Below, one piece after another: positions 1 to 64,000 of a DNA stretch of 64,000 nt. The position numbers and the translations under genes are program-made. Every line of letters starts with the position of its first letter. The stretch's first letter is position 1. Source of the DNA: Planctomycetota bacterium. Its GTDB lineage: Bacteria > Planctomycetota > JAJSAM01 > JAJVHW01. Under the pieces are notes generated by a model that was given only the letters and a program-made list of their open reading frames with translations, did not search any database and was not told the origin of the DNA. The stretch spans positions 1,888,001-1,952,000 of the forward strand of contig CBDFJG010000004.1 of the NCBI GenBank assembly GCA_965248445.1, read 5' to 3'.

Positions 1-1755
1 CCGTTGCTCAAGCGGCTGGGGCAGATCGAGCGCAAGCACCGTCTCGTGCGCGCGGCGGGGCGCCGCTTCGTGTTCGATCACCACCAGGTGCAGGAGGCCC
101 TGTACGGCAGTCTCTCGGAACTGCTTCGCGAGGAGTACCACGCAGCGCTCGGCGACGTGGTCGAGGCGCGCGCGTTGAGGGGCGGGGCGGATCCGGCCGA
201 CGTCCCCGGCGATGTCGCGGCACGGCTCTGCCGCCACTTCTTCGACGGCGCCACACCCGAGCGCGCAGTCCGGTACGTATCCGCGGCGTACCGGCATCTC
301 GAGGACGGCCACCTCGGCGACGCGGCGGTCGCACTCCTGGACCAGGCCCTCGCCGAGCCAGGGCTCTTCACCGGCGCGCCGCGCTTGGATCTGCTGCTGA
401 ACAGAGTCGAGCGTCTCGACGTGCTGGGCCGGCCGGCCGAGGAGCTGGCGACGATCGAGGAAGCGCTCGCGCTGGCGGAGGAACTCGGCGAGCCAGCGCG
501 CATCGGGCACGCCCAGCGAATGCTCGGCTGGCACCTGGCTCGCGCTGGGCGCATGGAGGAAGCCCTGGCGTTGTTCGCGGCAGCGGAGGAAGCCGCGCGC
601 AAGTCAGGGGACCGTGCGCTCGAGGCGCGGGTGCTCACCAACCAGGGCACGGCGCTCTACGGACTCGGCCGCCTGGACGAGGCGCGCGAACACCAGGAGC
701 GGAGTCGCAGCCTGGCGGATCAGCTGGGCGACCTGCGCGCCGAGTCGCGCGCCGTGGTTGGCCTGGCGGTCGTGAGTTTTGCCGAAGGGCGCATGGACGA
801 TGCGCGGAAGTACGACGAGCGCTACCTCGAGATGGCACGCGAAACCGGCGACTTGAACATCGAGTGTCTCGCCCACGCGAACTTGGGAAGCCTTGCGTAC
901 ACCGAAGGACGCTTGGGTGACTGTCGCGTGCACCTCGAGCGCGCGCTCTCGCTCGCGCGCGAGCTTGGCTTGCGCCGAAAGGAGACGCGCGGCGTGGGCG
1001 ACATGGGGACGCTGTTCGCTGCGCTGGGCGACTACGCCCGCGCTGCCGAACACATGGAGGAGTGCCTCGCGCTCGCTCGCGAGGTCGGTTCGACGCATCA
1101 GCAGGGACGGTCGCTGCGCGAGCTGGGCACCCTGAAGTCGCTTCTCGGGGACCCCGCGACGGGGCGCGAGCACCTGCTCGCCGCGCTCGATCTCCATCGC
1201 GCGACGGGAGCGCGGCGCGAGGTGGGCAGCGTGCTGCGGTCCCTTGCTGATGTTACGGGTCGACTCGGCGATCAGGAGGGTGCGGATGCGCACTTCGTAG
1301 ACGCGATCCGCATCTGCCGCGAGGAGAAGGACGTCGTCGGCGCCGCGAAGGCACTCATAGACCGCGGGCTGCTCCTCGCGGCCCTCGACCGCGCCCAGCA
1401 CGCCCGCGACGCGCTGACGGAGGCGAGTGCCATGGCGCTCGAGTACGGAGACACGGAGATCTCGCTCCTCGCCGCGGCGCGCATCGCCGCGCTCCCCGAC
1501 AGCACCGAGCACGAAGTGGCCGCAGCCCGTGCTGCTCTCGCGGTCGCAGGCGCCGACGTACCTGCACCGACCCTCCTCCAGGCGCACTTCTTCCTCTGGA
1601 TGGCAACTGGCGAACGGGACTCGCTCGAGCAGTCGTTCCGTCTCATGACGACGATCTGCGACCTGGCTCCCGAAGACCGCCGCGCGGCGATGGTCGCGAA
1701 CGACCGGGTCTGGCGCAGCATCGCCGAAGAGGCAGCCGCGCACGGCCTCGTGTGA
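1..1755 (+). CDS. C-terminal part of a kinase-AAA ATPase-TPR protein (5' end outside the window), paralog of the next gene
   Basis: LKRLGQIERKHRLVRAAGRRFVFDHHQVQEALY is nearly identical to the downstream paralog and is followed by TPR-like helical repeats. Confidence 0.85.
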   Translation, partial: PLLKRLGQIERKHRLVRAAGRRFVFDHHQVQEALYGSLSELLREEYHAALGDVVEARALRGGADPADVPGDVAARLCRHFFDGATPERAVRYVSAAYRHLEDGHLGDAAVALLDQALAEPGLFTGAPRLDLLLNRVERLDVLGRPAEELATIEEALALAEELGEPARIGHAQRMLGWHLARAGRMEEALALFAAAEEAARKSGDRALEARVLTNQGTALYGLGRLDEAREHQERSRSLADQLGDLRAESRAVVGLAVVSFAEGRMDDARKYDERYLEMARETGDLNIECLAHANLGSLAYTEGRLGDCRVHLERALSLARELGLRRKETRGVGDMGTLFAALGDYARAAEHMEECLALAREVGSTHQQGRSLRELGTLKSLLGDPATGREHLLAALDLHRATGARREVGSVLRSLADVTGRLGDQEGADAHFVDAIRICREEKDVVGAAKALIDRGLLLAALDRAQHARDALTEASAMALEYGDTEISLLAAARIAALPDSTEHEVAAARAALAVAGADVPAPTLLQAHFFLWMATGERDSLEQSFRLMTTICDLAPEDRRAAMVANDRVWRSIAEEAAAHGLV

Positions 1756-1873
1756 CTGCCGCCTCACGCCGGCCGGCACGTCCGCAGCCGGGGCGGGGGA
1801 GCGCCGCCCGCCCACGTCGGTGAGCAGATGCCGCAGGCGACCTGGTCCAGTCGGGTCGGTACCGTGCGACGTG

Positions 1874-4800
1874 ATGGAAGTCGGCGAGACGCTCGGTCCG
1901 TACCAGCTCTTCGCGGAACTCGGTTCCGGCGGGATGGGGACCGTCTACCGCGCGGAGGGTCCCGAAGGCGTCGTGGCGCTCAAGATCGTGCGCCCGCACC
2001 TGCTCGAGGCCGACGACGCGCTACAGCGATTTCATCGCGAGGTCGAGATCGGCCGCACAGTCGATCACGCGAACGTCGTGCGGACGTACGGCGGCGGCGA
2101 GGCCGACGGCCAGCACTACCTCTCGATGGAGTTCGTGGAGGGACAGACTCTCGACGCGCTGCTCAAGGAGCTCGAACGCGTCCCCGAGGAACTCTGCCGT
2201 CACATCGCGCACGAGGTGACGCAGGGCCTTGCTGCGATCCACGCGGCCGGTGCGATTCACCGCGACATCAAACCCGAGAACGTGCTCATCACGCCCGACC
2301 ACGTCGTCAAGATCATGGATCTGGGCGTCGCGCGTTCGATGGACGATGCCGTCGCGCTCTCGCGCACCGGAATGTTCGTGGGATCGCTCTGCTACGCGAG
2401 CCCCGAGCAGTTCAAGGGCGGAGGCAAGGGACTCGACGGGCGGGCGGACCTGCACGCTCTCGGCCTGGTGCTCTACGAGCTCTCGACAGGTGTCAATCCC
2501 TACGTCGCAGACGAATTCGCGCAGGTCGTGCGCAAGGTCCTGCACGACGAGCCGCGACGACTGGGCGAGCTCAACCCGCAGGTTTCGCCGTTCTTCGAGG
2601 AGGTGGTGCACAACCTGCTGGCCAAGGGCCGCGACGAGCGTTTCCCGAACGCGGACGACCTGCTGGTGGCGCTCGAGGAGGGCGAGGACTCCGCATGGTG
2701 GCACGCGCGGGCGGCGGCACTCCGCGTCGCGACGAAGCGTCCGTTGCGCCGCATCCGCATCCCGCGTGAGACGGGCGTGTTCGGTCGCGATGCCGAGCTT
2801 GCGCAGTTGCGCGCGCTCTACGACATGGCACGCACCGGCGATGGACAGGTCGTGCTCGTCGAGGGCGAGGCGGGCATCGGCAAGACCCGCATCGTCGACG
2901 AACTCGTAGCGGCACTTCACCGCGACGACGAGGACTTCCAGTTCCTGTTCGGGTCCTATCCGCCGGGCGCGGCGGGGGCGGCCGTCGGGGCGTTCTCGAC
3001 GGCGTACCGCGAGCACTACGGCGACGAGCACCTCGAAGACGCGCTGGCCGCGCACCTTGCGGCCACACCGCGGCTGGTGCCGTCATTTGCCGCGATCCTG
3101 CGCGGCGACTCGCCGCCCGAGGGCGCGCAGCCGCTGACACCCGAGTCGTTGCCGGCAGTGTTCGTGCATGCCACGAAGGCACTGTCCGCAGAGCGCACCA
3201 CGATCGTGCTCATCGATGATTTGCACTTCGCGCAGGACGAGGGCCGCGACCTCTTCGCGGCGCTCGCGCTCGCTGCGCCGATGCAACGGACGCTGCTCAT
3301 CGGCACGACGCGGCGGGGGATATCCGAGGAGTGGGTCGGCGGACTGCTGCGCCACGGCCACACGTCGCGCATGTCGCTCGGCCGCCTCGGTGCCAAGGAC
3401 CTCACCGCACTGCTCAAGGACTCGCTGCGTTCGGATCGCCTCGCGCGGAAGCTGGGGTTCCTGGTGGCGGAGAAGTCGGACGGCAACCCGTTCTTCGTGT
3501 TCGAGATCATCCGCGGACTGCGCGAGGGGCAGTTCCTCTCGCAGCGGGCCGACGGCTCCTGGATCGCCACGCAGGAGATCGAGCAGATCGACATCCCGTC
3601 GTCGGTACTCGGCCTCGTGCAGGCACGCGTCGCGAACCTGGACGAGGAGGAGCGAGACCTGCTCGACGTCGCAGCCTGCTGCGGCTTCGACTTCGACCCG
3701 CTGCTCGTGGGGGAGATCGTGGGGCTGGGCCGCATACCGTTGCTCAAGCGGCTGGCGCAGATCGAACGAAAGCACCGGCTCGTGCGCGCGGCAGGACGCC
3801 GGTTCGTGTTCGATCACCACCAGGTGCAGGAGGCCCTGTACGGCAGTCTGCCCGAGTTGCTGCGCGAGGAGTACCACGCCGCGCTCGGCGACGCACTCGA
3901 GACGCGAGCATTGCGCGGCGGGGTGAACCCCGCGGATGTCTCGGGAGAGGTCGCGGCCGGACTGTGCGGTCACTTCTTCGACGGCGGGGCTCCCGAACGC
4001 GCGGCGCCCTACGTCCCGGCGGCATACCAGCATCTCGAGGACGGGCACCTCGGCGACACGGCAGTCGCTCTTCTGGACCGAGCGCTCTCCGCGCCCGGGC
4101 TGTTCACCGGCGGCGGGCGCGTCGACATGCGGCTGCAGCAAGCTGAGCGTTTGAGCTTGTTGGGCCGGCTTGCTGCCTCGCGTGCAGCGATCGACGAGGC
4201 GCTCGGTCTCGCGGAGAGCCTCGACGATTTGGCGCGGGTCGGTCATGCGAAGTTGGCGCTGGGCAAGCTCGTCACCCAGTCGTTGCGTTGGTCGGAGGCG
4301 TTACAGAACTACGGCGAATCCGTGGATGCCGCAAAGCGCGCGGGGGACCGCTCGCTCGAGGCCCACGGACTCACCTGGGTCGCCAGCGCGCTGAGACACC
4401 TCGGTCGGCACGCCGAGTCGCGCGAGGGGCACGAACGGAGCCGCTCGCTGGCAAGAGAGATCGGCGACCTGCGTGTGGAGGCGCAGGCCACGCTGCACTT
4501 GGGTACGCTCGTCTACTCACTGGGGGACATGACGGAGGCGGGCCGGCTCTACGAACAGTATCTCGGGATGGCGCGGGGACTGGGCGACCGCGAGATGGAG
4601 TGCACGGCGAATCAGGCACTCGGCCACATTGCGTACACGCAGGGAGACATGGACCTTGCCCGGCGCCACATCGAGCGTGCGCTTGCGCTGAGCCGGGAAC
4701 TGGGCTTGCGCCGGCACGAGGCGTTCGCCGTCGGTGACCTGGGCACGCTCCACGCGGCTCAGGGCGACTACCCCCGCGCCGCGGAGCACGTGGAGGAGTG

Positions 4801-5485
4801 TCTCGCGATGGCGCGGGAGATCGGATTGACGGGCCAGGAAGCGCGCGCGCTCAAGGAACTGGGGATGCTGACGTCGTGGCTGGGCGACCCCGCGGCGGGA
4901 CGCGAGTACCTGCTCGCCGCGCTCGAGATTCACCGCGCGACGGGATCGGGGCGCCGCGAGGCGCAGGTGCTGTGTTCGTTGGCCGAGGTCGAGGACCGCC
5001 TCGGAGAAGTCGAGAGCGCCGAAGCGCACTATGACGAGGGACTCCGGCTCTCCCGCGATGCCGACGACTCCGTCGGCATCGCCATGGCGCTGGTGGAGCG
5101 CGGACTCATGTTCGCCGGCCTGGACCGCACGGCGGAGGCGCGTGAGTCACTGACTGAGGCACGCACGCTCGCGGGCACGTTCGGGGACGACGAGTTGACG
5201 CTCCTCGCGACGACGCGCATCGCCTCGCTCCCCGGTGCCGGCAAGGACGAGATCGCAGAGGCTTGCTCGGACCTCGGCTCGACCACGGTCGAAGACCCGT
5301 GCGTCGTTCAGGCGACGTACTTCGTGTGGCTCGCGACCGAGGATCAGGCCTACCTCGCCCAGGCGCTCGAGGTGCTCGGGCGGCTCACGTCCGGAGTTCC
5401 CGACGAGCAGCGCGCGGCGATGATCAAGAGCGATCCTCTGTGGGGGAAGATCGTGGACGCGGCGACCGCTCACGGTCTCCCGTGA
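1874..5485 (+). CDS. Ser/Thr protein kinase fused to an AAA/STAND-like ATPase and TPR repeats
   Basis: Kinase motifs GSGGMG, VALK, HRDIKPEN, DLG, YASPEQ; Walker A GEAGIGKT; Walker B VLIDDLH; GNPFF motif; C-terminal TPRs. Confidence 0.92.
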   Translation: MEVGETLGPYQLFAELGSGGMGTVYRAEGPEGVVALKIVRPHLLEADDALQRFHREVEIGRTVDHANVVRTYGGGEADGQHYLSMEFVEGQTLDALLKELERVPEELCRHIAHEVTQGLAAIHAAGAIHRDIKPENVLITPDHVVKIMDLGVARSMDDAVALSRTGMFVGSLCYASPEQFKGGGKGLDGRADLHALGLVLYELSTGVNPYVADEFAQVVRKVLHDEPRRLGELNPQVSPFFEEVVHNLLAKGRDERFPNADDLLVALEEGEDSAWWHARAAALRVATKRPLRRIRIPRETGVFGRDAELAQLRALYDMARTGDGQVVLVEGEAGIGKTRIVDELVAALHRDDEDFQFLFGSYPPGAAGAAVGAFSTAYREHYGDEHLEDALAAHLAATPRLVPSFAAILRGDSPPEGAQPLTPESLPAVFVHATKALSAERTTIVLIDDLHFAQDEGRDLFAALALAAPMQRTLLIGTTRRGISEEWVGGLLRHGHTSRMSLGRLGAKDLTALLKDSLRSDRLARKLGFLVAEKSDGNPFFVFEIIRGLREGQFLSQRADGSWIATQEIEQIDIPSSVLGLVQARVANLDEEERDLLDVAACCGFDFDPLLVGEIVGLGRIPLLKRLAQIERKHRLVRAAGRRFVFDHHQVQEALYGSLPELLREEYHAALGDALETRALRGGVNPADVSGEVAAGLCGHFFDGGAPERAAPYVPAAYQHLEDGHLGDTAVALLDRALSAPGLFTGGGRVDMRLQQAERLSLLGRLAASRAAIDEALGLAESLDDLARVGHAKLALGKLVTQSLRWSEALQNYGESVDAAKRAGDRSLEAHGLTWVASALRHLGRHAESREGHERSRSLAREIGDLRVEAQATLHLGTLVYSLGDMTEAGRLYEQYLGMARGLGDREMECTANQALGHIAYTQGDMDLARRHIERALALSRELGLRRHEAFAVGDLGTLHAAQGDYPRAAEHVEECLAMAREIGLTGQEARALKELGMLTSWLGDPAAGREYLLAALEIHRATGSGRREAQVLCSLAEVEDRLGEVESAEAHYDEGLRLSRDADDSVGIAMALVERGLMFAGLDRTAEARESLTEARTLAGTFGDDELTLLATTRIASLPGAGKDEIAEACSDLGSTTVEDPCVVQATYFVWLATEDQAYLAQALEVLGRLTSGVPDEQRAAMIKSDPLWGKIVDAATAHGLP

Positions 5486-5509
5486 GCGGCCTCCCCCGTC
5501 GCCTCGGGG

Positions 5510-5560
5510 TCAGACCTCGTCGGCCTCCATGCGGAGCACTCTCTCGGGGCAGTTCGCGGC
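5510..5560 (-). pseudogene. 3' remnant of a possible ferredoxin-like gene truncated by IS66
   Basis: Minus strand reads AANCPERVLRMEADEV* directly from the IS end, resembling the CP tail of a 4Fe-4S motif. Confidence 0.35.
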
Positions 5561-7060
5561 GTAACCGTTCACCCCTTGACAGCGTGTGAGCCTCAGCGTG
5601 CGACGGGCAGCGGGACCATGACGGGCGGGTCGGCGCCGGTGAGGTGCGCGGCGACCGAGTCGGCGAGGAAGTCGAAGACTTGGTCGCCACGGCGTCGCAG
5701 CGTGGCCGCGGCGGTCAACACGCGCTCGGCGAAGCGGAGTCCGCGAGCGGACTGGCTTCCGAAGGAGCCCTTGCGCCAGAGCACCGCTTTGCGGACCGCG
5801 CGCTCGGCGGCGTTGTTCGTCGGACTCACGTCCTGGGTCCGCGCATAGGTGAAGAGGGCGACCACGCGGGGGCGCAGATGGTTGGCCAGAGCCGAGTCGT
5901 CGTTCGCGATCAGTCGCTCGAGCCGTCCGCGCAGCACAGCGGCTTCGCCTTGCAGCCGGTCACGGTCGCCGTGCTCACCGAAGAGCCGGTAGCTGCGCAT
6001 GACCGACTGCGCGATCATGACGCCCTTGTTGCCGAAGCGGCGATGTCCTCGCGGGCCTTCGGCCAGCGCACGGAAGGCGCGCTCGATGTGCGCCCAGCAG
6101 AGCTGGCGGCGGGCAAGTGGGTGTGACTCGTAGGCACCCATCCGGTCGCTGATCACCGTGCCACCGAAGCGCCGCCCGATCAGCCGCCCTTTCGCCTTGG
6201 CACTGCGGCGGCGATCGATCCCGAAGGCTGTGGCGTGCTCGCTCTCCGCCGCCCACAGCCAGCACACCCGGCCCCGTTCCTTCCACGACGTCTCGTCCAC
6301 GTTGGCTCGCAGCGACGTGCGGACTGCCCCGAGGGCTTCGAGGTACGACGAGTGCAGAGCGTCACTGAGCCGACGCTCACAGTCGCTGATCTTGCCCAGC
6401 GACATCTTCACACCGAAGATCTCACCGAGCAGCCGCTGCGTCTCCCGCACGCTCACGCGGTACACGCCGCGCAGCGCGCCGGCAAGTGTGGTCAGCCGCG
6501 GACCGAAGGCCCCGGTCGGCACGCCATCGGGCAGGACCGCCGTCGTGACCGCACGACAGCGCCGGCACCGCGCCTTGTGCAGCCGGTGCTCCCGCACCGT
6601 GACGAGCACGCGCGGGAGCACCGTCACCTGGTGCCGGTACGGATCGCCGATGCCCTGCTCGAGATCGTCGTGTCCGCACGCGTCGCAGCGGTCGGGACGG
6701 TGGTCCTTGGTCTCATCGACGTTGGACGGATCCACCAGCTCGCGCGCCGTGCCCTCATGGCCCGGCTGTCCGCCCTGCTTGCGACCGCTACGCGGCCTTC
6801 GGCCGCGACGGCGCTTGGACCACGCCGGGTCCGACGACGGAGGCCTCGAGCTGTTGCGGGAGTCACGCTTCAGACGCGACTCGAGCTCGTCGATGCGGCG
6901 CAGATGCTTCGCTTCGCGACGCTCCAGCTCCTCGATCCAGGCCAGAAGGCCCTCGACCATCGCCCGCAGATCCTCGTCCTGCCGCTCGCCCACAACATCT
7001 TGATCGACCGATGGCCGAACGATCTGGATCCTGGCTCGCGACGAAGGGGTGAACGGTTAC
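5561..7060 (-). mobile_element. IS66-family element A, copy 1 (single ORF, ISBst12-like organisation)
   Basis: Terminal inverted repeats GTAACCGTTCACCCCTT; 1500 bp; flanks TTCGCGGC and CGATCTTG do not form a TSD. Confidence 0.93.
5593..6993 (-). CDS. IS66-family transposase
   Basis: NSSRPPSSD, GGQPGH, CxxC zinc finger, VDET, SDR, QLCWAH and PTNNAAER motifs. Confidence 0.95.
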   Translation of the reverse strand: MGERQDEDLRAMVEGLLAWIEELERREAKHLRRIDELESRLKRDSRNSSRPPSSDPAWSKRRRGRRPRSGRKQGGQPGHEGTARELVDPSNVDETKDHRPDRCDACGHDDLEQGIGDPYRHQVTVLPRVLVTVREHRLHKARCRRCRAVTTAVLPDGVPTGAFGPRLTTLAGALRGVYRVSVRETQRLLGEIFGVKMSLGKISDCERRLSDALHSSYLEALGAVRTSLRANVDETSWKERGRVCWLWAAESEHATAFGIDRRRSAKAKGRLIGRRFGGTVISDRMGAYESHPLARRQLCWAHIERAFRALAEGPRGHRRFGNKGVMIAQSVMRSYRLFGEHGDRDRLQGEAAVLRGRLERLIANDDSALANHLRPRVVALFTYARTQDVSPTNNAAERAVRKAVLWRKGSFGSQSARGLRFAERVLTAAATLRRRGDQVFDFLADSVAAHLTGADPPVMVPLPVAR

Positions 7061-7640
7061 CGATCTTGCGGACGTTCACGATCTCGCGCCACACGACGTC
7101 GGCGGAGGCGTCGATCTCGATGAACGTCGCGACCGGGCGGACCTCCGACGGCAGTTCGAACTGCGCCTCGATGGCGGCGACGACGAACGGAAGCATGCAC
7201 GCCACCACCATGACCGGAGGCCGCGGCGTCTGCTTCCGCACCAGCCAGGCGGACGACAGTCCGCCGAGGCTCGCGAGCGGCAGCGCCGCTGGCAGCGCCA
7301 TCAAGATGCAGATCGCGCCCTCCCATCCGGTCGCGAACGCACCGCCCATGAACGCGAGGATGGTCAGCCACGGGAGCCAGAATCGTCGCGCCAGGCTGGG
7401 AGTCCGGATCGTGACGCCGGTGAGGAACCCCAAGACGAATGGTCCGACGATCAGGAACCCCCACGTCATCGCCTCGATCCCTCTGACGGTGCGGAATCCG
7501 GCGAGCCAGAGCATGCCGATCGCGGCCGGCAGCGCCACGCCGAGGCCGATCGACGCGACGGTCTGCCACCACCAGTCCTTGACGTTGCGCTCGGCAACCT
7601 CCGGGTCGGTGCGCCCGTCGCTCGTCACGTGTTCGGTCAC
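7061..7640 (-). pseudogene. Membrane protein with the start of an SRPBCC-like domain, truncated by IS66
   Basis: Several TM helices, EGAIC motif, then VATFIEIDASADVVWREIV cut at the IS end. Confidence 0.65.
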
Positions 7641-7709
7641 GCTACCGACGGTAGCGGAGCGCGGGGTCGGCGGTCGCTACTCCTCCGTCACTCCGCCGTC
7701 ATTCCGCCG

Positions 7710-7904
7710 TCACTCCTCTGGGACGACCACCCAGAGGATCACGTAGACGAGGAACCCCGGAAACGCAGCGGAGAAGATCGAGCCCGCGACGGACAGGACA
7801 CGAGCCAGCGTCGGGTCCATCCCGAAGCAGTTGGCCAGGCCGCCGACCACGCCACCGAACATCCGGTCGGTCCTCGAGCGGGTGAGTGGCTTCTTCACGG
7901 CCAT
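7710..7904 (-). CDS. PspC domain protein
   Basis: LTRSRTDRMFGGVVGGLA...YVILWVVVPEE is the typical PspC pattern. Confidence 0.88.
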   Translation of the reverse strand: MAVKKPLTRSRTDRMFGGVVGGLANCFGMDPTLARVLSVAGSIFSAAFPGFLVYVILWVVVPEE

Positions 7905-7997
7905 GGTGTTCCCGATCGCTGGAACTGCAGCGTCGCGTCGCGGTTCGCTAAGGCCGTGGGCGCTTCGGGACTCCGGCGCCTCAGGACTCCGGGCCCC

Positions 7998-9314
7998 CTA
8001 GAACTCCTCGGCTACCGGCGGCGTCGTCGACTTCTTCCAGACCATGCCCGCGCCGACGGTCATGTTCGTCTCCTCCTCGATGAGGATGAACGCGCCCGTT
8101 GCCCGGTTGTCCGCGTAGTCGTCGCAGAACACCGGGCGCTGGGTGCGGATGACCACGCGGCCGACCTCGTTCAGCGTGAGTTCGTCGGCCTCCTCGTCCC
8201 GGTGCAGCGTGTCCACGTCGATGCGGTAGCGCAGTTCGCGGACGCGAGCACGTACTTCGTTCGTCGTGTGCTTCAGCCGGTACTTCTTGCGCGGGCTCAT
8301 CTCGGAGTCGGAGAGCCAGCAGACCATGGCCTCGAACTCGTTGTCGATGCGAGGCACGTTGCCGGGCCGCACGATCATGTCGCCACGGGAGATGTCGATG
8401 TCGTCCTCGAGCGTCATGCACACCGAGAGCGGCGTCTGCGCGGTCTCGAGGTTGCCGTCGTGGTGAATGAGTTCCTTGACGTGGCTGGTCAGCCCGGACG
8501 GAAGATGCACGACCTCGTCGCCGACGGAGACCGCGCCGGACTCGATCTGCCCCATGTATCCGCGGAAGTCGTGCAGTTCGTCGGTCTGCGGACGCGACAC
8601 GAACTGCACCGGGAAGCGGAAGTCGATCAGGTTGCGGTCGCCCGACGTCTCGAGGTTCTCGATGAGGCTGAGCAACGGCCGGCCCTGGAACCACGGCATG
8701 TTCGTCCCGCGGTCCACGACGCCGTCGCCCAGGAGAGCGCTGATCGGGAGGTAGCGGATGTCGTGCACGTCGAGCTTCGCCGCCCATTCGCGGAATTCGC
8801 CCCGGATCTCCTCGAACCGCGACTCGGACCACTCCATCAGGTCCATCTTGTTGACGGCGACGATCAGGTGCGGAATGCCGAGCAGCGCCGCGATGAACGC
8901 GTGCCGCTTGGTCTGAGTCAGGATGCCGTTGCGGGCGTCCACCAGGATGATGGCCGCATCCGCGGTGCTCGCGCCCGTGACCATGTTGCGCGTGTACTGG
9001 ATGTGACCCGGCGTGTCAGCGAGGATGAAGCTGCGCTTGGGCGTCGAGAAGTACCGGTACGCGACGTCGATGGTGATGCCCTGCTCGCGCTCCGCGCGCA
9101 GTCCGTCGGTGATCAGCGCGAGGTCGACGCCCTCTTTGCCCCGCGACAGGTTCACCTCTTCGACGTGGCGCAGCTGGTCCTCGTAGACCTGTTTCGTGTC
9201 CACCAGGAGCCGTCCGATGAGCGTGGACTTTCCGTCGTCTACGCTCCCCGCCGTGGCGAGGCGCAGCAGTTCGATCTTGCGGCCGAAGATGGATGCGATT
9301 CCCTGCGTGGACAT
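7998..9314 (-). CDS. cysN: Sulfate adenylyltransferase large subunit (no fused APS kinase)
   Basis: GSVDDGKSTLIGRLL, EREQGITIDVAYRYF, DTPGHIQYTRNMVTGAS, NKMD. Confidence 0.95.
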   Translation of the reverse strand: MSTQGIASIFGRKIELLRLATAGSVDDGKSTLIGRLLVDTKQVYEDQLRHVEEVNLSRGKEGVDLALITDGLRAEREQGITIDVAYRYFSTPKRSFILADTPGHIQYTRNMVTGASTADAAIILVDARNGILTQTKRHAFIAALLGIPHLIVAVNKMDLMEWSESRFEEIRGEFREWAAKLDVHDIRYLPISALLGDGVVDRGTNMPWFQGRPLLSLIENLETSGDRNLIDFRFPVQFVSRPQTDELHDFRGYMGQIESGAVSVGDEVVHLPSGLTSHVKELIHHDGNLETAQTPLSVCMTLEDDIDISRGDMIVRPGNVPRIDNEFEAMVCWLSDSEMSPRKKYRLKHTTNEVRARVRELRYRIDVDTLHRDEEADELTLNEVGRVVIRTQRPVFCDDYADNRATGAFILIEEETNMTVGAGMVWKKSTTPPVAEEF

Positions 9315-10219
9315 CAGAAGTACCCGTCCTTCTTCTTGTCCTCCATGGAGTCGGCGCCCTGGTCGACCAGCCGCGTCTCGCGCTCGCTGCGCGTGGCCGT
9401 GAGCGCCTCGGCGACGATCTCCTCGAGCGTCGTCGCGGTGGATTCGATCGCGCCGGTGCACGTCATGCACCCGAGCGTGCGGAAGCGGCACATCACCTTG
9501 CGCGGCGTCTCCCCCGGCTGGATGAGGCGCGTCTCCTGCGCCGACAGCAGGACGCCGCCGCGCTCCACGACTTCGCGTTCCGCGGCGAAGTAGAGCGGGA
9601 CGATCTCGATCTCCTGCTCACGGATGTACTGCCAGATGTCCGCCTCGGTCCAGTTGGAGAGCGGGAACACGCGGATCGACTCGCCGTCGTGGACGCGCGT
9701 GTTGTAGATGTTCCAGAGTTCCGGCCGCTGGCTCTTGGGATCCCACGCCCCGAACTCGTCGCGGAAGCTGAACACGCGCTCCTTGGCGCGACTGCGCTCC
9801 TCCTCGCGCCGGGCGCCTCCGATCGCTGCGTCGAAGCGGTGCTTCTCGATCGCGCCCAGCAGGCCCTCCGTCTTGAGCGTCCGCGAGCAGAAGCCGCACA
9901 CCCGCGCAGGGTTCGAGAAGTCCGGGAGGTTGCAGAGCGCCTCCTCGTTCTTCTCGACGATCAGCCGGAAACCCCTCTCGGCCACCATCCGCTCCCGGAA
10001 CTCGTACATCTCCGGGAACTTCATCGTCGTGTCGACGTGCATCAACGGGAACGGGATCGGCCCGGGGTGGAACGCCTTCTCCGCAAGTCGCAGCAGGACG
10101 CTCGAGTCCTTGCCGATTGACCACAGCATCACGGGCCGCTCGAAGCATGCCGCGACCTCGCGGATGATGTGGATCGACTCGGATTCGAGCTGCTGCAGGT
10201 GACTCAATGTGTGCGGCAT
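9314..10219 (-). CDS. cysD: Sulfate adenylyltransferase small subunit
   Basis: [53 protein letters not shown]. Confidence 0.96.
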
Positions 10220-10560
10220 GGTGGGCGCCCCGGTCTCCCTGTCCCCGCGGTCTCCCCGTCCTGACCGATGAAGGACACTGCCCACCCACACGCTCGACGC
10301 GCGGGGGACCGACCGAAGCGGCGCAGGATAGGAGATGGTCCGAACGGGGGCCTGTTGTTCCCAGGCCGACAGCGCCGGCCGCCGGTCCGCGCAGCCTCGC
10401 GCCCGCCGTCGGAGCGCCCGGTAGCCCGGCAGCGCGAACCAATCACGCGTATTCTGGGTTCATAGAGAAGGGGACGGCAGTAGCCGCCCCCGCTTACCGA
10501 TCTACGAGACGGTCGCGCCACCAGCGAGGAGGAGCGGGCCCTGCGGCCGGGCCCCGACGA

Positions 10561-11811
10561 ATGCGGAGAGACGGACATCACCTGGGAGGAGACCGGCTGG
10601 GGAGCCGCGTCGCACCGAGCCCAGGACGACGTCCGCGCCGTCCAGGTCGACATCCGCGAATGGCGCTCGTGCTCCCGGGCGGCGGCGCCCGCGCCGCTTA
10701 TCAGGTCGGCTTCCTGCACGAACTCGTGCGACGCGTTCCCGACGTCCGCTTCGACGTCCTGCACGGCATCTCGGCCGGTGCAGTGAACGCGACGTTCCTC
10801 GCCAATCACGAGGGCAGCCTCGCCGATGCCGTGTCGGACCTCCGCGAGTTCTGGCTCGGACTGCGCTCCGAGGACGTGTTCCGCACCGACCCCGCCGCGC
10901 TCGCAAAGAGCGTGATCGCCTGGGCGGCTCGCCTCTTCTCGGGCGGAGCCGTGCGTCACCGCGCCCCCCGCGGGCTCGTGGATACGCGGCCGCTGCGCCG
11001 ACTGTTGCGCCGAGTGCTCGGCGCCGACTCGCGCGGCCGCTTGCCCGGCATCGAGGCGAATCTTGAAGCCGGCCGGCTGCGCGCCCTGGCTGTCACCGCG
11101 TCGAGCTACGCGGGCGATGGCTCCGTGACGTTCGTCGAGGGCGATCGCATCGCGACCTGGGCACGGCGGGGGCGGCGTGCCGTCCGCGCGCGCATCACCG
11201 TCGACCACGTGATGGCGTCGGCAGCCCTGCCTCTCGTGTTCCCGCCCGTCCGCGTCGGCGGGCACTGGTACGGGGACGGCGGCGTGCGGCTTTCCGCGCC
11301 ACTCTCCCCCGCCGTGCACCTGGGCGCAGACCGCATCCTCGCCATCACCACCAACGACGCCAGCCCTCCGCGTCACGCCGCTTCCTCGCGCCCGCCCTCC
11401 CCGGCGAGCGTGGCGGGGCAGACGCTCGACGCCGTTTTCCTCGACCTCCTCGAGCAGGACGCCCGCAGGATCGAGGTCGTGAACCGGCTCCTGGCCGCTG
11501 CGCCCCGTGAAGCGAGCGGGGGCCTGCGACCCGTGGAGCTCGTGGTGGCCCGGCCCCGCTCGGACCTGGCGGCAGCCGCCCGCGAACACGAGCGCAGCTC
11601 GCCCGAGCCGTTCCGCTTCCTCAGCCGCGGCTGGGGCACCGGCGAGGGCAAGAGCGGAGACGTTCTCTCCCTCCTGCTCTTCGAACGCGACTACATCGAG
11701 CAGCTGCTCGAAGCGGGCGCCCGCGACGCAGCGGCGCGTACGGACGAGATGGCGTTGCTGTTCCGCGGCGCGGAGCCGGAGACCGGCCGGGGCGCGGGGG
11801 CGGCCGCTTAG
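10561..11811 (+). CDS. Patatin-like phospholipase (start uncertain)
   Basis: GGGARAAY, GISAG nucleophile elbow, DGG motif. Confidence 0.88.
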   Translation: MRRDGHHLGGDRLGSRVAPSPGRRPRRPGRHPRMALVLPGGGARAAYQVGFLHELVRRVPDVRFDVLHGISAGAVNATFLANHEGSLADAVSDLREFWLGLRSEDVFRTDPAALAKSVIAWAARLFSGGAVRHRAPRGLVDTRPLRRLLRRVLGADSRGRLPGIEANLEAGRLRALAVTASSYAGDGSVTFVEGDRIATWARRGRRAVRARITVDHVMASAALPLVFPPVRVGGHWYGDGGVRLSAPLSPAVHLGADRILAITTNDASPPRHAASSRPPSPASVAGQTLDAVFLDLLEQDARRIEVVNRLLAAAPREASGGLRPVELVVARPRSDLAAAAREHERSSPEPFRFLSRGWGTGEGKSGDVLSLLLFERDYIEQLLEAGARDAAARTDEMALLFRGAEPETGRGAGAAA

Positions 11812-11840
11812 CGTCTTGGCCCGGCGGTAGCCTCGCCGAT

Positions 11841-12674
11841 GTGACCGTGAACCGGCCCCTCGACGCGACCCCGTTGCGGGCCCGCCTGCACGAGATCATC
11901 TTCGAGTCCGACACGCAGTCGGGGAAGTGGTTCGACGTCGGCCTCATGGTCGCTATCGGCCTGAGCGTCATCGTCGTGATGCTTGACTCCGTGCCGTCCG
12001 CACATGCGCAGTACGAGCCGGAACTCGCCGTCGCGGAGTGGTTCTTCACGGTCCTCTTCACCATCGAGTACGTGCTGCGGCTGTACTGCGTGGGCAAGCC
12101 GCTGCGCTACGCAACAAGCTTCTTCGGGATCGTGGATCTGCTCGCCATCGTGCCCACACCGCTCAGCGCGCTGTTCCCGCGCGCGGGCGCACTGTCGGTC
12201 GTGCGCACCCTGCGCATCCTGCGCGTGTTCCGCGTGCTCAAGCTGGTGCACTACCTGCACGAGTTGCGGGAGCTCGGCGCGGCGCTGCACGCGAGCCGCC
12301 GCAAGATCACGGTGTTCCTTTGCGCGGTGCTGACGATCGCCGTGATCCTCGGCTCGCTGATGTACGTCATCGAGGGCCACAACCCCGGAACGCGCTTCTC
12401 CAGCATCCCGCAGAGCGTGTACTGGGCGATCGTCACACTGACGACGGTGGGCTACGGCGACCTTTCTCCAGACACCCCGCTGGGCAAGGCCATGGCGTCG
12501 GTCATCATGATCCTGGGCTACAGCATCCTCGCTGTGCCGACAGGGATCATCTCCGTCGAGATCGCCCGCGTGAGCGACCGCGAGAGCGTCTCCGGACAGG
12601 CGTGCCCGGAGTGCTCCGGTGAAAGCCACGCGATCGACGCGAAGCACTGCAAGTACTGCGGAGCGCGACTCTGA
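11841..12674 (+). CDS. Voltage-gated potassium channel (ion transporter)
   Basis: S4 RTLRILRVFRVLK, TTVGYGD selectivity filter, C-terminal CxxC..CxxC. Confidence 0.93.
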   Translation: MTVNRPLDATPLRARLHEIIFESDTQSGKWFDVGLMVAIGLSVIVVMLDSVPSAHAQYEPELAVAEWFFTVLFTIEYVLRLYCVGKPLRYATSFFGIVDLLAIVPTPLSALFPRAGALSVVRTLRILRVFRVLKLVHYLHELRELGAALHASRRKITVFLCAVLTIAVILGSLMYVIEGHNPGTRFSSIPQSVYWAIVTLTTVGYGDLSPDTPLGKAMASVIMILGYSILAVPTGIISVEIARVSDRESVSGQACPECSGESHAIDAKHCKYCGARL

Positions 12675-12714
12675 CCGGTTGGAACAGCTACTCTCCAAGT
12701 CCTAGGAGAGCCAC

Positions 12715-12885
12715 ATGGACCGCCGGACGAAGAAGCGCATCGCGGGACTCCGCACCAAACTCGACACGCTCGCGAAAAAGCTGGCCGGCGCAAAGGCGCA
12801 GGCGGACGACCCGGGGGAGGTCGGACGCGTCGAGGCCCAGATCCAGCAGGCCAGGGACGAGATCACGCGATTGAAGTCTCAGTGA
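12715..12885 (+). CDS. Small coiled-coil protein (56 aa), absent from the ORF track
   Basis: AGGAGAG RBS; MDRRTKKRIAGLRTKLDTLAKKLAGAKAQADDPGEV...RLKSQ*. Confidence 0.7.
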   Translation: MDRRTKKRIAGLRTKLDTLAKKLAGAKAQADDPGEVGRVEAQIQQARDEITRLKSQ

Positions 12886-13406
12886 CGCCGCGTCTCTGAG
12901 CGCGCGCTGCGCGCCTGGCGTACGCCTGTAATACACCGCTGCAGTACACCGCTGACTTTCTCAGAAAGTCGAAACGAACCGCCGCCGTCGTGCGTCTGTT
13001 GAACTGGAGAGTGCGGAAGAGCGCGCCGAAGAGCGGCGGCCCGACCAGTGCACTCCAGCCGGTCCGTCTCGTTCGCCAGTCAGACTCTATGGGTGGCCCC
13101 GCCATACAGGCGGCTCACCTTGAGCTTGGTTCTGGCCTCGAGTGGGATACGGGTTCCAGCCGCGGGAAGCGCCCGCGGACGATCCACTCCGGCGGGTGGC
13201 CCTGTCATTCATGGGCTGCCCGCTCTGTGATTCCGGCCTGCGATTCTGGGCTCCGGGCCTGCGATTCCGCGCCAGCGACCCGAACGGTCAGGCTGCCGGT
13301 CCGGTTGGACATCACATCGCTCGGGCGGAATCGAGCACGGACTCGATCAGTTTGTCGGTCTTCGAGCCGCCGTCCCCGAGCATGCGCTACCCGGGAGGAG
13401 GCACTC

Positions 13407-14639
13407 GTGAACAAGGGACCCGTGATCATCTTGGTCGTCGTCGGACTCGTGGCCGGCTACTTCATCGGCAACGTCACCGGCGGCAGCACGCCCGACGAGG
13501 GCGCCGAGACAGAAACTGCCGATCTGAGCGAGCAAGTGACCCAGCTCGAGACCGATGTCCGCGCCGCGAAGACCGGCCGCCGCGAAGCCGAGAGCGCACT
13601 ACGCGACGCGCAGCGGCGCGAGATGGAAGCGGTCTCGCGCGCCGAGACGGCAGAGACCGCTCTCGCAACAGCCGAGGCTGCGGCGGAGGCCGCCGCGGTG
13701 AGCGCGGATGCGGGCGGAGAACGGGCGCAGTCCTTCCCCGTGTTCGAGCCGACGGCGCTCGGCGCCGAGGCACTGGAAGCGCTCGCCGACACGAAGTGGG
13801 ACAAGGTCGGGGGGCACATGGCGGCGATGGTCCCCGCTCTCGTCGGCCTCGGTGCCAGCACCGTCGCCGGAACGCCCATGGATCCGGCCACGATGCAGAT
13901 CGTGCAAGAGAACAACATGCCCCTGGCGGGCACGGCGATCCGCTTGACGGGCGCCGGTGTCCCGGGCATCGGGCCGAACGGCGCCTTCACCCACCCCGCA
14001 TTCATGGTCAACGCGATGGCCGCCGCGCTCGAGGCCGCGGAACTCCCGCTCAGCGACAAGCAGAACGAACGCTTCGCGACGCTCGGCGACGACTTCGTCG
14101 GTCGCTATGCCCGGCAACTGGAAGGCCACGGAGAGGACACGCTCACGCTGCGGAAGATGATCGACGAGACCGAGCTCAAACAGGCGCTCGTGACGAAGCT
14201 GCGGCTCGAGATGACGGCCGAACAGCTCGAAGCCCTGTCACCCGAGTCCGTGCGCGATCACGTGGGCATCGACCTGTTCAGCTCCGGCATCATCTGGGTC
14301 GGACGCCTTCGGCGGTTCCGGCACACCTCTCGCGACAACCTGGTGGATCGGCTGCAGAACGAGTTGCTGGCGACCGTCCCCGAGTCGGACACCGCGCCGG
14401 CGCTGGCGGAAATCCAGACCTGGGTGGACGGCCTGTCCAACGAGTTCCTCGAACACTCGGCAGACGAACTGGAGAAGCGCGGCTGGGGCACGCTCGAGCG
14501 GACACTCGCCTGCGCGAAGCAGTTCCTCGCGCTCATCGATCGTCTGTTCGATCGGGGCCAGTTGCCGGACACGGTGAAGGCGAGCATGAGCCAGAACTCA
14601 CAGGGCACGCTGATGCTCGACCGCCCCGCCACGGAGTGA
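13407..14639 (+). CDS. Membrane-anchored hypothetical protein with coiled coil
   Basis: [11 protein letters not shown] before GTG; N-terminal TM helix; Ala/Glu-rich coil. Confidence 0.75.
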   Translation: MNKGPVIILVVVGLVAGYFIGNVTGGSTPDEGAETETADLSEQVTQLETDVRAAKTGRREAESALRDAQRREMEAVSRAETAETALATAEAAAEAAAVSADAGGERAQSFPVFEPTALGAEALEALADTKWDKVGGHMAAMVPALVGLGASTVAGTPMDPATMQIVQENNMPLAGTAIRLTGAGVPGIGPNGAFTHPAFMVNAMAAALEAAELPLSDKQNERFATLGDDFVGRYARQLEGHGEDTLTLRKMIDETELKQALVTKLRLEMTAEQLEALSPESVRDHVGIDLFSSGIIWVGRLRRFRHTSRDNLVDRLQNELLATVPESDTAPALAEIQTWVDGLSNEFLEHSADELEKRGWGTLERTLACAKQFLALIDRLFDRGQLPDTVKASMSQNSQGTLMLDRPATE

Positions 14640-14643
14640 AGCG

Positions 14644-14988
14644 GTGACGAAGGCCGTCGACTGGTACTACCACCGCAACTCGTGAACGGGCTGCAAGCGC
14701 TCCGACGCGTTCATCGACGCGCGCGGCGTAACCGTCCGTGAGACGGTCAATGCGCACCGCCGCAAGTTCACCGCTGAGGAACTGAGCGGTCTGTTCCAGG
14801 GCGCTACGGCACTCCACGCCGCGCGCGGCAAGTCGGTGGTCTCGTTCGACCCGCGCAGCGACGGCGCCGACGAGATCGCGGCGAAGGTGCTCGGACGGTC
14901 CGGCACGCTGCGCGCCCCCGCGGCCCGCGTGGGCACGACGTGTCTCGTCGGGTTTCACGAAGAGATGTGGGCCCGCGTGATCGGCTGA
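14644..14988 (+). CDS. ArsC/Spx-family (seleno)protein with in-frame TGA in a UxxC motif
   Basis: MTKAVDWYYHRNS-TGA(14683-14685)-TGCKRSD...LGRSGTLRAPAARVGTTCLVGF; the frame stays open about 100 codons past the TGA. Confidence 0.8.
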
Positions 14989-14995
14989 CGCTGCG

Positions 14996-16474
14996 TCAGC
15001 GCGCAATCAGCGCGTCGCGATGCCGGTGCCACTTCGCGAGCAGCACGTCGGCGTCCTCGCCGTAGACCCGCGCGAGGTCGGCGAACGAGTCGCCGCCCGA
15101 ACCGCGACTCGGACCGCGGCCAGGACGACGGCTCGACATCAGACTCGTCAGCCGTTCGAGCGCCTTCGAACGGGTCTCCCCCCGGCGCTCGACGAGGTAG
15201 TGCACGAGCGACCATGACTCCGCGTACGCGAGACGGGCACCGGGACCGGAAAACGACCGGGTCGCCCAGCTGAGAAGATCGCGATCTGCGTGGAAGCTGC
15301 CCGCCACCTGCGCCGCGCGCAGCGTGGCGATGAGATCCTCCCGCCTCTCACCGAGTGACGGGGTCCGACCCGACAGATCGAACTCGAGGTACGTGGCAAA
15401 GCCCTCGTCGAGCCACATCGGCGGGACCATCGAACGTCCGTCCAGCGCAGCGTGGACGAGTTCGTGCGACACGGAACGGAGGAGCGTCGGCGACGGCCAT
15501 GCGGCGTGGATCACCAGCTTGGCCGACGCGTTGTCGCGCCCACCGCGTCGGCCGGAGCCCCGCGTGAAGCGGCGTTCCATGAATGCGCGCCCGACACTGC
15601 TCCCGGGGAACTTCACGCGACGCGTCGCCTCGTGTTCCTCAAACGTCCGGGTCAATCTGAGCACGAGCCCGTCACGCGGTAGCGCCGCCACGTGTTTCTC
15701 GGCGTGTTCGACCGCCCGCTCGATCAGCCGGCGCATCTTGTCAGGGAGCTTCGGACCGAGACTCGACTCGACGCGGACCCCGGCGACTTCGAACGTCCAC
15801 GCGATGCCGGCCTTCGGCTTGCGGCCGCGGGATCCGTCGAGCGCGAGATCCACGAGGTCGAGCCCGTGATCCACATCGCCCGCCGACGCCCCGGACTGAC
15901 CCGCACGGCGGAACGCCGAACGCGCGCGGGCGAGGTCGTGCCGCGCGTACTCGATGTACCCCATCTCGAGCTGGCACCACGCCGGATCGATCCCCGCGGA
16001 CAACGCGCGCCGGACGACCTTCAGCGCTTCGAAGTACTTCAGCCGGCCGCGCTCGGCCAGCGAGAGGTTCTTCCAGGCGCCGACCTGTTTCGGGTCGAGC
16101 TTCACAGCTCGTTCGAGTGACGACACGGCGTAGTCGAATTGTCCGTAGCGAAGTTGCACTGCGCCGAGTTGGGCGTGCCCCCACCCGTGGTTCGGCTGGA
16201 GGGCGACGAGGCGTTCGTATTGGACACCGGCCTGCTGGTGACTCCCGAGCCGATGGTGCGCGTACCCGCGGTACTCGAGCGCCACCACGTTGTCGGCATC
16301 GAGCGAGAGCAGGTTCTGTGTCCGGTTCAGAATCACCGTGAACCGGCCCGCGTCTGCCAGTGCCCGCAGTTCGGCCCGCAACGCGGCATCGGGGGTCTCC
16401 GCCTGCGCCACCCCGCCGAGGGCGGCCACCACGGCCAGGAGGGCGAGGGCGAACAGTGCGCGGGTCGGTCTCAT
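14996..16474 (-). CDS. Secreted TPR protein with a C-terminal zincin-like (HExxH...E) domain
   Basis: Signal peptide MRPTRALFALALL, TPR repeats, HELVH...PMWLDEGFATY, YAESWSLVHYL. Confidence 0.8.
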   Translation of the reverse strand: MRPTRALFALALLAVVAALGGVAQAETPDAALRAELRALADAGRFTVILNRTQNLLSLDADNVVALEYRGYAHHRLGSHQQAGVQYERLVALQPNHGWGHAQLGAVQLRYGQFDYAVSSLERAVKLDPKQVGAWKNLSLAERGRLKYFEALKVVRRALSAGIDPAWCQLEMGYIEYARHDLARARSAFRRAGQSGASAGDVDHGLDLVDLALDGSRGRKPKAGIAWTFEVAGVRVESSLGPKLPDKMRRLIERAVEHAEKHVAALPRDGLVLRLTRTFEEHEATRRVKFPGSSVGRAFMERRFTRGSGRRGGRDNASAKLVIHAAWPSPTLLRSVSHELVHAALDGRSMVPPMWLDEGFATYLEFDLSGRTPSLGERREDLIATLRAAQVAGSFHADRDLLSWATRSFSGPGARLAYAESWSLVHYLVERRGETRSKALERLTSLMSSRRPGRGPSRGSGGDSFADLARVYGEDADVLLAKWHRHRDALIAR

Positions 16475-16501
16475 GGCCTGTAGGGAGCGTACACTCTCCG
16501 G

Positions 16502-18136
16502 ATGAACGCACCCCGAGGCAGGTTGTTCCGGCGGATCGCCGGAACGCTGCTCGTGCTCTTCCTCGGCGGACTGGCCGTGAGCGCGGCAACGATCACGCTC
16601 CGCGGCGTGTTCTCCCCACCGGGAGACGCCACCGGCGCCGGTGAGACGGCGGACGGTGCGCCGGACCCGGAGATGGGCACGCGCCGTGAGCGCGTGCGGG
16701 TCACCCGTGCGACCGACGATGCAACAGCCCGTGCCGCGGCGGCATCGATCGACCGTCCCGGCGAGGAGCGCGCGACCGCTGAGCAACCGATCGTCGTCCT
16801 GGTCGCGACCGCCTCGGGCCAGCCGTTGCGTGGCCGCCTCGGCACGCGGGGCCGATCGCCGGACGGCAACGATGCGAACGTCCGCAAGGGAGGGCCGCGA
16901 TCCGTGCTCCCCGGCCGTCCCCCCGAGCTCGAGCTGAACGCATTCGTCGCCGCGGGACCGAGCGCGCCGGTGGATGCCGTCGAACTGGTGGGCAACAGGC
17001 ATCCGAAGCTCGAGGAGGGACTTCCGGTCGCGCTCACCGGACGGGTCGTGGACCTCGAACGCGGCGCGCCCATTTCCGGCGCGGCCGTCCACGTGACGTC
17101 GACGTTCTACGTGCGCAGATACCAGTACGACCACCACCTGCGCGAGGTCGCGCGCGTGCTGACCAACGCGAAGGGCGAGTACGAGATCCGCCGGCTGAAC
17201 GCCGATCCCGCCCACTTCGGTGAGGATGGTCGGATCGTGATCACGGTGCGCGCCGGGGGGTTCGCAGGGGCGGAGGCCATCCCGCTCGAGAACGTCAAGG
17301 CGGGGTTCGAAAGCGAACTGCCCGACGTCGTTCTCTCGCGCGAGACGCACGTGCTACGCGGCCGCGTCACCGACCATCACCAGAATCTCCCCGTCGAGGG
17401 AGCGCGCGTCGTCGCGACGGGCTCGGTCGACCCGGTCTCGTATCCGAAGGACCAGCGCGACGCGCTGTTCCTCGGCGCACCGGAGACCGTGACCGACGCA
17501 GACGGCCGTTTCGAGCTGAAGGGCCTCGGACCCGGCAAGCAGTGGGTGTCGCTGCACTACGGGAACGACTGCATCTCGAATCAGCTGTTCGAAGTTCCGA
17601 AACAGAACGACGTCACAATGCGGTCCCACCCGGCGCGTGGACGGATCACCGGCCGCGTAGTGGACATTGACGGCGTGCCCGTGTCGCTTGCAGTGATCGG
17701 CGGCGGTTGGAACAGCACGCACTCGTTTGCGGAGGGCGACTTCGTGCTCGAGAACTTCCATGGCGATCCCGTCGACCTGGACGTCGCACACCCGGACTAT
17801 CTGCCGGTGAAGCTGGGCGGCATCGCGGACGGGACAGAGGAACTGACGATCCGCCTCGAGAGGCGGCAGCCCCGCGTGCGACTGGACGTCCGCGACGCCG
17901 TGAGCGGGAAGTCGCTCCGGCACGTCACGGTGGAACTGCTCGCCAACGATGGCTCGGCGGTGCCGCTCACTTCCTCGCCCCACTACCTCGACGAGACGGG
18001 AGTGCACGAGGTGGTCCTGCCGGCCGAAATTGCGACGATCCGCGTCAGCGCGGCCGGGCACGAACTGCAGACTGCCGACGTGCGCGATCTGCGGGACGGC
18101 GACGAACGGACCCTCGTCCTCCGCCGCACGCAGTAG
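16502..18136 (+). CDS. Membrane-anchored protein with repeated carboxypeptidase-regulatory-like beta domains
   Basis: Repeated GRVVD..G.PI.GA.V and TDADGRFEL.GL motifs. Confidence 0.8.
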   Translation: MNAPRGRLFRRIAGTLLVLFLGGLAVSAATITLRGVFSPPGDATGAGETADGAPDPEMGTRRERVRVTRATDDATARAAAASIDRPGEERATAEQPIVVLVATASGQPLRGRLGTRGRSPDGNDANVRKGGPRSVLPGRPPELELNAFVAAGPSAPVDAVELVGNRHPKLEEGLPVALTGRVVDLERGAPISGAAVHVTSTFYVRRYQYDHHLREVARVLTNAKGEYEIRRLNADPAHFGEDGRIVITVRAGGFAGAEAIPLENVKAGFESELPDVVLSRETHVLRGRVTDHHQNLPVEGARVVATGSVDPVSYPKDQRDALFLGAPETVTDADGRFELKGLGPGKQWVSLHYGNDCISNQLFEVPKQNDVTMRSHPARGRITGRVVDIDGVPVSLAVIGGGWNSTHSFAEGDFVLENFHGDPVDLDVAHPDYLPVKLGGIADGTEELTIRLERRQPRVRLDVRDAVSGKSLRHVTVELLANDGSAVPLTSSPHYLDETGVHEVVLPAEIATIRVSAAGHELQTADVRDLRDGDERTLVLRRTQ

Positions 18137-18224
18137 TCCCGGAATCTCGGAGACTCTGGAATCCTGGCCGCCCGCAGCACGGGGAAGAGAACCTGCGGCA
18201 CCGCAGCAATGCAGGAGAAGAGCC

Positions 18225-19202
<978 letters not shown>

Positions 19203-19391
19203 GTGCGACCGGCCCCGGCAGTTCGAGTCCGATACCGCCGATGTAACCCCGCGCGCCCCCCGAGCGTCCTCCCCCTGAAGGGTGGGTGGGGGTTTGGGAT
19301 GGCCTCGCACCACGCGCCCGCACCTCCTGGGCATCCGCACCTCCTGGAAACCGCTGGTAGGTTGGATCACGACGTTGACCGGAGACACGAC

Positions 19392-20294
19392 ATGCGCGCT
19401 TCCATCACCTTGCTGCTGACCACTCTCGCCCTGGCGCTCGCATCGGTCGCCGGCCCGGCGCCCGCCGTGGCCAAGGGCAATCCACTGTCCGTCGCGCGCA
19501 AGCAGACGGTCGTCGACTTCAAGCAGACCACGAAGGAGGCGGAGAAGACCTTCAACGCCGCTGTCGCCAACCTCACCAAGGGCCTCTCCAAGGGCACCAC
19601 CGACGCCGAGGCCGCGGCAACCGGATTTGGCGCTGCGCTGGGATTCTACGCGTCGAGTCTCGTGTCCGCCGCAGATGACGCCGCCACCGAAGGCGCCGAT
19701 ACACTCTCGATCGTGATGGCGGAGGCCGGCGACGACGACCTCGACGGCGCTCAGGGCGGCGACGGCGGGCAACTCGACGGGCTCTTCGCCGACCTGCAGA
19801 AGGAGCTCGACCGCCTCCGCAAGCGCGCACTCAAGCGCTCCCGGAAGTTCACGAAGACGTTCGCGAAGAAGGGTGGTTCGTTCGCGCGCATGCGCGTGGT
19901 GCTGGCCGCGTGGACGCTCGATCCGCGCGCGGTGCCCACTGCCGGCGGCGCGGACCTCGTCGGTGAGCGGCGCCTGCAGTTCCTCGGAGCGGTGGCGTCA
20001 CGCCTGAACGACAGCCGCGTGATCGTGAGTGCGTTCGGTGCTGCGGATCCGACGCACTCCGAGCAGTTCGACGTGCGGATCTCCGGGCCGCAGCAGCTCG
20101 GTATCGGCGAGTTCGTCTCCGACGGGGGCATGCCCGTCGGACTCGACGGCCGGTGGCTGCAGACCGTGGATCTGGGCACCGGACCCGCTCCTGGAAACCG
20201 ATCCGTGCTGCTGGGCACCGAGCCCGAGGATCTGGGCCTCGCAGGGCTGCAGCCGACGCGGCTCGTACACGCCGGGACACTGAGCATCCCCTGA
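19392..20294 (+). CDS. Secreted hypothetical protein
   Basis: GGAGA RBS, signal peptide, GC-typical codon usage. Confidence 0.75.
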   Translation: MRASITLLLTTLALALASVAGPAPAVAKGNPLSVARKQTVVDFKQTTKEAEKTFNAAVANLTKGLSKGTTDAEAAATGFGAALGFYASSLVSAADDAATEGADTLSIVMAEAGDDDLDGAQGGDGGQLDGLFADLQKELDRLRKRALKRSRKFTKTFAKKGGSFARMRVVLAAWTLDPRAVPTAGGADLVGERRLQFLGAVASRLNDSRVIVSAFGAADPTHSEQFDVRISGPQQLGIGEFVSDGGMPVGLDGRWLQTVDLGTGPAPGNRSVLLGTEPEDLGLAGLQPTRLVHAGTLSIP

Positions 20295-20318
20295 TCGGCG
20301 CGGACGCCGTGCTCGCGG

Positions 20319-21224
20319 TCAGTCGGGGAACGAGATCGTCGCGAGGAGCGGGGCGGTCTCGGGGTCTTCCTGCGTGCGCACCCACTGCGTCACGGGGTCC
20401 TCGCCCTCCTCGGGATCGAACATGTCGATCACCTCGAAGTTGAGCGTGATGTTCTTGCCCTTGATGTAGTAGTTCCGCCGCCGGATGGTCTTCTCCAGAT
20501 CGACGTCGAAGCCCTGCACGTAGTAGTAGTACGAGCGCGTGATCTCCTTGTTGAGGCGCTTCGTCTGCACCTTCGTACTCGCCTTGCGACCCTTCTTGGA
20601 CATCGAGTCGCGGTCCAGTTCGTGCATTTCCTTGGCGAGCTTCTTGTAGTTCTCTCCGCCGACGCCCGAGTAGATGGTGTCCCAGCGATACGCCCACACC
20701 TTGATGTGGCGTACGGTGTCGCCGTCGGGCGTCTTCCGGTAGATCTGCGTGGCGAGCTGATCGCCGTCTCCGCGGCCCGGCGTCCACAAGCCACTGTACG
20801 GCACCCCGAACCTTGCGCCCCGCACCTGCAGGAAGGGCCTGAGGGCGTACCGGTCCTTGGGCTTCAGACCGTGGTAGTGGGAGACGGTGAGGAGTTCGTT
20901 CCACATGCTCGCAAGGCGGCCGGCCCCGCGAGGAGTCTCGATGCCGCTCCCCTTGGGCGCGGCGTACGCCGTCACCACGGCCTTCGCTGCATCGCGGTGC
21001 GTGTCGAGCAGCGCCTTCAACTGCTTCTTCACGTCGCCATCGCCCTGCTTCACGGTCCGCGCCTTCTTGATGATCTCCGTTGCGGCGGCGATCGGGTCCA
21101 CCGCTTCGGCGGCGTCGCCCTCCTCGGCGTGCGCGGGGCCGAACAGCAGCGCAGCGGCCAGGCACAGTCCGAGTGTTCCGCTCCACCAGAGTCGTGGCTT
21201 CAATCGCATCCCGATCTCCCTCAC
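20319..21224 (-). CDS. Secreted hypothetical protein
   Basis: Signal peptide ending AHA; overlaps the stop of the upstream vWA gene. Confidence 0.75.
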   Translation of the reverse strand: MREIGMRLKPRLWWSGTLGLCLAAALLFGPAHAEEGDAAEAVDPIAAATEIIKKARTVKQGDGDVKKQLKALLDTHRDAAKAVVTAYAAPKGSGIETPRGAGRLASMWNELLTVSHYHGLKPKDRYALRPFLQVRGARFGVPYSGLWTPGRGDGDQLATQIYRKTPDGDTVRHIKVWAYRWDTIYSGVGGENYKKLAKEMHELDRDSMSKKGRKASTKVQTKRLNKEITRSYYYYVQGFDVDLEKTIRRRNYYIKGKNITLNFEVIDMFDPEEGEDPVTQWVRTQEDPETAPLLATISFPD

Positions 21225-22762
21225 TTCGTGACGTGCACGAACGTCCCGCCGTTCTGTTTGGCGAGCTTCTCCATCAGATCCGTGTCGCCGTCGTTGCCGA
21301 GGACGACCGTGTGCACACGTAGGAACTCATCCGTGTTGGCTCGCTTGACCTCTTCAAGTATCTGCGACGTCTCCGAGATCGGACCGCAGTTCGGCGAGCC
21401 GTCCGTCAGCACGACCAGTGTGTCCGCCACCGCGGAGTCCCGCATCGGACTGCTCGGCTTCGTGTCCTCGAGCGCACTCAGGAGGGCACCCGACAGGTTG
21501 GTCGATCCCTCCATCCGAAGCTTGGTGATCCAACGCTTCGCCTTGGCCAGGTTGGCCGCGCTCGCCTGGACGAGCCGCGGGGAGTAGCGGTCGAGGTCCG
21601 TGCCGTAGACCACGATGTTGAAGCTCGCCGCGGGTTCGAGACCCTCGAGCGCCGAGATCAGCTCACGCTTGGCCCGGTCGATGCGACGCTCGCGCCCGGT
21701 CCCACCGCCGCCGGGCAGGTCCTCGCTCATGCTCCAGCTGCGGTCGAGCACGAACAGCACCCGCGCCGACCGCAGCCGCAGCCCGAAGTACCGGGAGGTG
21801 CGCGCTCCCTCGAAGTCCGTGGCGTCCGCGGCCGCTACCGGGCGATCCCACGATGCACGCGCGCCCGCCCACCACTCGTTCCACGCGCGGGGATCGTCTC
21901 CGAGCGTCTGACCGGTGATCCGGCGCAGCAGACTCACGAGCAGGTCGTCGACGCGTCCCACCTCGTCGCCGACCCGGCCGATCATCACGTCCAGAGCGCC
22001 CTTCGACCGGCGTGCCGCCAACAGACGGTACGCGTGTCTTCTGATGACGGGATCTTCGCTGTCCACCAGCGGGCCCACCGGAGCCAGGTCGAGCGTGTCC
22101 GGTACGGAACTGAGCGCCACGAGCGCTGCTGCAACGATGTCCCGCTGCTGCGAGGTCGCGGCCAACTCGTGAAGTTGCGTCGCGAGGGCGCGTGCCGGCT
22201 CGCCGCGCAGCGCGGCAATCACCGCGCCCTTCGCCTGGTCACCTCGGGCCGTGGACCAGCGGCGTCGCAGCTTCTCGGCGATCTCTGCGCCGTACTCCGG
22301 CGACATCGGCGCGCAGCCCTCCGCGATCTCCGCGGCGCCGTCGCGAAACGCCGTGAACTCCGACCAGTCTCTCCTCAGCACCTTACCGATCTCGCGGTTC
22401 TCGATCTCGAGCTCGCGGTACTCGGTGTACTTGTCACGCGGTAGCTCGTACCGGGTGACATGCTTCTTGAAGAAGCGGAACAGCTTCGTGCCCTGTGCGT
22501 CGCGCTTCTTGAGCGTCGCGCGATATCGCCTGTGCGCCGCGACGATCCCGTCCACGGCGATCAGCAGCGAATCGGGCGTGGGATGTTCGCGCAGCATCTG
22601 CGCGAGTTCGAGTCGCTCGTCCGGTGTGCCGGCAGAGAGCACACGCTTGGCGGCGCGCGGCTCCAGCGCGTCGTCGGACGCACGGGCAAACGCGGGAACG
22701 AAACACGCCAGCAGCAGAGCCGCCGCGGCGAAGCGCACGATGAACTCACCCACCAGCCTCAA
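21221..22762 (-). CDS. Secreted HEAT-repeat and von Willebrand A domain protein
   Basis: MIDAS motif DRSWS, GSTNL, LTDG; HEAT-like repeats; TGQTLG..W..WW linker. Confidence 0.85.
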   Translation of the reverse strand: MRLVGEFIVRFAAAALLLACFVPAFARASDDALEPRAAKRVLSAGTPDERLELAQMLREHPTPDSLLIAVDGIVAAHRRYRATLKKRDAQGTKLFRFFKKHVTRYELPRDKYTEYRELEIENREIGKVLRRDWSEFTAFRDGAAEIAEGCAPMSPEYGAEIAEKLRRRWSTARGDQAKGAVIAALRGEPARALATQLHELAATSQQRDIVAAALVALSSVPDTLDLAPVGPLVDSEDPVIRRHAYRLLAARRSKGALDVMIGRVGDEVGRVDDLLVSLLRRITGQTLGDDPRAWNEWWAGARASWDRPVAAADATDFEGARTSRYFGLRLRSARVLFVLDRSWSMSEDLPGGGGTGRERRIDRAKRELISALEGLEPAASFNIVVYGTDLDRYSPRLVQASAANLAKAKRWITKLRMEGSTNLSGALLSALEDTKPSSPMRDSAVADTLVVLTDGSPNCGPISETSQILEEVKRANTDEFLRVHTVVLGNDGDTDLMEKLAKQNGGTFVHVTK

Positions 22763-22884
22763 GTCTACTGCGCGCAGCTACAAGCCTGCGACCTGTGCCG
22801 CTCAACCACCGGACAGTTGACGCACAGGAGGTCTCGCCGTAACTTCTTGACTTCGGGTTCGTTCACCGCAAAGAGGAGGCTCTG

Positions 22885-23685
22885 ATGCGTATTCGGAAGT
22901 GGGAGTGGGCGTTTGTGGCCTTGGTGGCCGTCGCTTCGTATGGGATTTCGTTCTCGGCGGCGGCTGGCGCATTGGGCGGCCGTGGTGGCAAGCAGGGATC
23001 TAGCTATGGGCGCGATGGGGAGGCTGGTGACCAGGGCAGCAGCGGTTCACCCGGAGCCGGAGGCGTCAAGGGGGCCCACGGATCTGACGCCAACATCTTC
23101 GCTGCTGCGGACCACAAGGGAAATGACGAGGTCGCGTGGGCCTATGGTGCGCACGCGGGGCTAGCCGGGAACGGCACACACGGCGGAACCGGGACCGGTG
23201 ACTCGGGAGGCGGAGGCGGCGGGTGTGGGGGCAATGGTGGCCGCGGACAGGACGCAGACGCTTCCTGTGGCGACGACACAGCCGCCCCGCCACCCGCGGC
23301 CGCCAGTGCGTACGCAGGGAACGGCACGGACGGCGGCGATGGGGGCAATGGTGGCGACGCGTGGGACGGCGACGCCGGAGATGGCGGCGACGGTGGAGAA
23401 GAGGGTGACGGTGGAAACGCTGAAGCCGTCGCTGGGGCTGGCGCGGTACCGACGGCAATCGGTGGTGACGATGGATACACCGGCGACGGTGGTGATGGGG
23501 GTTCCTGTAATGACGGGCACGGAGGAGACGGAGGCGACGTTCACGCCGGTGGCAGCGGCGGCGGGTACTCGTGGGAGAACGGCGTGCAGAACCCCAACAA
23601 CGATGGGGCCCCAGCTGGCCAGGGGCAGGGCGGAAGCAAGGGCACCGGTGGTCAGTCGGAAGGGGCGGATGGCGAGGTCATGTAG
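22885..23685 (+). CDS. Secreted glycine-rich acidic protein (GxxG/GGDGG repeats)
   Basis: AGGAGG RBS, signal peptide, long Gly-X-X runs. Confidence 0.75.
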   Translation: MRIRKWEWAFVALVAVASYGISFSAAAGALGGRGGKQGSSYGRDGEAGDQGSSGSPGAGGVKGAHGSDANIFAAADHKGNDEVAWAYGAHAGLAGNGTHGGTGTGDSGGGGGGCGGNGGRGQDADASCGDDTAAPPPAAASAYAGNGTDGGDGGNGGDAWDGDAGDGGDGGEEGDGGNAEAVAGAGAVPTAIGGDDGYTGDGGDGGSCNDGHGGDGGDVHAGGSGGGYSWENGVQNPNNDGAPAGQGQGGSKGTGGQSEGADGEVM

Positions 23686-23704
23686 CCACTAGAGACACTC
23701 AGTT

Positions 23705-25088
23705 GTGGCTACGCCCCCGAATCGGGACCGTCGGCTCTCCGCATACCTCGTGCTTGCGGCGATCGTCGCGGGCGTCTGGGGGGCACTTGTCGGCTCCTGT
23801 CAGCCCGAACCGATCCCGGCCGCAGCCACGCGAGTGCCAGCGGAGGGTTTACGCTCGACTCGAGAGCGAGTCCGTCTCCCAGATCGAGGCGCGGCTACGC
23901 GGAGCCCCCCACCCGTCAGCGCGGCGCCCTCGACTGTCGTAGGTCTAGCTCGCTGGCTCCACGACGGGACGTCGGTCGAAAACCAGCAAATGTCCGTCGA
24001 TATCGACGGACATCGACTCCTGGTGCAGACCGATGCCCTCGGCCGGTTCCACTTGGCGACCGCTCTGCCCACCCGAACCGGAACTGGTCCCGAACGCGAT
24101 GTGATGCGAGTCGCTCGTGCGACGCGCGGGCCGGACGGTGACATCAGTGTCTGGGTCGCTCACCAAGTCGATCTGCGCGTCACGCTGGAGATAGACGATC
24201 GTCCCGGCGGACCGCTTCCTGACGCATTGCGGGTACTTGTGAGGCGCAATCCGGGGATGGTCTCCCACATCAACGAGTCCCCGGCACCGGAAGTGGTCTC
24301 CAACACCGCGCTCGAGTCGATGGGAATCCGCGTGCGGCGCTCGGTAGAGTTCGAGCCAGGGCAGCGCGTGGCGTCGCTCCGGGTCCCCTTCCTACAGGGG
24401 TCCGTCGTGACAGCGTCCGCCCCAGGTTACCGGCCTGCTCTGGAGCGGATCGCTCCCGATCCCGACATGCGGTCCGCGCAGGCGCACCTCCTGCTGCAAC
24501 GGGTACGGAAGATGCGCGGCACAGTGCGAGACGAGGACGGTGTGCAGTTGGAGGGGGTGCCTGTCATCGCCTGGTTGTGGAAGCGCATTCCGCGTGATCA
24601 AGTCCCAATGGATGAACTCCGAGGGATGCAGGAACGCGGAGCAGTGATGGTTGGGACACGCGGGGACTACGCAATCACCCGGGTCGCCGTGCACTCGATC
24701 ACTGATGCCGGGGGGGAGTGGGAGGTGGACCTCGTGTACGACGGAACCATCGTGGTGATCGCCCACGGGAAAGCCCGTCCTCCGAGGCGTCGAACCGTCG
24801 GGTGGGGGGAGGTTGACGCCGTCCACCTCACGCTAGAACCCCGGACAGACGCCGAGGTCCAGCTCAGGCTGGATGGCGAGCCGCTCGCCGATGCGAAGGT
24901 CAGCGTGACTGACATCACCGACGACGTTCAGACGTCGGCGCCGTACCTCTACTCCGACAAGGAAGGGATGATGAGCGCAGCTGTGTTCCACAACCGCAGG
25001 ACGTACCACCTGTGGGTCCGGAGGGACAGAGAGTCCTGGCGAACCAAGATCGTGTGGGGTGGGGCGGCCACGATCGAGCTGGCTAGCG
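23705..25088 (+). CDS. Membrane-anchored carboxypeptidase-regulatory-like domain protein; C-terminus abuts or is clipped by IS66 element B
   Basis: N-terminal TM helix; TDALGRF, GTVRDEDG..LEGV and TDAGGEW motifs; the ORF reads into the IS end at 25089. Confidence 0.7.
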
Positions 25089-25981
25089 GTACCTGTTCAG
25101 GTCATGAGTGAGCAGCCCCGTGCTCAGCGACTGATCGGCAGCGCGACGAGAGTCGGCGGCGGTTGCCCGAGCCCGGCGGCGCTGGTGGCGGCGACGAGGT
25201 AGTCGAAGACGTTGTCGCCGCGCTGCCGGCAGGTGGCGGTGACGGTCAAGATGCGCTCGACGAAGCGCAGTCCTCGCTCGCTCTGGCTGCCGTGGGTGCC
25301 GCGGCGCCACAGCACTGGTTTGCGCACGGCGCGCTCGGCGATGTTGTTGGTCGGGGAGACACCCGGCACGTCGGCGAAGGACCAAAGTGCCTCGGCTCTT
25401 GCGAGCAGATGACGACTGATCCCGCGGACTCGACGCTGCTTGCTGTCCGCCCCGCGTACGAGCAAGTCGATCAGTCGCGACCACGTCGGGCGCAGCTCTC
25501 GCTGCATCCTTGCGCGGTCCCCGTGCTCACCCAAGCGGCGATGCGCTCGCATGACGGCCTGGGCGAGCGAGACCGCGCTCTTGCCGAAGCGACGCTCGCC
25601 AGATCGTCCCTCCGCAAGCGAGCGAAAGTCGCGCTCGAGGTGCGCCCAGCAGATCTGGCGACGCTCGGTCGGGTGCCGGTCGTAGGCGCCCATGCGGTCG
25701 GTGACCAGGACGCCGCGGTAACGGCGACCGATGAGTCGTCGCATGGCCTTGGCGCTGCGACGACGATCGATCCGGTGGACCACTGCGTGCTCGCTGACCG
25801 CGCTCCACAGCCAGTGCAGGACGCCGCGACGAGGCCACGGTGTTTCGTCCACGTGAGCGACCCGGCTCGTGCGCACGGCACCCAGTGCCTCGAGGTGCGC
25901 GGAGGACAGCGCACCCGACACCCGCTCCTCGATGGCGCTCACGGTGCCGGGCGACATCGACACGCCGATCACGTCGCGCAG
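25089..25981 (-). mobile_element. IS66-family element B, 3' half only (truncated by element A)
   Basis: End GTACCTGTTCAGG; VDET, QICWAH and PTNNIAER motifs; 5' half missing. Confidence 0.9.
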
Positions 25982-27481
25982 GTAACCGTTCACCCCTTCG
26001 TCGCGAGCCAGGATCCAGATCGTTCGGCCATCGGTCGATCAAGATGTTGTGGGCGAGCGGCAGGACGAGGATCTGCGGGCGATGGTCGAGGGCCTTCTGG
26101 CCTGGATCGAGGAGCTGGAGCGTCGCGAAGCGAAGCATCTGCGCCGCATCGACGAGCTCGAGTCGCGTCTGAAGCGTGACTCCCGCAACAGCTCGAGGCC
26201 TCCGTCGTCGGACCCGGCGTGGCCCAAGCGCCGTCGCGGCCGAAGGCCGCGTAGCGGTCGCAAGCAGGGCGGACAGCCGGGCCATGAGGGCACGGCGCGC
26301 GAGCTGGTGGATCCGTCCAACGTCGATGAGACCAAGGACCACCGTCCCGACCTCTGCGACGCGTGCGGACACGACGATCTCGAGCAGGGCATCGGCGATC
26401 CGTACCGGCACCAGGTGACGGTGCTCCCGCGCGTGCTCGTCACGGTGCGGGAGCACCGGCTGCACAAGGCGCGGTGCCGGCGCTGTCGTGCGGTCACGAC
26501 GGCGGTCCTGCCCGATGGCGTGCCGACCGGGGCCTTCGGTCCGCGGCTGACCACACTTGCCGGCGCGCTGCGCGGCGTGTACCGCGTGAGCGTGCGGGAG
26601 ACGCAGCGGCTGCTCGGTGAGATTTTCGGTGTGAAGATGTCGCTGGGCAAGATCAGCGACTGTGAGCGTCGGCTCAGTGACGCTCTGCACTCGTCGTACC
26701 TCGAAGCCCTCGGGGCAGTCCGCACGTCGCTGCGAGCCAACGTGGACGAGACGTCGTGGAAGGAACGGGGCCGGGTGTGCTGGCTGTGGGCGGCGGAGAG
26801 CGAGCACGCCACAGCCTTCGGGATCGATCGCCGCCGCAGTGCCAAGGCGAAAGGGCGGCTGATCGGGCGGCGCTTCGGTGGCACGGTGATCAGCGACCGG
26901 ATGGGTGCCTACGAGTCACACCCACTTGCCCGCCGCCAGCTCTGCTGGGCGCACATCGAGCGCGCCTTCCGTGCGCTGGCCGAAGGCCCGCGAGGACATC
27001 GCCGCTTCGGCAACAAGGGCGTCATGATCGCGCAGTCGGTCATGCGCAGCTACCGGCTCTTCGGTGAGCACGGCGACCGTGACCGGCTGCAAGGCGAAGC
27101 CGCTGTGCTGCGCGGACGGCTCGAGCGACTGATCGCGAACGACGACTCGGCTCTGGCCAACCATCTGCGCCCCCGCGTGGTCGCCCTCTTCACCTATGCG
27201 CGGACCCAGGACGTGAGTCCGACCAACAACGCCGCCGAGCGCGCGGTCCGCAAAGCGGTGCTCTGGCGCAAGGGCTCCTTCGGAAGCCAGTCCGCTCGCG
27301 GACTCCGCTTCGCCGAGCGCGTGTTGACCGCCGCGGCCACGCTGCGACGCCGTGGCGACCAAGTCTTCGACTTCCTCGCCGACTCGGTCGCCGCGCACCT
27401 CACCGGCGCCGACCCGCCCGTCATGGTCCCGCTGCCCCTCGCACGCTGAGGCTCACACGCTGTCAAGGGGTGAACGAGTAC
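25982..27481 (+). mobile_element. IS66-family element A, copy 2 (transposase 26049-27449)
   Basis: Near-identical to copy 1; right end altered (GTGAACGAGTAC instead of GTGAACGGTTAC); no TSD. Confidence 0.92.
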
Positions 27482-27766
27482 GCGCGGTGGGAGAGTCGCA
27501 GACCGGGCGGCCCTCGCGAACTGACCACGACGAACTCAATCGAGGGCTTTTTCGGGATCTTCCGCAGGTCGGTCTACGGGACGTGGCACTCGGTCTCGCC
27601 CTGCCACCTGCCCACGTACCTGGGCGCCGCGACCTTCCGTTACAACCACCGCCGAGACGACGACGGAGAACAGGTCAGGCAGGCGGTTCTTTCGGCTTAC
27701 GGGAAGCACCTTCCGAGCCCTCAGTCTCAGGCTCGTCGTCGTCGGTTGGCGGCGGCGGGGTCTTGA
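27477..27766 (+). pseudogene. IS1595-family transposase, 3' fragment
   Basis: EYAR...TNSIEGFFGIFRRSVYGTWHSVS..HL..YL...FRYNHR matches the IS1595 C-terminal signature. Confidence 0.8.
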
Positions 27767-27842
27767 GTCCCTTCCGCAGGGCTTCCTTCCAATCGCCGTG
27801 GATCTTGAGCGGACGATCCTCATCTGGCTCGTCGTCGCTCAT
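27675..27842 (-). CDS. Small hypothetical protein (55 aa) convergent on the IS1595 fragment
   Basis: GGAGAG RBS; MSDDEPDEDRPLKIHGDWKEALRKGLKTPPP. Confidence 0.45.
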   Translation of the reverse strand: MSDDEPDEDRPLKIHGDWKEALRKGLKTPPPPTDDDEPETEGSEGASRKPKEPPA

Positions 27843-27915
27843 GTCCGCTCTCCATCAAGAAGTGGAGCCCCCGCAGCGTTGATGTTCCCCGCGAGGGCTC
27901 CTGCCCGTCACCCGT

Positions 27916-27987
27916 GGGGCCGAGACCCTTGGTAGGCGCCAGACACTTGGAAAGTCAGGTTCGCGGGTTCGATTCCCGTCGGCTCCA
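27916..27987 (+). tRNA. tRNA-like element or pseudo-tRNA (Ala-type acceptor stem, TGG in the anticodon position)
   Basis: Acceptor GGGGCCG/CGGCTCC with G3-U70, discriminator A, T arm GCGGG-TTCGATT-CCCGT; D and anticodon stems imperfect. Confidence 0.5.
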
Positions 27988-27999
27988 CACAGGCTCCAC

Positions 28000-28032
28000 G
28001 CGCGGGGCACGGTTGTCAACCACGCCCCGCGC
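28000..28032 (+). terminator. GC-rich hairpin downstream of the tRNA-like element
   Basis: GCGCGGGGC pairs with GCCCCGCGC; no long U tract. Confidence 0.45.
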
Positions 28033-28161
28033 CTGACGCCCTTCTTCCTGCCAGTCCGTCAGACTGGCACTCGGGGGTTTCAACAGGTTGACACTCTGCC
28101 GACAGCGCGTCCATGGCGTCGCTGAGCAGTGCGCGCAACGCGACGATCTCGTCTCGGAGCG

Positions 28162-28812
28162 TCACGGCGCGGCCCTTCGGGCAGCACGGCCGAGCATCCT
28201 CTCGGTGCTGATGAAGCCGCTCGGGTCCTCGGTCTTGATGCGGCGACGCTGGTTTACCCAGTCGATCGAGCGGCTCCCCGATGACTCGGCAGCGCGATCT
28301 CGGTGCACGGCCGATGCCAGGTCCTTCAGCCGGCCGTCCTTCAAGCGGGACCGGGAGCCGGCCCAGGCAAGAGCGAAGCGACGGGCCTCCCCCTCGTTAG
28401 GGGGAGGGGGGGGTTCTGTCCCTGTCCCTGTCCCTGTCAGAGCTACTTCCGAACGATTTTCGTCACGCGCGCTTCCGTGACGTTTCTTGTCCCGCGCCTT
28501 CTTCGCTCGAGCCGGAGATCCCGGATCCTTCTGCCACCTATCCCATTTCTGGATCACGTAGTTAGGGCCAACCTGTTCCACCCAACCAAGGGCAGTCAGG
28601 GCGCGAAAGAACACACCCTGTCTACGCTTGGAGAGCCCCGCAAACGCCTCCAGTAGGGGGGCGATGACTGTCCCGTTCACGGTCCCGTTCCAGCCCTCTC
28701 GTTTCGAAATCGTCAGCAGAACTACCCAGGAATAGCGGTGTTCTACGGGGAGGGTCAGGGTCTCCAGGTCCATCGGAAACCCGGTGCTGAGGGCTATCCA
28801 CTGGCGTGTCAC
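28162..28812 (-). CDS. Phage replication initiator / replisome organizer-like protein
   Basis: N-terminal wHTH-like region ending WDRWQ, basic helix, TGTGTGTE linker typical of phage replication proteins. Confidence 0.6.
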   Translation of the reverse strand: MTRQWIALSTGFPMDLETLTLPVEHRYSWVVLLTISKREGWNGTVNGTVIAPLLEAFAGLSKRRQGVFFRALTALGWVEQVGPNYVIQKWDRWQKDPGSPARAKKARDKKRHGSARDENRSEVALTGTGTGTEPPPPPNEGEARRFALAWAGSRSRLKDGRLKDLASAVHRDRAAESSGSRSIDWVNQRRRIKTEDPSGFISTERMLGRAARRAAP

Positions 28813-29272
28813 CCGGCGCGCTCCCTCGCGCGCTCCTGGTGGTGCCGACGCAGCCACACGAGGAAGGACTCGTAGTCGCGATCGGACAGGCGAGCGACCC
28901 GCCCCTGGACCGACTTGAGCCGCTGGGCGCGCACATGCTCTATCGCTCCGCCCCACGACTCGATCTCGTAGAGGCGGGGGAAGGCGATCTCCAACGGCCT
29001 GCGGTGAGCGCATGGAACCGCGCCAGAGGGCGGGTGGTTCTGCGTGTTCTCGCACGGCGCTAGCGCGTCGATGAGTGCGGCTTCAAGGTAGCGCACGCAG
29101 CGGTGGCGGGTCTCGGTGTAGACGTCCACCCAGAGCATCGCGCCTGCCGCTTCTGCCGCGAGCAATAGCGTCTTGCCCTCCCACCCCTTCCCGATGTGCG
29201 CCGAGATCCGCCACCATTGCCGACGGGTCATGCCGACATAGCTACAGACGACCCCGCGCTCATCGGGCCACC
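28809..29272 (-). pseudogene. GIY-YIG nuclease-like phage gene, 5' truncated by IS
   Basis: YVGMT...RISAH...YLEAALI..L.P.EN; GTGA overlap with the next gene. Confidence 0.55.
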
Positions 29273-29279
29273 CGGGACG

Positions 29280-30906
29280 TGTCAACGACTTTGAGACACC
29301 GCGTCTTCGAGTTTAGTGAGCAGCCTCCTGTGTCGCAGTCTCCAGCGCCGCGAGTTCCCGGGCCGGCGGGTTGATCCACGTCTCGGTCGGCAGAGCCGGC
29401 GGCGTCGGCGCACGGCGCACGAAGCGCTCGGGATGCGCCGCGTACGCGGCATCGAGCACGACCGAGCGCGCGGCGACGGCCGCTTCGGCGCGGCCGTAGT
29501 GCACGGTCTCGGGCGTCAGCAGCCCGAGACTCGAGTGACGATGCTCGCGGTTGTACCAGTGGAAAAAGGCGCGGCAGTGCGCCCGCGCGTCCTCGATGCA
29601 GCCGAAGCGCGCTGGGAAGTCCGGCCGGTACTTCAGCGTGCGGAATTGGCTCTCGGAAAACGGATTGTCATTCGACGTGTACGGCCGGCTGTGCGACTTC
29701 GTCACGCCGAGATCGGCGAGCAGAAAGGCCACCGGCTTGCTGATCATCGGCGGCCCCCGATCGGAGTGGATCGTGAGCTGCTCCGCCGCGATCCCCTGCT
29801 TCTCGCAGGACTGCTCGATGAGTGCCGTCGCCAGCGCACCGCTCTCGCAGTCCGCCAGCATCCAGCCCACGACGTTGCGGGAGTAGATGTCGAGCACGAC
29901 GTAGAGATAGAAGTAGCTCCACTTCACCGGGCCGCGGAGCTTGGTGATGTCCCAGCTCCAGACCTGGTTCGGGGAGGTCGCGAGGAGCTCGGGCTTCTTG
30001 TACGCGGGATGACGCAGCTGGTTGCGGCGCTCACGCACAGCACCAGCCGCACCGAGGATGCGGTACATCGTGCGCACCGAGCACAGGTAGCGTCCCTCGT
30101 CGAGCAGGATCGCCCACGCCGCAAGCGGTGACAGATCGCAGAAGCGCTCCTCGCTCAGCACCGCGAGTACGGTAAGACGCTCGTCGATCGTGAGGGCGCG
30201 CGGCGAGCGCCGGCGCGGCTGCTGGGGCCGGGGGCACGTGCGTGCCGTTCGGCGCCGATAGAGCGTGGCGCGCGTGACTCCGAGCGCGCGGCACGCGGGG
30301 GCGACGCCCACGCGTCCCCCCAGCTCCTCCGCCGCAATCACGTGTCGCTCCCGCTCGTCTCGGGCATCTCGATGCCCAGCAGCCGTGAGACTTTTCGCTG
30401 CACGTCGATGATCACCTCGGCCGTCTCGAGCCGCTTCTCGAGACGGGCGACTTCGCGCTCGAGCTGCTCGTTGCGCTTCTTGAGCGCACGGTCCGGATCG
30501 GGCTTGGGACCACGCCGCTTGGGCGAGAGCGCCTCGAGCTGGCCCTGGTCCCGCGCGCGCCGCCACGTCAACAAGTGCGAGGAGTACAGCCCCTCACGGC
30601 GCAAGAGAGCGCCGATCTCGCCGGGCTTCGTGCACGCGTCCGCCGCCTCGATGATCCGTAGCTTGTACGCGGCGCCAAAGCGCCGCCGCGAGGCGCGCGG
30701 CACGACCTCGGGGTCGCGCACCCCAACGTCCCCCGGGCCGCGCGCCCCGGGGGAGCCCCCTCCGCCTCGATCGCGCTCGCTATGCTCGCCCTCCCTCGGC
30801 TCCGGGATCTCCCCCGGCGCTGTGTTGTGGTTGTTCGTCATCGCTGGTTCCTCCACCGCCCTGCACAGTAATCATCCGTGGGGTCGGTGTCTCAGCCACG
30901 TTGGCA
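29280..30906 (-). mobile_element. IS3-family-type element (orfA 30338-30841, orfB 29313-30341); true ends may extend a few bp further
   Basis: Imperfect IRs TGTCAACG...TGAGACACC and TGCCAACG...TGAGACACC; DDE motifs WSWDIT, HSDRG, DNPFSESQF. Confidence 0.88.
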
Positions 30907-30976
30907 CAGAGGGGTGGCCGGCTTCATGTTCATGGGCGAGTCCGACCGGGGAGTCTATCGGCTGACCGGCCTCGGG

Positions 30977-31963
30977 CTAGGTGAGCAGATCTGCGACCGC
31001 GTCGCGCTCTTCGCGGAGTTCGCCGACCGTCGCGTCGATCTTCTCGCGGGAGAACGAGTCGACCTCGAGGCCCTGCACGATCTCCCAGCCGCCGTTGCCG
31101 TCGGCGCGGACCGGAAAGCTGCAGATAATGCCCTCGTCGATGCCGTAACTGCCGTCGGACGGCACGCCCGCGCTGAACCAGTCGCCCCCGTCGGTGGGGG
31201 TGGTCATGGCGACGACGTGATCGATCGCGGCGCTGGCGGCGCTGGCGGCCGACGACGACCCGCGCGCCGCGATGATCGACGCGCCGCGCTTCTGCACGGT
31301 CGTGATGAAGTCACCGCGCAGCCAGTCGTGGTCGTCGATGACGTCCATCAACGGTTTGCCGCCGATCTTGGCGTGCACGAAGTCCGGGAACTGCGTCGCG
31401 CTGTGGTTGCCCCAGATAGCAACGTTCGTGACGTCGGTGACCGGCACGCCGGCCTTCGCGGAGAGCTGTGCCTTCGAGCGGTTCTCGTCCAGGCGCGTCA
31501 TCGCGGCGAACCGGTCGTCGGGGATGTCCGGCGCGCTGTTCATCGCGATCAGGCAGTTCGTGTTGCACGGGTTGCCGACCACGAGGACACGCACGTCGCT
31601 CGCCGCGTTCTCGTTCAGCGCCCGGCCGGTGCCGGTGAAGATCGGGCCGTTGGTGCGGATGAGGTCCTTGCGGAGCATGCCCTTGCCGCGCGGCTTCGAG
31701 CCCACCAGGAGCGCCCAGTTGCAGCCGTCAAATCCGACGTTCGCGTCGTCGGTCGCGTCGACCTCGGCGAGCAGCGGGAAGGCGCAGTCGTTCAGTTCCA
31801 TGATCACGCCCTCGGCCGCCGACATGGCCGGCGGGATCTCGAGGATGCGGATCGCGACGGGCTGCTCGGGGCCGAACAGCGCACCTGACGCGATGCGGAA
31901 CAACAGCGCGTAGCCGATCTGGCCGGCGCCCCCCGTGACGGTGACGCGAATGGGACTCTTCAT
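30977..31963 (-). CDS. mdh: Malate dehydrogenase
   Basis: [51 protein letters not shown]. Confidence 0.96.
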
Positions 31964-32096
31964 GCCTTCCTCCAGCGGATCGCGGTCGAGCCCGGGAGGG
32001 TACCGCCGGTCGCGGTCGCCGCCGACCCAAACGGGAGCGATCTGCACACACCCGGTCGGAGACAAACCGGGGCCGTGCCGCTAGTCTCTCGCCGCG

Positions 32097-32924
32097 ATGG
32101 AACTCCTGGCCGAACTCACCTGGAACGCGGACCCCGAGATCTTCTCCATCGGGCCGGTCACGGTGCGCTGGTACGGGCTGATCTTCGGCCTGGGCTTCGT
32201 CTTGGCCTACCTGCTGGCCCGGCGCATCTGGGGCGGCGAGGGCAAGAAGGTCGAGCACCTCGAAGACCTGCTCGTCCTTGTGGTCATCTTCACGATCGTC
32301 GGTGCGCGTCTCGTGCACTGCTTCGTGTACGAGCCGGACCGCTACGCGAACGACCTGGGGTCTGTCCTTCGAGTCTGGGAGGGCGGCCTGGCCAGCCACG
32401 GCGGCGTGCTCGGAATCGTGATCGCGATCGCGTGGCACTCGCTCAAGCACGCGGACCAGCCGTTCTGGTGGCTGCTCGACCGCGTCGCGGCCGTGGCCTG
32501 CGTGCCGGCCGCCATGGTGCGCCTCGGCAACTTCGTCAACTCCGAGATCGTGGGCAAGCCGACCGACGTCGCGTGGGCGGTCACGTTCCCGCGCGCTCCG
32601 CACGACTCCGTGCCGCGCCACCCGGCGCAACTGTATGAGGCGCTGCTCTACGGCGTCCTCGCGTTCGTGCTCTGGCGCCTCTACCGCAAGTTCGAGAAGC
32701 AGGTTCCCCGTGGACTGTTGGTCGGCATCCTCCTCATCGGCGTGTTCGGCGGTCGCTTCCTGATCGAGTACCTGAAGGAACCGCAGGCGAGCTTCGATCC
32801 GGCCGGCACGTTGACGATGGGGCAGTGGCTGTCGCTCCCCGCCGTCGTGATTGGGCTGTGGATGATCGCGACGTGCAAGAAGCGCGGACCGGCCGTCACG
32901 GTCAGCGAGCCCGGCAGCAGCTAG
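32097..32924 (+). CDS. lgt: Prolipoprotein diacylglyceryl transferase
   Basis: VRWYG, GARL, GGLASHGG, RLGNFVNSE, HPAQLYE. Confidence 0.95.
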   Translation: MELLAELTWNADPEIFSIGPVTVRWYGLIFGLGFVLAYLLARRIWGGEGKKVEHLEDLLVLVVIFTIVGARLVHCFVYEPDRYANDLGSVLRVWEGGLASHGGVLGIVIAIAWHSLKHADQPFWWLLDRVAAVACVPAAMVRLGNFVNSEIVGKPTDVAWAVTFPRAPHDSVPRHPAQLYEALLYGVLAFVLWRLYRKFEKQVPRGLLVGILLIGVFGGRFLIEYLKEPQASFDPAGTLTMGQWLSLPAVVIGLWMIATCKKRGPAVTVSEPGSS

Positions 32925-33271
32925 AGCGTCAGATCGGCGAGCGCGACCAGTTCGTCGAACTCGAGTCCGACCACGCGCTTGGGCACCGATCCGTCATCAC
33001 TCGGAAGAGCTCCGACCGGCAGTACCCAGGTGACGCGCTCCGCGCGGTCGATGGTCGTGTCCACACCGGCCTGCTTGCAGTCGAACGCGATGTGCACGAA
33101 GTTCCCCGGCTCGACCTGCAGGTGCGTGTCCTGGGTGCTGAAGCGCGCGCCGCCCGCGCCGACGTCTTCGAGCCGGCCGTCGATCGTGAGGCCGACCAGC
33201 GTCAGACGCGCGGGCAGCGACACGGGATGCCGCTCGTGCGCTCGTCGCTCGCCGTGGGGGAGGGTTGTCAT
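32921..33271 (-). CDS. PilZ domain protein
   Basis: ERRAHER (RxxxR) and DVGAGG (DxSxGG-like), GLEF. Confidence 0.8.
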   Translation of the reverse strand: MTTLPHGERRAHERHPVSLPARLTLVGLTIDGRLEDVGAGGARFSTQDTHLQVEPGNFVHIAFDCKQAGVDTTIDRAERVTWVLPVGALPSDDGSVPKRVVGLEFDELVALADLTL

Positions 33272-33284
33272 GGCGACAGACTAG

Positions 33285-34953
33285 CCCGAATCGTTCACCA
33301 GCCGGGAATCTGAGCGGGCCGTCGTCTGTCTAAGTGCTCGTACTCGCTAGTACTTGCACCGACAGGAGCGCCGGCCCGATGACGACAGACTGTAGCCCGC
33401 AGGGGACCCTCTTCGCGGGCATCTGTGGACGCACCGCGGTGACGCGCTTCGACGCCGGTACCGTGACGAGCGACGGGGGCGTGCTGCTGCTCGAGCGGAC
33501 CGATCGTCGCATCGATCTGCTCTCGCGGTTTGCGCGCTGCTTCGGGGACCACCGGGACCCGCGTCGGGTCGAGCACACGGTCGGCCAGATGCTGCGTCAG
33601 CGGGTCTTCGGGCTGTGCGCGGGCTACGAGGATCTGGTGGACCACGACCATGTCGGCAAGGACCCGCTGTTTGCCGCGGCGTGCGGCAAGCGCGAGGGTG
33701 CTCTGGCCACGCACCCGACGCTCTCGCGGCTCGAGACCACGCAGCTCGGCGCCACGGCACAGACGCGCTACGCCAAGATCGAGATGGACCAGGAGCGCGT
33801 GGACAGCGTGCTCAGCGACGTCTTCTGCGAGGCCATGGGGCCGGAGGATCCGGGCCTGCTCGTGCTGGACCTGGACCACTCCGACGTGCGGCTGCACGGC
33901 CGGCAGGAGGGCCGCTTCTTCCACGGCTACTACGGGCACTACTGCTACCTGCCGCTGTACGTCTTCTGCGGCGAGCACCTCTTGCTCGCTCGGCTCCAGA
34001 CCGCTGACAGAGATCCCGCGCGCGGAGTCGTGGACGAGCTCCGTGCGCTGGTCTTACGTCTGCGGCGCCGCTGGCCCCGGGCCAAGGTGCTCGTGCGCGC
34101 AGACTCGGGCTTTTGCCGCGAGGAGCTGATGGCCTGGTGCGAGGCCGCCGGCCACTTCTACCTGCTGGGCATGGCGCGCAATGAGCGCCTTGAGCGACAC
34201 GTCGAAGACGCGCTCGATGAGGCCGCAGCCCGTGCCGTGCAGACCGGCCGAGCAGCCCGGGTCTTTCGCGACTTTGCCTGGACCACGCTGGGGAGCTGGA
34301 GCCAGAGGCGTCGCGTGGTCGCCAAGGCCGAGCACCTGCCGGGCGGCAAGCGCAATCCCCGCTTCGTGGTGACCAATCTGCCGCCTCGTAGCTGGAGCAG
34401 CAAGCGTCTCTACGAGCAGCTCTACTGCGCCCGGGGCGAGGCGGAGAATCGCATCAAGGAGCAGCAGCTCGAGCTCTTCGGCACCCGTCTGTCGGTGCAC
34501 ACGATGCAGGGCAACGCCGTGCGGATGGCCATGTCGGCCATGGCCTACGTCCTGACCTGTGCGCTGCGACGCATCGGTCTCGCCGGCACCGAGATGGCGC
34601 GTGCGCAAGCCGGCACGATCCGCCTGCGGCTGCTCAAGATCGGCGCGCTCGTGCGGATCACGACGCGCCGGATCTGGGTCTCGATGTCCTCGTCGTGGCC
34701 CTGGCAGCACGTCTTCGAGCGCTGCGCGCAACGACTGCTGGCATCCCCGAAGCCGACCTGACGTCCCGCCGCGCCGTCCGCCACACCACCGCCCGGCCTA
34801 CGGTCTGCCCACACCGCAGAATCCGCGCCGTTTCGGCCGCTCACTCGCGTTGCCCTTGTGGCAACGACGACAGCATCCGCCCTCGCCTGGCCAAGATCTG
34901 ACCCTGTGGACTCCGAAAGCACCGTCATCGCGACGTCTCGTGAACAGATGCGG
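33285..34953 (+). mobile_element. IS1380-family element (transposase 33379-34761)
   Basis: TSDGG, LDLD, RADSGF, RGEAENRIKE motifs; imperfect IRs CCCGAATCGTTCAC and GTGAACAGATGCGG; flanked by CTAG and CTAA. Confidence 0.9.
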
Positions 34954-35117
34954 CTAAGTCATTGCGATAGAATTGTTTAAGGGATGGGCCCGGGATTCGG
35001 GTCGCGGGGGTCGCCACGCGGTGACCGTGAGGGGTCCGGGTCGATTCGGTCTACTCGCGCAAGCGGAGAGCGGAATCCACCATGTAGGGGGGGAGGGTGC
35101 AACCGTCTGTGGACACG

Positions 35118-36623
35118 ATGGCGGGAGACGGCTTGCGCGTGACGGCTCAACTGGAGACAGCTGACCACGTCGTGGTGATCGGCGGAGGTCCCGCGGGGCT
35201 GACCGCTGCGTACCTCCTCGCCAAGGACGGCGTCGACGTGACCGTGCTCGAGGCCAGCGACATGGTCGGGGGCATCTCCCGGACCGAGGTCTACAAGGGC
35301 TACCGCTTCGACATCGGCGGGCACCGCTTCTTCACGAAGATCAAGCCCGTGCAGGACCTCTGGGAAGAGATCCTCGGCGATGAGTTCCTCGACGTCCCGC
35401 GGCTGTCGCGCATCTTCTACGACAGCAAGTTCTTCGACTACCCGCTGAAGGCGCGCAACGCGCTTGCCGGGCTGGGAATCGTGAACGCCGTCCGCATCAT
35501 GCTGAGCTACATCAAGGCGCAGGTGCGGCCCATCCAGCCCGAGGTCAACTTCGAGGAGTGGGTGACGAACCGGTTCGGGCGCCGGCTCTACGAGATCTTC
35601 TTCAAGACCTACACCGAGAAGGTGTGGGGCATGCCGTGCACGGAGATCCAGGCCGAGTGGGCGGCGCAGCGCATCCAGAACCTCTCGCTGGGACGCGCGA
35701 TCCTGAACGCGGCTTCGATGCAGAAGCGGTCGAAGAAGATCAAGAGCCTGATCGACAGCTTCCGCTACCCGCGCCTCGGACCCGGGCAGATGTGGGAGAT
35801 GTGCCGCGACCGTATCCGCGAGCGCGGCGGCCGCGTCCTGATGAACCACCGCGTCACGAAGATCGACGTAGAGGGTGGCAAGGTCGTCGGAGTTCGTGCC
35901 CTCACGCCCGAGGGGGAAGTGCAGATCCCGGCCGACCACCTGATCTCCAGCATGCCGGTGCGGCATCTGGTGCGGGCGATCGCACCACCGAACGCGGCGG
36001 AGATCCTGGCGGCAGGCGAGGGCCTCAGGTACCGCGACTTCCTGGTCGTCGCACTGATGCTCGACCAGGCCGATCTCTTCCCGGACAACTGGATCTACAT
36101 CCACTCGGCGCACGTGCAGGTCGGGCGCATCCAGAACTTCAACAACTGGAGCCAGGCGATGGTGCCCGAAGAGGGCAAGACCTGCATCGGGATGGAGTAC
36201 TTCTGTTTCAAGGGCGACGGGTTGTGGAGCACCCCGGACGAGGACCTGATCGCTCTTGCGACACGCGAGCTCGACGGACTCGGCCTCGCCGATGCCGCCA
36301 CGGTCTTTGACGGCCGCGTGATCCGAGTGCCCAAGGCGTATCCCGTCTACGACGCCGAGTACAAGGACCACCTCCTGAAGGCCCGCGAGTTCCTGGACCC
36401 GATCGCGAACCTGCATTGCGTCGGCCGCAACGGGATGCACAAGTACAACAACCAGGACCACTCGATGCTGACGGCCATGTTGTCGCTCGAGAACATGCGC
36501 GGAGCGCGGCACGACACGTGGGCCGTCAATACGGACTTCGAGTACCACGAGACCCAGAAGGTCGAGAGCACACCACCGCCGGTGCCGAGACGAGACACGG
36601 TGAAGCATCGTGAATCGTCATGA
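35118..36623 (+). CDS. FAD-dependent oxidoreductase (HemY/UDP-galactopyranose mutase-like) of the glycan cluster
   Basis: GGGPAG, GGISRT, DIGGHRFF, GRNGMHKYNNQDHSM. Confidence 0.88.
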   Translation: MAGDGLRVTAQLETADHVVVIGGGPAGLTAAYLLAKDGVDVTVLEASDMVGGISRTEVYKGYRFDIGGHRFFTKIKPVQDLWEEILGDEFLDVPRLSRIFYDSKFFDYPLKARNALAGLGIVNAVRIMLSYIKAQVRPIQPEVNFEEWVTNRFGRRLYEIFFKTYTEKVWGMPCTEIQAEWAAQRIQNLSLGRAILNAASMQKRSKKIKSLIDSFRYPRLGPGQMWEMCRDRIRERGGRVLMNHRVTKIDVEGGKVVGVRALTPEGEVQIPADHLISSMPVRHLVRAIAPPNAAEILAAGEGLRYRDFLVVALMLDQADLFPDNWIYIHSAHVQVGRIQNFNNWSQAMVPEEGKTCIGMEYFCFKGDGLWSTPDEDLIALATRELDGLGLADAATVFDGRVIRVPKAYPVYDAEYKDHLLKAREFLDPIANLHCVGRNGMHKYNNQDHSMLTAMLSLENMRGARHDTWAVNTDFEYHETQKVESTPPPVPRRDTVKHRESS

Positions 36624-37795
36624 AGATCGGGATCGACGGTACCAGCTGGTTCAACGGCCGGGGGTACGGCCGGTTCACGCGGGAGTTGCTCCCGGAGCTC
36701 GTGGACGCCGGGGAAGATCACGAGTTCGTCCTGTTCGTCGAGGCGATGAACGAGGGCAGGCTCGGCTGGGAGGCGCGCAACCTCGAGGTCCACGGTGTCC
36801 GGTGCAGCGCAGCGCCTACGGAGGCTGCTGCCGCCAGCGGATACCGCTCACCGCGCGACATGCTCCGCTTCACGTCGGCCGTGCGCCGGCGGCGTCCCGA
36901 CGTACTGTTCTTCTCGACCGTCTACACCTACTTCCCGGTGCCACGTGGAGCCCGCGCCGTGGTGACGGTCCACGACGCGATCACCGAGCGTTTCCCCGAA
37001 CTGACCCTGCCGACGAGGCGCGCTCGACTGTTCTGGCGGCTGAAGGTCTGGCTGGCGCTGCGGCAGAGCCGCATCGTGCTGACCGTCTCGGACTATGCGG
37101 CGTCGGAGATCACAAGCTGGCTGGGTGTGCCGAAGGAGCGCCTGCGCGTCACGTCGGAAGCCCCGGCGCGTGCGTACGTGTTCGACGTGTCGCCCGAGCA
37201 GCGCGCGGGGGCGCACGAGCTCGCCGGGCTGCCGTCGGGCACGCGCTGGTTCACATACGTGGGCGGTTTCAACCCGCACAAGCGCGTGGATGTGCTCATT
37301 CGCGCGCATGCGCGTCTCGTCGCCGGCATGGAGGACCCGCCGCACCTGTTGCTGGTCGGTTCGCTCGACCGCGACGTCTTCCACGGTTGTCAAGAGGAAC
37401 TCACCCGCCTGCCGGGGTCCCTGGGGACTCAGGATCTCGTGCACTGGACGGGCTTCGTCCCCGACGAGCGGCTGCGCGTGCTGCACGCCGTCGCCGTCGC
37501 CTGCGTTCTGCCGTCCGAGTCCGAGGGCTTCGGGTTGCCGGCCGTCGAGGCGGCGGCGTGCGGCGCGCCCGTCATCGCGACCACCGAGAGCCCGCTGACC
37601 GCTCTGCTGGAGGGAGGGGGCGTTTTCGTGCGCCCCGGCGACGAGGCGGAGCTGGCGGAGGCGATGCGCCGGCTGGCGACCGATGGGGCCCAGCAGCGGG
37701 CGCGCGGCCGCAGCGCAATGGAGAGCGCGCGCAGCTTGTCGTGGGCCGCGGCGGCGCGTCGCGCGCTCGACGCGATCGAGGAGGCAGCGGCGTGA
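36620..37795 (+). CDS. Glycosyltransferase family 4
   Basis: TVHD, TVS, EGFGLPAVEA. Confidence 0.9.
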   Translation: MKIGIDGTSWFNGRGYGRFTRELLPELVDAGEDHEFVLFVEAMNEGRLGWEARNLEVHGVRCSAAPTEAAAASGYRSPRDMLRFTSAVRRRRPDVLFFSTVYTYFPVPRGARAVVTVHDAITERFPELTLPTRRARLFWRLKVWLALRQSRIVLTVSDYAASEITSWLGVPKERLRVTSEAPARAYVFDVSPEQRAGAHELAGLPSGTRWFTYVGGFNPHKRVDVLIRAHARLVAGMEDPPHLLLVGSLDRDVFHGCQEELTRLPGSLGTQDLVHWTGFVPDERLRVLHAVAVACVLPSESEGFGLPAVEAAACGAPVIATTESPLTALLEGGGVFVRPGDEAELAEAMRRLATDGAQQRARGRSAMESARSLSWAAAARRALDAIEEAAA

Positions 37796-39057
37796 GCGGT
37801 CTCCGCTTCTGCATGCTGACGACGTTCTATCCGCCGTACCACTTCGGCGGCGATGCGATGGGTGTGCAGCGGCTGTGCCACGGCCTCGTACGGCGCGGCC
37901 ACGACGTCACGGTCATCCACGACGTCGATGCGTTCATGGCGCTGCACGACGGACCCGAACCGGTCGAGAAGCCGGAGCCCGACGGGATGACGGTCCATCG
38001 GCTGCGCAGCGGTGCGGGGAGGCTCGCACCGTTCCTCACGCAGCAGACGGGCCGGCCGCTCTGGCACGGCCGGCGGATCGCAGAGATCCTCGCTGCCGGC
38101 GAATTCGACGTGATCAACTTCCACAACGTCTCGCTCGTCGGGGGACCGGGACTCCTGCGGTACGGCGACGCGATCAAGCTGTACATGGCGCACGAGCACT
38201 GGCTCGTGTGCCCGTCTCACGTCCTCTGGCGGCACGGACGCGAACTCTGCACTGGCCGCGAGTGCCTGCGGTGCGTGCTGAACCATCGCCGGCCGCCGCA
38301 GTACTGGCGGCACACCGGGCTGCTTCAGCGCGAGCTGCGGCACGTGGACACCTTCATCGCGATGAGCCGCTTCAGCGCCGAGAAGCACCGCGAGTTCGGG
38401 TTCCCCCGCGAGATGGAGGTCCTGCCCTACTTCCTGCCCGATGAGGATTTCCGCAGCGAGGGCCAGCCGGGCGGATCGCCGCACGACAGGCCGTACTTCC
38501 TGTTCGTGGGTCGGTTGGAGCTGATCAAGGGACTGGACGACGTCATCCCGCTCTTCCGGGACTATCCACACGCCGACCTTCTGGTGGCTGGCGACGGTAC
38601 GCACGCCGCGACCCTGCGAGAGCTCGCCGCGGATGTCCCGAACGTGCGCTTCCTGGGGCGTCTGCCTCCCACGGAGTTGCCGCGTCTCTACCGACACGCC
38701 GTAGCGCTGATCGTGCCGTCGGTGTGCTACGAGACGTTCGGCATCATCCTCATCGAGTCGTTCACGCACGGCACCCCGGTCATCGCCCGGCGCATCGGGC
38801 CGTTCCCGGAGATCGTCGAGGAGTCCGGCGGAGGTGAGCTGTTCGGCGACGGGGCGGAACTCCTCGCAGCGATGCACCGCATGCAGGACGACGAGGAGCA
38901 TCGCGCCTCACTCGCACGAGCCGGGTCTCGCGCCGCGTGGAGTACATGGTCGGAGAGCGCGGTCATCCCGCGGTACCTGGATCTCGTCCGCCAGGTGGCG
39001 GAGAGACGCGGACGGCACGGCACATTGGCGCGGCTGATGGAGGGAGTGGCGACATGA
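37792..39057 (+). CDS. Glycosyltransferase family 4
   Basis: FYPP..GG, GRL..IKG, ETFGIILIES; GTGA overlap with the previous gene. Confidence 0.9.
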   Translation: MSGLRFCMLTTFYPPYHFGGDAMGVQRLCHGLVRRGHDVTVIHDVDAFMALHDGPEPVEKPEPDGMTVHRLRSGAGRLAPFLTQQTGRPLWHGRRIAEILAAGEFDVINFHNVSLVGGPGLLRYGDAIKLYMAHEHWLVCPSHVLWRHGRELCTGRECLRCVLNHRRPPQYWRHTGLLQRELRHVDTFIAMSRFSAEKHREFGFPREMEVLPYFLPDEDFRSEGQPGGSPHDRPYFLFVGRLELIKGLDDVIPLFRDYPHADLLVAGDGTHAATLRELAADVPNVRFLGRLPPTELPRLYRHAVALIVPSVCYETFGIILIESFTHGTPVIARRIGPFPEIVEESGGGELFGDGAELLAAMHRMQDDEEHRASLARAGSRAAWSTWSESAVIPRYLDLVRQVAERRGRHGTLARLMEGVAT

Positions 39058-40043
39058 AGGTCCTCATCACTGGAGGAGCCGGTTTCATCGGCTCGCACCT
39101 GGCGGATCACCTGCTGGCGTCCGATCTGCAGGTGCTCGTGCTGGACGACCTCTCGACGGGCAGCATGTCCAACATCGAGCACCTCATCGGCCGTCCCGGA
39201 TTCGACTATCGAATCGGGTCGGCGCTGGACAAGCCACTCGTGGCCGAACTCGTGGATCGCGCCGACTGCACCGTCCACCTTGCGGCGGCCGTCGGGGTGC
39301 GGCTCATCGTGGAGCGGCCGGTCTACACGATCCAGACCAACCTCGGCGCCACGGAGGTCGTGCTCGATGCGGCCGCGAAGAAGAAGAAGCTGGTCCTCGT
39401 CGCTTCGACATCAGAGGTCTACGGGAAGAGCGAGAAGGTGCCGTTCACCGAGGAGGACGACCTGAGTCTCGGGCCCACCACGCGGTCACGTTGGGCGTAC
39501 GCATGCTCGAAGGCGCTGGACGAGTGGCTGGCCATGGCGTACCTGACCGAAAAACACGTGCCGGTGATCGTCGCTCGGCTGTTCAACACCGTTGGTCCGC
39601 GCCAGGTCGGTCGCTATGGCATGGTGCTGCCGAACTTCGCGCGCCAGGCACTGCGCGGGGAGCCGATCACGGTCTACGGAGACGGGACGCAGCGTCGCTG
39701 CTTCGGCCACGTGACCGACTCGGTCGTGGCGCTCACGCGCCTGCTGCGCGCCCCCGCGGCGGTCGGCGAGGTGTGCAACATCGGCTCGACGGAGGAGATC
39801 TCCATCGCTGCGCTGGCCGATCTCGTTCGCACGCGTGCGCACAGCAAGTCGGAAGTCCAGATGATCCCCTACGCCAAGGCCTACGGCAAGGGCTTCGAAG
39901 ACATGCCGCGTCGCGTGCCCGACGTCAGCAAGATGGATAGGCTGATCGGATACCAGTACCAGCACTCGCTGGAGAAAATCGTCGACGATGTGCTCGAGGA
40001 CCAGCGGGGCAGACTCACGCCGGGGGAATTGGAGGTCGCGTGA
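39054..40043 (+). CDS. NAD-dependent nucleotide-sugar epimerase/dehydratase
   Basis: TGGAGFIG, STSEVYG, YACSK, NTVGPRQ. Confidence 0.92.
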   Translation: MKVLITGGAGFIGSHLADHLLASDLQVLVLDDLSTGSMSNIEHLIGRPGFDYRIGSALDKPLVAELVDRADCTVHLAAAVGVRLIVERPVYTIQTNLGATEVVLDAAAKKKKLVLVASTSEVYGKSEKVPFTEEDDLSLGPTTRSRWAYACSKALDEWLAMAYLTEKHVPVIVARLFNTVGPRQVGRYGMVLPNFARQALRGEPITVYGDGTQRRCFGHVTDSVVALTRLLRAPAAVGEVCNIGSTEEISIAALADLVRTRAHSKSEVQMIPYAKAYGKGFEDMPRRVPDVSKMDRLIGYQYQHSLEKIVDDVLEDQRGRLTPGELEVA

Positions 40044-40074
40044 CCGCCGTCGGGCGGTCGTGGAACCAGATCAG

Positions 40075-40833
40075 ATGCGCGCGATATTGACCTACCACTC
40101 CGTCGATGACTCGGATTCGGTCATCTCGATCAGCGAACGCGAGTTCGCCGATCACGTGCGTTTCCTGTCGTCCGGCCGCGTGCGAGTCATGCCGCTCAGC
40201 GAACTGCTCGAGTCCCCCGACACGGCGGACGCCGTCGCGCTGACCTTCGACGACGGCTTCGCCAACTTCGCGACCGCTGCCTGGCCACTGCTGCGCGACG
40301 CCGGTCTGCCGGCGACGGTGTACGTCGTGAGCGAGCACGTGGGCGGGACGAACCTCTGGGGCGGGCGGCCGGAACCCGGCATTCCCCGATTGTCCCTGAT
40401 GGACTGGGACGCTCTGGCCAGGCTGGCAGAAGAAGGACTCGAGCTCGGCGGACACGGCGGGAGCCACTGCTCTCTCGAGGGACTCGCCGCCGCCGCCCTG
40501 CGCGCGGAGGTCGAGGCCGCGACGCAGCGAATCCGGGAGGAGACGGGACAGGAGGCTTGGTCGTTCGCGTACCCGTACGGCGACCACGACGACGCCGCGG
40601 CGTCCGCCGTTGGGCAGCACTACGGCGCGGCGTGCACCACGCGGCTCGCAACGCTGTCGGGACGCCCCGATCCACTCCGGCTGCCACGGCTCGACGCCTT
40701 CTACCTCCGCCGCCCGGGCGCGCTCGACCGCTACGGCACACCGGCGTTCGCGCGGTTCGTGCGCCGGCGTGCCATGCTGCGCCAGATCCGCGGGCACGCG
40801 GTCCGAATGCTGTCTCTGGGGAGGGAATCGTGA
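40075..40833 (+). CDS. Polysaccharide deacetylase (CE4/NodB-like)
   Basis: LTYH, LTFDDG, HxxxH, FAYPYG. Confidence 0.88.
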   Translation: MRAILTYHSVDDSDSVISISEREFADHVRFLSSGRVRVMPLSELLESPDTADAVALTFDDGFANFATAAWPLLRDAGLPATVYVVSEHVGGTNLWGGRPEPGIPRLSLMDWDALARLAEEGLELGGHGGSHCSLEGLAAAALRAEVEAATQRIREETGQEAWSFAYPYGDHDDAAASAVGQHYGAACTTRLATLSGRPDPLRLPRLDAFYLRRPGALDRYGTPAFARFVRRRAMLRQIRGHAVRMLSLGRES

Positions 40834-40909
40834 AGTCGCGACGGCCGCCGACGCGCGTCGGGTGGCAGAGAGTGAGTGCTACGATGGATTCGTCCCGTAG
40901 GGAGCGCCC

Positions 40910-41302
40910 GTGATGCCACTACCCGACGCAGCCCGAGTTGTGGATCAACTCCCCGCGCCGCTGCGGCCGACGGTGGCGCCGCTCGTGAAGACCGCGATGG
41001 GATTGGCCGTCGGTACGGTCTGTGGCGTGCTGCTCCTCGTGCTCGCGCTCTTCCATGCGGCGGTTGGTCCAGAGCGCGCGAAAGACCTGTGGGTCTGGCT
41101 GCTGGGGAACAACCTGTTTCACGGGTACACTCCGACCCCGCTGGGCGCGACAGTCGGCTTCGCGTGGGGTGTCGGCGCGGGGTTCGTGCTCGGCTTTGTG
41201 CTCGCGGCGGGCCGTAACGCGATCATCGCGCTCTGGATACTCTGGGTGGGCGCGCGAGAGCGACTGCGCGCGGACCGCGGCGTGCTCGACGATTTGATGT
41301 GA
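40910..41302 (+). CDS. Small membrane protein
   Basis: Two TM helices with an LL...F.GY...GA..GF pattern, similar to 42580-42885. Confidence 0.75.
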   Translation: MMPLPDAARVVDQLPAPLRPTVAPLVKTAMGLAVGTVCGVLLLVLALFHAAVGPERAKDLWVWLLGNNLFHGYTPTPLGATVGFAWGVGAGFVLGFVLAAGRNAIIALWILWVGARERLRADRGVLDDLM

Positions 41303-41303
41303 G

Positions 41304-42567
41304 TGGAGTTCCCCCGGTTCGGTGGACACCCGGGGACTATGATACGGCGGCCTCCGGCCGTCGCCGCCTCTCGAACTCGATGGGCGACAGGTCCTCGATG
41401 GAGGAGTGTCGCCGCTGCGGATTGTAGAAGCCCTCGATGAAGTCGAACACCGCCAACCGCGCTGCGGACTGCGGACTTGGTCGAAAAGCTGGTGCGGTCG
41501 ATCAACTCGGTCTCGAGCGTGGCGAAGAAGCTCTCGCACATGGCGTTGTCGTAGGCGTCTCCGACCGATCCCATGGACGGCCTGACGCCCGCTTCTCTGC
41601 AGCGCCGCCCGAAGGCGAGCGACGTGTACTGGCAGCCCTGGTCGGAGTGGTGGACGACTCCGAGGGGCTGGCGCTGGCGCACGGCCATCTCGAGTGCGTC
41701 CAGCACGATCTTGGTGTGGAGCGTCGTGGCCATGGACCAGCCGACGATCCGGCGGCTCCAGACGTCGAGGACGACCGCCAGGTACAGGAACCCCGTCCAG
41801 GTCGGCACGTACGTGATGTCGGCCACCCAGAGCTGATCGGGTGCGTCGGCCGTGAAGTCGCGATCGACCAGGTCGGCGGCCGGCGCCTGACGCTGCGAGC
41901 GCTTCGTGGTCTTGGCTCTCTTGCGGCGGCTCACGCCCTCGATCCCAGCCTGGCGCATGAGGCGCTCGACGCGCTTCCTACCGATGTGGAGGCCCTCGTA
42001 GCGCAGCTCGGCATGGATGCGCGGTGATCCGTACGTCTGGCGAGAGCGCTCGTGGATCTCGCGGACGCGCTCGGTCAGGGCAGCGTCCTCGCGATCTCTC
42101 TTCGAGGGCGCACGGCCGCGCGATGCGTAGTACCCGCTCCTCGAGACGCCGAGGACCCGACACATGGTGGCCACGTCGTGCTCTGCCTGGTGATCGCTCA
42201 CGAACCCGAACCCTTCTCTGGGATCGAGCGCGTCTCCCGAGCGAACCAGGCCGCGGCTTTTTTCAAGATGTCGCGCTCCTCGCGCAGCCGGCGCACATCT
42301 CGTCTGAGCTTGCGCAGCTCATCGCGCTCCGCGGTGGTCAAGCCGTCGTCACGCTCTCCGGCGTCCAGCGCGGCCTGCTTGATCCACTTGCGGATCGTCA
42401 TCTCCGTCGGCTCGAACTCGCGGCACAGGCTCATCACGCTCCGGCCGGCGCGGTGCAACTCGACGATCTGGCGCTTGTACTCCTCGTCGTACGGTGGTCT
42501 CGATCTGGGCATCTGGACATCCTCCCAACCTCAGTGGTCGGGTGTCCACCGAACCGGGGGAACTCCA
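41304..42567 (-). mobile_element. IS3-family element (orfA 42198-42512, orfB about 41337-42201), orfB frameshifted
   Basis: IRs TGGAGTTCCCCCGGTTCGGTGGACACC; 3-bp TSD GAG; AAAAAAG slippery site at 42257-42263; DDE motifs; 7-bp duplication near the orfB 3' end. Confidence 0.93.
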
Positions 42568-42579
42568 GAGGGAGAGCGG

Positions 42580-42885
42580 ATGAGCGTCCAAAACGACGAG
42601 AACCTTGCGGAAGGGTACCTGGTCCGGCTGAGCGGGCGCGTCTGGGGGATCGCCCTCGGACTGTGCTTCGGGATCGGACTCTTCGTGTTGACCAACATCC
42701 TCGTGCTGAAGGGCGGCGAGGACATGGGGACGCACCTGGGGCTGCTGAGCCAGTACTTCTACGGCTACGAGATCGACTTCGTCGGGAGCTTGATCGGTTT
42801 CGCGTACGCGTCCGTCGTGGGCTTTGCGATCGGCTGGGGAGTCTGCCAGATCTACAACCTCGCTTCGCGCAGTCGGTCGCGGTGA
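42580..42885 (+). CDS. Small membrane protein
   Basis: GIALG...HLGLLSQYFYGY...GSLIGF...IYN. Confidence 0.8.
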   Translation: MSVQNDENLAEGYLVRLSGRVWGIALGLCFGIGLFVLTNILVLKGGEDMGTHLGLLSQYFYGYEIDFVGSLIGFAYASVVGFAIGWGVCQIYNLASRSRSR

Positions 42886-42986
42886 CCGCGATCGCCTGGT
42901 TGTAGGGTGCATGGAGTTCGTCGCACTGACTCGGTAGCGCACCGAGCGGCGACGGCTATGCGAGCGTTTTGGGGGGGAGGCGAGGG

Positions 42987-44555
42987 GTGAACGACGCTGC
43001 GGAGCTACCTGACAGCGCGACATCGAGCCCTGCGCTCGTCACGCCGCCGGCACGCCCGCATCGCTGGTTCACCGTGTCCCTCGCGGTCCTGCTCGCGCTC
43101 ACGATCGTGGCGCGATTCTTCGCGATCGAGGCCGATGCGCCGTACGCCATCATCTCGCACTCCGGCACATTCCTCACGGACGAGGGCTGGTACACCAAGA
43201 GCGCCCAGCTGCATACCAGGTTCGGTGTCTGGTGCAACGCCGAGGACTTCTGCTGGTACTCGCACAGCTTCTTGGCCACGCTGCTCCAGCGTGCCGCATT
43301 CGGGATTCTCGGGACGGGTCTGGCGACCGCGCGGCTGCTCTCGATCCTCGGATCCGTGATTGCACTGGCGTCCTTGTACGGTATCGCTCGTACCACGCAG
43401 CCACGGGTCATGGCCCTGGTGACCTGCCTGCTGGTCTCGTTGACCCTGCACAATCTCGCGTACTCTCGATTGGCGCTGCTCGAGCCCGTCGGAGTCGGCT
43501 TCTCTCTCGCGGCGCTCTACTTCTGGGTTCGGTTTCCTCGATCGATCGTCGCCGCAGGTGGCGCGATCGCACTGGCAGGCGCAGCGTTCCTCGTCAAGTT
43601 TGCGTTCGCATACTCGTTGATCGCCGCGGGCCTGCTCGTGCTGGGCGACGCCGTCGCGTGCTTCCACCGCGGCGCACGGGGGAGAGCCGCTGCATACGCC
43701 TGCGTCGCCGTGATCGGCTGCCTCGCCGTGTACTCCGTGCACACCGGAGTGGTGAACTGGTCCGCCGGCGACGGTGAGACGTTCGCTGCCTTCCACATCG
43801 CTGGTCGCGTCGAGATGGCGCAGAGCTTGCGCATCATCCTCTATGAGTTGAAGTCGCTCTACACCGTGATGTACAAGACCGGTGCGACTACGCTCACCTG
43901 CTCCCTCGTGGGTGGCGCCCTGTTTCTTCTGATCAAGCAGCGACTGACCGTGCGCACTTTCCGGCGCCGCTGGTCTCGAGCGACATTGGCACTGCTGCTC
44001 TGGGGCGTCGGCGGCGTGACGCTGTTCGGGCTGTTTCGCGGTCAGCCTCCGCGGTACTACTACTTTGCCCTCTTCCCGCTGGTGTACGCCACTGTGATGG
44101 TGACCGGTGAAGTGGTCGGCAAGCGGCACTGGAGGCTGGCCTGCTTGTTCCTCCTGTTCCTGCATGTCACAGTGCAGCTGCCGGGCTACGAGCGGTGGCT
44201 GCGCCGCGATGATCTTCACACCGGCGCGAATTCGGCGCGGCAGATCGTGGCGCGGATCCACGCCCACAACACGACGGGAGAACCCGTGGTGCTGTTGGGC
44301 GGCATTGCGTCGTACGTGACTCTGTTCGATGATCGCATTCGATCGATCGAGTTCAATCCCTGGGAGGGACTGACGGCTCGCCTGCGGCGGTGGCGGCCGC
44401 GATACATGATCGTGGAGCCTTCGCGACTCCCTCAGTTCGAGGAGTTTTCGCCTGGCGTCATCGCCAAGATGGAACTGCTCGAGAGCTACCGGATCATGGA
44501 GAACTACTACACCGGCGAGGACTTCGGACTCTATGTGGTCGCATACTCCGAGTGA
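42987..44555 (+). CDS. ArnT/PMT-like (GT-C) integral membrane glycosyltransferase
   Basis: DEGWY in the first loop, ARL, SR...LE, K after a TM helix, PRYY; many TM helices. Confidence 0.75.
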   Translation: MNDAAELPDSATSSPALVTPPARPHRWFTVSLAVLLALTIVARFFAIEADAPYAIISHSGTFLTDEGWYTKSAQLHTRFGVWCNAEDFCWYSHSFLATLLQRAAFGILGTGLATARLLSILGSVIALASLYGIARTTQPRVMALVTCLLVSLTLHNLAYSRLALLEPVGVGFSLAALYFWVRFPRSIVAAGGAIALAGAAFLVKFAFAYSLIAAGLLVLGDAVACFHRGARGRAAAYACVAVIGCLAVYSVHTGVVNWSAGDGETFAAFHIAGRVEMAQSLRIILYELKSLYTVMYKTGATTLTCSLVGGALFLLIKQRLTVRTFRRRWSRATLALLLWGVGGVTLFGLFRGQPPRYYYFALFPLVYATVMVTGEVVGKRHWRLACLFLLFLHVTVQLPGYERWLRRDDLHTGANSARQIVARIHAHNTTGEPVVLLGGIASYVTLFDDRIRSIEFNPWEGLTARLRRWRPRYMIVEPSRLPQFEEFSPGVIAKMELLESYRIMENYYTGEDFGLYVVAYSE

Positions 44556-44618
44556 ATGCAACGCGGCTCTCGTGCACGAGTGCAGAACAGGCCGAGAATA
44601 CGCGCCGCCCGCGAGGCG

Positions 44619-45119
44619 TCAATCCTCGACGACGTGCGTGGCGAACTCGTCGCGGTAGCGGTTCCACTGCGCGGTGTCGAAGGTGCCATCGCTGAGGCAG
44701 TCCACGGCCGCATAGGCCATGTAGAGCGCGTGGTGCGTATTGTCGTGCGCGAAGAGGCCCTGCCTGCCGTAGCTGAGCAGGCGGTCGATCTTGGACACGT
44801 ACGCGTCGACAGTCGCGAGCGGCTCCTCGTATCCCGTCAGGTAGATCGGGTACGCGTGGGACAGGCGTTTGACGTGCACGGAAACTGGAGGCCGCGCCAA
44901 CGGCAGGCCGGCGCTGGCCAGGTCGTCCGCCACCAGAGTCGCGAGGTCCTCGTCGCTGGCGGTCCAGTGTTCGTCGCCTGTGGAACACGGTAGCTCAGCG
45001 CACACGACCGTGCGCCCTCGGGGCTCGTCGCGGGCCGCGTAGTTCTTCGTCTCCGACAGTCGGGTTATCCGGATGTCGGCTCCTGGGAAGTAGTGCGCGT
45101 CGTACTCGGTGAAATGCTG
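44619..45119 (-). pseudogene. C-terminal half of a FAD-dependent oxidoreductase
   Basis: QHFTEYDAHYFP...AYPIY...GRQGLFAHDNTHH; no native start. Confidence 0.85.
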
Positions 45120-46033
45120 CGGAGGTGGACCTGCCGGCGTCGGTGCGGCGTACCAGCTTGCAAAGACCGGTTCTGCAGAGGCGGTGGTCCTCGAGCGCGC
45201 CGGATACGTTGGCGGCAACGCCGGCAGCTTCGACTGGAACTCCCATCGCCTGGACTTCGGCAGCCACCGGCTCCATCCAGCCTGCGATCCGGGCGTGCTC
45301 GCAGACATCCAGAAGCTGCTCGGGGACGCTCTGCGGGATCGACCGCGGCACGGCCGTATCCGACTCCTGGGACGCTGGGTTCACTTCCCGCTCAAGCCGG
45401 TCGATCTCCTCCTGCACGCGCACCCCGCGTTCGCGGCGGGCGCAGTCAAGGACGCGATCGCCCGCGTCCTGCCCCAGAAGCCGGTTGCCGAGGAGTCGTT
45501 CGGCTCCGTCCTGAACGGGAGTCTCGGTCCGACCATCTGCCGGCACTTCTACTTCCCCTACGCCCGCAAGATCTGGGGGCATGCGCCCGAGGAACTCTCC
45601 GCCATCCAGGCGCGGCGCCGCGTTTCGGCGAGTTCGTTCGGGAAGATCCTGCGCAAGGTCCTGACCCAGGTGCCGGGACTCAAGCCGCCCGGATCGGGCC
45701 GCTTCTTCTACCCGCGCAACGGGTTCGGCAGCATCTCGGAGGCGTACGCGAGCGCCGCACGTGAGCACGGAGCCGACATTCGCATGGGTCACACGGTGAC
45801 TGCAGTGACACGGCCCGAAACCCCGGATGAGCCCTGGCGTGTCACGGCGGAGGCGGACGGCCGTTCGATCGAGCTGACCGGGGATCACATCTGGTCGACC
45901 ATTCCGGTGACGATCCTCGCGCGACTGATGCGCCCCGCGGCACCGCGGCACCGGAGGCCGTGCTCCGGGCCACGAGCGCCATCTCGTATCGAGCAATGGT
46001 GCTGGTCTACCTCGAGTTGGATGTCCAGCATTT
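45120..46033 (+). pseudogene. Inverted N-terminal half of the same oxidoreductase, frameshifted
   Basis: GGGPAG, DFGSHRLH; ends LELDVQH, which joins the minus-strand half through the shared 8-mer CAGCATTT. Confidence 0.85.
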
Positions 46034-47533
46034 GTAACCGTTCACCCCTTGACAGCGTGTGAGCCTCAGCGTGCGACGGGCAGCGGGACCATGACGGGCG
46101 GGTCGGCGCCGGTGAGGTGCGCGGCGACCGAGTCGGCGAGGAAGTCGAAGACTTGGTCGCCACGGCGTCGCAGCGTGGCCGCGGCGGTCAACACGCGCTC
46201 GGCGAAGCGGAGTCCGCGAGCGGACTGGCTTCCGAAGGAGCCCTTGCGCCAGAGCACCGCTTTGCGGACCGCGCGCTCGGCGGCGTTGTTCGTCGGACTC
46301 ACGTCCTGGGTCCGCGCATAGGTGAAGAGGGCGACCACGCGGGGGCGCAGATGGTTGGCCAGAGCCGAGTCGTCGTTCGCGATCAGTCGCTCGAGCCGTC
46401 CGCGCAGCACAGCGGCTTCGCCTTGCAGCCGGTCACGGTCGCCGTGCTCACCGAAGAGCCGGTAGCTGCGCATGACCGACTGCGCGATCATGACGCCCTT
46501 GTTGCCGAAGCGGCGATGTCCTCGCGGGCCTTCGGCCAGCGCACGGAAGGCGCGCTCGATGTGCGCCCAGCAGAGCTGGCGGCGGGCAAGTGGGTGTGAC
46601 TCGTAGGCACCCATCCGGTCGCTGATCACCGTGCCACCGAAGCGCCGCCCGATCAGCCGCCCTTTCGCCTTGGCACTGCGGCGGCGATCGATCCCGAAGG
46701 CTGTGGCGTGCTCGCTCTCCGCCGCCCACAGCCAGCACACCCGGCCCCGTTCCTTCCACGACGTCTCGTCCACGTTGGCTCGCAGCGACGTGCGGACTGC
46801 CCCGAGGGCTTCGAGGTACGACGAGTGCAGAGCGTCACTGAGCCGACGCTCACAGTCGCTGATCTTGCCCAGCGACATCTTCACACCGAAGATCTCACCG
46901 AGCAGCCGCTGCGTCTCCCGCACGCTCACGCGGTACACGCCGCGCAGCGCGCCGGCAAGTGTGGTCAGCCGCGGACCGAAGGCCCCGGTCGGCACGCCAT
47001 CGGGCAGGACCGCCGTCGTGACCGCACGACAGCGCCGGCACCGCGCCTTGTGCAGCCGGTGCTCCCGCACCGTGACGAGCACGCGCGGGAGCACCGTCAC
47101 CTGGTGCCGGTACGGATCGCCGATGCCCTGCTCGAGATCGTCGTGTCCGCACGCGTCGCAGAGGTCGGGACGGTGCTCCTTGGTCTCATCGACGTTGGAC
47201 GGATCCACCAGCTCGCGCGCCGTGCCCTCATGGCCCGGCTGTCCGCCCTGCTGGCGACCGCTACGCGGCCTTCGGCCGCGACGGCGCTTGGACCACGCCG
47301 GGTCCGACGACGGAGGCCTCGAGCTGTTGCGGGAGTCACGCTTCAGACGCGACTCGAGCTCGTCGATGCGGCGCAGATGCTTCGCTTCGCGACGCTCCAG
47401 CTCCTCGATCCAGGCCAGAAGGCCCTCGACCATCGCCCGCAGATCCTCGTCCTGCCGCTCGCCCACAACCTCTTGATCGACCGATGGCCGAACGATCTGG
47501 ATCCTGGCTCGCGACGAAGGGGTGAACGGTTAC
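46034..47533 (-). mobile_element. IS66-family element A, copy 3 (transposase 46066-47466)
   Basis: Same IRs and 1500-bp length; flanks differ from each other. Confidence 0.93.
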
Positions 47534-49424
47534 GAGTCCGCGGGATCAGTCGTCATCTGCTCGCAAGAGCCGAGGCACTTTGGTCCTTCGCCGACGGTAC
47601 CCGTTCAGGGTATGACGATCCGCGGCCTCAGCGCGTGATCGGGAGCGCGACGAGAGCCGGCGGCGAGCGGTTGTGCGCGAGTGCCGCGCTGACGTCTGCG
47701 AGGTAATCGAAGACGCTCTCGCCACGCTGGCGGAGCGTGGCGGTGACGGTCAGGATGCGCTCGACGAAGCGGAGTCCGCGCTCGCTCTGACTTCCGTGCG
47801 TTGCGCGTCTCCACAGGACCGGCTTGCGCACCGCGCGCTCAGCGGCGTTGTTCGTCGGGGAGACGCCAGGGACGTCGGCGAAGGTCCACAGAGCCTCCGC
47901 TCGGTCGAGCAGATGCCGAGTCGTTCCGCGTACTCGGCGGTGCTTGCTGTCTGCGCCGCGCACGAGCAGCGTCAGGAGTCGGTCCCATGTGAGACGCAGC
48001 TCACGCCGCATGCGGTCGCGGTCCCCGTGCTCGCCGAAGTGACGCTGAGCTCGCATGACAGCCTGGGCGAGACGCACGGCCTGCTTGCCGAAGCGCCGGC
48101 CGCCGCGCGAGCCCTCGGCCAGCGCTCGAAAGTCCCTCTCGAGATGCGCCCAGCAGATCTGGCGGCGCTCGGTGGGATGCTGGTCGTAAGCGCCCATACG
48201 GTCGGTCACGAGGACGCCCCTGAAGCGCTTGCCCACGAGTCGCCGCATGGCCTTGGCGCTCCTGCGCCGATCGATACGATGGACCGTGGCGTGCTCACAG
48301 ACCGCGCTCCACAGCCAATGCAGCGTGCCACGACGCGACCACGGTGTCTCGTCTACATAGGCGACGCTGCTCGTGCGTACGGCCCCGAGGGCCTCGATGT
48401 GCGCTGAGGAGATGGCTCCCGACACCCGCTCCTCGATCGCACTGACCGTGCCCGGTGACATCGAGACGCCGATGACGTCACGCAACAGACGACTGGTCTC
48501 GCGCCGCGACAGGCGGAAGACGCCGACCAGAGCCGCGGTGAGCGCACAGAGTCGCGGGCCGAAGGGACTCGCCGTCACACCGCTTGGCAGCGAGGCAGTG
48601 GACGTGGCGCCACAGTCCGTGCACCGTGCCCGGTGCAACCGGTGCTCGGTCACCTGGATCAGCCGTGGCGGGACCTCGAAGACCTGCTGGCGTGTCGGGG
48701 CGCGATCGATCGGGACGAGCACGTCGCTCCCACACGCGCTGCACTCGCGCGGGCGGTGGTCCTCTACGCCATCGACCTCGGACTCGTCCACGAGCTTGCG
48801 CGTCGCCCCTTTGTGGCCGGGCTGCGCACCCTGGCGCTTGTCCGACGGCGGCTTGCGCCGCCGCCGCTTCTTGGACCACGACGGATCCGAGGACGGTGGG
48901 CGCGAGGAGGTGCGGGAGTCCCGGCGAAGACGGCTCTCGAGATCGTCGATCCGTGCCGCCTGCCGCTCGATCACCTCCGCCTGCTCGGCAATCGTCTCGT
49001 CCCGAGCGTCCAGACGACGGGTCAGGCGCTCGACCAGATCACGCAGCTCATCGGTGCCCACATCCGATTCATCGACCGAACGGAAAGCGATCTGGATCCG
49101 AGCTCAGAACCAAGGGCTGAACGGGTACCGCCGACGTGCCGGGTGTCTCCCCGACCAACAACATCGCCGAGCGCGCCGTGCGCAAACCAGTGCTCTGGCG
49201 CCGCGGCACCCACGGCAGCCAGAGCGAGCGAGGACTGCGCTTCGTCGAGCGCATCTTGACCGTCACCGCCACCTGCCGGCAGCGCGGCGACAACGTCTTC
49301 GACTACCTCGTCGCCGCGTCGCCGCCACCAGCGCCGCCGGGCTCGGGCAACCGCCGCCGACTCTCGTCGCGCTGCCGATCAGTCGCTGAGCACGGGGCTG
49401 CTCACTCATGACCTGAACAGGTAC
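47534..49424 (+). mobile_element. IS66 element B 3' fragment interrupted by element C
   Basis: 47534-47596 and 49137-49424 match the reverse complement of about 25089-25431; end CCTGAACAGGTAC. Confidence 0.88.
47597..49128 (-). mobile_element. IS66-family element C, intact (transposase 47628-49061)
   Basis: IRs GTACCCGTTCAG; 8-bp TSD CGCCGACG at 47589-47596 and 49129-49136. Confidence 0.94.
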
Positions 49425-49474
49425 GCGCGGCGGGGCCTTTTCTGAGTTGTACGTAGATCCTCAGTTCGTGGCTG

Positions 49475-49915
49475 CTACGGGCACTCACACCACCAGGTTG
49501 AGTTTATCCCCTGGAGCGCGCTGTTCGGCTCGCAGTCGTTGGGGCAACCCCGCTCTTGACACCATGGCTGGAAAGTGCCGACAGGCATTCCGGCGGGCGT
49601 GAAGAACATCAGGTTGCACAGCGTTGCCGTGTCGCCCTGCGGCGTCGAGAACATGCCGGTGTTGTGGTCGAAGCAGATGCAGTAGGCAAGCGTGTTCCCC
49701 GTTGTCGGGTTCGTGACGTTGACCTCGAAGCAGTCAACGTTGGGGCCAACGCATGAGCCAAGGCAGTTGAGAGGCGGAGTTCCGGCACCGCCAAGCGGCA
49801 TTGTGGCACCCGCCGAGTAGCAGTCACCGGGGTTACCCGCAAGCGCGACGCTCCCGAATGACCAAGCAACCACGAACATCGCGATCATCGCCACGAACGC
49901 TAATGTGAATCTCAT
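49475..49915 (-). CDS. Secreted cysteine-rich protein (12 Cys)
   Basis: GGAGGTG RBS; signal peptide ending ALA; ends WWCECP. Confidence 0.8.
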   Translation of the reverse strand: MRFTLAFVAMIAMFVVAWSFGSVALAGNPGDCYSAGATMPLGGAGTPPLNCLGSCVGPNVDCFEVNVTNPTTGNTLAYCICFDHNTGMFSTPQGDTATLCNLMFFTPAGMPVGTFQPWCQERGCPNDCEPNSALQGINSTWWCECP

Positions 49916-49948
49916 AATCACCTCCAGTGTTCCAAAACAAAAGATACG

Positions 49949-50329
49949 TCAGGTCGTCTGCTCGGTGTCTCCTACGATTGAGAGCGCACAACCGCTCAGC
50001 CCGAGCGAAAGCAACAGCGCCGATATTGCAAGGCGTAGCGGTGGAGCGACGCTCACGGCCCCGAAACACCCGCATCCAGCTGCCGAGGCAGCGCCGCTCT
50101 GCTGCTCCACGACTTGCCACGCCACAAAGCCTGTGCCCAGCAAAGCCAAGCCGATGAACCCAACGCCCCGACTGCGCGGCAACAAGATGAGAGCGGCCAC
50201 CGCGGCTTCAACACACCCCACCGTCAACGCCAGAGCGCCCCCCGTCCCGGAGCGGAACTTCAGCCACACGATTATTGACAGGATAGCGATAGCCACGATC
50301 GATACGGAAGTGCGTGCCGCGAGTTTCAC
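49949..50329 (-). CDS. MauE/DoxX-like membrane protein
   Basis: TM helices, a conserved E in a TM segment, GCGCFG motif. Confidence 0.65.
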   Translation of the reverse strand: MKLAARTSVSIVAIAILSIIVWLKFRSGTGGALALTVGCVEAAVAALILLPRSRGVGFIGLALLGTGFVAWQVVEQQSGAASAAGCGCFGAVSVAPPLRLAISALLLSLGLSGCALSIVGDTEQTT

Positions 50330-51324
50330 TATTCGAACGCCCTTGCCACGGCAGCGTCCGCCTCACTTCGAATAGACTCCAGGTTCCCGATCCCCTGGTC
50401 TAGATCCTGATCCTCACCGCGCCTGACCAACCATAGTCTGCCAAGCTGGACTCTGAACGCCACGACGTCCTCATCGACGGGTCTGGCACTGCCGCCTCTA
50501 GCAGCCTCTGCCACGGCCGCGAAAAGCCGATGCCGGGCACGCTGAAGCTCGTCGCCCCACTCGAAGAACAGCTTCTCAAGCTCCGCTCTACGAACAGGGT
50601 CCATTCGGTCCAGTCGTTCGCCGTGATGCAGCGCGGTTTGCTCTGGCGCCGTGAGAACCGGGATGCGGCTGAACATACCCGAGTCGGCGCCGATGAGAGC
50701 TTCGAATAGCCCGGCAGAACGGTACCCCAGGGACTGGAACCCGCCTCGGCTAAGAGGAGTAGGGCGCCTGAAGTTGGCCCTGCCCAGCCTCCGTATCAAG
50801 GACGTTCTGTCTTCGTAGATCAAGCGATCGGAGCCATTCTCACCGACGGTCTGAAGATACTCAGCTGGCGAAGCATGCAGCGGTCGCACGGCTACGTCAT
50901 CGTACGTCGCCCGAAACAGCTGTACAGCCTGTGTTCCCGCAACGACTTCGTAAATCGCCTGACGCGGACCTACTGCTTGGTCGATCTCCGGTGCCTCGCC
51001 TGATCGGGCCAGCTCTGCCCCGGTGCTCACATCAGGAGGTGCATCGTCTGCTGATGGAGGCCCTGCACTATCGCCTCCTGGGGTGGCGCCACTCGACTCT
51101 CCTTGGATTAGTTCCGTAGCCTCGGTGTCCGCTTGCTCCTGCTCTCCGGACGGGGGCTCCTCGACGCTGGAGGTACGGTCGATATCTCGCAAAGCATCGA
51201 CAACGTCGGTTCGCCCTTCGGATAGCGCGATCTCGACGCCCATTCGAGCTGAGATGCCGGCGGCAAACAGTGTCAATCCACCGACAACAGCCAGAATGAC
51301 GGCCTTACTCATTGAAGAACTCAT
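50329..51324 (-). CDS. Membrane-anchored hypothetical protein
   Basis: N-terminal TM helix, acidic linker; overlaps neighbouring genes. Confidence 0.65.
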   Translation of the reverse strand: MSSSMSKAVILAVVGGLTLFAAGISARMGVEIALSEGRTDVVDALRDIDRTSSVEEPPSGEQEQADTEATELIQGESSGATPGGDSAGPPSADDAPPDVSTGAELARSGEAPEIDQAVGPRQAIYEVVAGTQAVQLFRATYDDVAVRPLHASPAEYLQTVGENGSDRLIYEDRTSLIRRLGRANFRRPTPLSRGGFQSLGYRSAGLFEALIGADSGMFSRIPVLTAPEQTALHHGERLDRMDPVRRAELEKLFFEWGDELQRARHRLFAAVAEAARGGSARPVDEDVVAFRVQLGRLWLVRRGEDQDLDQGIGNLESIRSEADAAVARAFE

Positions 51325-52276
51325 CTAGTAAGGCCGCAAATCGATCTCGTAGTTCTGTGATGTCAGATGCCGCCTCCCGGACACGCGGCGTCGATCTATC
51401 GTCACACAAGTAGAGTTGTCGATCGATCACGGCGTATCCAACCGCGTGTGTGGATGCTGTCGTATCCACGGCCAGTGTATCCAGCGACTCGAACACGGCC
51501 ACCAACTCGTCACGCCGGCGCTCCGCGAGGTTCTGCAAGTCGCGCAGCAGACGCTCTCGTACTGCCGGGTCGAGGGCTCGCCCGCGCTGCTCTTCTTCCC
51601 ATGCGATGGACTGATCCGCGGATGCGATCGGAAGAAAGTCCCTGCCAGACACACTCTCGTAGCCGCGCCAGTACTGGATCTCTTCGTCAGTCAGAGATCC
51701 CACGATTTGGAAACGCGCGCTGTCCCACGGAGCTGGACCCGTGCGCTCTAGTCTCGCGACATTGCTGCGCCAGAAGCGAAGGTGGAGCGGTTCGGTGACG
51801 CCGAGTGCCGTCCTTGCCCTCTTGGTGAATGTGTCGGTTGCGTTCTTATCCTTGTTCAGAACGAACTTGACCATGACATCCGACATGCACTGTTCGGTCG
51901 CGACCACGCTACCGTCTTGCCACGCGCTAGAAGGGGCGCGCGACTCCCAAGGGTGCTTGAGTGCCACCTCGGAAATCGCCGGGTCCTGGCGAGCGTGGTC
52001 GCCCTCGGTCGTGTCTTCGCCTTCGGCTTCGCCGACGCGGTCGGAGCCCTGCACTGCTCGCTCGACGCGACGTCGCCGGCCATCGCCTTGCGCCGCGTCA
52101 TAGACTCGGCTTGCCGCATCTCCGGATGGAGGCGCCTTGTCCGTGACAGGGTCCGGACTTGAGCCGGCGGGTGGGTCGCCGTCAAGCCAGATAATCAACT
52201 GTCCGATGAGGACACCGAGCAGGAACACGCCAACAGCGAACACGACTCTCGCCGCCGGAGTATGAGGAGTCCACAT
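51305..52276 (-). CDS. Membrane-anchored hypothetical protein
   Basis: GGAAGGA RBS, N-terminal TM helix, helical C-terminus resembling that of the next gene. Confidence 0.65.
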   Translation of the reverse strand: MWTPHTPAARVVFAVGVFLLGVLIGQLIIWLDGDPPAGSSPDPVTDKAPPSGDAASRVYDAAQGDGRRRRVERAVQGSDRVGEAEGEDTTEGDHARQDPAISEVALKHPWESRAPSSAWQDGSVVATEQCMSDVMVKFVLNKDKNATDTFTKRARTALGVTEPLHLRFWRSNVARLERTGPAPWDSARFQIVGSLTDEEIQYWRGYESVSGRDFLPIASADQSIAWEEEQRGRALDPAVRERLLRDLQNLAERRRDELVAVFESLDTLAVDTTASTHAVGYAVIDRQLYLCDDRSTPRVREAASDITELRDRFAALLDEFFNE

Positions 52277-52538
52277 GGCGGTTCCTTCCATCCGAGCCCT
52301 GTTCGTCCCCGCCCGAGACCACGCTGCGATCGGCAGTCCAGACTGTGCGGAGGTGCGGAGACGCACTCTTTCACCGGGGAGCATATCAGGGAGTGCGTGC
52401 CGGTCTGCCGGTCAAGAGGACAGCGGAGTGGGAGATGCGTCGAGATGGGAGCGTAGACCTCGTCACAGGAGACAAGAAGGGGCTGCCCTTGATCGACTGA
52501 GAGCCCTCGGCGGCCTCTTGGACCTCCGCTCAACTCAA

Positions 52539-53402
52539 TCATGATCGCCGCAGCCGTCGGAGTGCCTGCGCGATAGTCTTCGCGACGACTTCTCGCTGCG
52601 AGCCCCCGCCGCCAGAAGAGATGGGTCGCAGCCGGGTCTTCACGCGGTAGCCGAGCACGCGATTGTCGTCCGGCGAAAGCGGCTCCGGGAGCGCTGCCAG
52701 GAGTTCCTCGGGTTTGAGAAACCTCACACTTCCCATCCGCTCTGCGCCAAGCTCCGACTCTGCACGCGCTCGCACCGAGCGCAGGTTGCCAGCTCTCGGG
52801 GCAATCACGACGATGTCTGTCAGCCCGGCATTCAGGCACTTCCGGATGTTGTCGACCTCGTGCGCCGCACTTGTCGTGACCGAGATCTCAACTGCGATGA
52901 CCGTCTCGCCTCGTTCGAGCAGCACGTCGACTCGACCAGCCTTCCCCACCGTCGCCTCGACGGTTGCGATGAACCCCTTGCTCTGTGCATGCTGGCAGAT
53001 CAGCGACTGCAGGTACTTGTGCTGCGGTCCACCCCGGCCGGCAGTCGCTTCCTCGCGCGGTGACTCTGGCGGAGTCGGCGGGTCCGCGAGCTCCGTGCGC
53101 TCTGGCCTCGCGACGACTGGCTGCTGGGGGTCTTTGTCTTTGGGCTCAGTCGTTCGGCGCCGGATCGCTCGAGCCGGAACCACGGCGGCGATCACCTGCT
53201 CCACGTCTACACGTTGGCTCGCGTAACGCCGGCGAGAGTTCTCCCGGACCCTCTCGCGTGTCGCCACGGCTGTCCCCTCGTCCAAGGGATCTCTGCGGTC
53301 CGTCGTAAGGTTGAAGTCATGACGCGATCGGCCAACGCGACACACCGCTTCCCCCACCCCGAGGTCCTGTAGGTCCTCCGCAGAGAACGACCTGAAGCCC
53401 TT
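52539..53402 (-). pseudogene. 3' part of a VirD4/TraG-like coupling protein with a C-terminal PD-(D/E)xK-like domain, truncated by IS66
   Basis: DLQDLGVGEAVCR...FNL, GRGGPQHKYLQ, RVDVLL...IAVEIS. Confidence 0.55.
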
Positions 53403-54902
53403 GTAACCGTTCACCCCTTGACAGCGTGTGAGCCTCAGCGTGCGAGGGGCAGCGGGACCATGACGGGCGGGTCGGCGCCGGTGAGGTGCGCGGCGACCGA
53501 GTCGGCGAGGAAGTCGAAGACTTGGTCGCCACGGCGTCGCAGCGTGGCCGCGGCGGTCAACACGCGCTCGGCGAAGCGGAGTCCGCGAGCGGACTGGCTT
53601 CCGAAGGAGCCCTTGCGCCAGAGCACCGCTTTGCGGACCGCGCGCTCGGCGGCGTTGTTCGTCGGACTCACGTCCTGGGTCCGCGCATAGGTGAAGAGGG
53701 CGACCACGCGGGGGCGCAGATGGTTGGCCAGAGCCGAGTCGTCGTTCGCGATCAGTCGCTCGAGCCGTCCGCGCAGCACAGCGGCTTCGCCTTGCAGCCG
53801 GTCACGGTCGCCGTGCTCACCGAAGAGCCGGTAGCTGCGCATGACCGACTGCGCGATCATGACGCCCTTGTTGCCGAAGCGGCGATGTCCTCGCGGGCCT
53901 TCGGCCAGCGCACGGAAGGCGCGCTCGATGTGCGCCCAGCAGAGCTGGCGGCGGGCAAGTGGGTGTGACTCGTAGGCACCCATCCGGTCGCTGATCACCG
54001 TGCCACCGAAGCGCCGCCCGATCAGCCGCCCTTTCGCCTTGGCACTGCGGCGGCGATCGATCCCGAAGGCTGTGGCGTGCTCGCTCTCCGCCGCCCACAG
54101 CCAGCACACCCGGCCCCGTTCCTTCCACGACGTCTCGTCCACGTTGGCTCGCAGCGACGTGCGGACTGCCCCGAGGGCTTCGAGGTACGACGAGTGCAGA
54201 GCGTCACTGAGCCGACGCTCACAGTCGCTGATCTTGCCCAGCGACATCTTCACACCGAAAATCTCACCGAGCAGCCGCTGCGTCTCCCGCACGCTCACGC
54301 GGTACACGCCGCGCAGCGCGCCGGCAAGTGTGGTCAGCCGCGGACCGAAGGCCCCGGTCGGCACGCCATCGGGCAGGACCGCCGTCGTGACCGCACGACA
54401 GCGCCGGCACCGCGCCTTGTGCAGCCGGTGCTCCCGCACCGTGACGAGCACGCGCGGGAGCACCGTCACCTGGTGCCGGTACGGATCGCCGATGCCCTGC
54501 TCGAGATCGTCGTGTCCGCACGCGTCGCAGCGGTCGGGACGGTGGTCCTTGGTCTCATCGACGTTGGACGGATCCACCAGCTCGCGCGCCGTGCCCTCAT
54601 GGCCCGGCTGTCCGCCCTGCTTGCGACCGCTACGCGGCCTTCGGCCGCGACGGCGCTTGGACCACGCCGGGTCCGACGACGGAGGCCTCGAGCTGTTGCG
54701 GGAGTCACGCTTCAGACGCGACTCGAGCTCGTCGATGCGGCGCAGATGCTTCGCTTCGCGACGCTCCAGCTCCTCGATCCAGGCCAGAAGGCCCTCGACC
54801 ATCGCCCGCAGATCCTCGTCCTGCCGCTCGCCCACAACATCTTGATCGACCGATGGCCGAACGATCTGGATCCTGGCTCGCGACGAAGGGGTGAACGGTT
54901 AC
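53403..54902 (-). mobile_element. IS66-family element A, copy 4 (transposase 53435-54835)
   Basis: Same IRs and 1500-bp length; no TSD. Confidence 0.93.
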
Positions 54903-54938
54903 GCTCCGACGACCTTCGGCGTCGAGGAGGCTGGGCGA

Positions 54939-55535
54939 ATGTCAGAGATCGCGTCACATCGGGACGAACGTCTCGTAGAGCGTCTGCTAGCTGCTGCTTG
55001 CCGCGGTGATCGTCGAGCGGGCGCGGCACTGATCCAACACTACTCCGGGTTCGTTCTCGAAAGGGCTCGCAGGCAAGTGAGATCGAGTCTCCAGCACCGC
55101 TGTGAGCCGAGCGACATTGCTCAGTCCGTTCTCACCGATGCGCTAGAAGCGGTTCACCGCCTCGACAACCGAGGACGTCGCTCGTTCGAGGGCTGGCTTG
55201 GGAAGATCACATGCAACACGGTGGCGATGTCCCTGCGTCGTCATACCGGATCCGACGTGACTTGCCGGGTCGTCAGCGTGTCATCGGCCAACGATCTGCC
55301 AGACCCGCTGGAGACGCCGATACAGTCGGCGTTGCGCCGGGAGCGCTACGCGCACGCACGCGCTCTGCTCCTGTCTCTCGGTCCACAGGAACGTGAAGTC
55401 GTTCGTCTCCGTATCGAAGAGGATCTATCCCACCGCGAGGTCGCTATCCGACTGGGTCTCCTGTCCGAGGACGCCGCACGAAAGCGCTACATGCGCGCGA
55501 TCAAACACCTCCGCCGTCGGGCCCGCACCGGCTGA
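54939..55535 (+). CDS. ECF-type sigma-70 factor
   Basis: [10 protein letters not shown]; region 2 (SDIAQ...SFEGWL) and region 4 (EREVVRLR..EDLSHREVA..LG). Confidence 0.85.
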   Translation: MSEIASHRDERLVERLLAAACRGDRRAGAALIQHYSGFVLERARRQVRSSLQHRCEPSDIAQSVLTDALEAVHRLDNRGRRSFEGWLGKITCNTVAMSLRRHTGSDVTCRVVSVSSANDLPDPLETPIQSALRRERYAHARALLLSLGPQEREVVRLRIEEDLSHREVAIRLGLLSEDAARKRYMRAIKHLRRRARTG

Positions 55536-55595
55536 CGAGCGGGCCTCTATCGAACGCGATGTCACGAGTTGCGGTGTCAGGTTCCGGAGGTCTTC

Positions 55596-55814
55596 TCACG
55601 ATTCGGCGTTGATGTCGACACGCCAGCGGAGCGCGATCAGGACGTCTTTGCGGCTCACGTCACCGCGTCCCGCGAGGTCGGCGAGCGTGCGGGCGACGCG
55701 GAGGACGCGGACCACGCCGCGGGCGGAGAGAGCGCCGCCGGCCGCGGCGCGGGCGAGGGCGGCAGTGGCTTCGCGATCGAGGCGCGCGAAGCGCTCGAGG
55801 TCGCGGGGGCGGAG
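55596..55814 (-). pseudogene. comM: 3' end of a ComM/YifB Mg-chelatase-like ATPase gene
   Basis: LSARGVVRVLRVARTLADLAG...V..ALRWR C-terminal signature. Confidence 0.75.
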
Positions 55815-56030
55815 AGGATCTTCGCCCACTTGTTCGACAGCGCTCGCGTTGCGGTGTTGTGACGGACGCCTCGCGCGCGCTGGTAGTCGTAGTAGGCGCG
55901 CGCCCAAGTGCTGGCCGCGCGGCTGCAGCGCGCCACGTTGTAGAGCGCGGCCTGCAGTCCGCGGCGGCAGTGCCGCCGCGTGCTGACGTGGCCGCGCGTC
56001 TGCTCGCCCGAGCGGCGCGTGAAGACGCTT
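55815..56030 (-). pseudogene. IS110-family transposase internal fragment
   Basis: TRRSG...RHCRRGLQAALY..A..S...WARAYY...RARG..H..A.RALSNKWAKIL. Confidence 0.7.
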
Positions 56031-56151
56031 CTGTCGCCCCTCCCGGAGGGCCAGAAATCGAAGTGGATACCTACAAGGGCATGGACAACAAGAAACCTCA
56101 TCCAGTTCCAGCAGACTGAGCCTATGCAGTTGTCGCACGCGGACGCGAACG

Positions 56152-56300
56152 TTGACGCTACGACTGCTGCTCGGCCTGCCGCTACGCCAGACCGAGGGCG
56201 CGAGATCGAAGAGAGCAGGAAGTGGGGGCGCTACTCGCGTGCAACATCCTCAACAGGATGATCGGACTCGCCCGGCCCGAGTCCTACCCGATCGGCGTGT
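56152..56300 (+). pseudogene. Internally deleted IS5-family (IS903-like) transposase remnant
   Basis: N-terminal TLRLLLGLPLRQTEG lies next to C-terminal ACNILNRMIGLARPESY. Confidence 0.65.
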
Positions 56301-56310
56301 CGCGATCTCC

Positions 56311-56772
56311 TCACGCACGTACTCGGCGAACAGCCTGTCCGCTGAGTCGAGCCAGGAGCAGAATGACGACAAGCTCCGCGAGGACGATCCCGTTGGCGGT
56401 GAGTGCGTCCGAGACCGTGCGGCGCTGGAAGGCCGTCAGGCAACCGCAGTCCGCGTCCGCGCCCAGCTGCATCCGCAGGAACCACAGCCACGCGCAGAAG
56501 AGCGCGACGATCGTGGCTCCGAGTGCAATCGCCCGGGTTCCGCCGAGACGTCCGAGAGCGAGCGCTGTGACGACGGCGCACTCCACGCCGGCGACCACGG
56601 AAACAAGCGCGACCCCAAGCCAGTTCGACTCGAGGGCCACGATCGCAGACTCCACCGCCGTCCTCGGGTCGAGGAGCTTCGACACGGCGCCGAGCCCCGC
56701 GATGATCGCCACCGTCCACACCCCGGCAGGAACCAGCACTCCGGTCAAGCACCGGAACGCTCTGGTGCTCAT
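56311..56772 (-). CDS. MauE/DoxX-like membrane protein
   Basis: AGLGAVSKLLDP, E in TM2, DCGCL motif, N in the last TM. Confidence 0.75.
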   Translation of the reverse strand: MSTRAFRCLTGVLVPAGVWTVAIIAGLGAVSKLLDPRTAVESAIVALESNWLGVALVSVVAGVECAVVTALALGRLGGTRAIALGATIVALFCAWLWFLRMQLGADADCGCLTAFQRRTVSDALTANGIVLAELVVILLLARLSGQAVRRVRA

Positions 56773-57158
56773 GGCGTGACGATCAGCGTCGCGCGCGACA
56801 TGCCATCGGGTCGCGCACGCTCCGCATCGAGACGCACCCGGGGAGTCCGCTCGTGCAGAGGGGTCGAGACCAAGAACTCCAACTGTTGGTGTGCCGCCAC
56901 GTCGATGAACTCACGAGGCCCCAGGATCCGCGCCGTGGCCGGCTCTTCGCATGAGACCGTCACGCGGTCGAAACCGTGGACTCCCGCGACGCCCATCCGG
57001 ACCAGCCAGGTTCGCTGCGAGCTCGTCTGCATGCTCGCGGGACGCACCTCACCTGTGAGCCACGCCGGGCTCCTCCAGATCGAGAGCGCGACGCGTGACG
57101 TCCCGATGGCAAACGCGGCCGCCACGAGTGCCAGGCTCGCGGACCGGGTCAACCTCAC
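56769..57158 (-). CDS. Small exported Ig-like (DUF1573-like) protein
   Basis: Signal/TM segment, VTVSC, beta-rich; coupled to neighbours by 4-bp overlaps. Confidence 0.45.
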   Translation of the reverse strand: MRLTRSASLALVAAAFAIGTSRVALSIWRSPAWLTGEVRPASMQTSSQRTWLVRMGVAGVHGFDRVTVSCEEPATARILGPREFIDVAAHQQLEFLVSTPLHERTPRVRLDAERARPDGMSRATLIVTP

Positions 57159-59305
57159 TCGCCGACTTCCACTTCAACGGCGAGCGTGGCGACGCCGCTC
57201 GGAACGTCGAAGAACGTCCTTCCGCCGACGCCGCCGCCGACGCCGACCACCGCGTACGCACCCGGGAGGAGTCGCGCCGCTGCCCGGCCCGTCTCATCGG
57301 TCCGGATCTTGGTGTTCCCACGCAGGCAGGGGCCGGAGTCGTCGCCGCGGCCGGCGACCCGAGAGACGACCAGCGGGATGCCGCCCATCGGGAGCGTCCG
57401 GCCGTCACGCTGGACCGAGAACGCCACGGACGTCGCGTCCACGCGGTCCGCATCGAATCGAGGCGCCGCCAGGACAGTCGGCTCGTCCGCCGACAGCGTG
57501 CCGACGGGAACGTAGCGCACGGTTTCGGGCCGGACGGCGATCGGCCTTCCCTCGCTCGTCTGCTCGAGCAGTCCGAACGCAATGGCGTCGATGCGCTCGT
57601 TCGCCGGGAGCCAGAAAGAGACCGACCCTTCTGCTGTCAGCTCGATCTGCTCGTAGGGATCGACCCACGCCGAGATGTCGCGCAGTCCCGCGTCGTGGAC
57701 GGCCCCCGCGTCGTCCTGCCGAATGTCTCGCACGTAGGGCCAGGCGGAGTACCGGGACACCCAGGCGCGTCGACCGCCCGGAAAGTCGGACTCCGCGAGG
57801 TCTCCGAGACTCAGCTCGATCACACGACCCGCGGGCACGTGTAGCTCGAGTTCCGTCGCCTGTGGCGAGTCTGCCGGCTGGAACTCGAGCGACGCGATCT
57901 GGATGGGGCCGATGTGCAGCTCTGCCGTGTGTCCACCCTCGTGCGTTGCGCGATGCGAGAAACGGCCAGGTCCCACGCGCTCGACGCCGCCCAGCTCGGT
58001 CATCCAGCCCTCGAGCGAGTAGGCGGGCGGGATCCAGCCGGGCACGGGCTGGACGGGGACCGTGACCTGCGCCGTGGGATCGAACGCCTCCCGCTCGTGA
58101 GACAGCCGCTGCTGATCGATCGGATGGACCTGCACGCCCGCTCCGGCGGCGATGGCGAGCGGGGCGCCCGGACCTGTCAGAGTGATGCGCACCCCGCGCC
58201 GGCGCTGGAGCACGATGCTCTCGGTGCGGGCGTCGGCGACCCGGCAGTCGAGCGCGATTGCACGCGTCACGTGCCGGGGTCCGCCGACGCCGAGGAAGAC
58301 GTGACCGGGTTGTCGCGGGAAGCGCAGCACGATCTCCCCGCTCTCGTCGAGCCGCACTACGTAGCGCGCCTCTTCGAACGCATCGTGCTCGCGCATGTTC
58401 CACTGACCGTGGCGGCCCACCTTGACGAGGGCGTCGATGACCGGGGCGCCGTCGGGGTCCACGACGCGAAGAGTCCACGTCGAGATCTCGGACGACGGCG
58501 CCACGATGTCCCCGACGTCCACGATCGGGGCCGGTGAATCGGCGAACGACCTCATCTCGCTCCACACCCCAGCGTCTCCCGTCGCGGCGATCACGAATCG
58601 GCCGGGTCTGATGCGTGTCGAGAACTGGCCGTCCGGTCCCGCGACCGCGGCGTGCTCCTGCACGGACGACTCACCGCTGCAGCAGCGTCTGGCCGGGGCA
58701 TAGCCGTCCGACGCGATCCGGATCTGCGCACCCGCGGCGGGTTCGCCCGCGTCGTTGATGACCCGGCCGCGGACCTTGAGTGATCGGCGCAGGACCAGAA
58801 CGAGAGGTGGTGCGCTACCTGCACGCCGTCTGTCCAGCGTGAGCGCGTGTCTCGAGCTCATCGTCGGGCCAGCGTCGCACCGAGCCCGGACCCAGAACGT
58901 CCTGTTCGTCTCCGCGAGTTGCAGCGTCACGCGAAAGCGTCCCGTCTCGCCCTCCGGCGCTCCGACCGCGCGGACCCGGGCTCGATCGGCATTCGCATCC
59001 AGCACTTCGACGGTGACCGCGTCGGCGGCTGCCTGACCTCCCTCTCCGCGCACGACGCCGTGCACGATGCCGGTCCACGTCGTCTGCGGACCCGGCTCCA
59101 CGTCGTCGGCCGGTGCGGTGGACTCGTCCTCGACCGGACGGGTCTTCGCACTGCGCAGCCCGCCCGCTACCTGGAGCCGCTCGTTGCCTGCCGCCGGAAC
59201 CGGCTCACCGCGGCCGCGAGCGGGCGTCCCGAAACCGAACTCGATGACCAGGAACGCGGCGATCGCGAGCAGGAGCAGTGCGACGACGATACGCCGAGTC
59301 GTCAT
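57155..59305 (-). CDS. Membrane-anchored protein with repeated carboxypeptidase-regulatory-like domains
   Basis: GRVINDAGEPAAGA, VVDPDGAPVIDA, TDETGRA..LLPGAY. Confidence 0.8.
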   Translation of the reverse strand: MTTRRIVVALLLLAIAAFLVIEFGFGTPARGRGEPVPAAGNERLQVAGGLRSAKTRPVEDESTAPADDVEPGPQTTWTGIVHGVVRGEGGQAAADAVTVEVLDANADRARVRAVGAPEGETGRFRVTLQLAETNRTFWVRARCDAGPTMSSRHALTLDRRRAGSAPPLVLVLRRSLKVRGRVINDAGEPAAGAQIRIASDGYAPARRCCSGESSVQEHAAVAGPDGQFSTRIRPGRFVIAATGDAGVWSEMRSFADSPAPIVDVGDIVAPSSEISTWTLRVVDPDGAPVIDALVKVGRHGQWNMREHDAFEEARYVVRLDESGEIVLRFPRQPGHVFLGVGGPRHVTRAIALDCRVADARTESIVLQRRRGVRITLTGPGAPLAIAAGAGVQVHPIDQQRLSHEREAFDPTAQVTVPVQPVPGWIPPAYSLEGWMTELGGVERVGPGRFSHRATHEGGHTAELHIGPIQIASLEFQPADSPQATELELHVPAGRVIELSLGDLAESDFPGGRRAWVSRYSAWPYVRDIRQDDAGAVHDAGLRDISAWVDPYEQIELTAEGSVSFWLPANERIDAIAFGLLEQTSEGRPIAVRPETVRYVPVGTLSADEPTVLAAPRFDADRVDATSVAFSVQRDGRTLPMGGIPLVVSRVAGRGDDSGPCLRGNTKIRTDETGRAAARLLPGAYAVVGVGGGVGGRTFFDVPSGVATLAVEVEVGE

Positions 59306-59471
59306 TCGTGCATCGCTCTCACGCGGCCACGCGCTCGGGCCACAGTCCGCTCCCCATCACCGGCCCGCAGTGCAGGTCGTTTTCGGCCCGGCCTCCACGT
59401 CGCGATCTCGCACCAGAGGCGAGACGGGCGTCTCACCGCGCGGCCGCTACGGACGCCATCGTCGCCGCGTA

Positions 59472-60302
59472 TCACCGGGAGAGGACCGTCGAGGAAAGGC
59501 GGGAAATCATCTGGAACTTCCAGTTGGTCACGCTGCAGTTGTCGGCGGTCGCGGCGGCGTCCGTCTTGACCTCGTACGTGACCTTTACGTCTCGTATGTC
59601 GAGGGTGCTGAAATCGGAGGTGGAATTCCGGTAGTCGGTGTCGTCCGACGGATCCGTGCCCTCGCCACCGAACGAGGCGACGCCATGCGTCGCGTTGACG
59701 GAAGTGATCGGCTGACCCGCGTTCTGGTGGGGAATCGGGTAGTTGCCCGCCGGGACGGCGGTGCCGACGGTGTGTGCATCGTACTGCTCGTATGGGTCCG
59801 AGGGGGTCGCCCAGCCGGGCTCGGAGGTCGAGTCGTCGGTCTTGGTGATGACGACCGTCGGCTGCTTGTCGGTGACCCTCACGGTCGGCGACCACCACCA
59901 CTGCCCGTCGAGCGGATTCGACTGCGATGCGGTTCCGGAGTCCATTGTGCTCGTGGTGAGATCGACCAAGATCGCGACATCCGTTGTCCCGTTCCTTACC
60001 CACTTGTGAACCAGCGTAACGGTCTCCTGCGCCATCGGGACCGAACAGAGCGGCTCGTTCACGCCGGTCCACTCAGCGCCGTTGCTGCCCTGGATGGAGA
60101 TGATCCAGTTGTACGACTTGGTATTCGACCACGCCTTCAGCAGACCGGACGAACCGGCGATGCCGCCACAGGGCACCGCGTCCTTCCCCCCGGTCACCGA
60201 GGCATACCCACTGGACGGCGGAGTCAGATTGGCCCAAGCCGGCAGTGACATAGCGAGGCCAACAAGCACCGCGCTCAACGAGACCCTTCGAGCGGACGTC
60301 AT
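59472..60302 (-). CDS. Secreted Ser/Thr/Asp-rich beta protein
   Basis: AAGGAG RBS; signal peptide ending AWA. Confidence 0.75.
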   Translation of the reverse strand: MTSARRVSLSAVLVGLAMSLPAWANLTPPSSGYASVTGGKDAVPCGGIAGSSGLLKAWSNTKSYNWIISIQGSNGAEWTGVNEPLCSVPMAQETVTLVHKWVRNGTTDVAILVDLTTSTMDSGTASQSNPLDGQWWWSPTVRVTDKQPTVVITKTDDSTSEPGWATPSDPYEQYDAHTVGTAVPAGNYPIPHQNAGQPITSVNATHGVASFGGEGTDPSDDTDYRNSTSDFSTLDIRDVKVTYEVKTDAAATADNCSVTNWKFQMISRLSSTVLSR

Positions 60303-60467
60303 GGCTCAGCTCCTTGGTTTCCTGTTTACGAGGCCCCACGTATGCACGGCCGCCCGCGCGGCCGCTCTGGTTACTGGACGTACGTGTTCAGGTTCGACGA
60401 GTTGTAGAACTTCCAGTTCCGAGCAAACGACACATTTCGAGACTAGATCGTGCCCTTTCGGGCCGCC

Positions 60468-60489
60468 TGGGGCCATGTTGGGGCCATGT
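60468..60489. repeat. Tandem 11-bp direct repeat, possible integrase arm-type site
   Basis: TGGGGCCATGT occurs twice at the boundary of the phage-like block. Confidence 0.45.
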
Positions 60490-60506
60490 CGTCGCGGTCA
60501 TCGGCG

Positions 60507-60659
60507 TCACCTCACACCGTGGTCGAGGTGGGCATGGACGCTCATGAACCCGGCCACCAGACTCAGCACGCAAACGGCCGTGACGATGTCCGTGGTGAAC
60601 ACGAGCACCGTGAACCCAATACCGATGGACGCGATGCCGAACCACAAGAGCGCCCTCAT
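60507..60659 (-). CDS. Small phage-like membrane protein
   Basis: Two TM helices; ATGA overlap. Confidence 0.5.
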   Translation of the reverse strand: MRALLWFGIASIGIGFTVLVFTTDIVTAVCVLSLVAGFMSVHAHLDHGVR

Positions 60660-61039
60660 TCCGTCTCTCCGAGCGCCGCGATGACGGCGTCGAGCATCGC
60701 CTCGGTCGGGGTGGCGCCAGTCGCGCCTTGCATCCCGACTCCGGGCGGCTCGGGCGTTTCGTGGTCCAGCCCGACATACCACTCGTCCGGGTGACGGCGG
60801 ATGCAGCCGAACTCCCATCCCTCCGGCAGCGCCTCGGCCAGCCGACCGACGAAGAACAGTTGCTCGGCGAGGGTGTACGACTCGTCGTCCGAGGCGGCGA
60901 ACAGCCACATGAAGCTCCCCTCTGGGCTTGACTCCTCGCCGTGTTCCATGCTCATCGACGGTCCGAGCGACGGGTCAAGGCGATACGTCACCCCCGGCAG
61001 CAGCGCCGCGACATTCTCGGCCTTCTCGCGCAGGGTCAT
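60656..61039 (-). CDS. Phage hypothetical protein
   Basis: ATGA overlaps; C-terminal GATPTEAMLDAVIAAL. Confidence 0.6.
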   Translation of the reverse strand: MTLREKAENVAALLPGVTYRLDPSLGPSMSMEHGEESSPEGSFMWLFAASDDESYTLAEQLFFVGRLAEALPEGWEFGCIRRHPDEWYVGLDHETPEPPGVGMQGATGATPTEAMLDAVIAALGETE

Positions 61040-61458
61040 CGCAGGTCCGCCGTGACGTGGTCCTGGTGCTTGCTCGCCATGTGCCGCTTCACGTTCACGA
61101 ACTCGCGCTTGCAGAACAGGCAGGCGCCAGCACCCGCTCGCGTCTTCGCGCGAGTCAGGTGGCCCTTGTAGGCGCTGGCTCGGCGCTCTTGGTGGTCTCG
61201 CTGCTCTCGGAGACGCTGTGCCCGCCGCTCGGCGTCCGCCTTCTGCTTCGTCGCGTACTCCTCCCACTCGCGGGCGCTACGCCGGGCCTTCTCCAGGTCG
61301 CTCTCGCCCGGGTAGTGCTGCGGGTGTCCCGCGGGGCAGTAGAGGTTCTTGTGGTCGCGCCTCCGCTTGCGGAGGAACTCCTCCGTGATCGCGAACACCA
61401 TCGAGCAGTCGATGCAAGTCTCGAGGGCCAGTTGGATGCCGAAGGTCTGTGTGCTCAT
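61036..61458 (-). CDS. Phage Zn-finger/coiled-coil protein
   Basis: CxxC, YCPAGH, coiled coil, CLFCKR..F..HMASKH. Confidence 0.75.
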   Translation of the reverse strand: MSTQTFGIQLALETCIDCSMVFAITEEFLRKRRRDHKNLYCPAGHPQHYPGESDLEKARRSAREWEEYATKQKADAERRAQRLREQRDHQERRASAYKGHLTRAKTRAGAGACLFCKREFVNVKRHMASKHQDHVTADLR

Positions 61459-61505
61459 CGGTGTCTCCTGTTCGGACGTGTAGACGGCTCCGCTACCATG
61501 CCCCC

Positions 61506-62597
61506 GTGGAACGCCGCACCTTCGGGACCGTCTACCGCCGCAAGCGGCCCGACGGGACCCCCTACGACGACTGGCGGGTCCGCTGGTCCGAGAACGGCCG
61601 CCGACGCAAACAGAGCGGGTTCAAGACCCGGAAGGCGGCCAAGACGTTCCTCATGGAGCGCGAGGCCGACATCGCGAAGGGCCGCGTCCACGCCAGCGGC
61701 GTGACCTTCGACTCCATCATCCCGCTGTTCCTGCGCGCCAAGCGGGCGACGTGCGCGCCCTCGACCATCGAACGCGAGGAGGCGTGCCTGCGGAAGATTG
61801 CCGCGATGTGGGGCAACCGCCGCATGGCCGACGTGAAGCGCGGCGATGTCCGGGGGTGGACGCAGCGCATCGCGGTGAAGCGCGGGTACGCGCCCGCCAC
61901 GGTGCGGCTCTACCTCGCCGTCCTGTCCGGCGCCTACCGGGTCGGCATCGACGCCGGGCTGCTCGAGGTCAACCCGTGCGAGCGCCTCGGCCTCCGCAAG
62001 CCGCCGCTTAAGGCCGTCCCGTTCCTGTCGCCCGCGGACCTCGAGCGCCTGTACGCCACGATGCCGCCGAGCATCCGCCCCTACGTCATCGTGCTCGGCG
62101 AGACGGGCCTGCGTCGCGGTGAGGGCGAGCAACTGGCTTGGCGCGACATCACGCACGACTTCGTGACCCTGACCGTGCGGTACGGGAAGGGCGGGAAGAC
62201 GCGCGTGGTGCCGCTCACGGCTCGCGTAGCGGATGCTCTGCGGAGTCTCTGGGCTGCGCGGGAGGCGACACCGCTCCACGGCGCGGCGCTTGTCTTCGGC
62301 TTCCTCCCGAAGCGTCGCGTCGTGTCGCGCATCTTCCACCGGGCGGCGACGGCGGCTGGGTTCCCGACACTCACGCCGCACGGGCTCCGCCACGCTTTCG
62401 CGGTCGCGCTCGTGCGTGCCGGCGTGGACCTCCCGACCATCAAGCGACTGCTCGGGCACTCGTCGCTCGCCACGACGATGCGGTACGCCGACCACGCGCC
62501 GAACGACGCGCCGACACAGGCAATCCGTGCGCTGCAACGTCACCGGAAGTCCTCCCTCTCCCAAGGCGAGACGACCGGCACCGCCTCCACTTCGTGA
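61506..62597 (+). CDS. int: Tyrosine integrase (phage type)
   Basis: Arm-binding-like N-terminus; catalytic R (GLRRGE), K, HGLRH, LGH, Y (TMRY). Confidence 0.93.
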   Translation: MERRTFGTVYRRKRPDGTPYDDWRVRWSENGRRRKQSGFKTRKAAKTFLMEREADIAKGRVHASGVTFDSIIPLFLRAKRATCAPSTIEREEACLRKIAAMWGNRRMADVKRGDVRGWTQRIAVKRGYAPATVRLYLAVLSGAYRVGIDAGLLEVNPCERLGLRKPPLKAVPFLSPADLERLYATMPPSIRPYVIVLGETGLRRGEGEQLAWRDITHDFVTLTVRYGKGGKTRVVPLTARVADALRSLWAAREATPLHGAALVFGFLPKRRVVSRIFHRAATAAGFPTLTPHGLRHAFAVALVRAGVDLPTIKRLLGHSSLATTMRYADHAPNDAPTQAIRALQRHRKSSLSQGETTGTASTS

Positions 62598-62770
62598 CCG
62601 ACGGACTCGAGCGCTTTCTTCGTGACGTGCTCGTTCAACGCCTCTTGCGTCGTGATCCACGACTTGCCTGGCCTCCAAGCGGGGAGCGTCCCATCGGCGA
62701 AGAGTTCGCGCACCCGGCTCTCCGAGATGCTGAGCTGTGCGGCCACGTCAGGGGTGCGGAGGAGGCTCAC
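62540..62770 (-). CDS. Excisionase-like HTH protein
   Basis: LLRTPDVAAQLSIS..RV....DG.LPA...GKSW pattern. Confidence 0.8.
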   Translation of the reverse strand: MSLLRTPDVAAQLSISESRVRELFADGTLPAWRPGKSWITTQEALNEHVTKKALESVGHEVEAVPVVSPWEREDFR

Positions 62771-62973
62771 TCGGCGGGCTCCGGGACACGGCGCATCGCG
62801 GCCACTCCCGCAAGCGCGCGGTTCTGTGCGGCTTCCTCGTCGTGCAGGTACGTGAACGCCTCTCCAAGCGACCACTCCCCGATCTGGAGTTCATCGCACA
62901 GGACTGCGCATGGTTCGTGAACACGCATGATGTTCCCGTGGCCGGGTTCAGGGTCGCTCGGCTGCTCGGTCAT
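62767..62973 (-). CDS. Phage hypothetical protein
   Basis: Short ORF coupled by 4-bp overlaps on both sides. Confidence 0.5.
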   Translation of the reverse strand: MTEQPSDPEPGHGNIMRVHEPCAVLCDELQIGEWSLGEAFTYLHDEEAAQNRALAGVAAMRRVPEPAE

Positions 62974-63206
62974 GGCTGAGTCTCCAGCGCGCGGGCGGCG
63001 GCTTCGAGGATGTCGTTCATCGCGTGGTAGTCGCAGGTGTTGAAGCAGAGTTCGCCTTCGTTGACCGTCTGGTCTGCGGGCCACCTTGCCGCCTTGCAGT
63101 CCGTCACGAACTCGACGGCCTTCTTGAGCGCAGCGGTCAGCGTCTCGATGCGGGTGTCATTCCCCGGACGGTGTACGGACACGCGGCCACAGAAGACACA
63201 CGTCAA
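62970..63206 (-). CDS. Phage hypothetical protein (start uncertain)
   Basis: Stop overlaps the next ATG. Confidence 0.4.
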   Translation of the reverse strand: MTCVFCGRVSVHRPGNDTRIETLTAALKKAVEFVTDCKAARWPADQTVNEGELCFNTCDYHAMNDILEAAARALETQP

Positions 63207-63489
63207 GACGTTTGTAGATTGCCGCTCCCCTATCAGCCGCAGCGCCAGCCGGGCGAGGTCGCCTCGGTCCTTCTCAACCGGCGTGTCGCAGTGGCGTATC
63301 GCAGCCCGTCCGCTCCAACACGACGTACCCCCTCGACTGAGCTACGCCGCCGGCCGTGTCACAATGTAACACGCGCGCAGCCGGAGCCTGCCAGCCGCGA
63401 GCCCCGAGAGTGGGCGCAAGGGTGTCCGCCGATCGCGCCATTCCGTGAGGCAGGCAAACGACTTAGGACGGCGCATACCGGAGGCAGAG

Positions 63490-64000
63490 ATGAGCGCATT
63501 CGTCGTGGGGAGAACCCATATCGCCTACTTGGTCGCGGCTGCGATGTCGCGGCGCCTGAACCCGTGCGGAGGCTCGTTCACCTGGTGGCACGCGAGCGAG
63601 CGGAAGCACTACACGCTGAACGCTGGTGCGACGGGCTACCCGGGCGCGCGCACGAACATCGAGAGCCCGGAGGCTGTCGGTCAGATGCTGTGGTCCGAGA
63701 ACATCCTGAGCGTGCTCGGTCGCTACCCGCAGTGCGACACCGAGACGATGCCGGGCCCGGGTGACGACGAGACGTTCGACTACCACGAGCACGTCACCCC
63801 GCGCATCGGCTACGAGACGCGAATCGACCCTGCCCAGGTGTGGCAGGCCGTGCGCTGCCTCGCCTACCAGTCGTGTGAGCACGCGGGCTGGGAGACCTCG
63901 AACGCCAAGGCGTTCTGCGACGCGCTGGAACAGGCGGCGTCCGCTCTGGTGAAGCAAGCCGAGACACGCCGCGGCAAGGACTTCCGCTACCAGTGGGAGA
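63490..64000 (+). CDS. Mobile-element-type hypothetical protein, runs off the window (absent from the ORF track)
   Basis: GGAGG RBS; MSAFVV...GQMLWSEN..SV..RY...YQSCEHAGW..S.A; open to the window end. Confidence 0.7.
   Translation, partial: MSAFVVGRTHIAYLVAAAMSRRLNPCGGSFTWWHASERKHYTLNAGATGYPGARTNIESPEAVGQMLWSENILSVLGRYPQCDTETMPGPGDDETFDYHEHVTPRIGYETRIDPAQVWQAVRCLAYQSCEHAGWETSNAKAFCDALEQAASALVKQAETRRGKDFRYQWE

What the first reader, a model, noticed from the sequence alone, without database searches (positions are those of the whole stretch)
41462..49325. Apparent IS excision scars: empty sites that keep both target duplications
Seen: three perfect tandem duplications, each frameshifting a reading frame. 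CCGCGGCA x2 (45935-45950); removing one copy restores RPAAPEAVLRATSAISYRAMVLVY. GTCGCCGC x2 (49310-49325); single in the other element B copy near 25190. CTGCGGA x2 (41462-41475); removing one copy restores KSAARLAVFDFIE in IS3 orfB. Eight bp equals the TSD of IS66 element C in this window. Inference: elements inserted and were then removed with end-joining of both TSD copies. That would imply an active IS excision or donor-repair route (cut-and-paste plus NHEJ, or an excision-enhancer-like factor), which is not the usual picture for IS66.
Basis: partly seen in the sequence, partly recalled or inferred. Interest (0 to 1): 0.8.

Follow-up and report, generated by a model that had tools for sequence, protein, structure and literature searches.

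The report
Eight-base transposon scars in a bacterium
This jumping-gene-laden bacterial genome carries dozens of doubled 8-base words with no element between them, likely scars left when insertion sequences left (or failed to enter) a site and the break was likely glued shut by the cell's end-joining enzymes, a kind of footprint familiar from plants and animals but hardly documented in bacteria.

Summary
All three duplications are real, derived and frameshifting. The window alone is weak evidence, but the genome (planctomycete-like, 5.4 Mb, about 116 IS66 and IS1595 copies with 8-bp target duplications) shows a specific surplus at 8 bp. Of 163 8-bp tandem duplications, 12 frameshift a gene (1.6 expected). 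Near IS elements there are 53, against 20 expected; 4, 5, 6 and 9 bp show no surplus. The sites carry a partial IS66 target signature, and most lack the microhomology that slippage needs. Three single-copy sites are spanned without an IS by contigs of four runs (one sample). Same-family relatives show no surplus. An intact Ku-LigD locus is present; no full IEE was found. Best reading: IS-made 8-base scars closed by end joining, after flush excision (0.45) or an aborted insertion (0.25). No site was shown to have held an IS. The 7-bp IS3 case is one event copied into three elements. The scan found excision scars before only in eukaryotic DNA.

The parts
45935..45950 (+). 8-bp tandem duplication (match runs 11 bases, so 4 possible registers) that frameshifts an FAD-dependent oxidoreductase gene
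   Evidence: local IS66 target percentile 0.88
45109..46033 (+). FAD oxidoreductase pseudogene (PRK07208-like), frameshifted by the duplication and cut off 84 bases later by IS66 element A; its 3' part was not seen beside another A end
46034..47533 (-). IS66 element A, single ORF, 1500 bp; flanks do not match (rearranged)
47534..49424 (+). remnant of IS66 element B, truncated by A and interrupted by C
47597..49128 (-). IS66 element C, 1532 bp, with intact 8-bp target duplication (47589-47596 and 49129-49136)
49310..49325 (+). 8-bp tandem duplication in the 3' end of the B transposase frame; single in the other B copies
   Evidence: percentile 0.84
41304..42567 (-). IS3-family element H with intact 3-bp target duplication
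41462..41475 (+). 7-bp tandem duplication in IS3 orfB, shared by 3 of 10 full copies; fits an 8-bp target joined through one shared terminal base (inference)
   Evidence: percentile 0.92
25089..25981 (-). second B copy (truncated by A) showing the single, ancestral 8-mer at 25188-25195

Best explanation
These doubled 8-base words are likely footprints of this genome's own insertion sequences, mostly the single-ORF IS66 elements: an element likely inserted and doubled its 8-base target, was likely cut out flush at both ends later, and the two blunt chromosome ends were likely rejoined by the Ku-LigD machinery encoded in the genome. Shown: derived state, 8-bp length peak, clustering near IS, partial IS66 target signature, no IS-end remnants, intact Ku/LigD genes. 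Inferred: prior occupancy, double-strand excision by the transposase, the role of Ku/LigD, and that 7-bp cases are joints that lost one base.
For: Target-duplication length is exactly 8 for six families: left ends with an 8-base mate are A 18 of 49, B 3 of 6, C 31 of 35, I 9 of 10, J 5 of 6, J2 5 of 6; none in shifted controls. Frameshifting 8-bp duplications: 13 of 163, 12 after dropping one gene junction, 1.6 expected; 0 of 55 at 10-17 bp; samples of about 1500 at 1, 2, 4, 5 bp near expectation. Independent of the coding model: density within 3 kb of an IS over density elsewhere is 2.54 at 8 bp (53/102; 20.3 expected, P about 1e-9) and 0.96-1.09 at 4, 5, 6, 9 bp. IS66 target matrix (53 sites): mean local percentile 0.66 (18 frameshift sites, including the later-dropped junction), 0.67 (74 other sites, P 2e-6), 0.51 (69 in-frame chance sites); the signal holds on flanks alone. 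15 of 18 sites have 0-3 bases of extra match, close to random duplication. Tandem-duplication insertions of 4 or more bases against paralogous copies are 8, 8 and 7 bp. 0 of 24 in-frame 9-bp duplications are derived. Control: 2 of 120 (1.6 expected) in 2.32 Mb of three same-family genomes, Fisher P 0.024. Ku, LigD polymerase and NHEJ ligase pass curated cut-offs; Ku was not found in 16 of 16 family and order relatives. Three right-end/right-end target pairs among IS66 ends (0 in 6 shifted controls, which gave 0-1 left/left pairs) and many orphaned ends suggest breaks at element ends.
Against: No scar has a filled counterpart elsewhere in the genome, and no IS-filled allele was seen in contigs, which drop rare variants. 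An ISBst12-group IS66 was reported to keep its donor sites (PMC12898284, passages). The target signature is partial (0.66 against 0.88 for true sites), and 7-bp in-frame controls show a small baseline bias (0.56). 10-bp duplications are also enriched near IS (7/8, P 0.006), which the model does not explain. The 7-bp surplus is weak (6 of 466, 3.4 expected). The control genomes differ in IS load, Ku, GC and assembly all at once, so they do not isolate NHEJ. In genes with homologues, most of 21 frameshift candidates are 1- or 2-base events.
Confidence: 0.45

Rival explanations
1. Aborted insertion: the transposase makes its 8-base staggered cut in a target but the element is not joined; the 5' overhangs are filled in and ligated by end joining, giving the same doubled word at a site that never held an IS.
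For: Predicts the same length, target signature and clean joints. Needs no change to the copy-and-paste picture of IS66. Templated fill-in at 5' overhangs is a documented outcome of bacterial NHEJ (PMC4176160 and PMC5869714, passages). No filled counterpart was found.
Against: DDE enzymes cut the target by strand transfer of the element's own ends, so a paired cut without joining should be rare (own knowledge). About 33 surplus sites near IS alone, against about 116 resident elements, asks for a high rate.
Confidence: 0.25
2. Transposase-only removal: after gap filling, or at a later time, the flank 3' ends attack the element-flank junctions (a disintegration-like reaction), or another host ligation route joins them, with no part for Ku/LigD.
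For: Joints are exact, with no added or palindromic bases, whereas NHEJ often adds or removes bases.
Against: No precedent found in my searches; the one-base-shorter class fits end processing; Ku is peculiar to this genome among the relatives searched.
Confidence: 0.12
3. Replication slippage or general break repair in decaying, IS-rich regions under relaxed selection; 8 bp stands out by chance.
For: 3 of 18 sites have 5-8 bases of extra match, typical of slippage; the 45935 site has 3. 10-bp, 12-bp and one 5-bp derived or enriched duplications occur. Relatives have occasional 7-10 bp candidates.
Against: No surplus at 4, 5, 6 or 9 bp near IS; 15 of 18 sites lack long microhomology; IS66 target signature in flanks outside the unit.
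Confidence: 0.13
4. Assembly or polishing artefact: an IS present in part of the population was dropped and both target copies were kept.
For: The genome is a metagenome-type assembly with 10.7% repeats; the 49310 site was not bridged by a listed contig.
Against: Three single-copy sites (45935; C3:61347; C3:70300) are spanned with 0 differences in 4 of 4 runs by separately built contigs; the IS3 duplication sits in three copies at three loci.
Confidence: 0.03

Closest known systems
Excision footprints of eukaryotic cut-and-paste transposons (Ac/Ds hAT, Mutator, Tc1/mariner; recalled, and search listings)
   Same: Both target copies stay at an empty site; length equals the target duplication; frameshifts genes; end joining is the likely repair.
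   Different: Bacterial; joints are exact, with no palindromic bases and no element-end bases; the likely agents are IS66 and IS1595.
IEE-stimulated IS excision (IS629, IS1, IS30; bioRxiv 10.1101/2023.06.07.543989, passages and sections 7 and 11 read)
   Same: A bacterial route that removes an IS from its donor site.
   Different: Gives precise excision or microhomology deletions, not a doubled target; no full AEP-plus-SF2 protein was found here.
ISBst12 group of IS66 (ISDge4; PMC12898284, passages)
   Same: Single ORF, GT(A)-starting inverted repeats, 8-bp target duplication.
   Different: ISDge4 donors were retained (copy-and-paste); no empty-site scars appear in the passages read.
Bacterial Ku-LigD NHEJ (Mycobacterium, Streptomyces; PMC4176160, PMC5869714, passages)
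   Same: Joins blunt ends and fills 5' overhangs, giving short templated insertions.
   Different: Studied with engineered nuclease breaks, not natural IS donor or target breaks.
Target duplication left as a footprint, as discussed for haloarchaea and casposons (PMC3119063, PMC10359463, passages)
   Same: The outcome is named as a possibility, with the frameshift it would cause.
   Different: Both papers found single-copy (traceless) sites instead.

Membership tests
Transposon excision footprint | Duplication length equals the target duplication of a resident element | tested here: met
   8 bp for six families; surplus at 8 bp
Transposon excision footprint | Site matches the element's target preference | tested here: met
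   as a set, partially: percentile 0.66-0.67 against 0.51 in controls and 0.88 for true sites; single sites cannot be assigned
Transposon excision footprint | The site once held the element (a filled allele exists) | tested here: inconclusive
   no filled paralogue; none in contigs, which drop rare variants
Transposon excision footprint | Depends on the transposase and on end joining | not testable with these tools
   Ku/LigD present and intact; dependence needs genetics
hAT- or Tc1-type footprint | Palindromic or element-end bases at the joint | tested here: not met
   no surplus of imperfect period-8 repeats; spacers show no motif
IEE-mediated excision | Full-length AEP-TOTE plus SF2 helicase protein | tested here: not met
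   4 AEP-TOTE ORFs without SF2 domain; one separate helicase-only match; genome 92% complete
IEE-mediated excision | Joint at a microhomology or a single target copy | tested here: not met
   both copies are kept; expected products
IS66, ISBst12 group (elements A, B, C) | Single ORF with IS66 DDE domain, GTA-starting inverted repeats, 8-bp duplication | tested here: met
IS1595 (elements I, J, J2) | Zinc ribbon plus ISXO2-like DDE domain, 8-bp duplication | tested here: met
Slipped-strand duplication | Pre-existing microhomology and a smooth length spectrum | tested here: not met
   15 of 18 sites with 0-3 extra bases; peak at 8; met for 3 of 18

The most novel reading that the evidence does not exclude
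Single-ORF IS66 elements can leave their donor site by flush double-strand excision, and a lineage-specific Ku-LigD system turns these otherwise lethal breaks into eukaryote-style footprints. Any NHEJ-positive, IS-rich bacterial genome then holds a readable fossil record of lost elements and of each family's cutting chemistry.
Probability: 0.3. Interest if true: 0.8.

Novelty: new variant of a known kind. Interest (0 to 1): 0.57.

Why it matters
The pathway of IS66 is poorly characterised, and the fate of bacterial donor sites is usually invisible because repair is traceless or lethal. A length-specific scar class gives a cheap genomic read-out: scan IS-rich genomes with and without Ku for duplications of target length. 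It would also add a lasting route of gene loss, since the frameshift outlives the element (here even in the only mnmA), and warns that some short 'slippage' indels in bacteria are transposon-made.

Tried and rejected
Target-remnant-target structures: no surplus. An apparent excess of 8-base repeats with a 3-base spacer (25/55) had no common spacer and no target signature, so it is treated as noise among many cells tested. Hairpin-type imperfect footprints: none. CTAG scars of the IS1380 elements: 3 doubled words, not convincing. C3:805532 is the nuoH-nuoI gene junction, a false positive, dropped. Of 20 sites sent to Pfam, 4 split one family cleanly, 3 were consistent, 1 was false and 12 were uninformative. 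Local hopping: 4 of 16 frameshift sites lie within 1 kb of an A end, but the larger 'other' set lies equally near IS1380 ends, so relaxed selection suffices. No IS66 or IS1595 end-to-end junctions in the genome. The loose scan mostly caught gene junctions and was used only for its tallies. PF01896 found nothing. No solved structure matched transposase C, and its fold job never finished. A Ku-negative, IS66-rich control (G048, G313, G119, G146) was identified but could not be fetched at useful size. Papers not held: Kusumoto 2011, Han 2001, Aniukwu 2008. bioRxiv supplements were closed and none were read.
Full report
Setting. The window lies on one of four contigs of a 5.40-Mb genome, GC 0.69, 92% complete. 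Its Ku has its best matches mostly in Planctomycetota, in line with earlier notes on this genome. Repeats make up 10.7%. Families: three single-ORF IS66 elements (A about 49 copies, B 7, C 38), three IS1595 (I 10, J 6, J2 7), IS3, two IS1380-type and an IS3/IS481-like element. All six IS66 and IS1595 families make 8-bp target duplications, though many have been separated by rearrangement: only 2 of 41 full A copies and 14 of 32 full C copies keep their own pair.

The three sites. All are present as described. At 45935, orthologues from two same-family genomes run through the site without a gap only when one copy is counted, and one contig per run spans it unchanged at single-copy depth in 4 of 4 runs of one sample, library type not on record. 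The gene is also cut by element A 84 bases on. At 49310 the duplication is private to this B remnant; no listed contig bridged it. At 41462 the 7-bp duplication is shared by 3 of 10 full IS3 copies that are otherwise identical, two of them with intact 3-bp target duplications, so it arose once and was copied afterwards. By chance 1.6 8-bp duplications are expected per 64 kb; the window has 4.

Genome-wide test 1, frameshifts. With a coding model trained on the genome, 13 of 163 non-IS 8-bp duplications join two coding frames, against 1.6 expected from random positions; one is the nuoH-nuoI junction and was dropped. 7 bp gave 6 of 466 (3.4 expected); 10-17 bp gave 0 of 55; samples of about 1500 each at 1, 2, 4 and 5 bp gave 8, 25, 9 and 15 against 5, 19, 9 and 15. 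An earlier setting gave 12 of 164 against 1.0. Pfam on the two halves of 20 sites showed one family split at the duplication in 4 (sigma-54 activator positions 1-96 and 97-167; a glycosyltransferase; a DnaJ-C28 domain; a 7-bp case in a mannosyltransferase), consistent domains in 3, one false and 12 uninformative. Two more single-copy sites, one in the only mnmA, are spanned unchanged in 4 of 4 runs. In 2.32 Mb of three same-family genomes the same test gave 2 of 120, 1.6 expected (Fisher P 0.024).

Genome-wide test 2, without a coding model. Density within 3 kb of an IS divided by density elsewhere is 0.98, 0.97, 0.96, 1.27, 2.54, 1.09 and 4.3 for 4 to 10 bp. At 8 bp that is 53 observed against 20.3, about 33 surplus sites near IS; with frameshift sites farther away I infer 30-45 scars against about 116 resident elements. 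The 10-bp value rests on 7 against 8 sites and is unexplained.

Who made them. A target matrix from 53 reconstructed IS66 sites ranks true sites at percentile 0.88, the frameshift set at 0.66, other non-in-frame duplications at 0.67 and in-frame chance duplications at 0.51; on flanks alone 0.62, 0.62 and 0.45. The three window sites rank 0.88, 0.84 and 0.92. IS1595 matrices fit worse overall, though one site fits element I well. So a good part, perhaps 40%, looks IS66-made (inference from the means); single sites cannot be assigned. Extra match beside the unit is 0, 1, 2, 3 bases in 7, 5, 1, 2 of 18 sites (9.6, 5.0, 2.2, 0.7 expected for a random 8-mer) and 5-8 bases in 3, which I count as slippage. 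Unbiased sets give tandem insertions of 8, 8 and 7 bp plus three of 3 bp against paralogues, and one of 8 and one of 5 bp among 21 homology-defined frameshift candidates, most of which are 1- or 2-base events. In-frame duplications, which selection tolerates better, are rarely derived: 0 of 24 at 9 bp, 2 of 628 at 6 bp, 1 of 4 at 12 bp.

Repair genes. Ku, a LigD ligase-polymerase frame and a second NHEJ ligase lie together on C1. Ku was not found in 16 family and order relatives and was found in 47 of 301 genomes of the phylum. No full IEE was found: four AEP-TOTE primases in repeated mobile elements lack the SF2 helicase.

Mechanism. An exact doubled target needs either flush removal of an element and blunt joining, or fill-in of an 8-base staggered cut with no element joined. 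Replicative and copy-out routes regenerate the donor (PMC7780238, passages), and IEE-type events collapse to a microhomology, so neither gives this product (inference). I favour excision because paired target cuts without joining should be rare (own knowledge), and because orphaned ends and three right-end/right-end target pairs hint at breaks at IS66 ends. Against it: no filled counterpart exists for any scar, and an ISBst12-group element was reported to keep its donors. Together the IS-made readings carry about 0.8.

Literature. Ten full-text searches found no genome-wide record of doubled-target scars in a bacterium; the library lacks most subscription papers, so this is not proof of absence. 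The outcome is named as a possibility for haloarchaeal transposons and casposons, where single-copy sites were found instead (passages). Fill-in at 5' overhangs by bacterial NHEJ is documented (passages). PMC8860574, PMC5001619 and PMC5933015 were read as passages and added only background. Earlier notes of this scan on such scars concern eukaryotes only; two further look-ups for bacterial cases returned nothing.

Verdict. A real, length-specific class of IS-related scars; a new variant of a known kind; mechanism open between excision and aborted insertion; interest 0.57.

Noticed in passing
L120:12030-12900 (G000 C3:70028-70900, minus strand): The only mnmA found carries an 8-bp frameshifting duplication and is also cut by an IS66 A copy; contigs of 4 runs match the duplication and run into the IS end.
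   Followed up: partly
   Followed up: no
genome-wide; window 5561-7060, 25982-27481, 46034-47533, 53403-54902: IS66 A keeps its own target pair in only 2 of 41 full copies and 56 of 98 ends have no mate; mates often sit at distant copies, a sign of heavy IS-driven reshuffling.
   Followed up: partly
L001 and L019 (G000 C1:348361-352341): Ku-LigD-ligase locus; Ku not found in 16 family and order relatives, so possibly acquired.
   Followed up: partly
L015 and G000 C3:1699463, C4:34278, C4:1378112: IS1595 element I repeatedly targets the end of IS1380-type element G.
   Followed up: no
G000 C3:1042927, C3:1103335, C4:1199763-1201440: IS1380-type element F forms head-to-tail dimers and a trimer joined by CTAG.
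   Followed up: no
L127, L128, L129 (near contig ends): Contig ends lie in 7-22 kb repeated elements, two kinds of which carry 930-1010 aa AEP-TOTE primases with an unassigned C-terminal part.
   Followed up: partly
genome-wide: 10-bp tandem duplications are also enriched near IS (7 near, 8 far); no element with a 10-bp target duplication was identified.
   Followed up: partly
window 45549-45578: Contigs of all four runs break here in single-copy DNA, hinting at a variant or short repeat.
   Followed up: no
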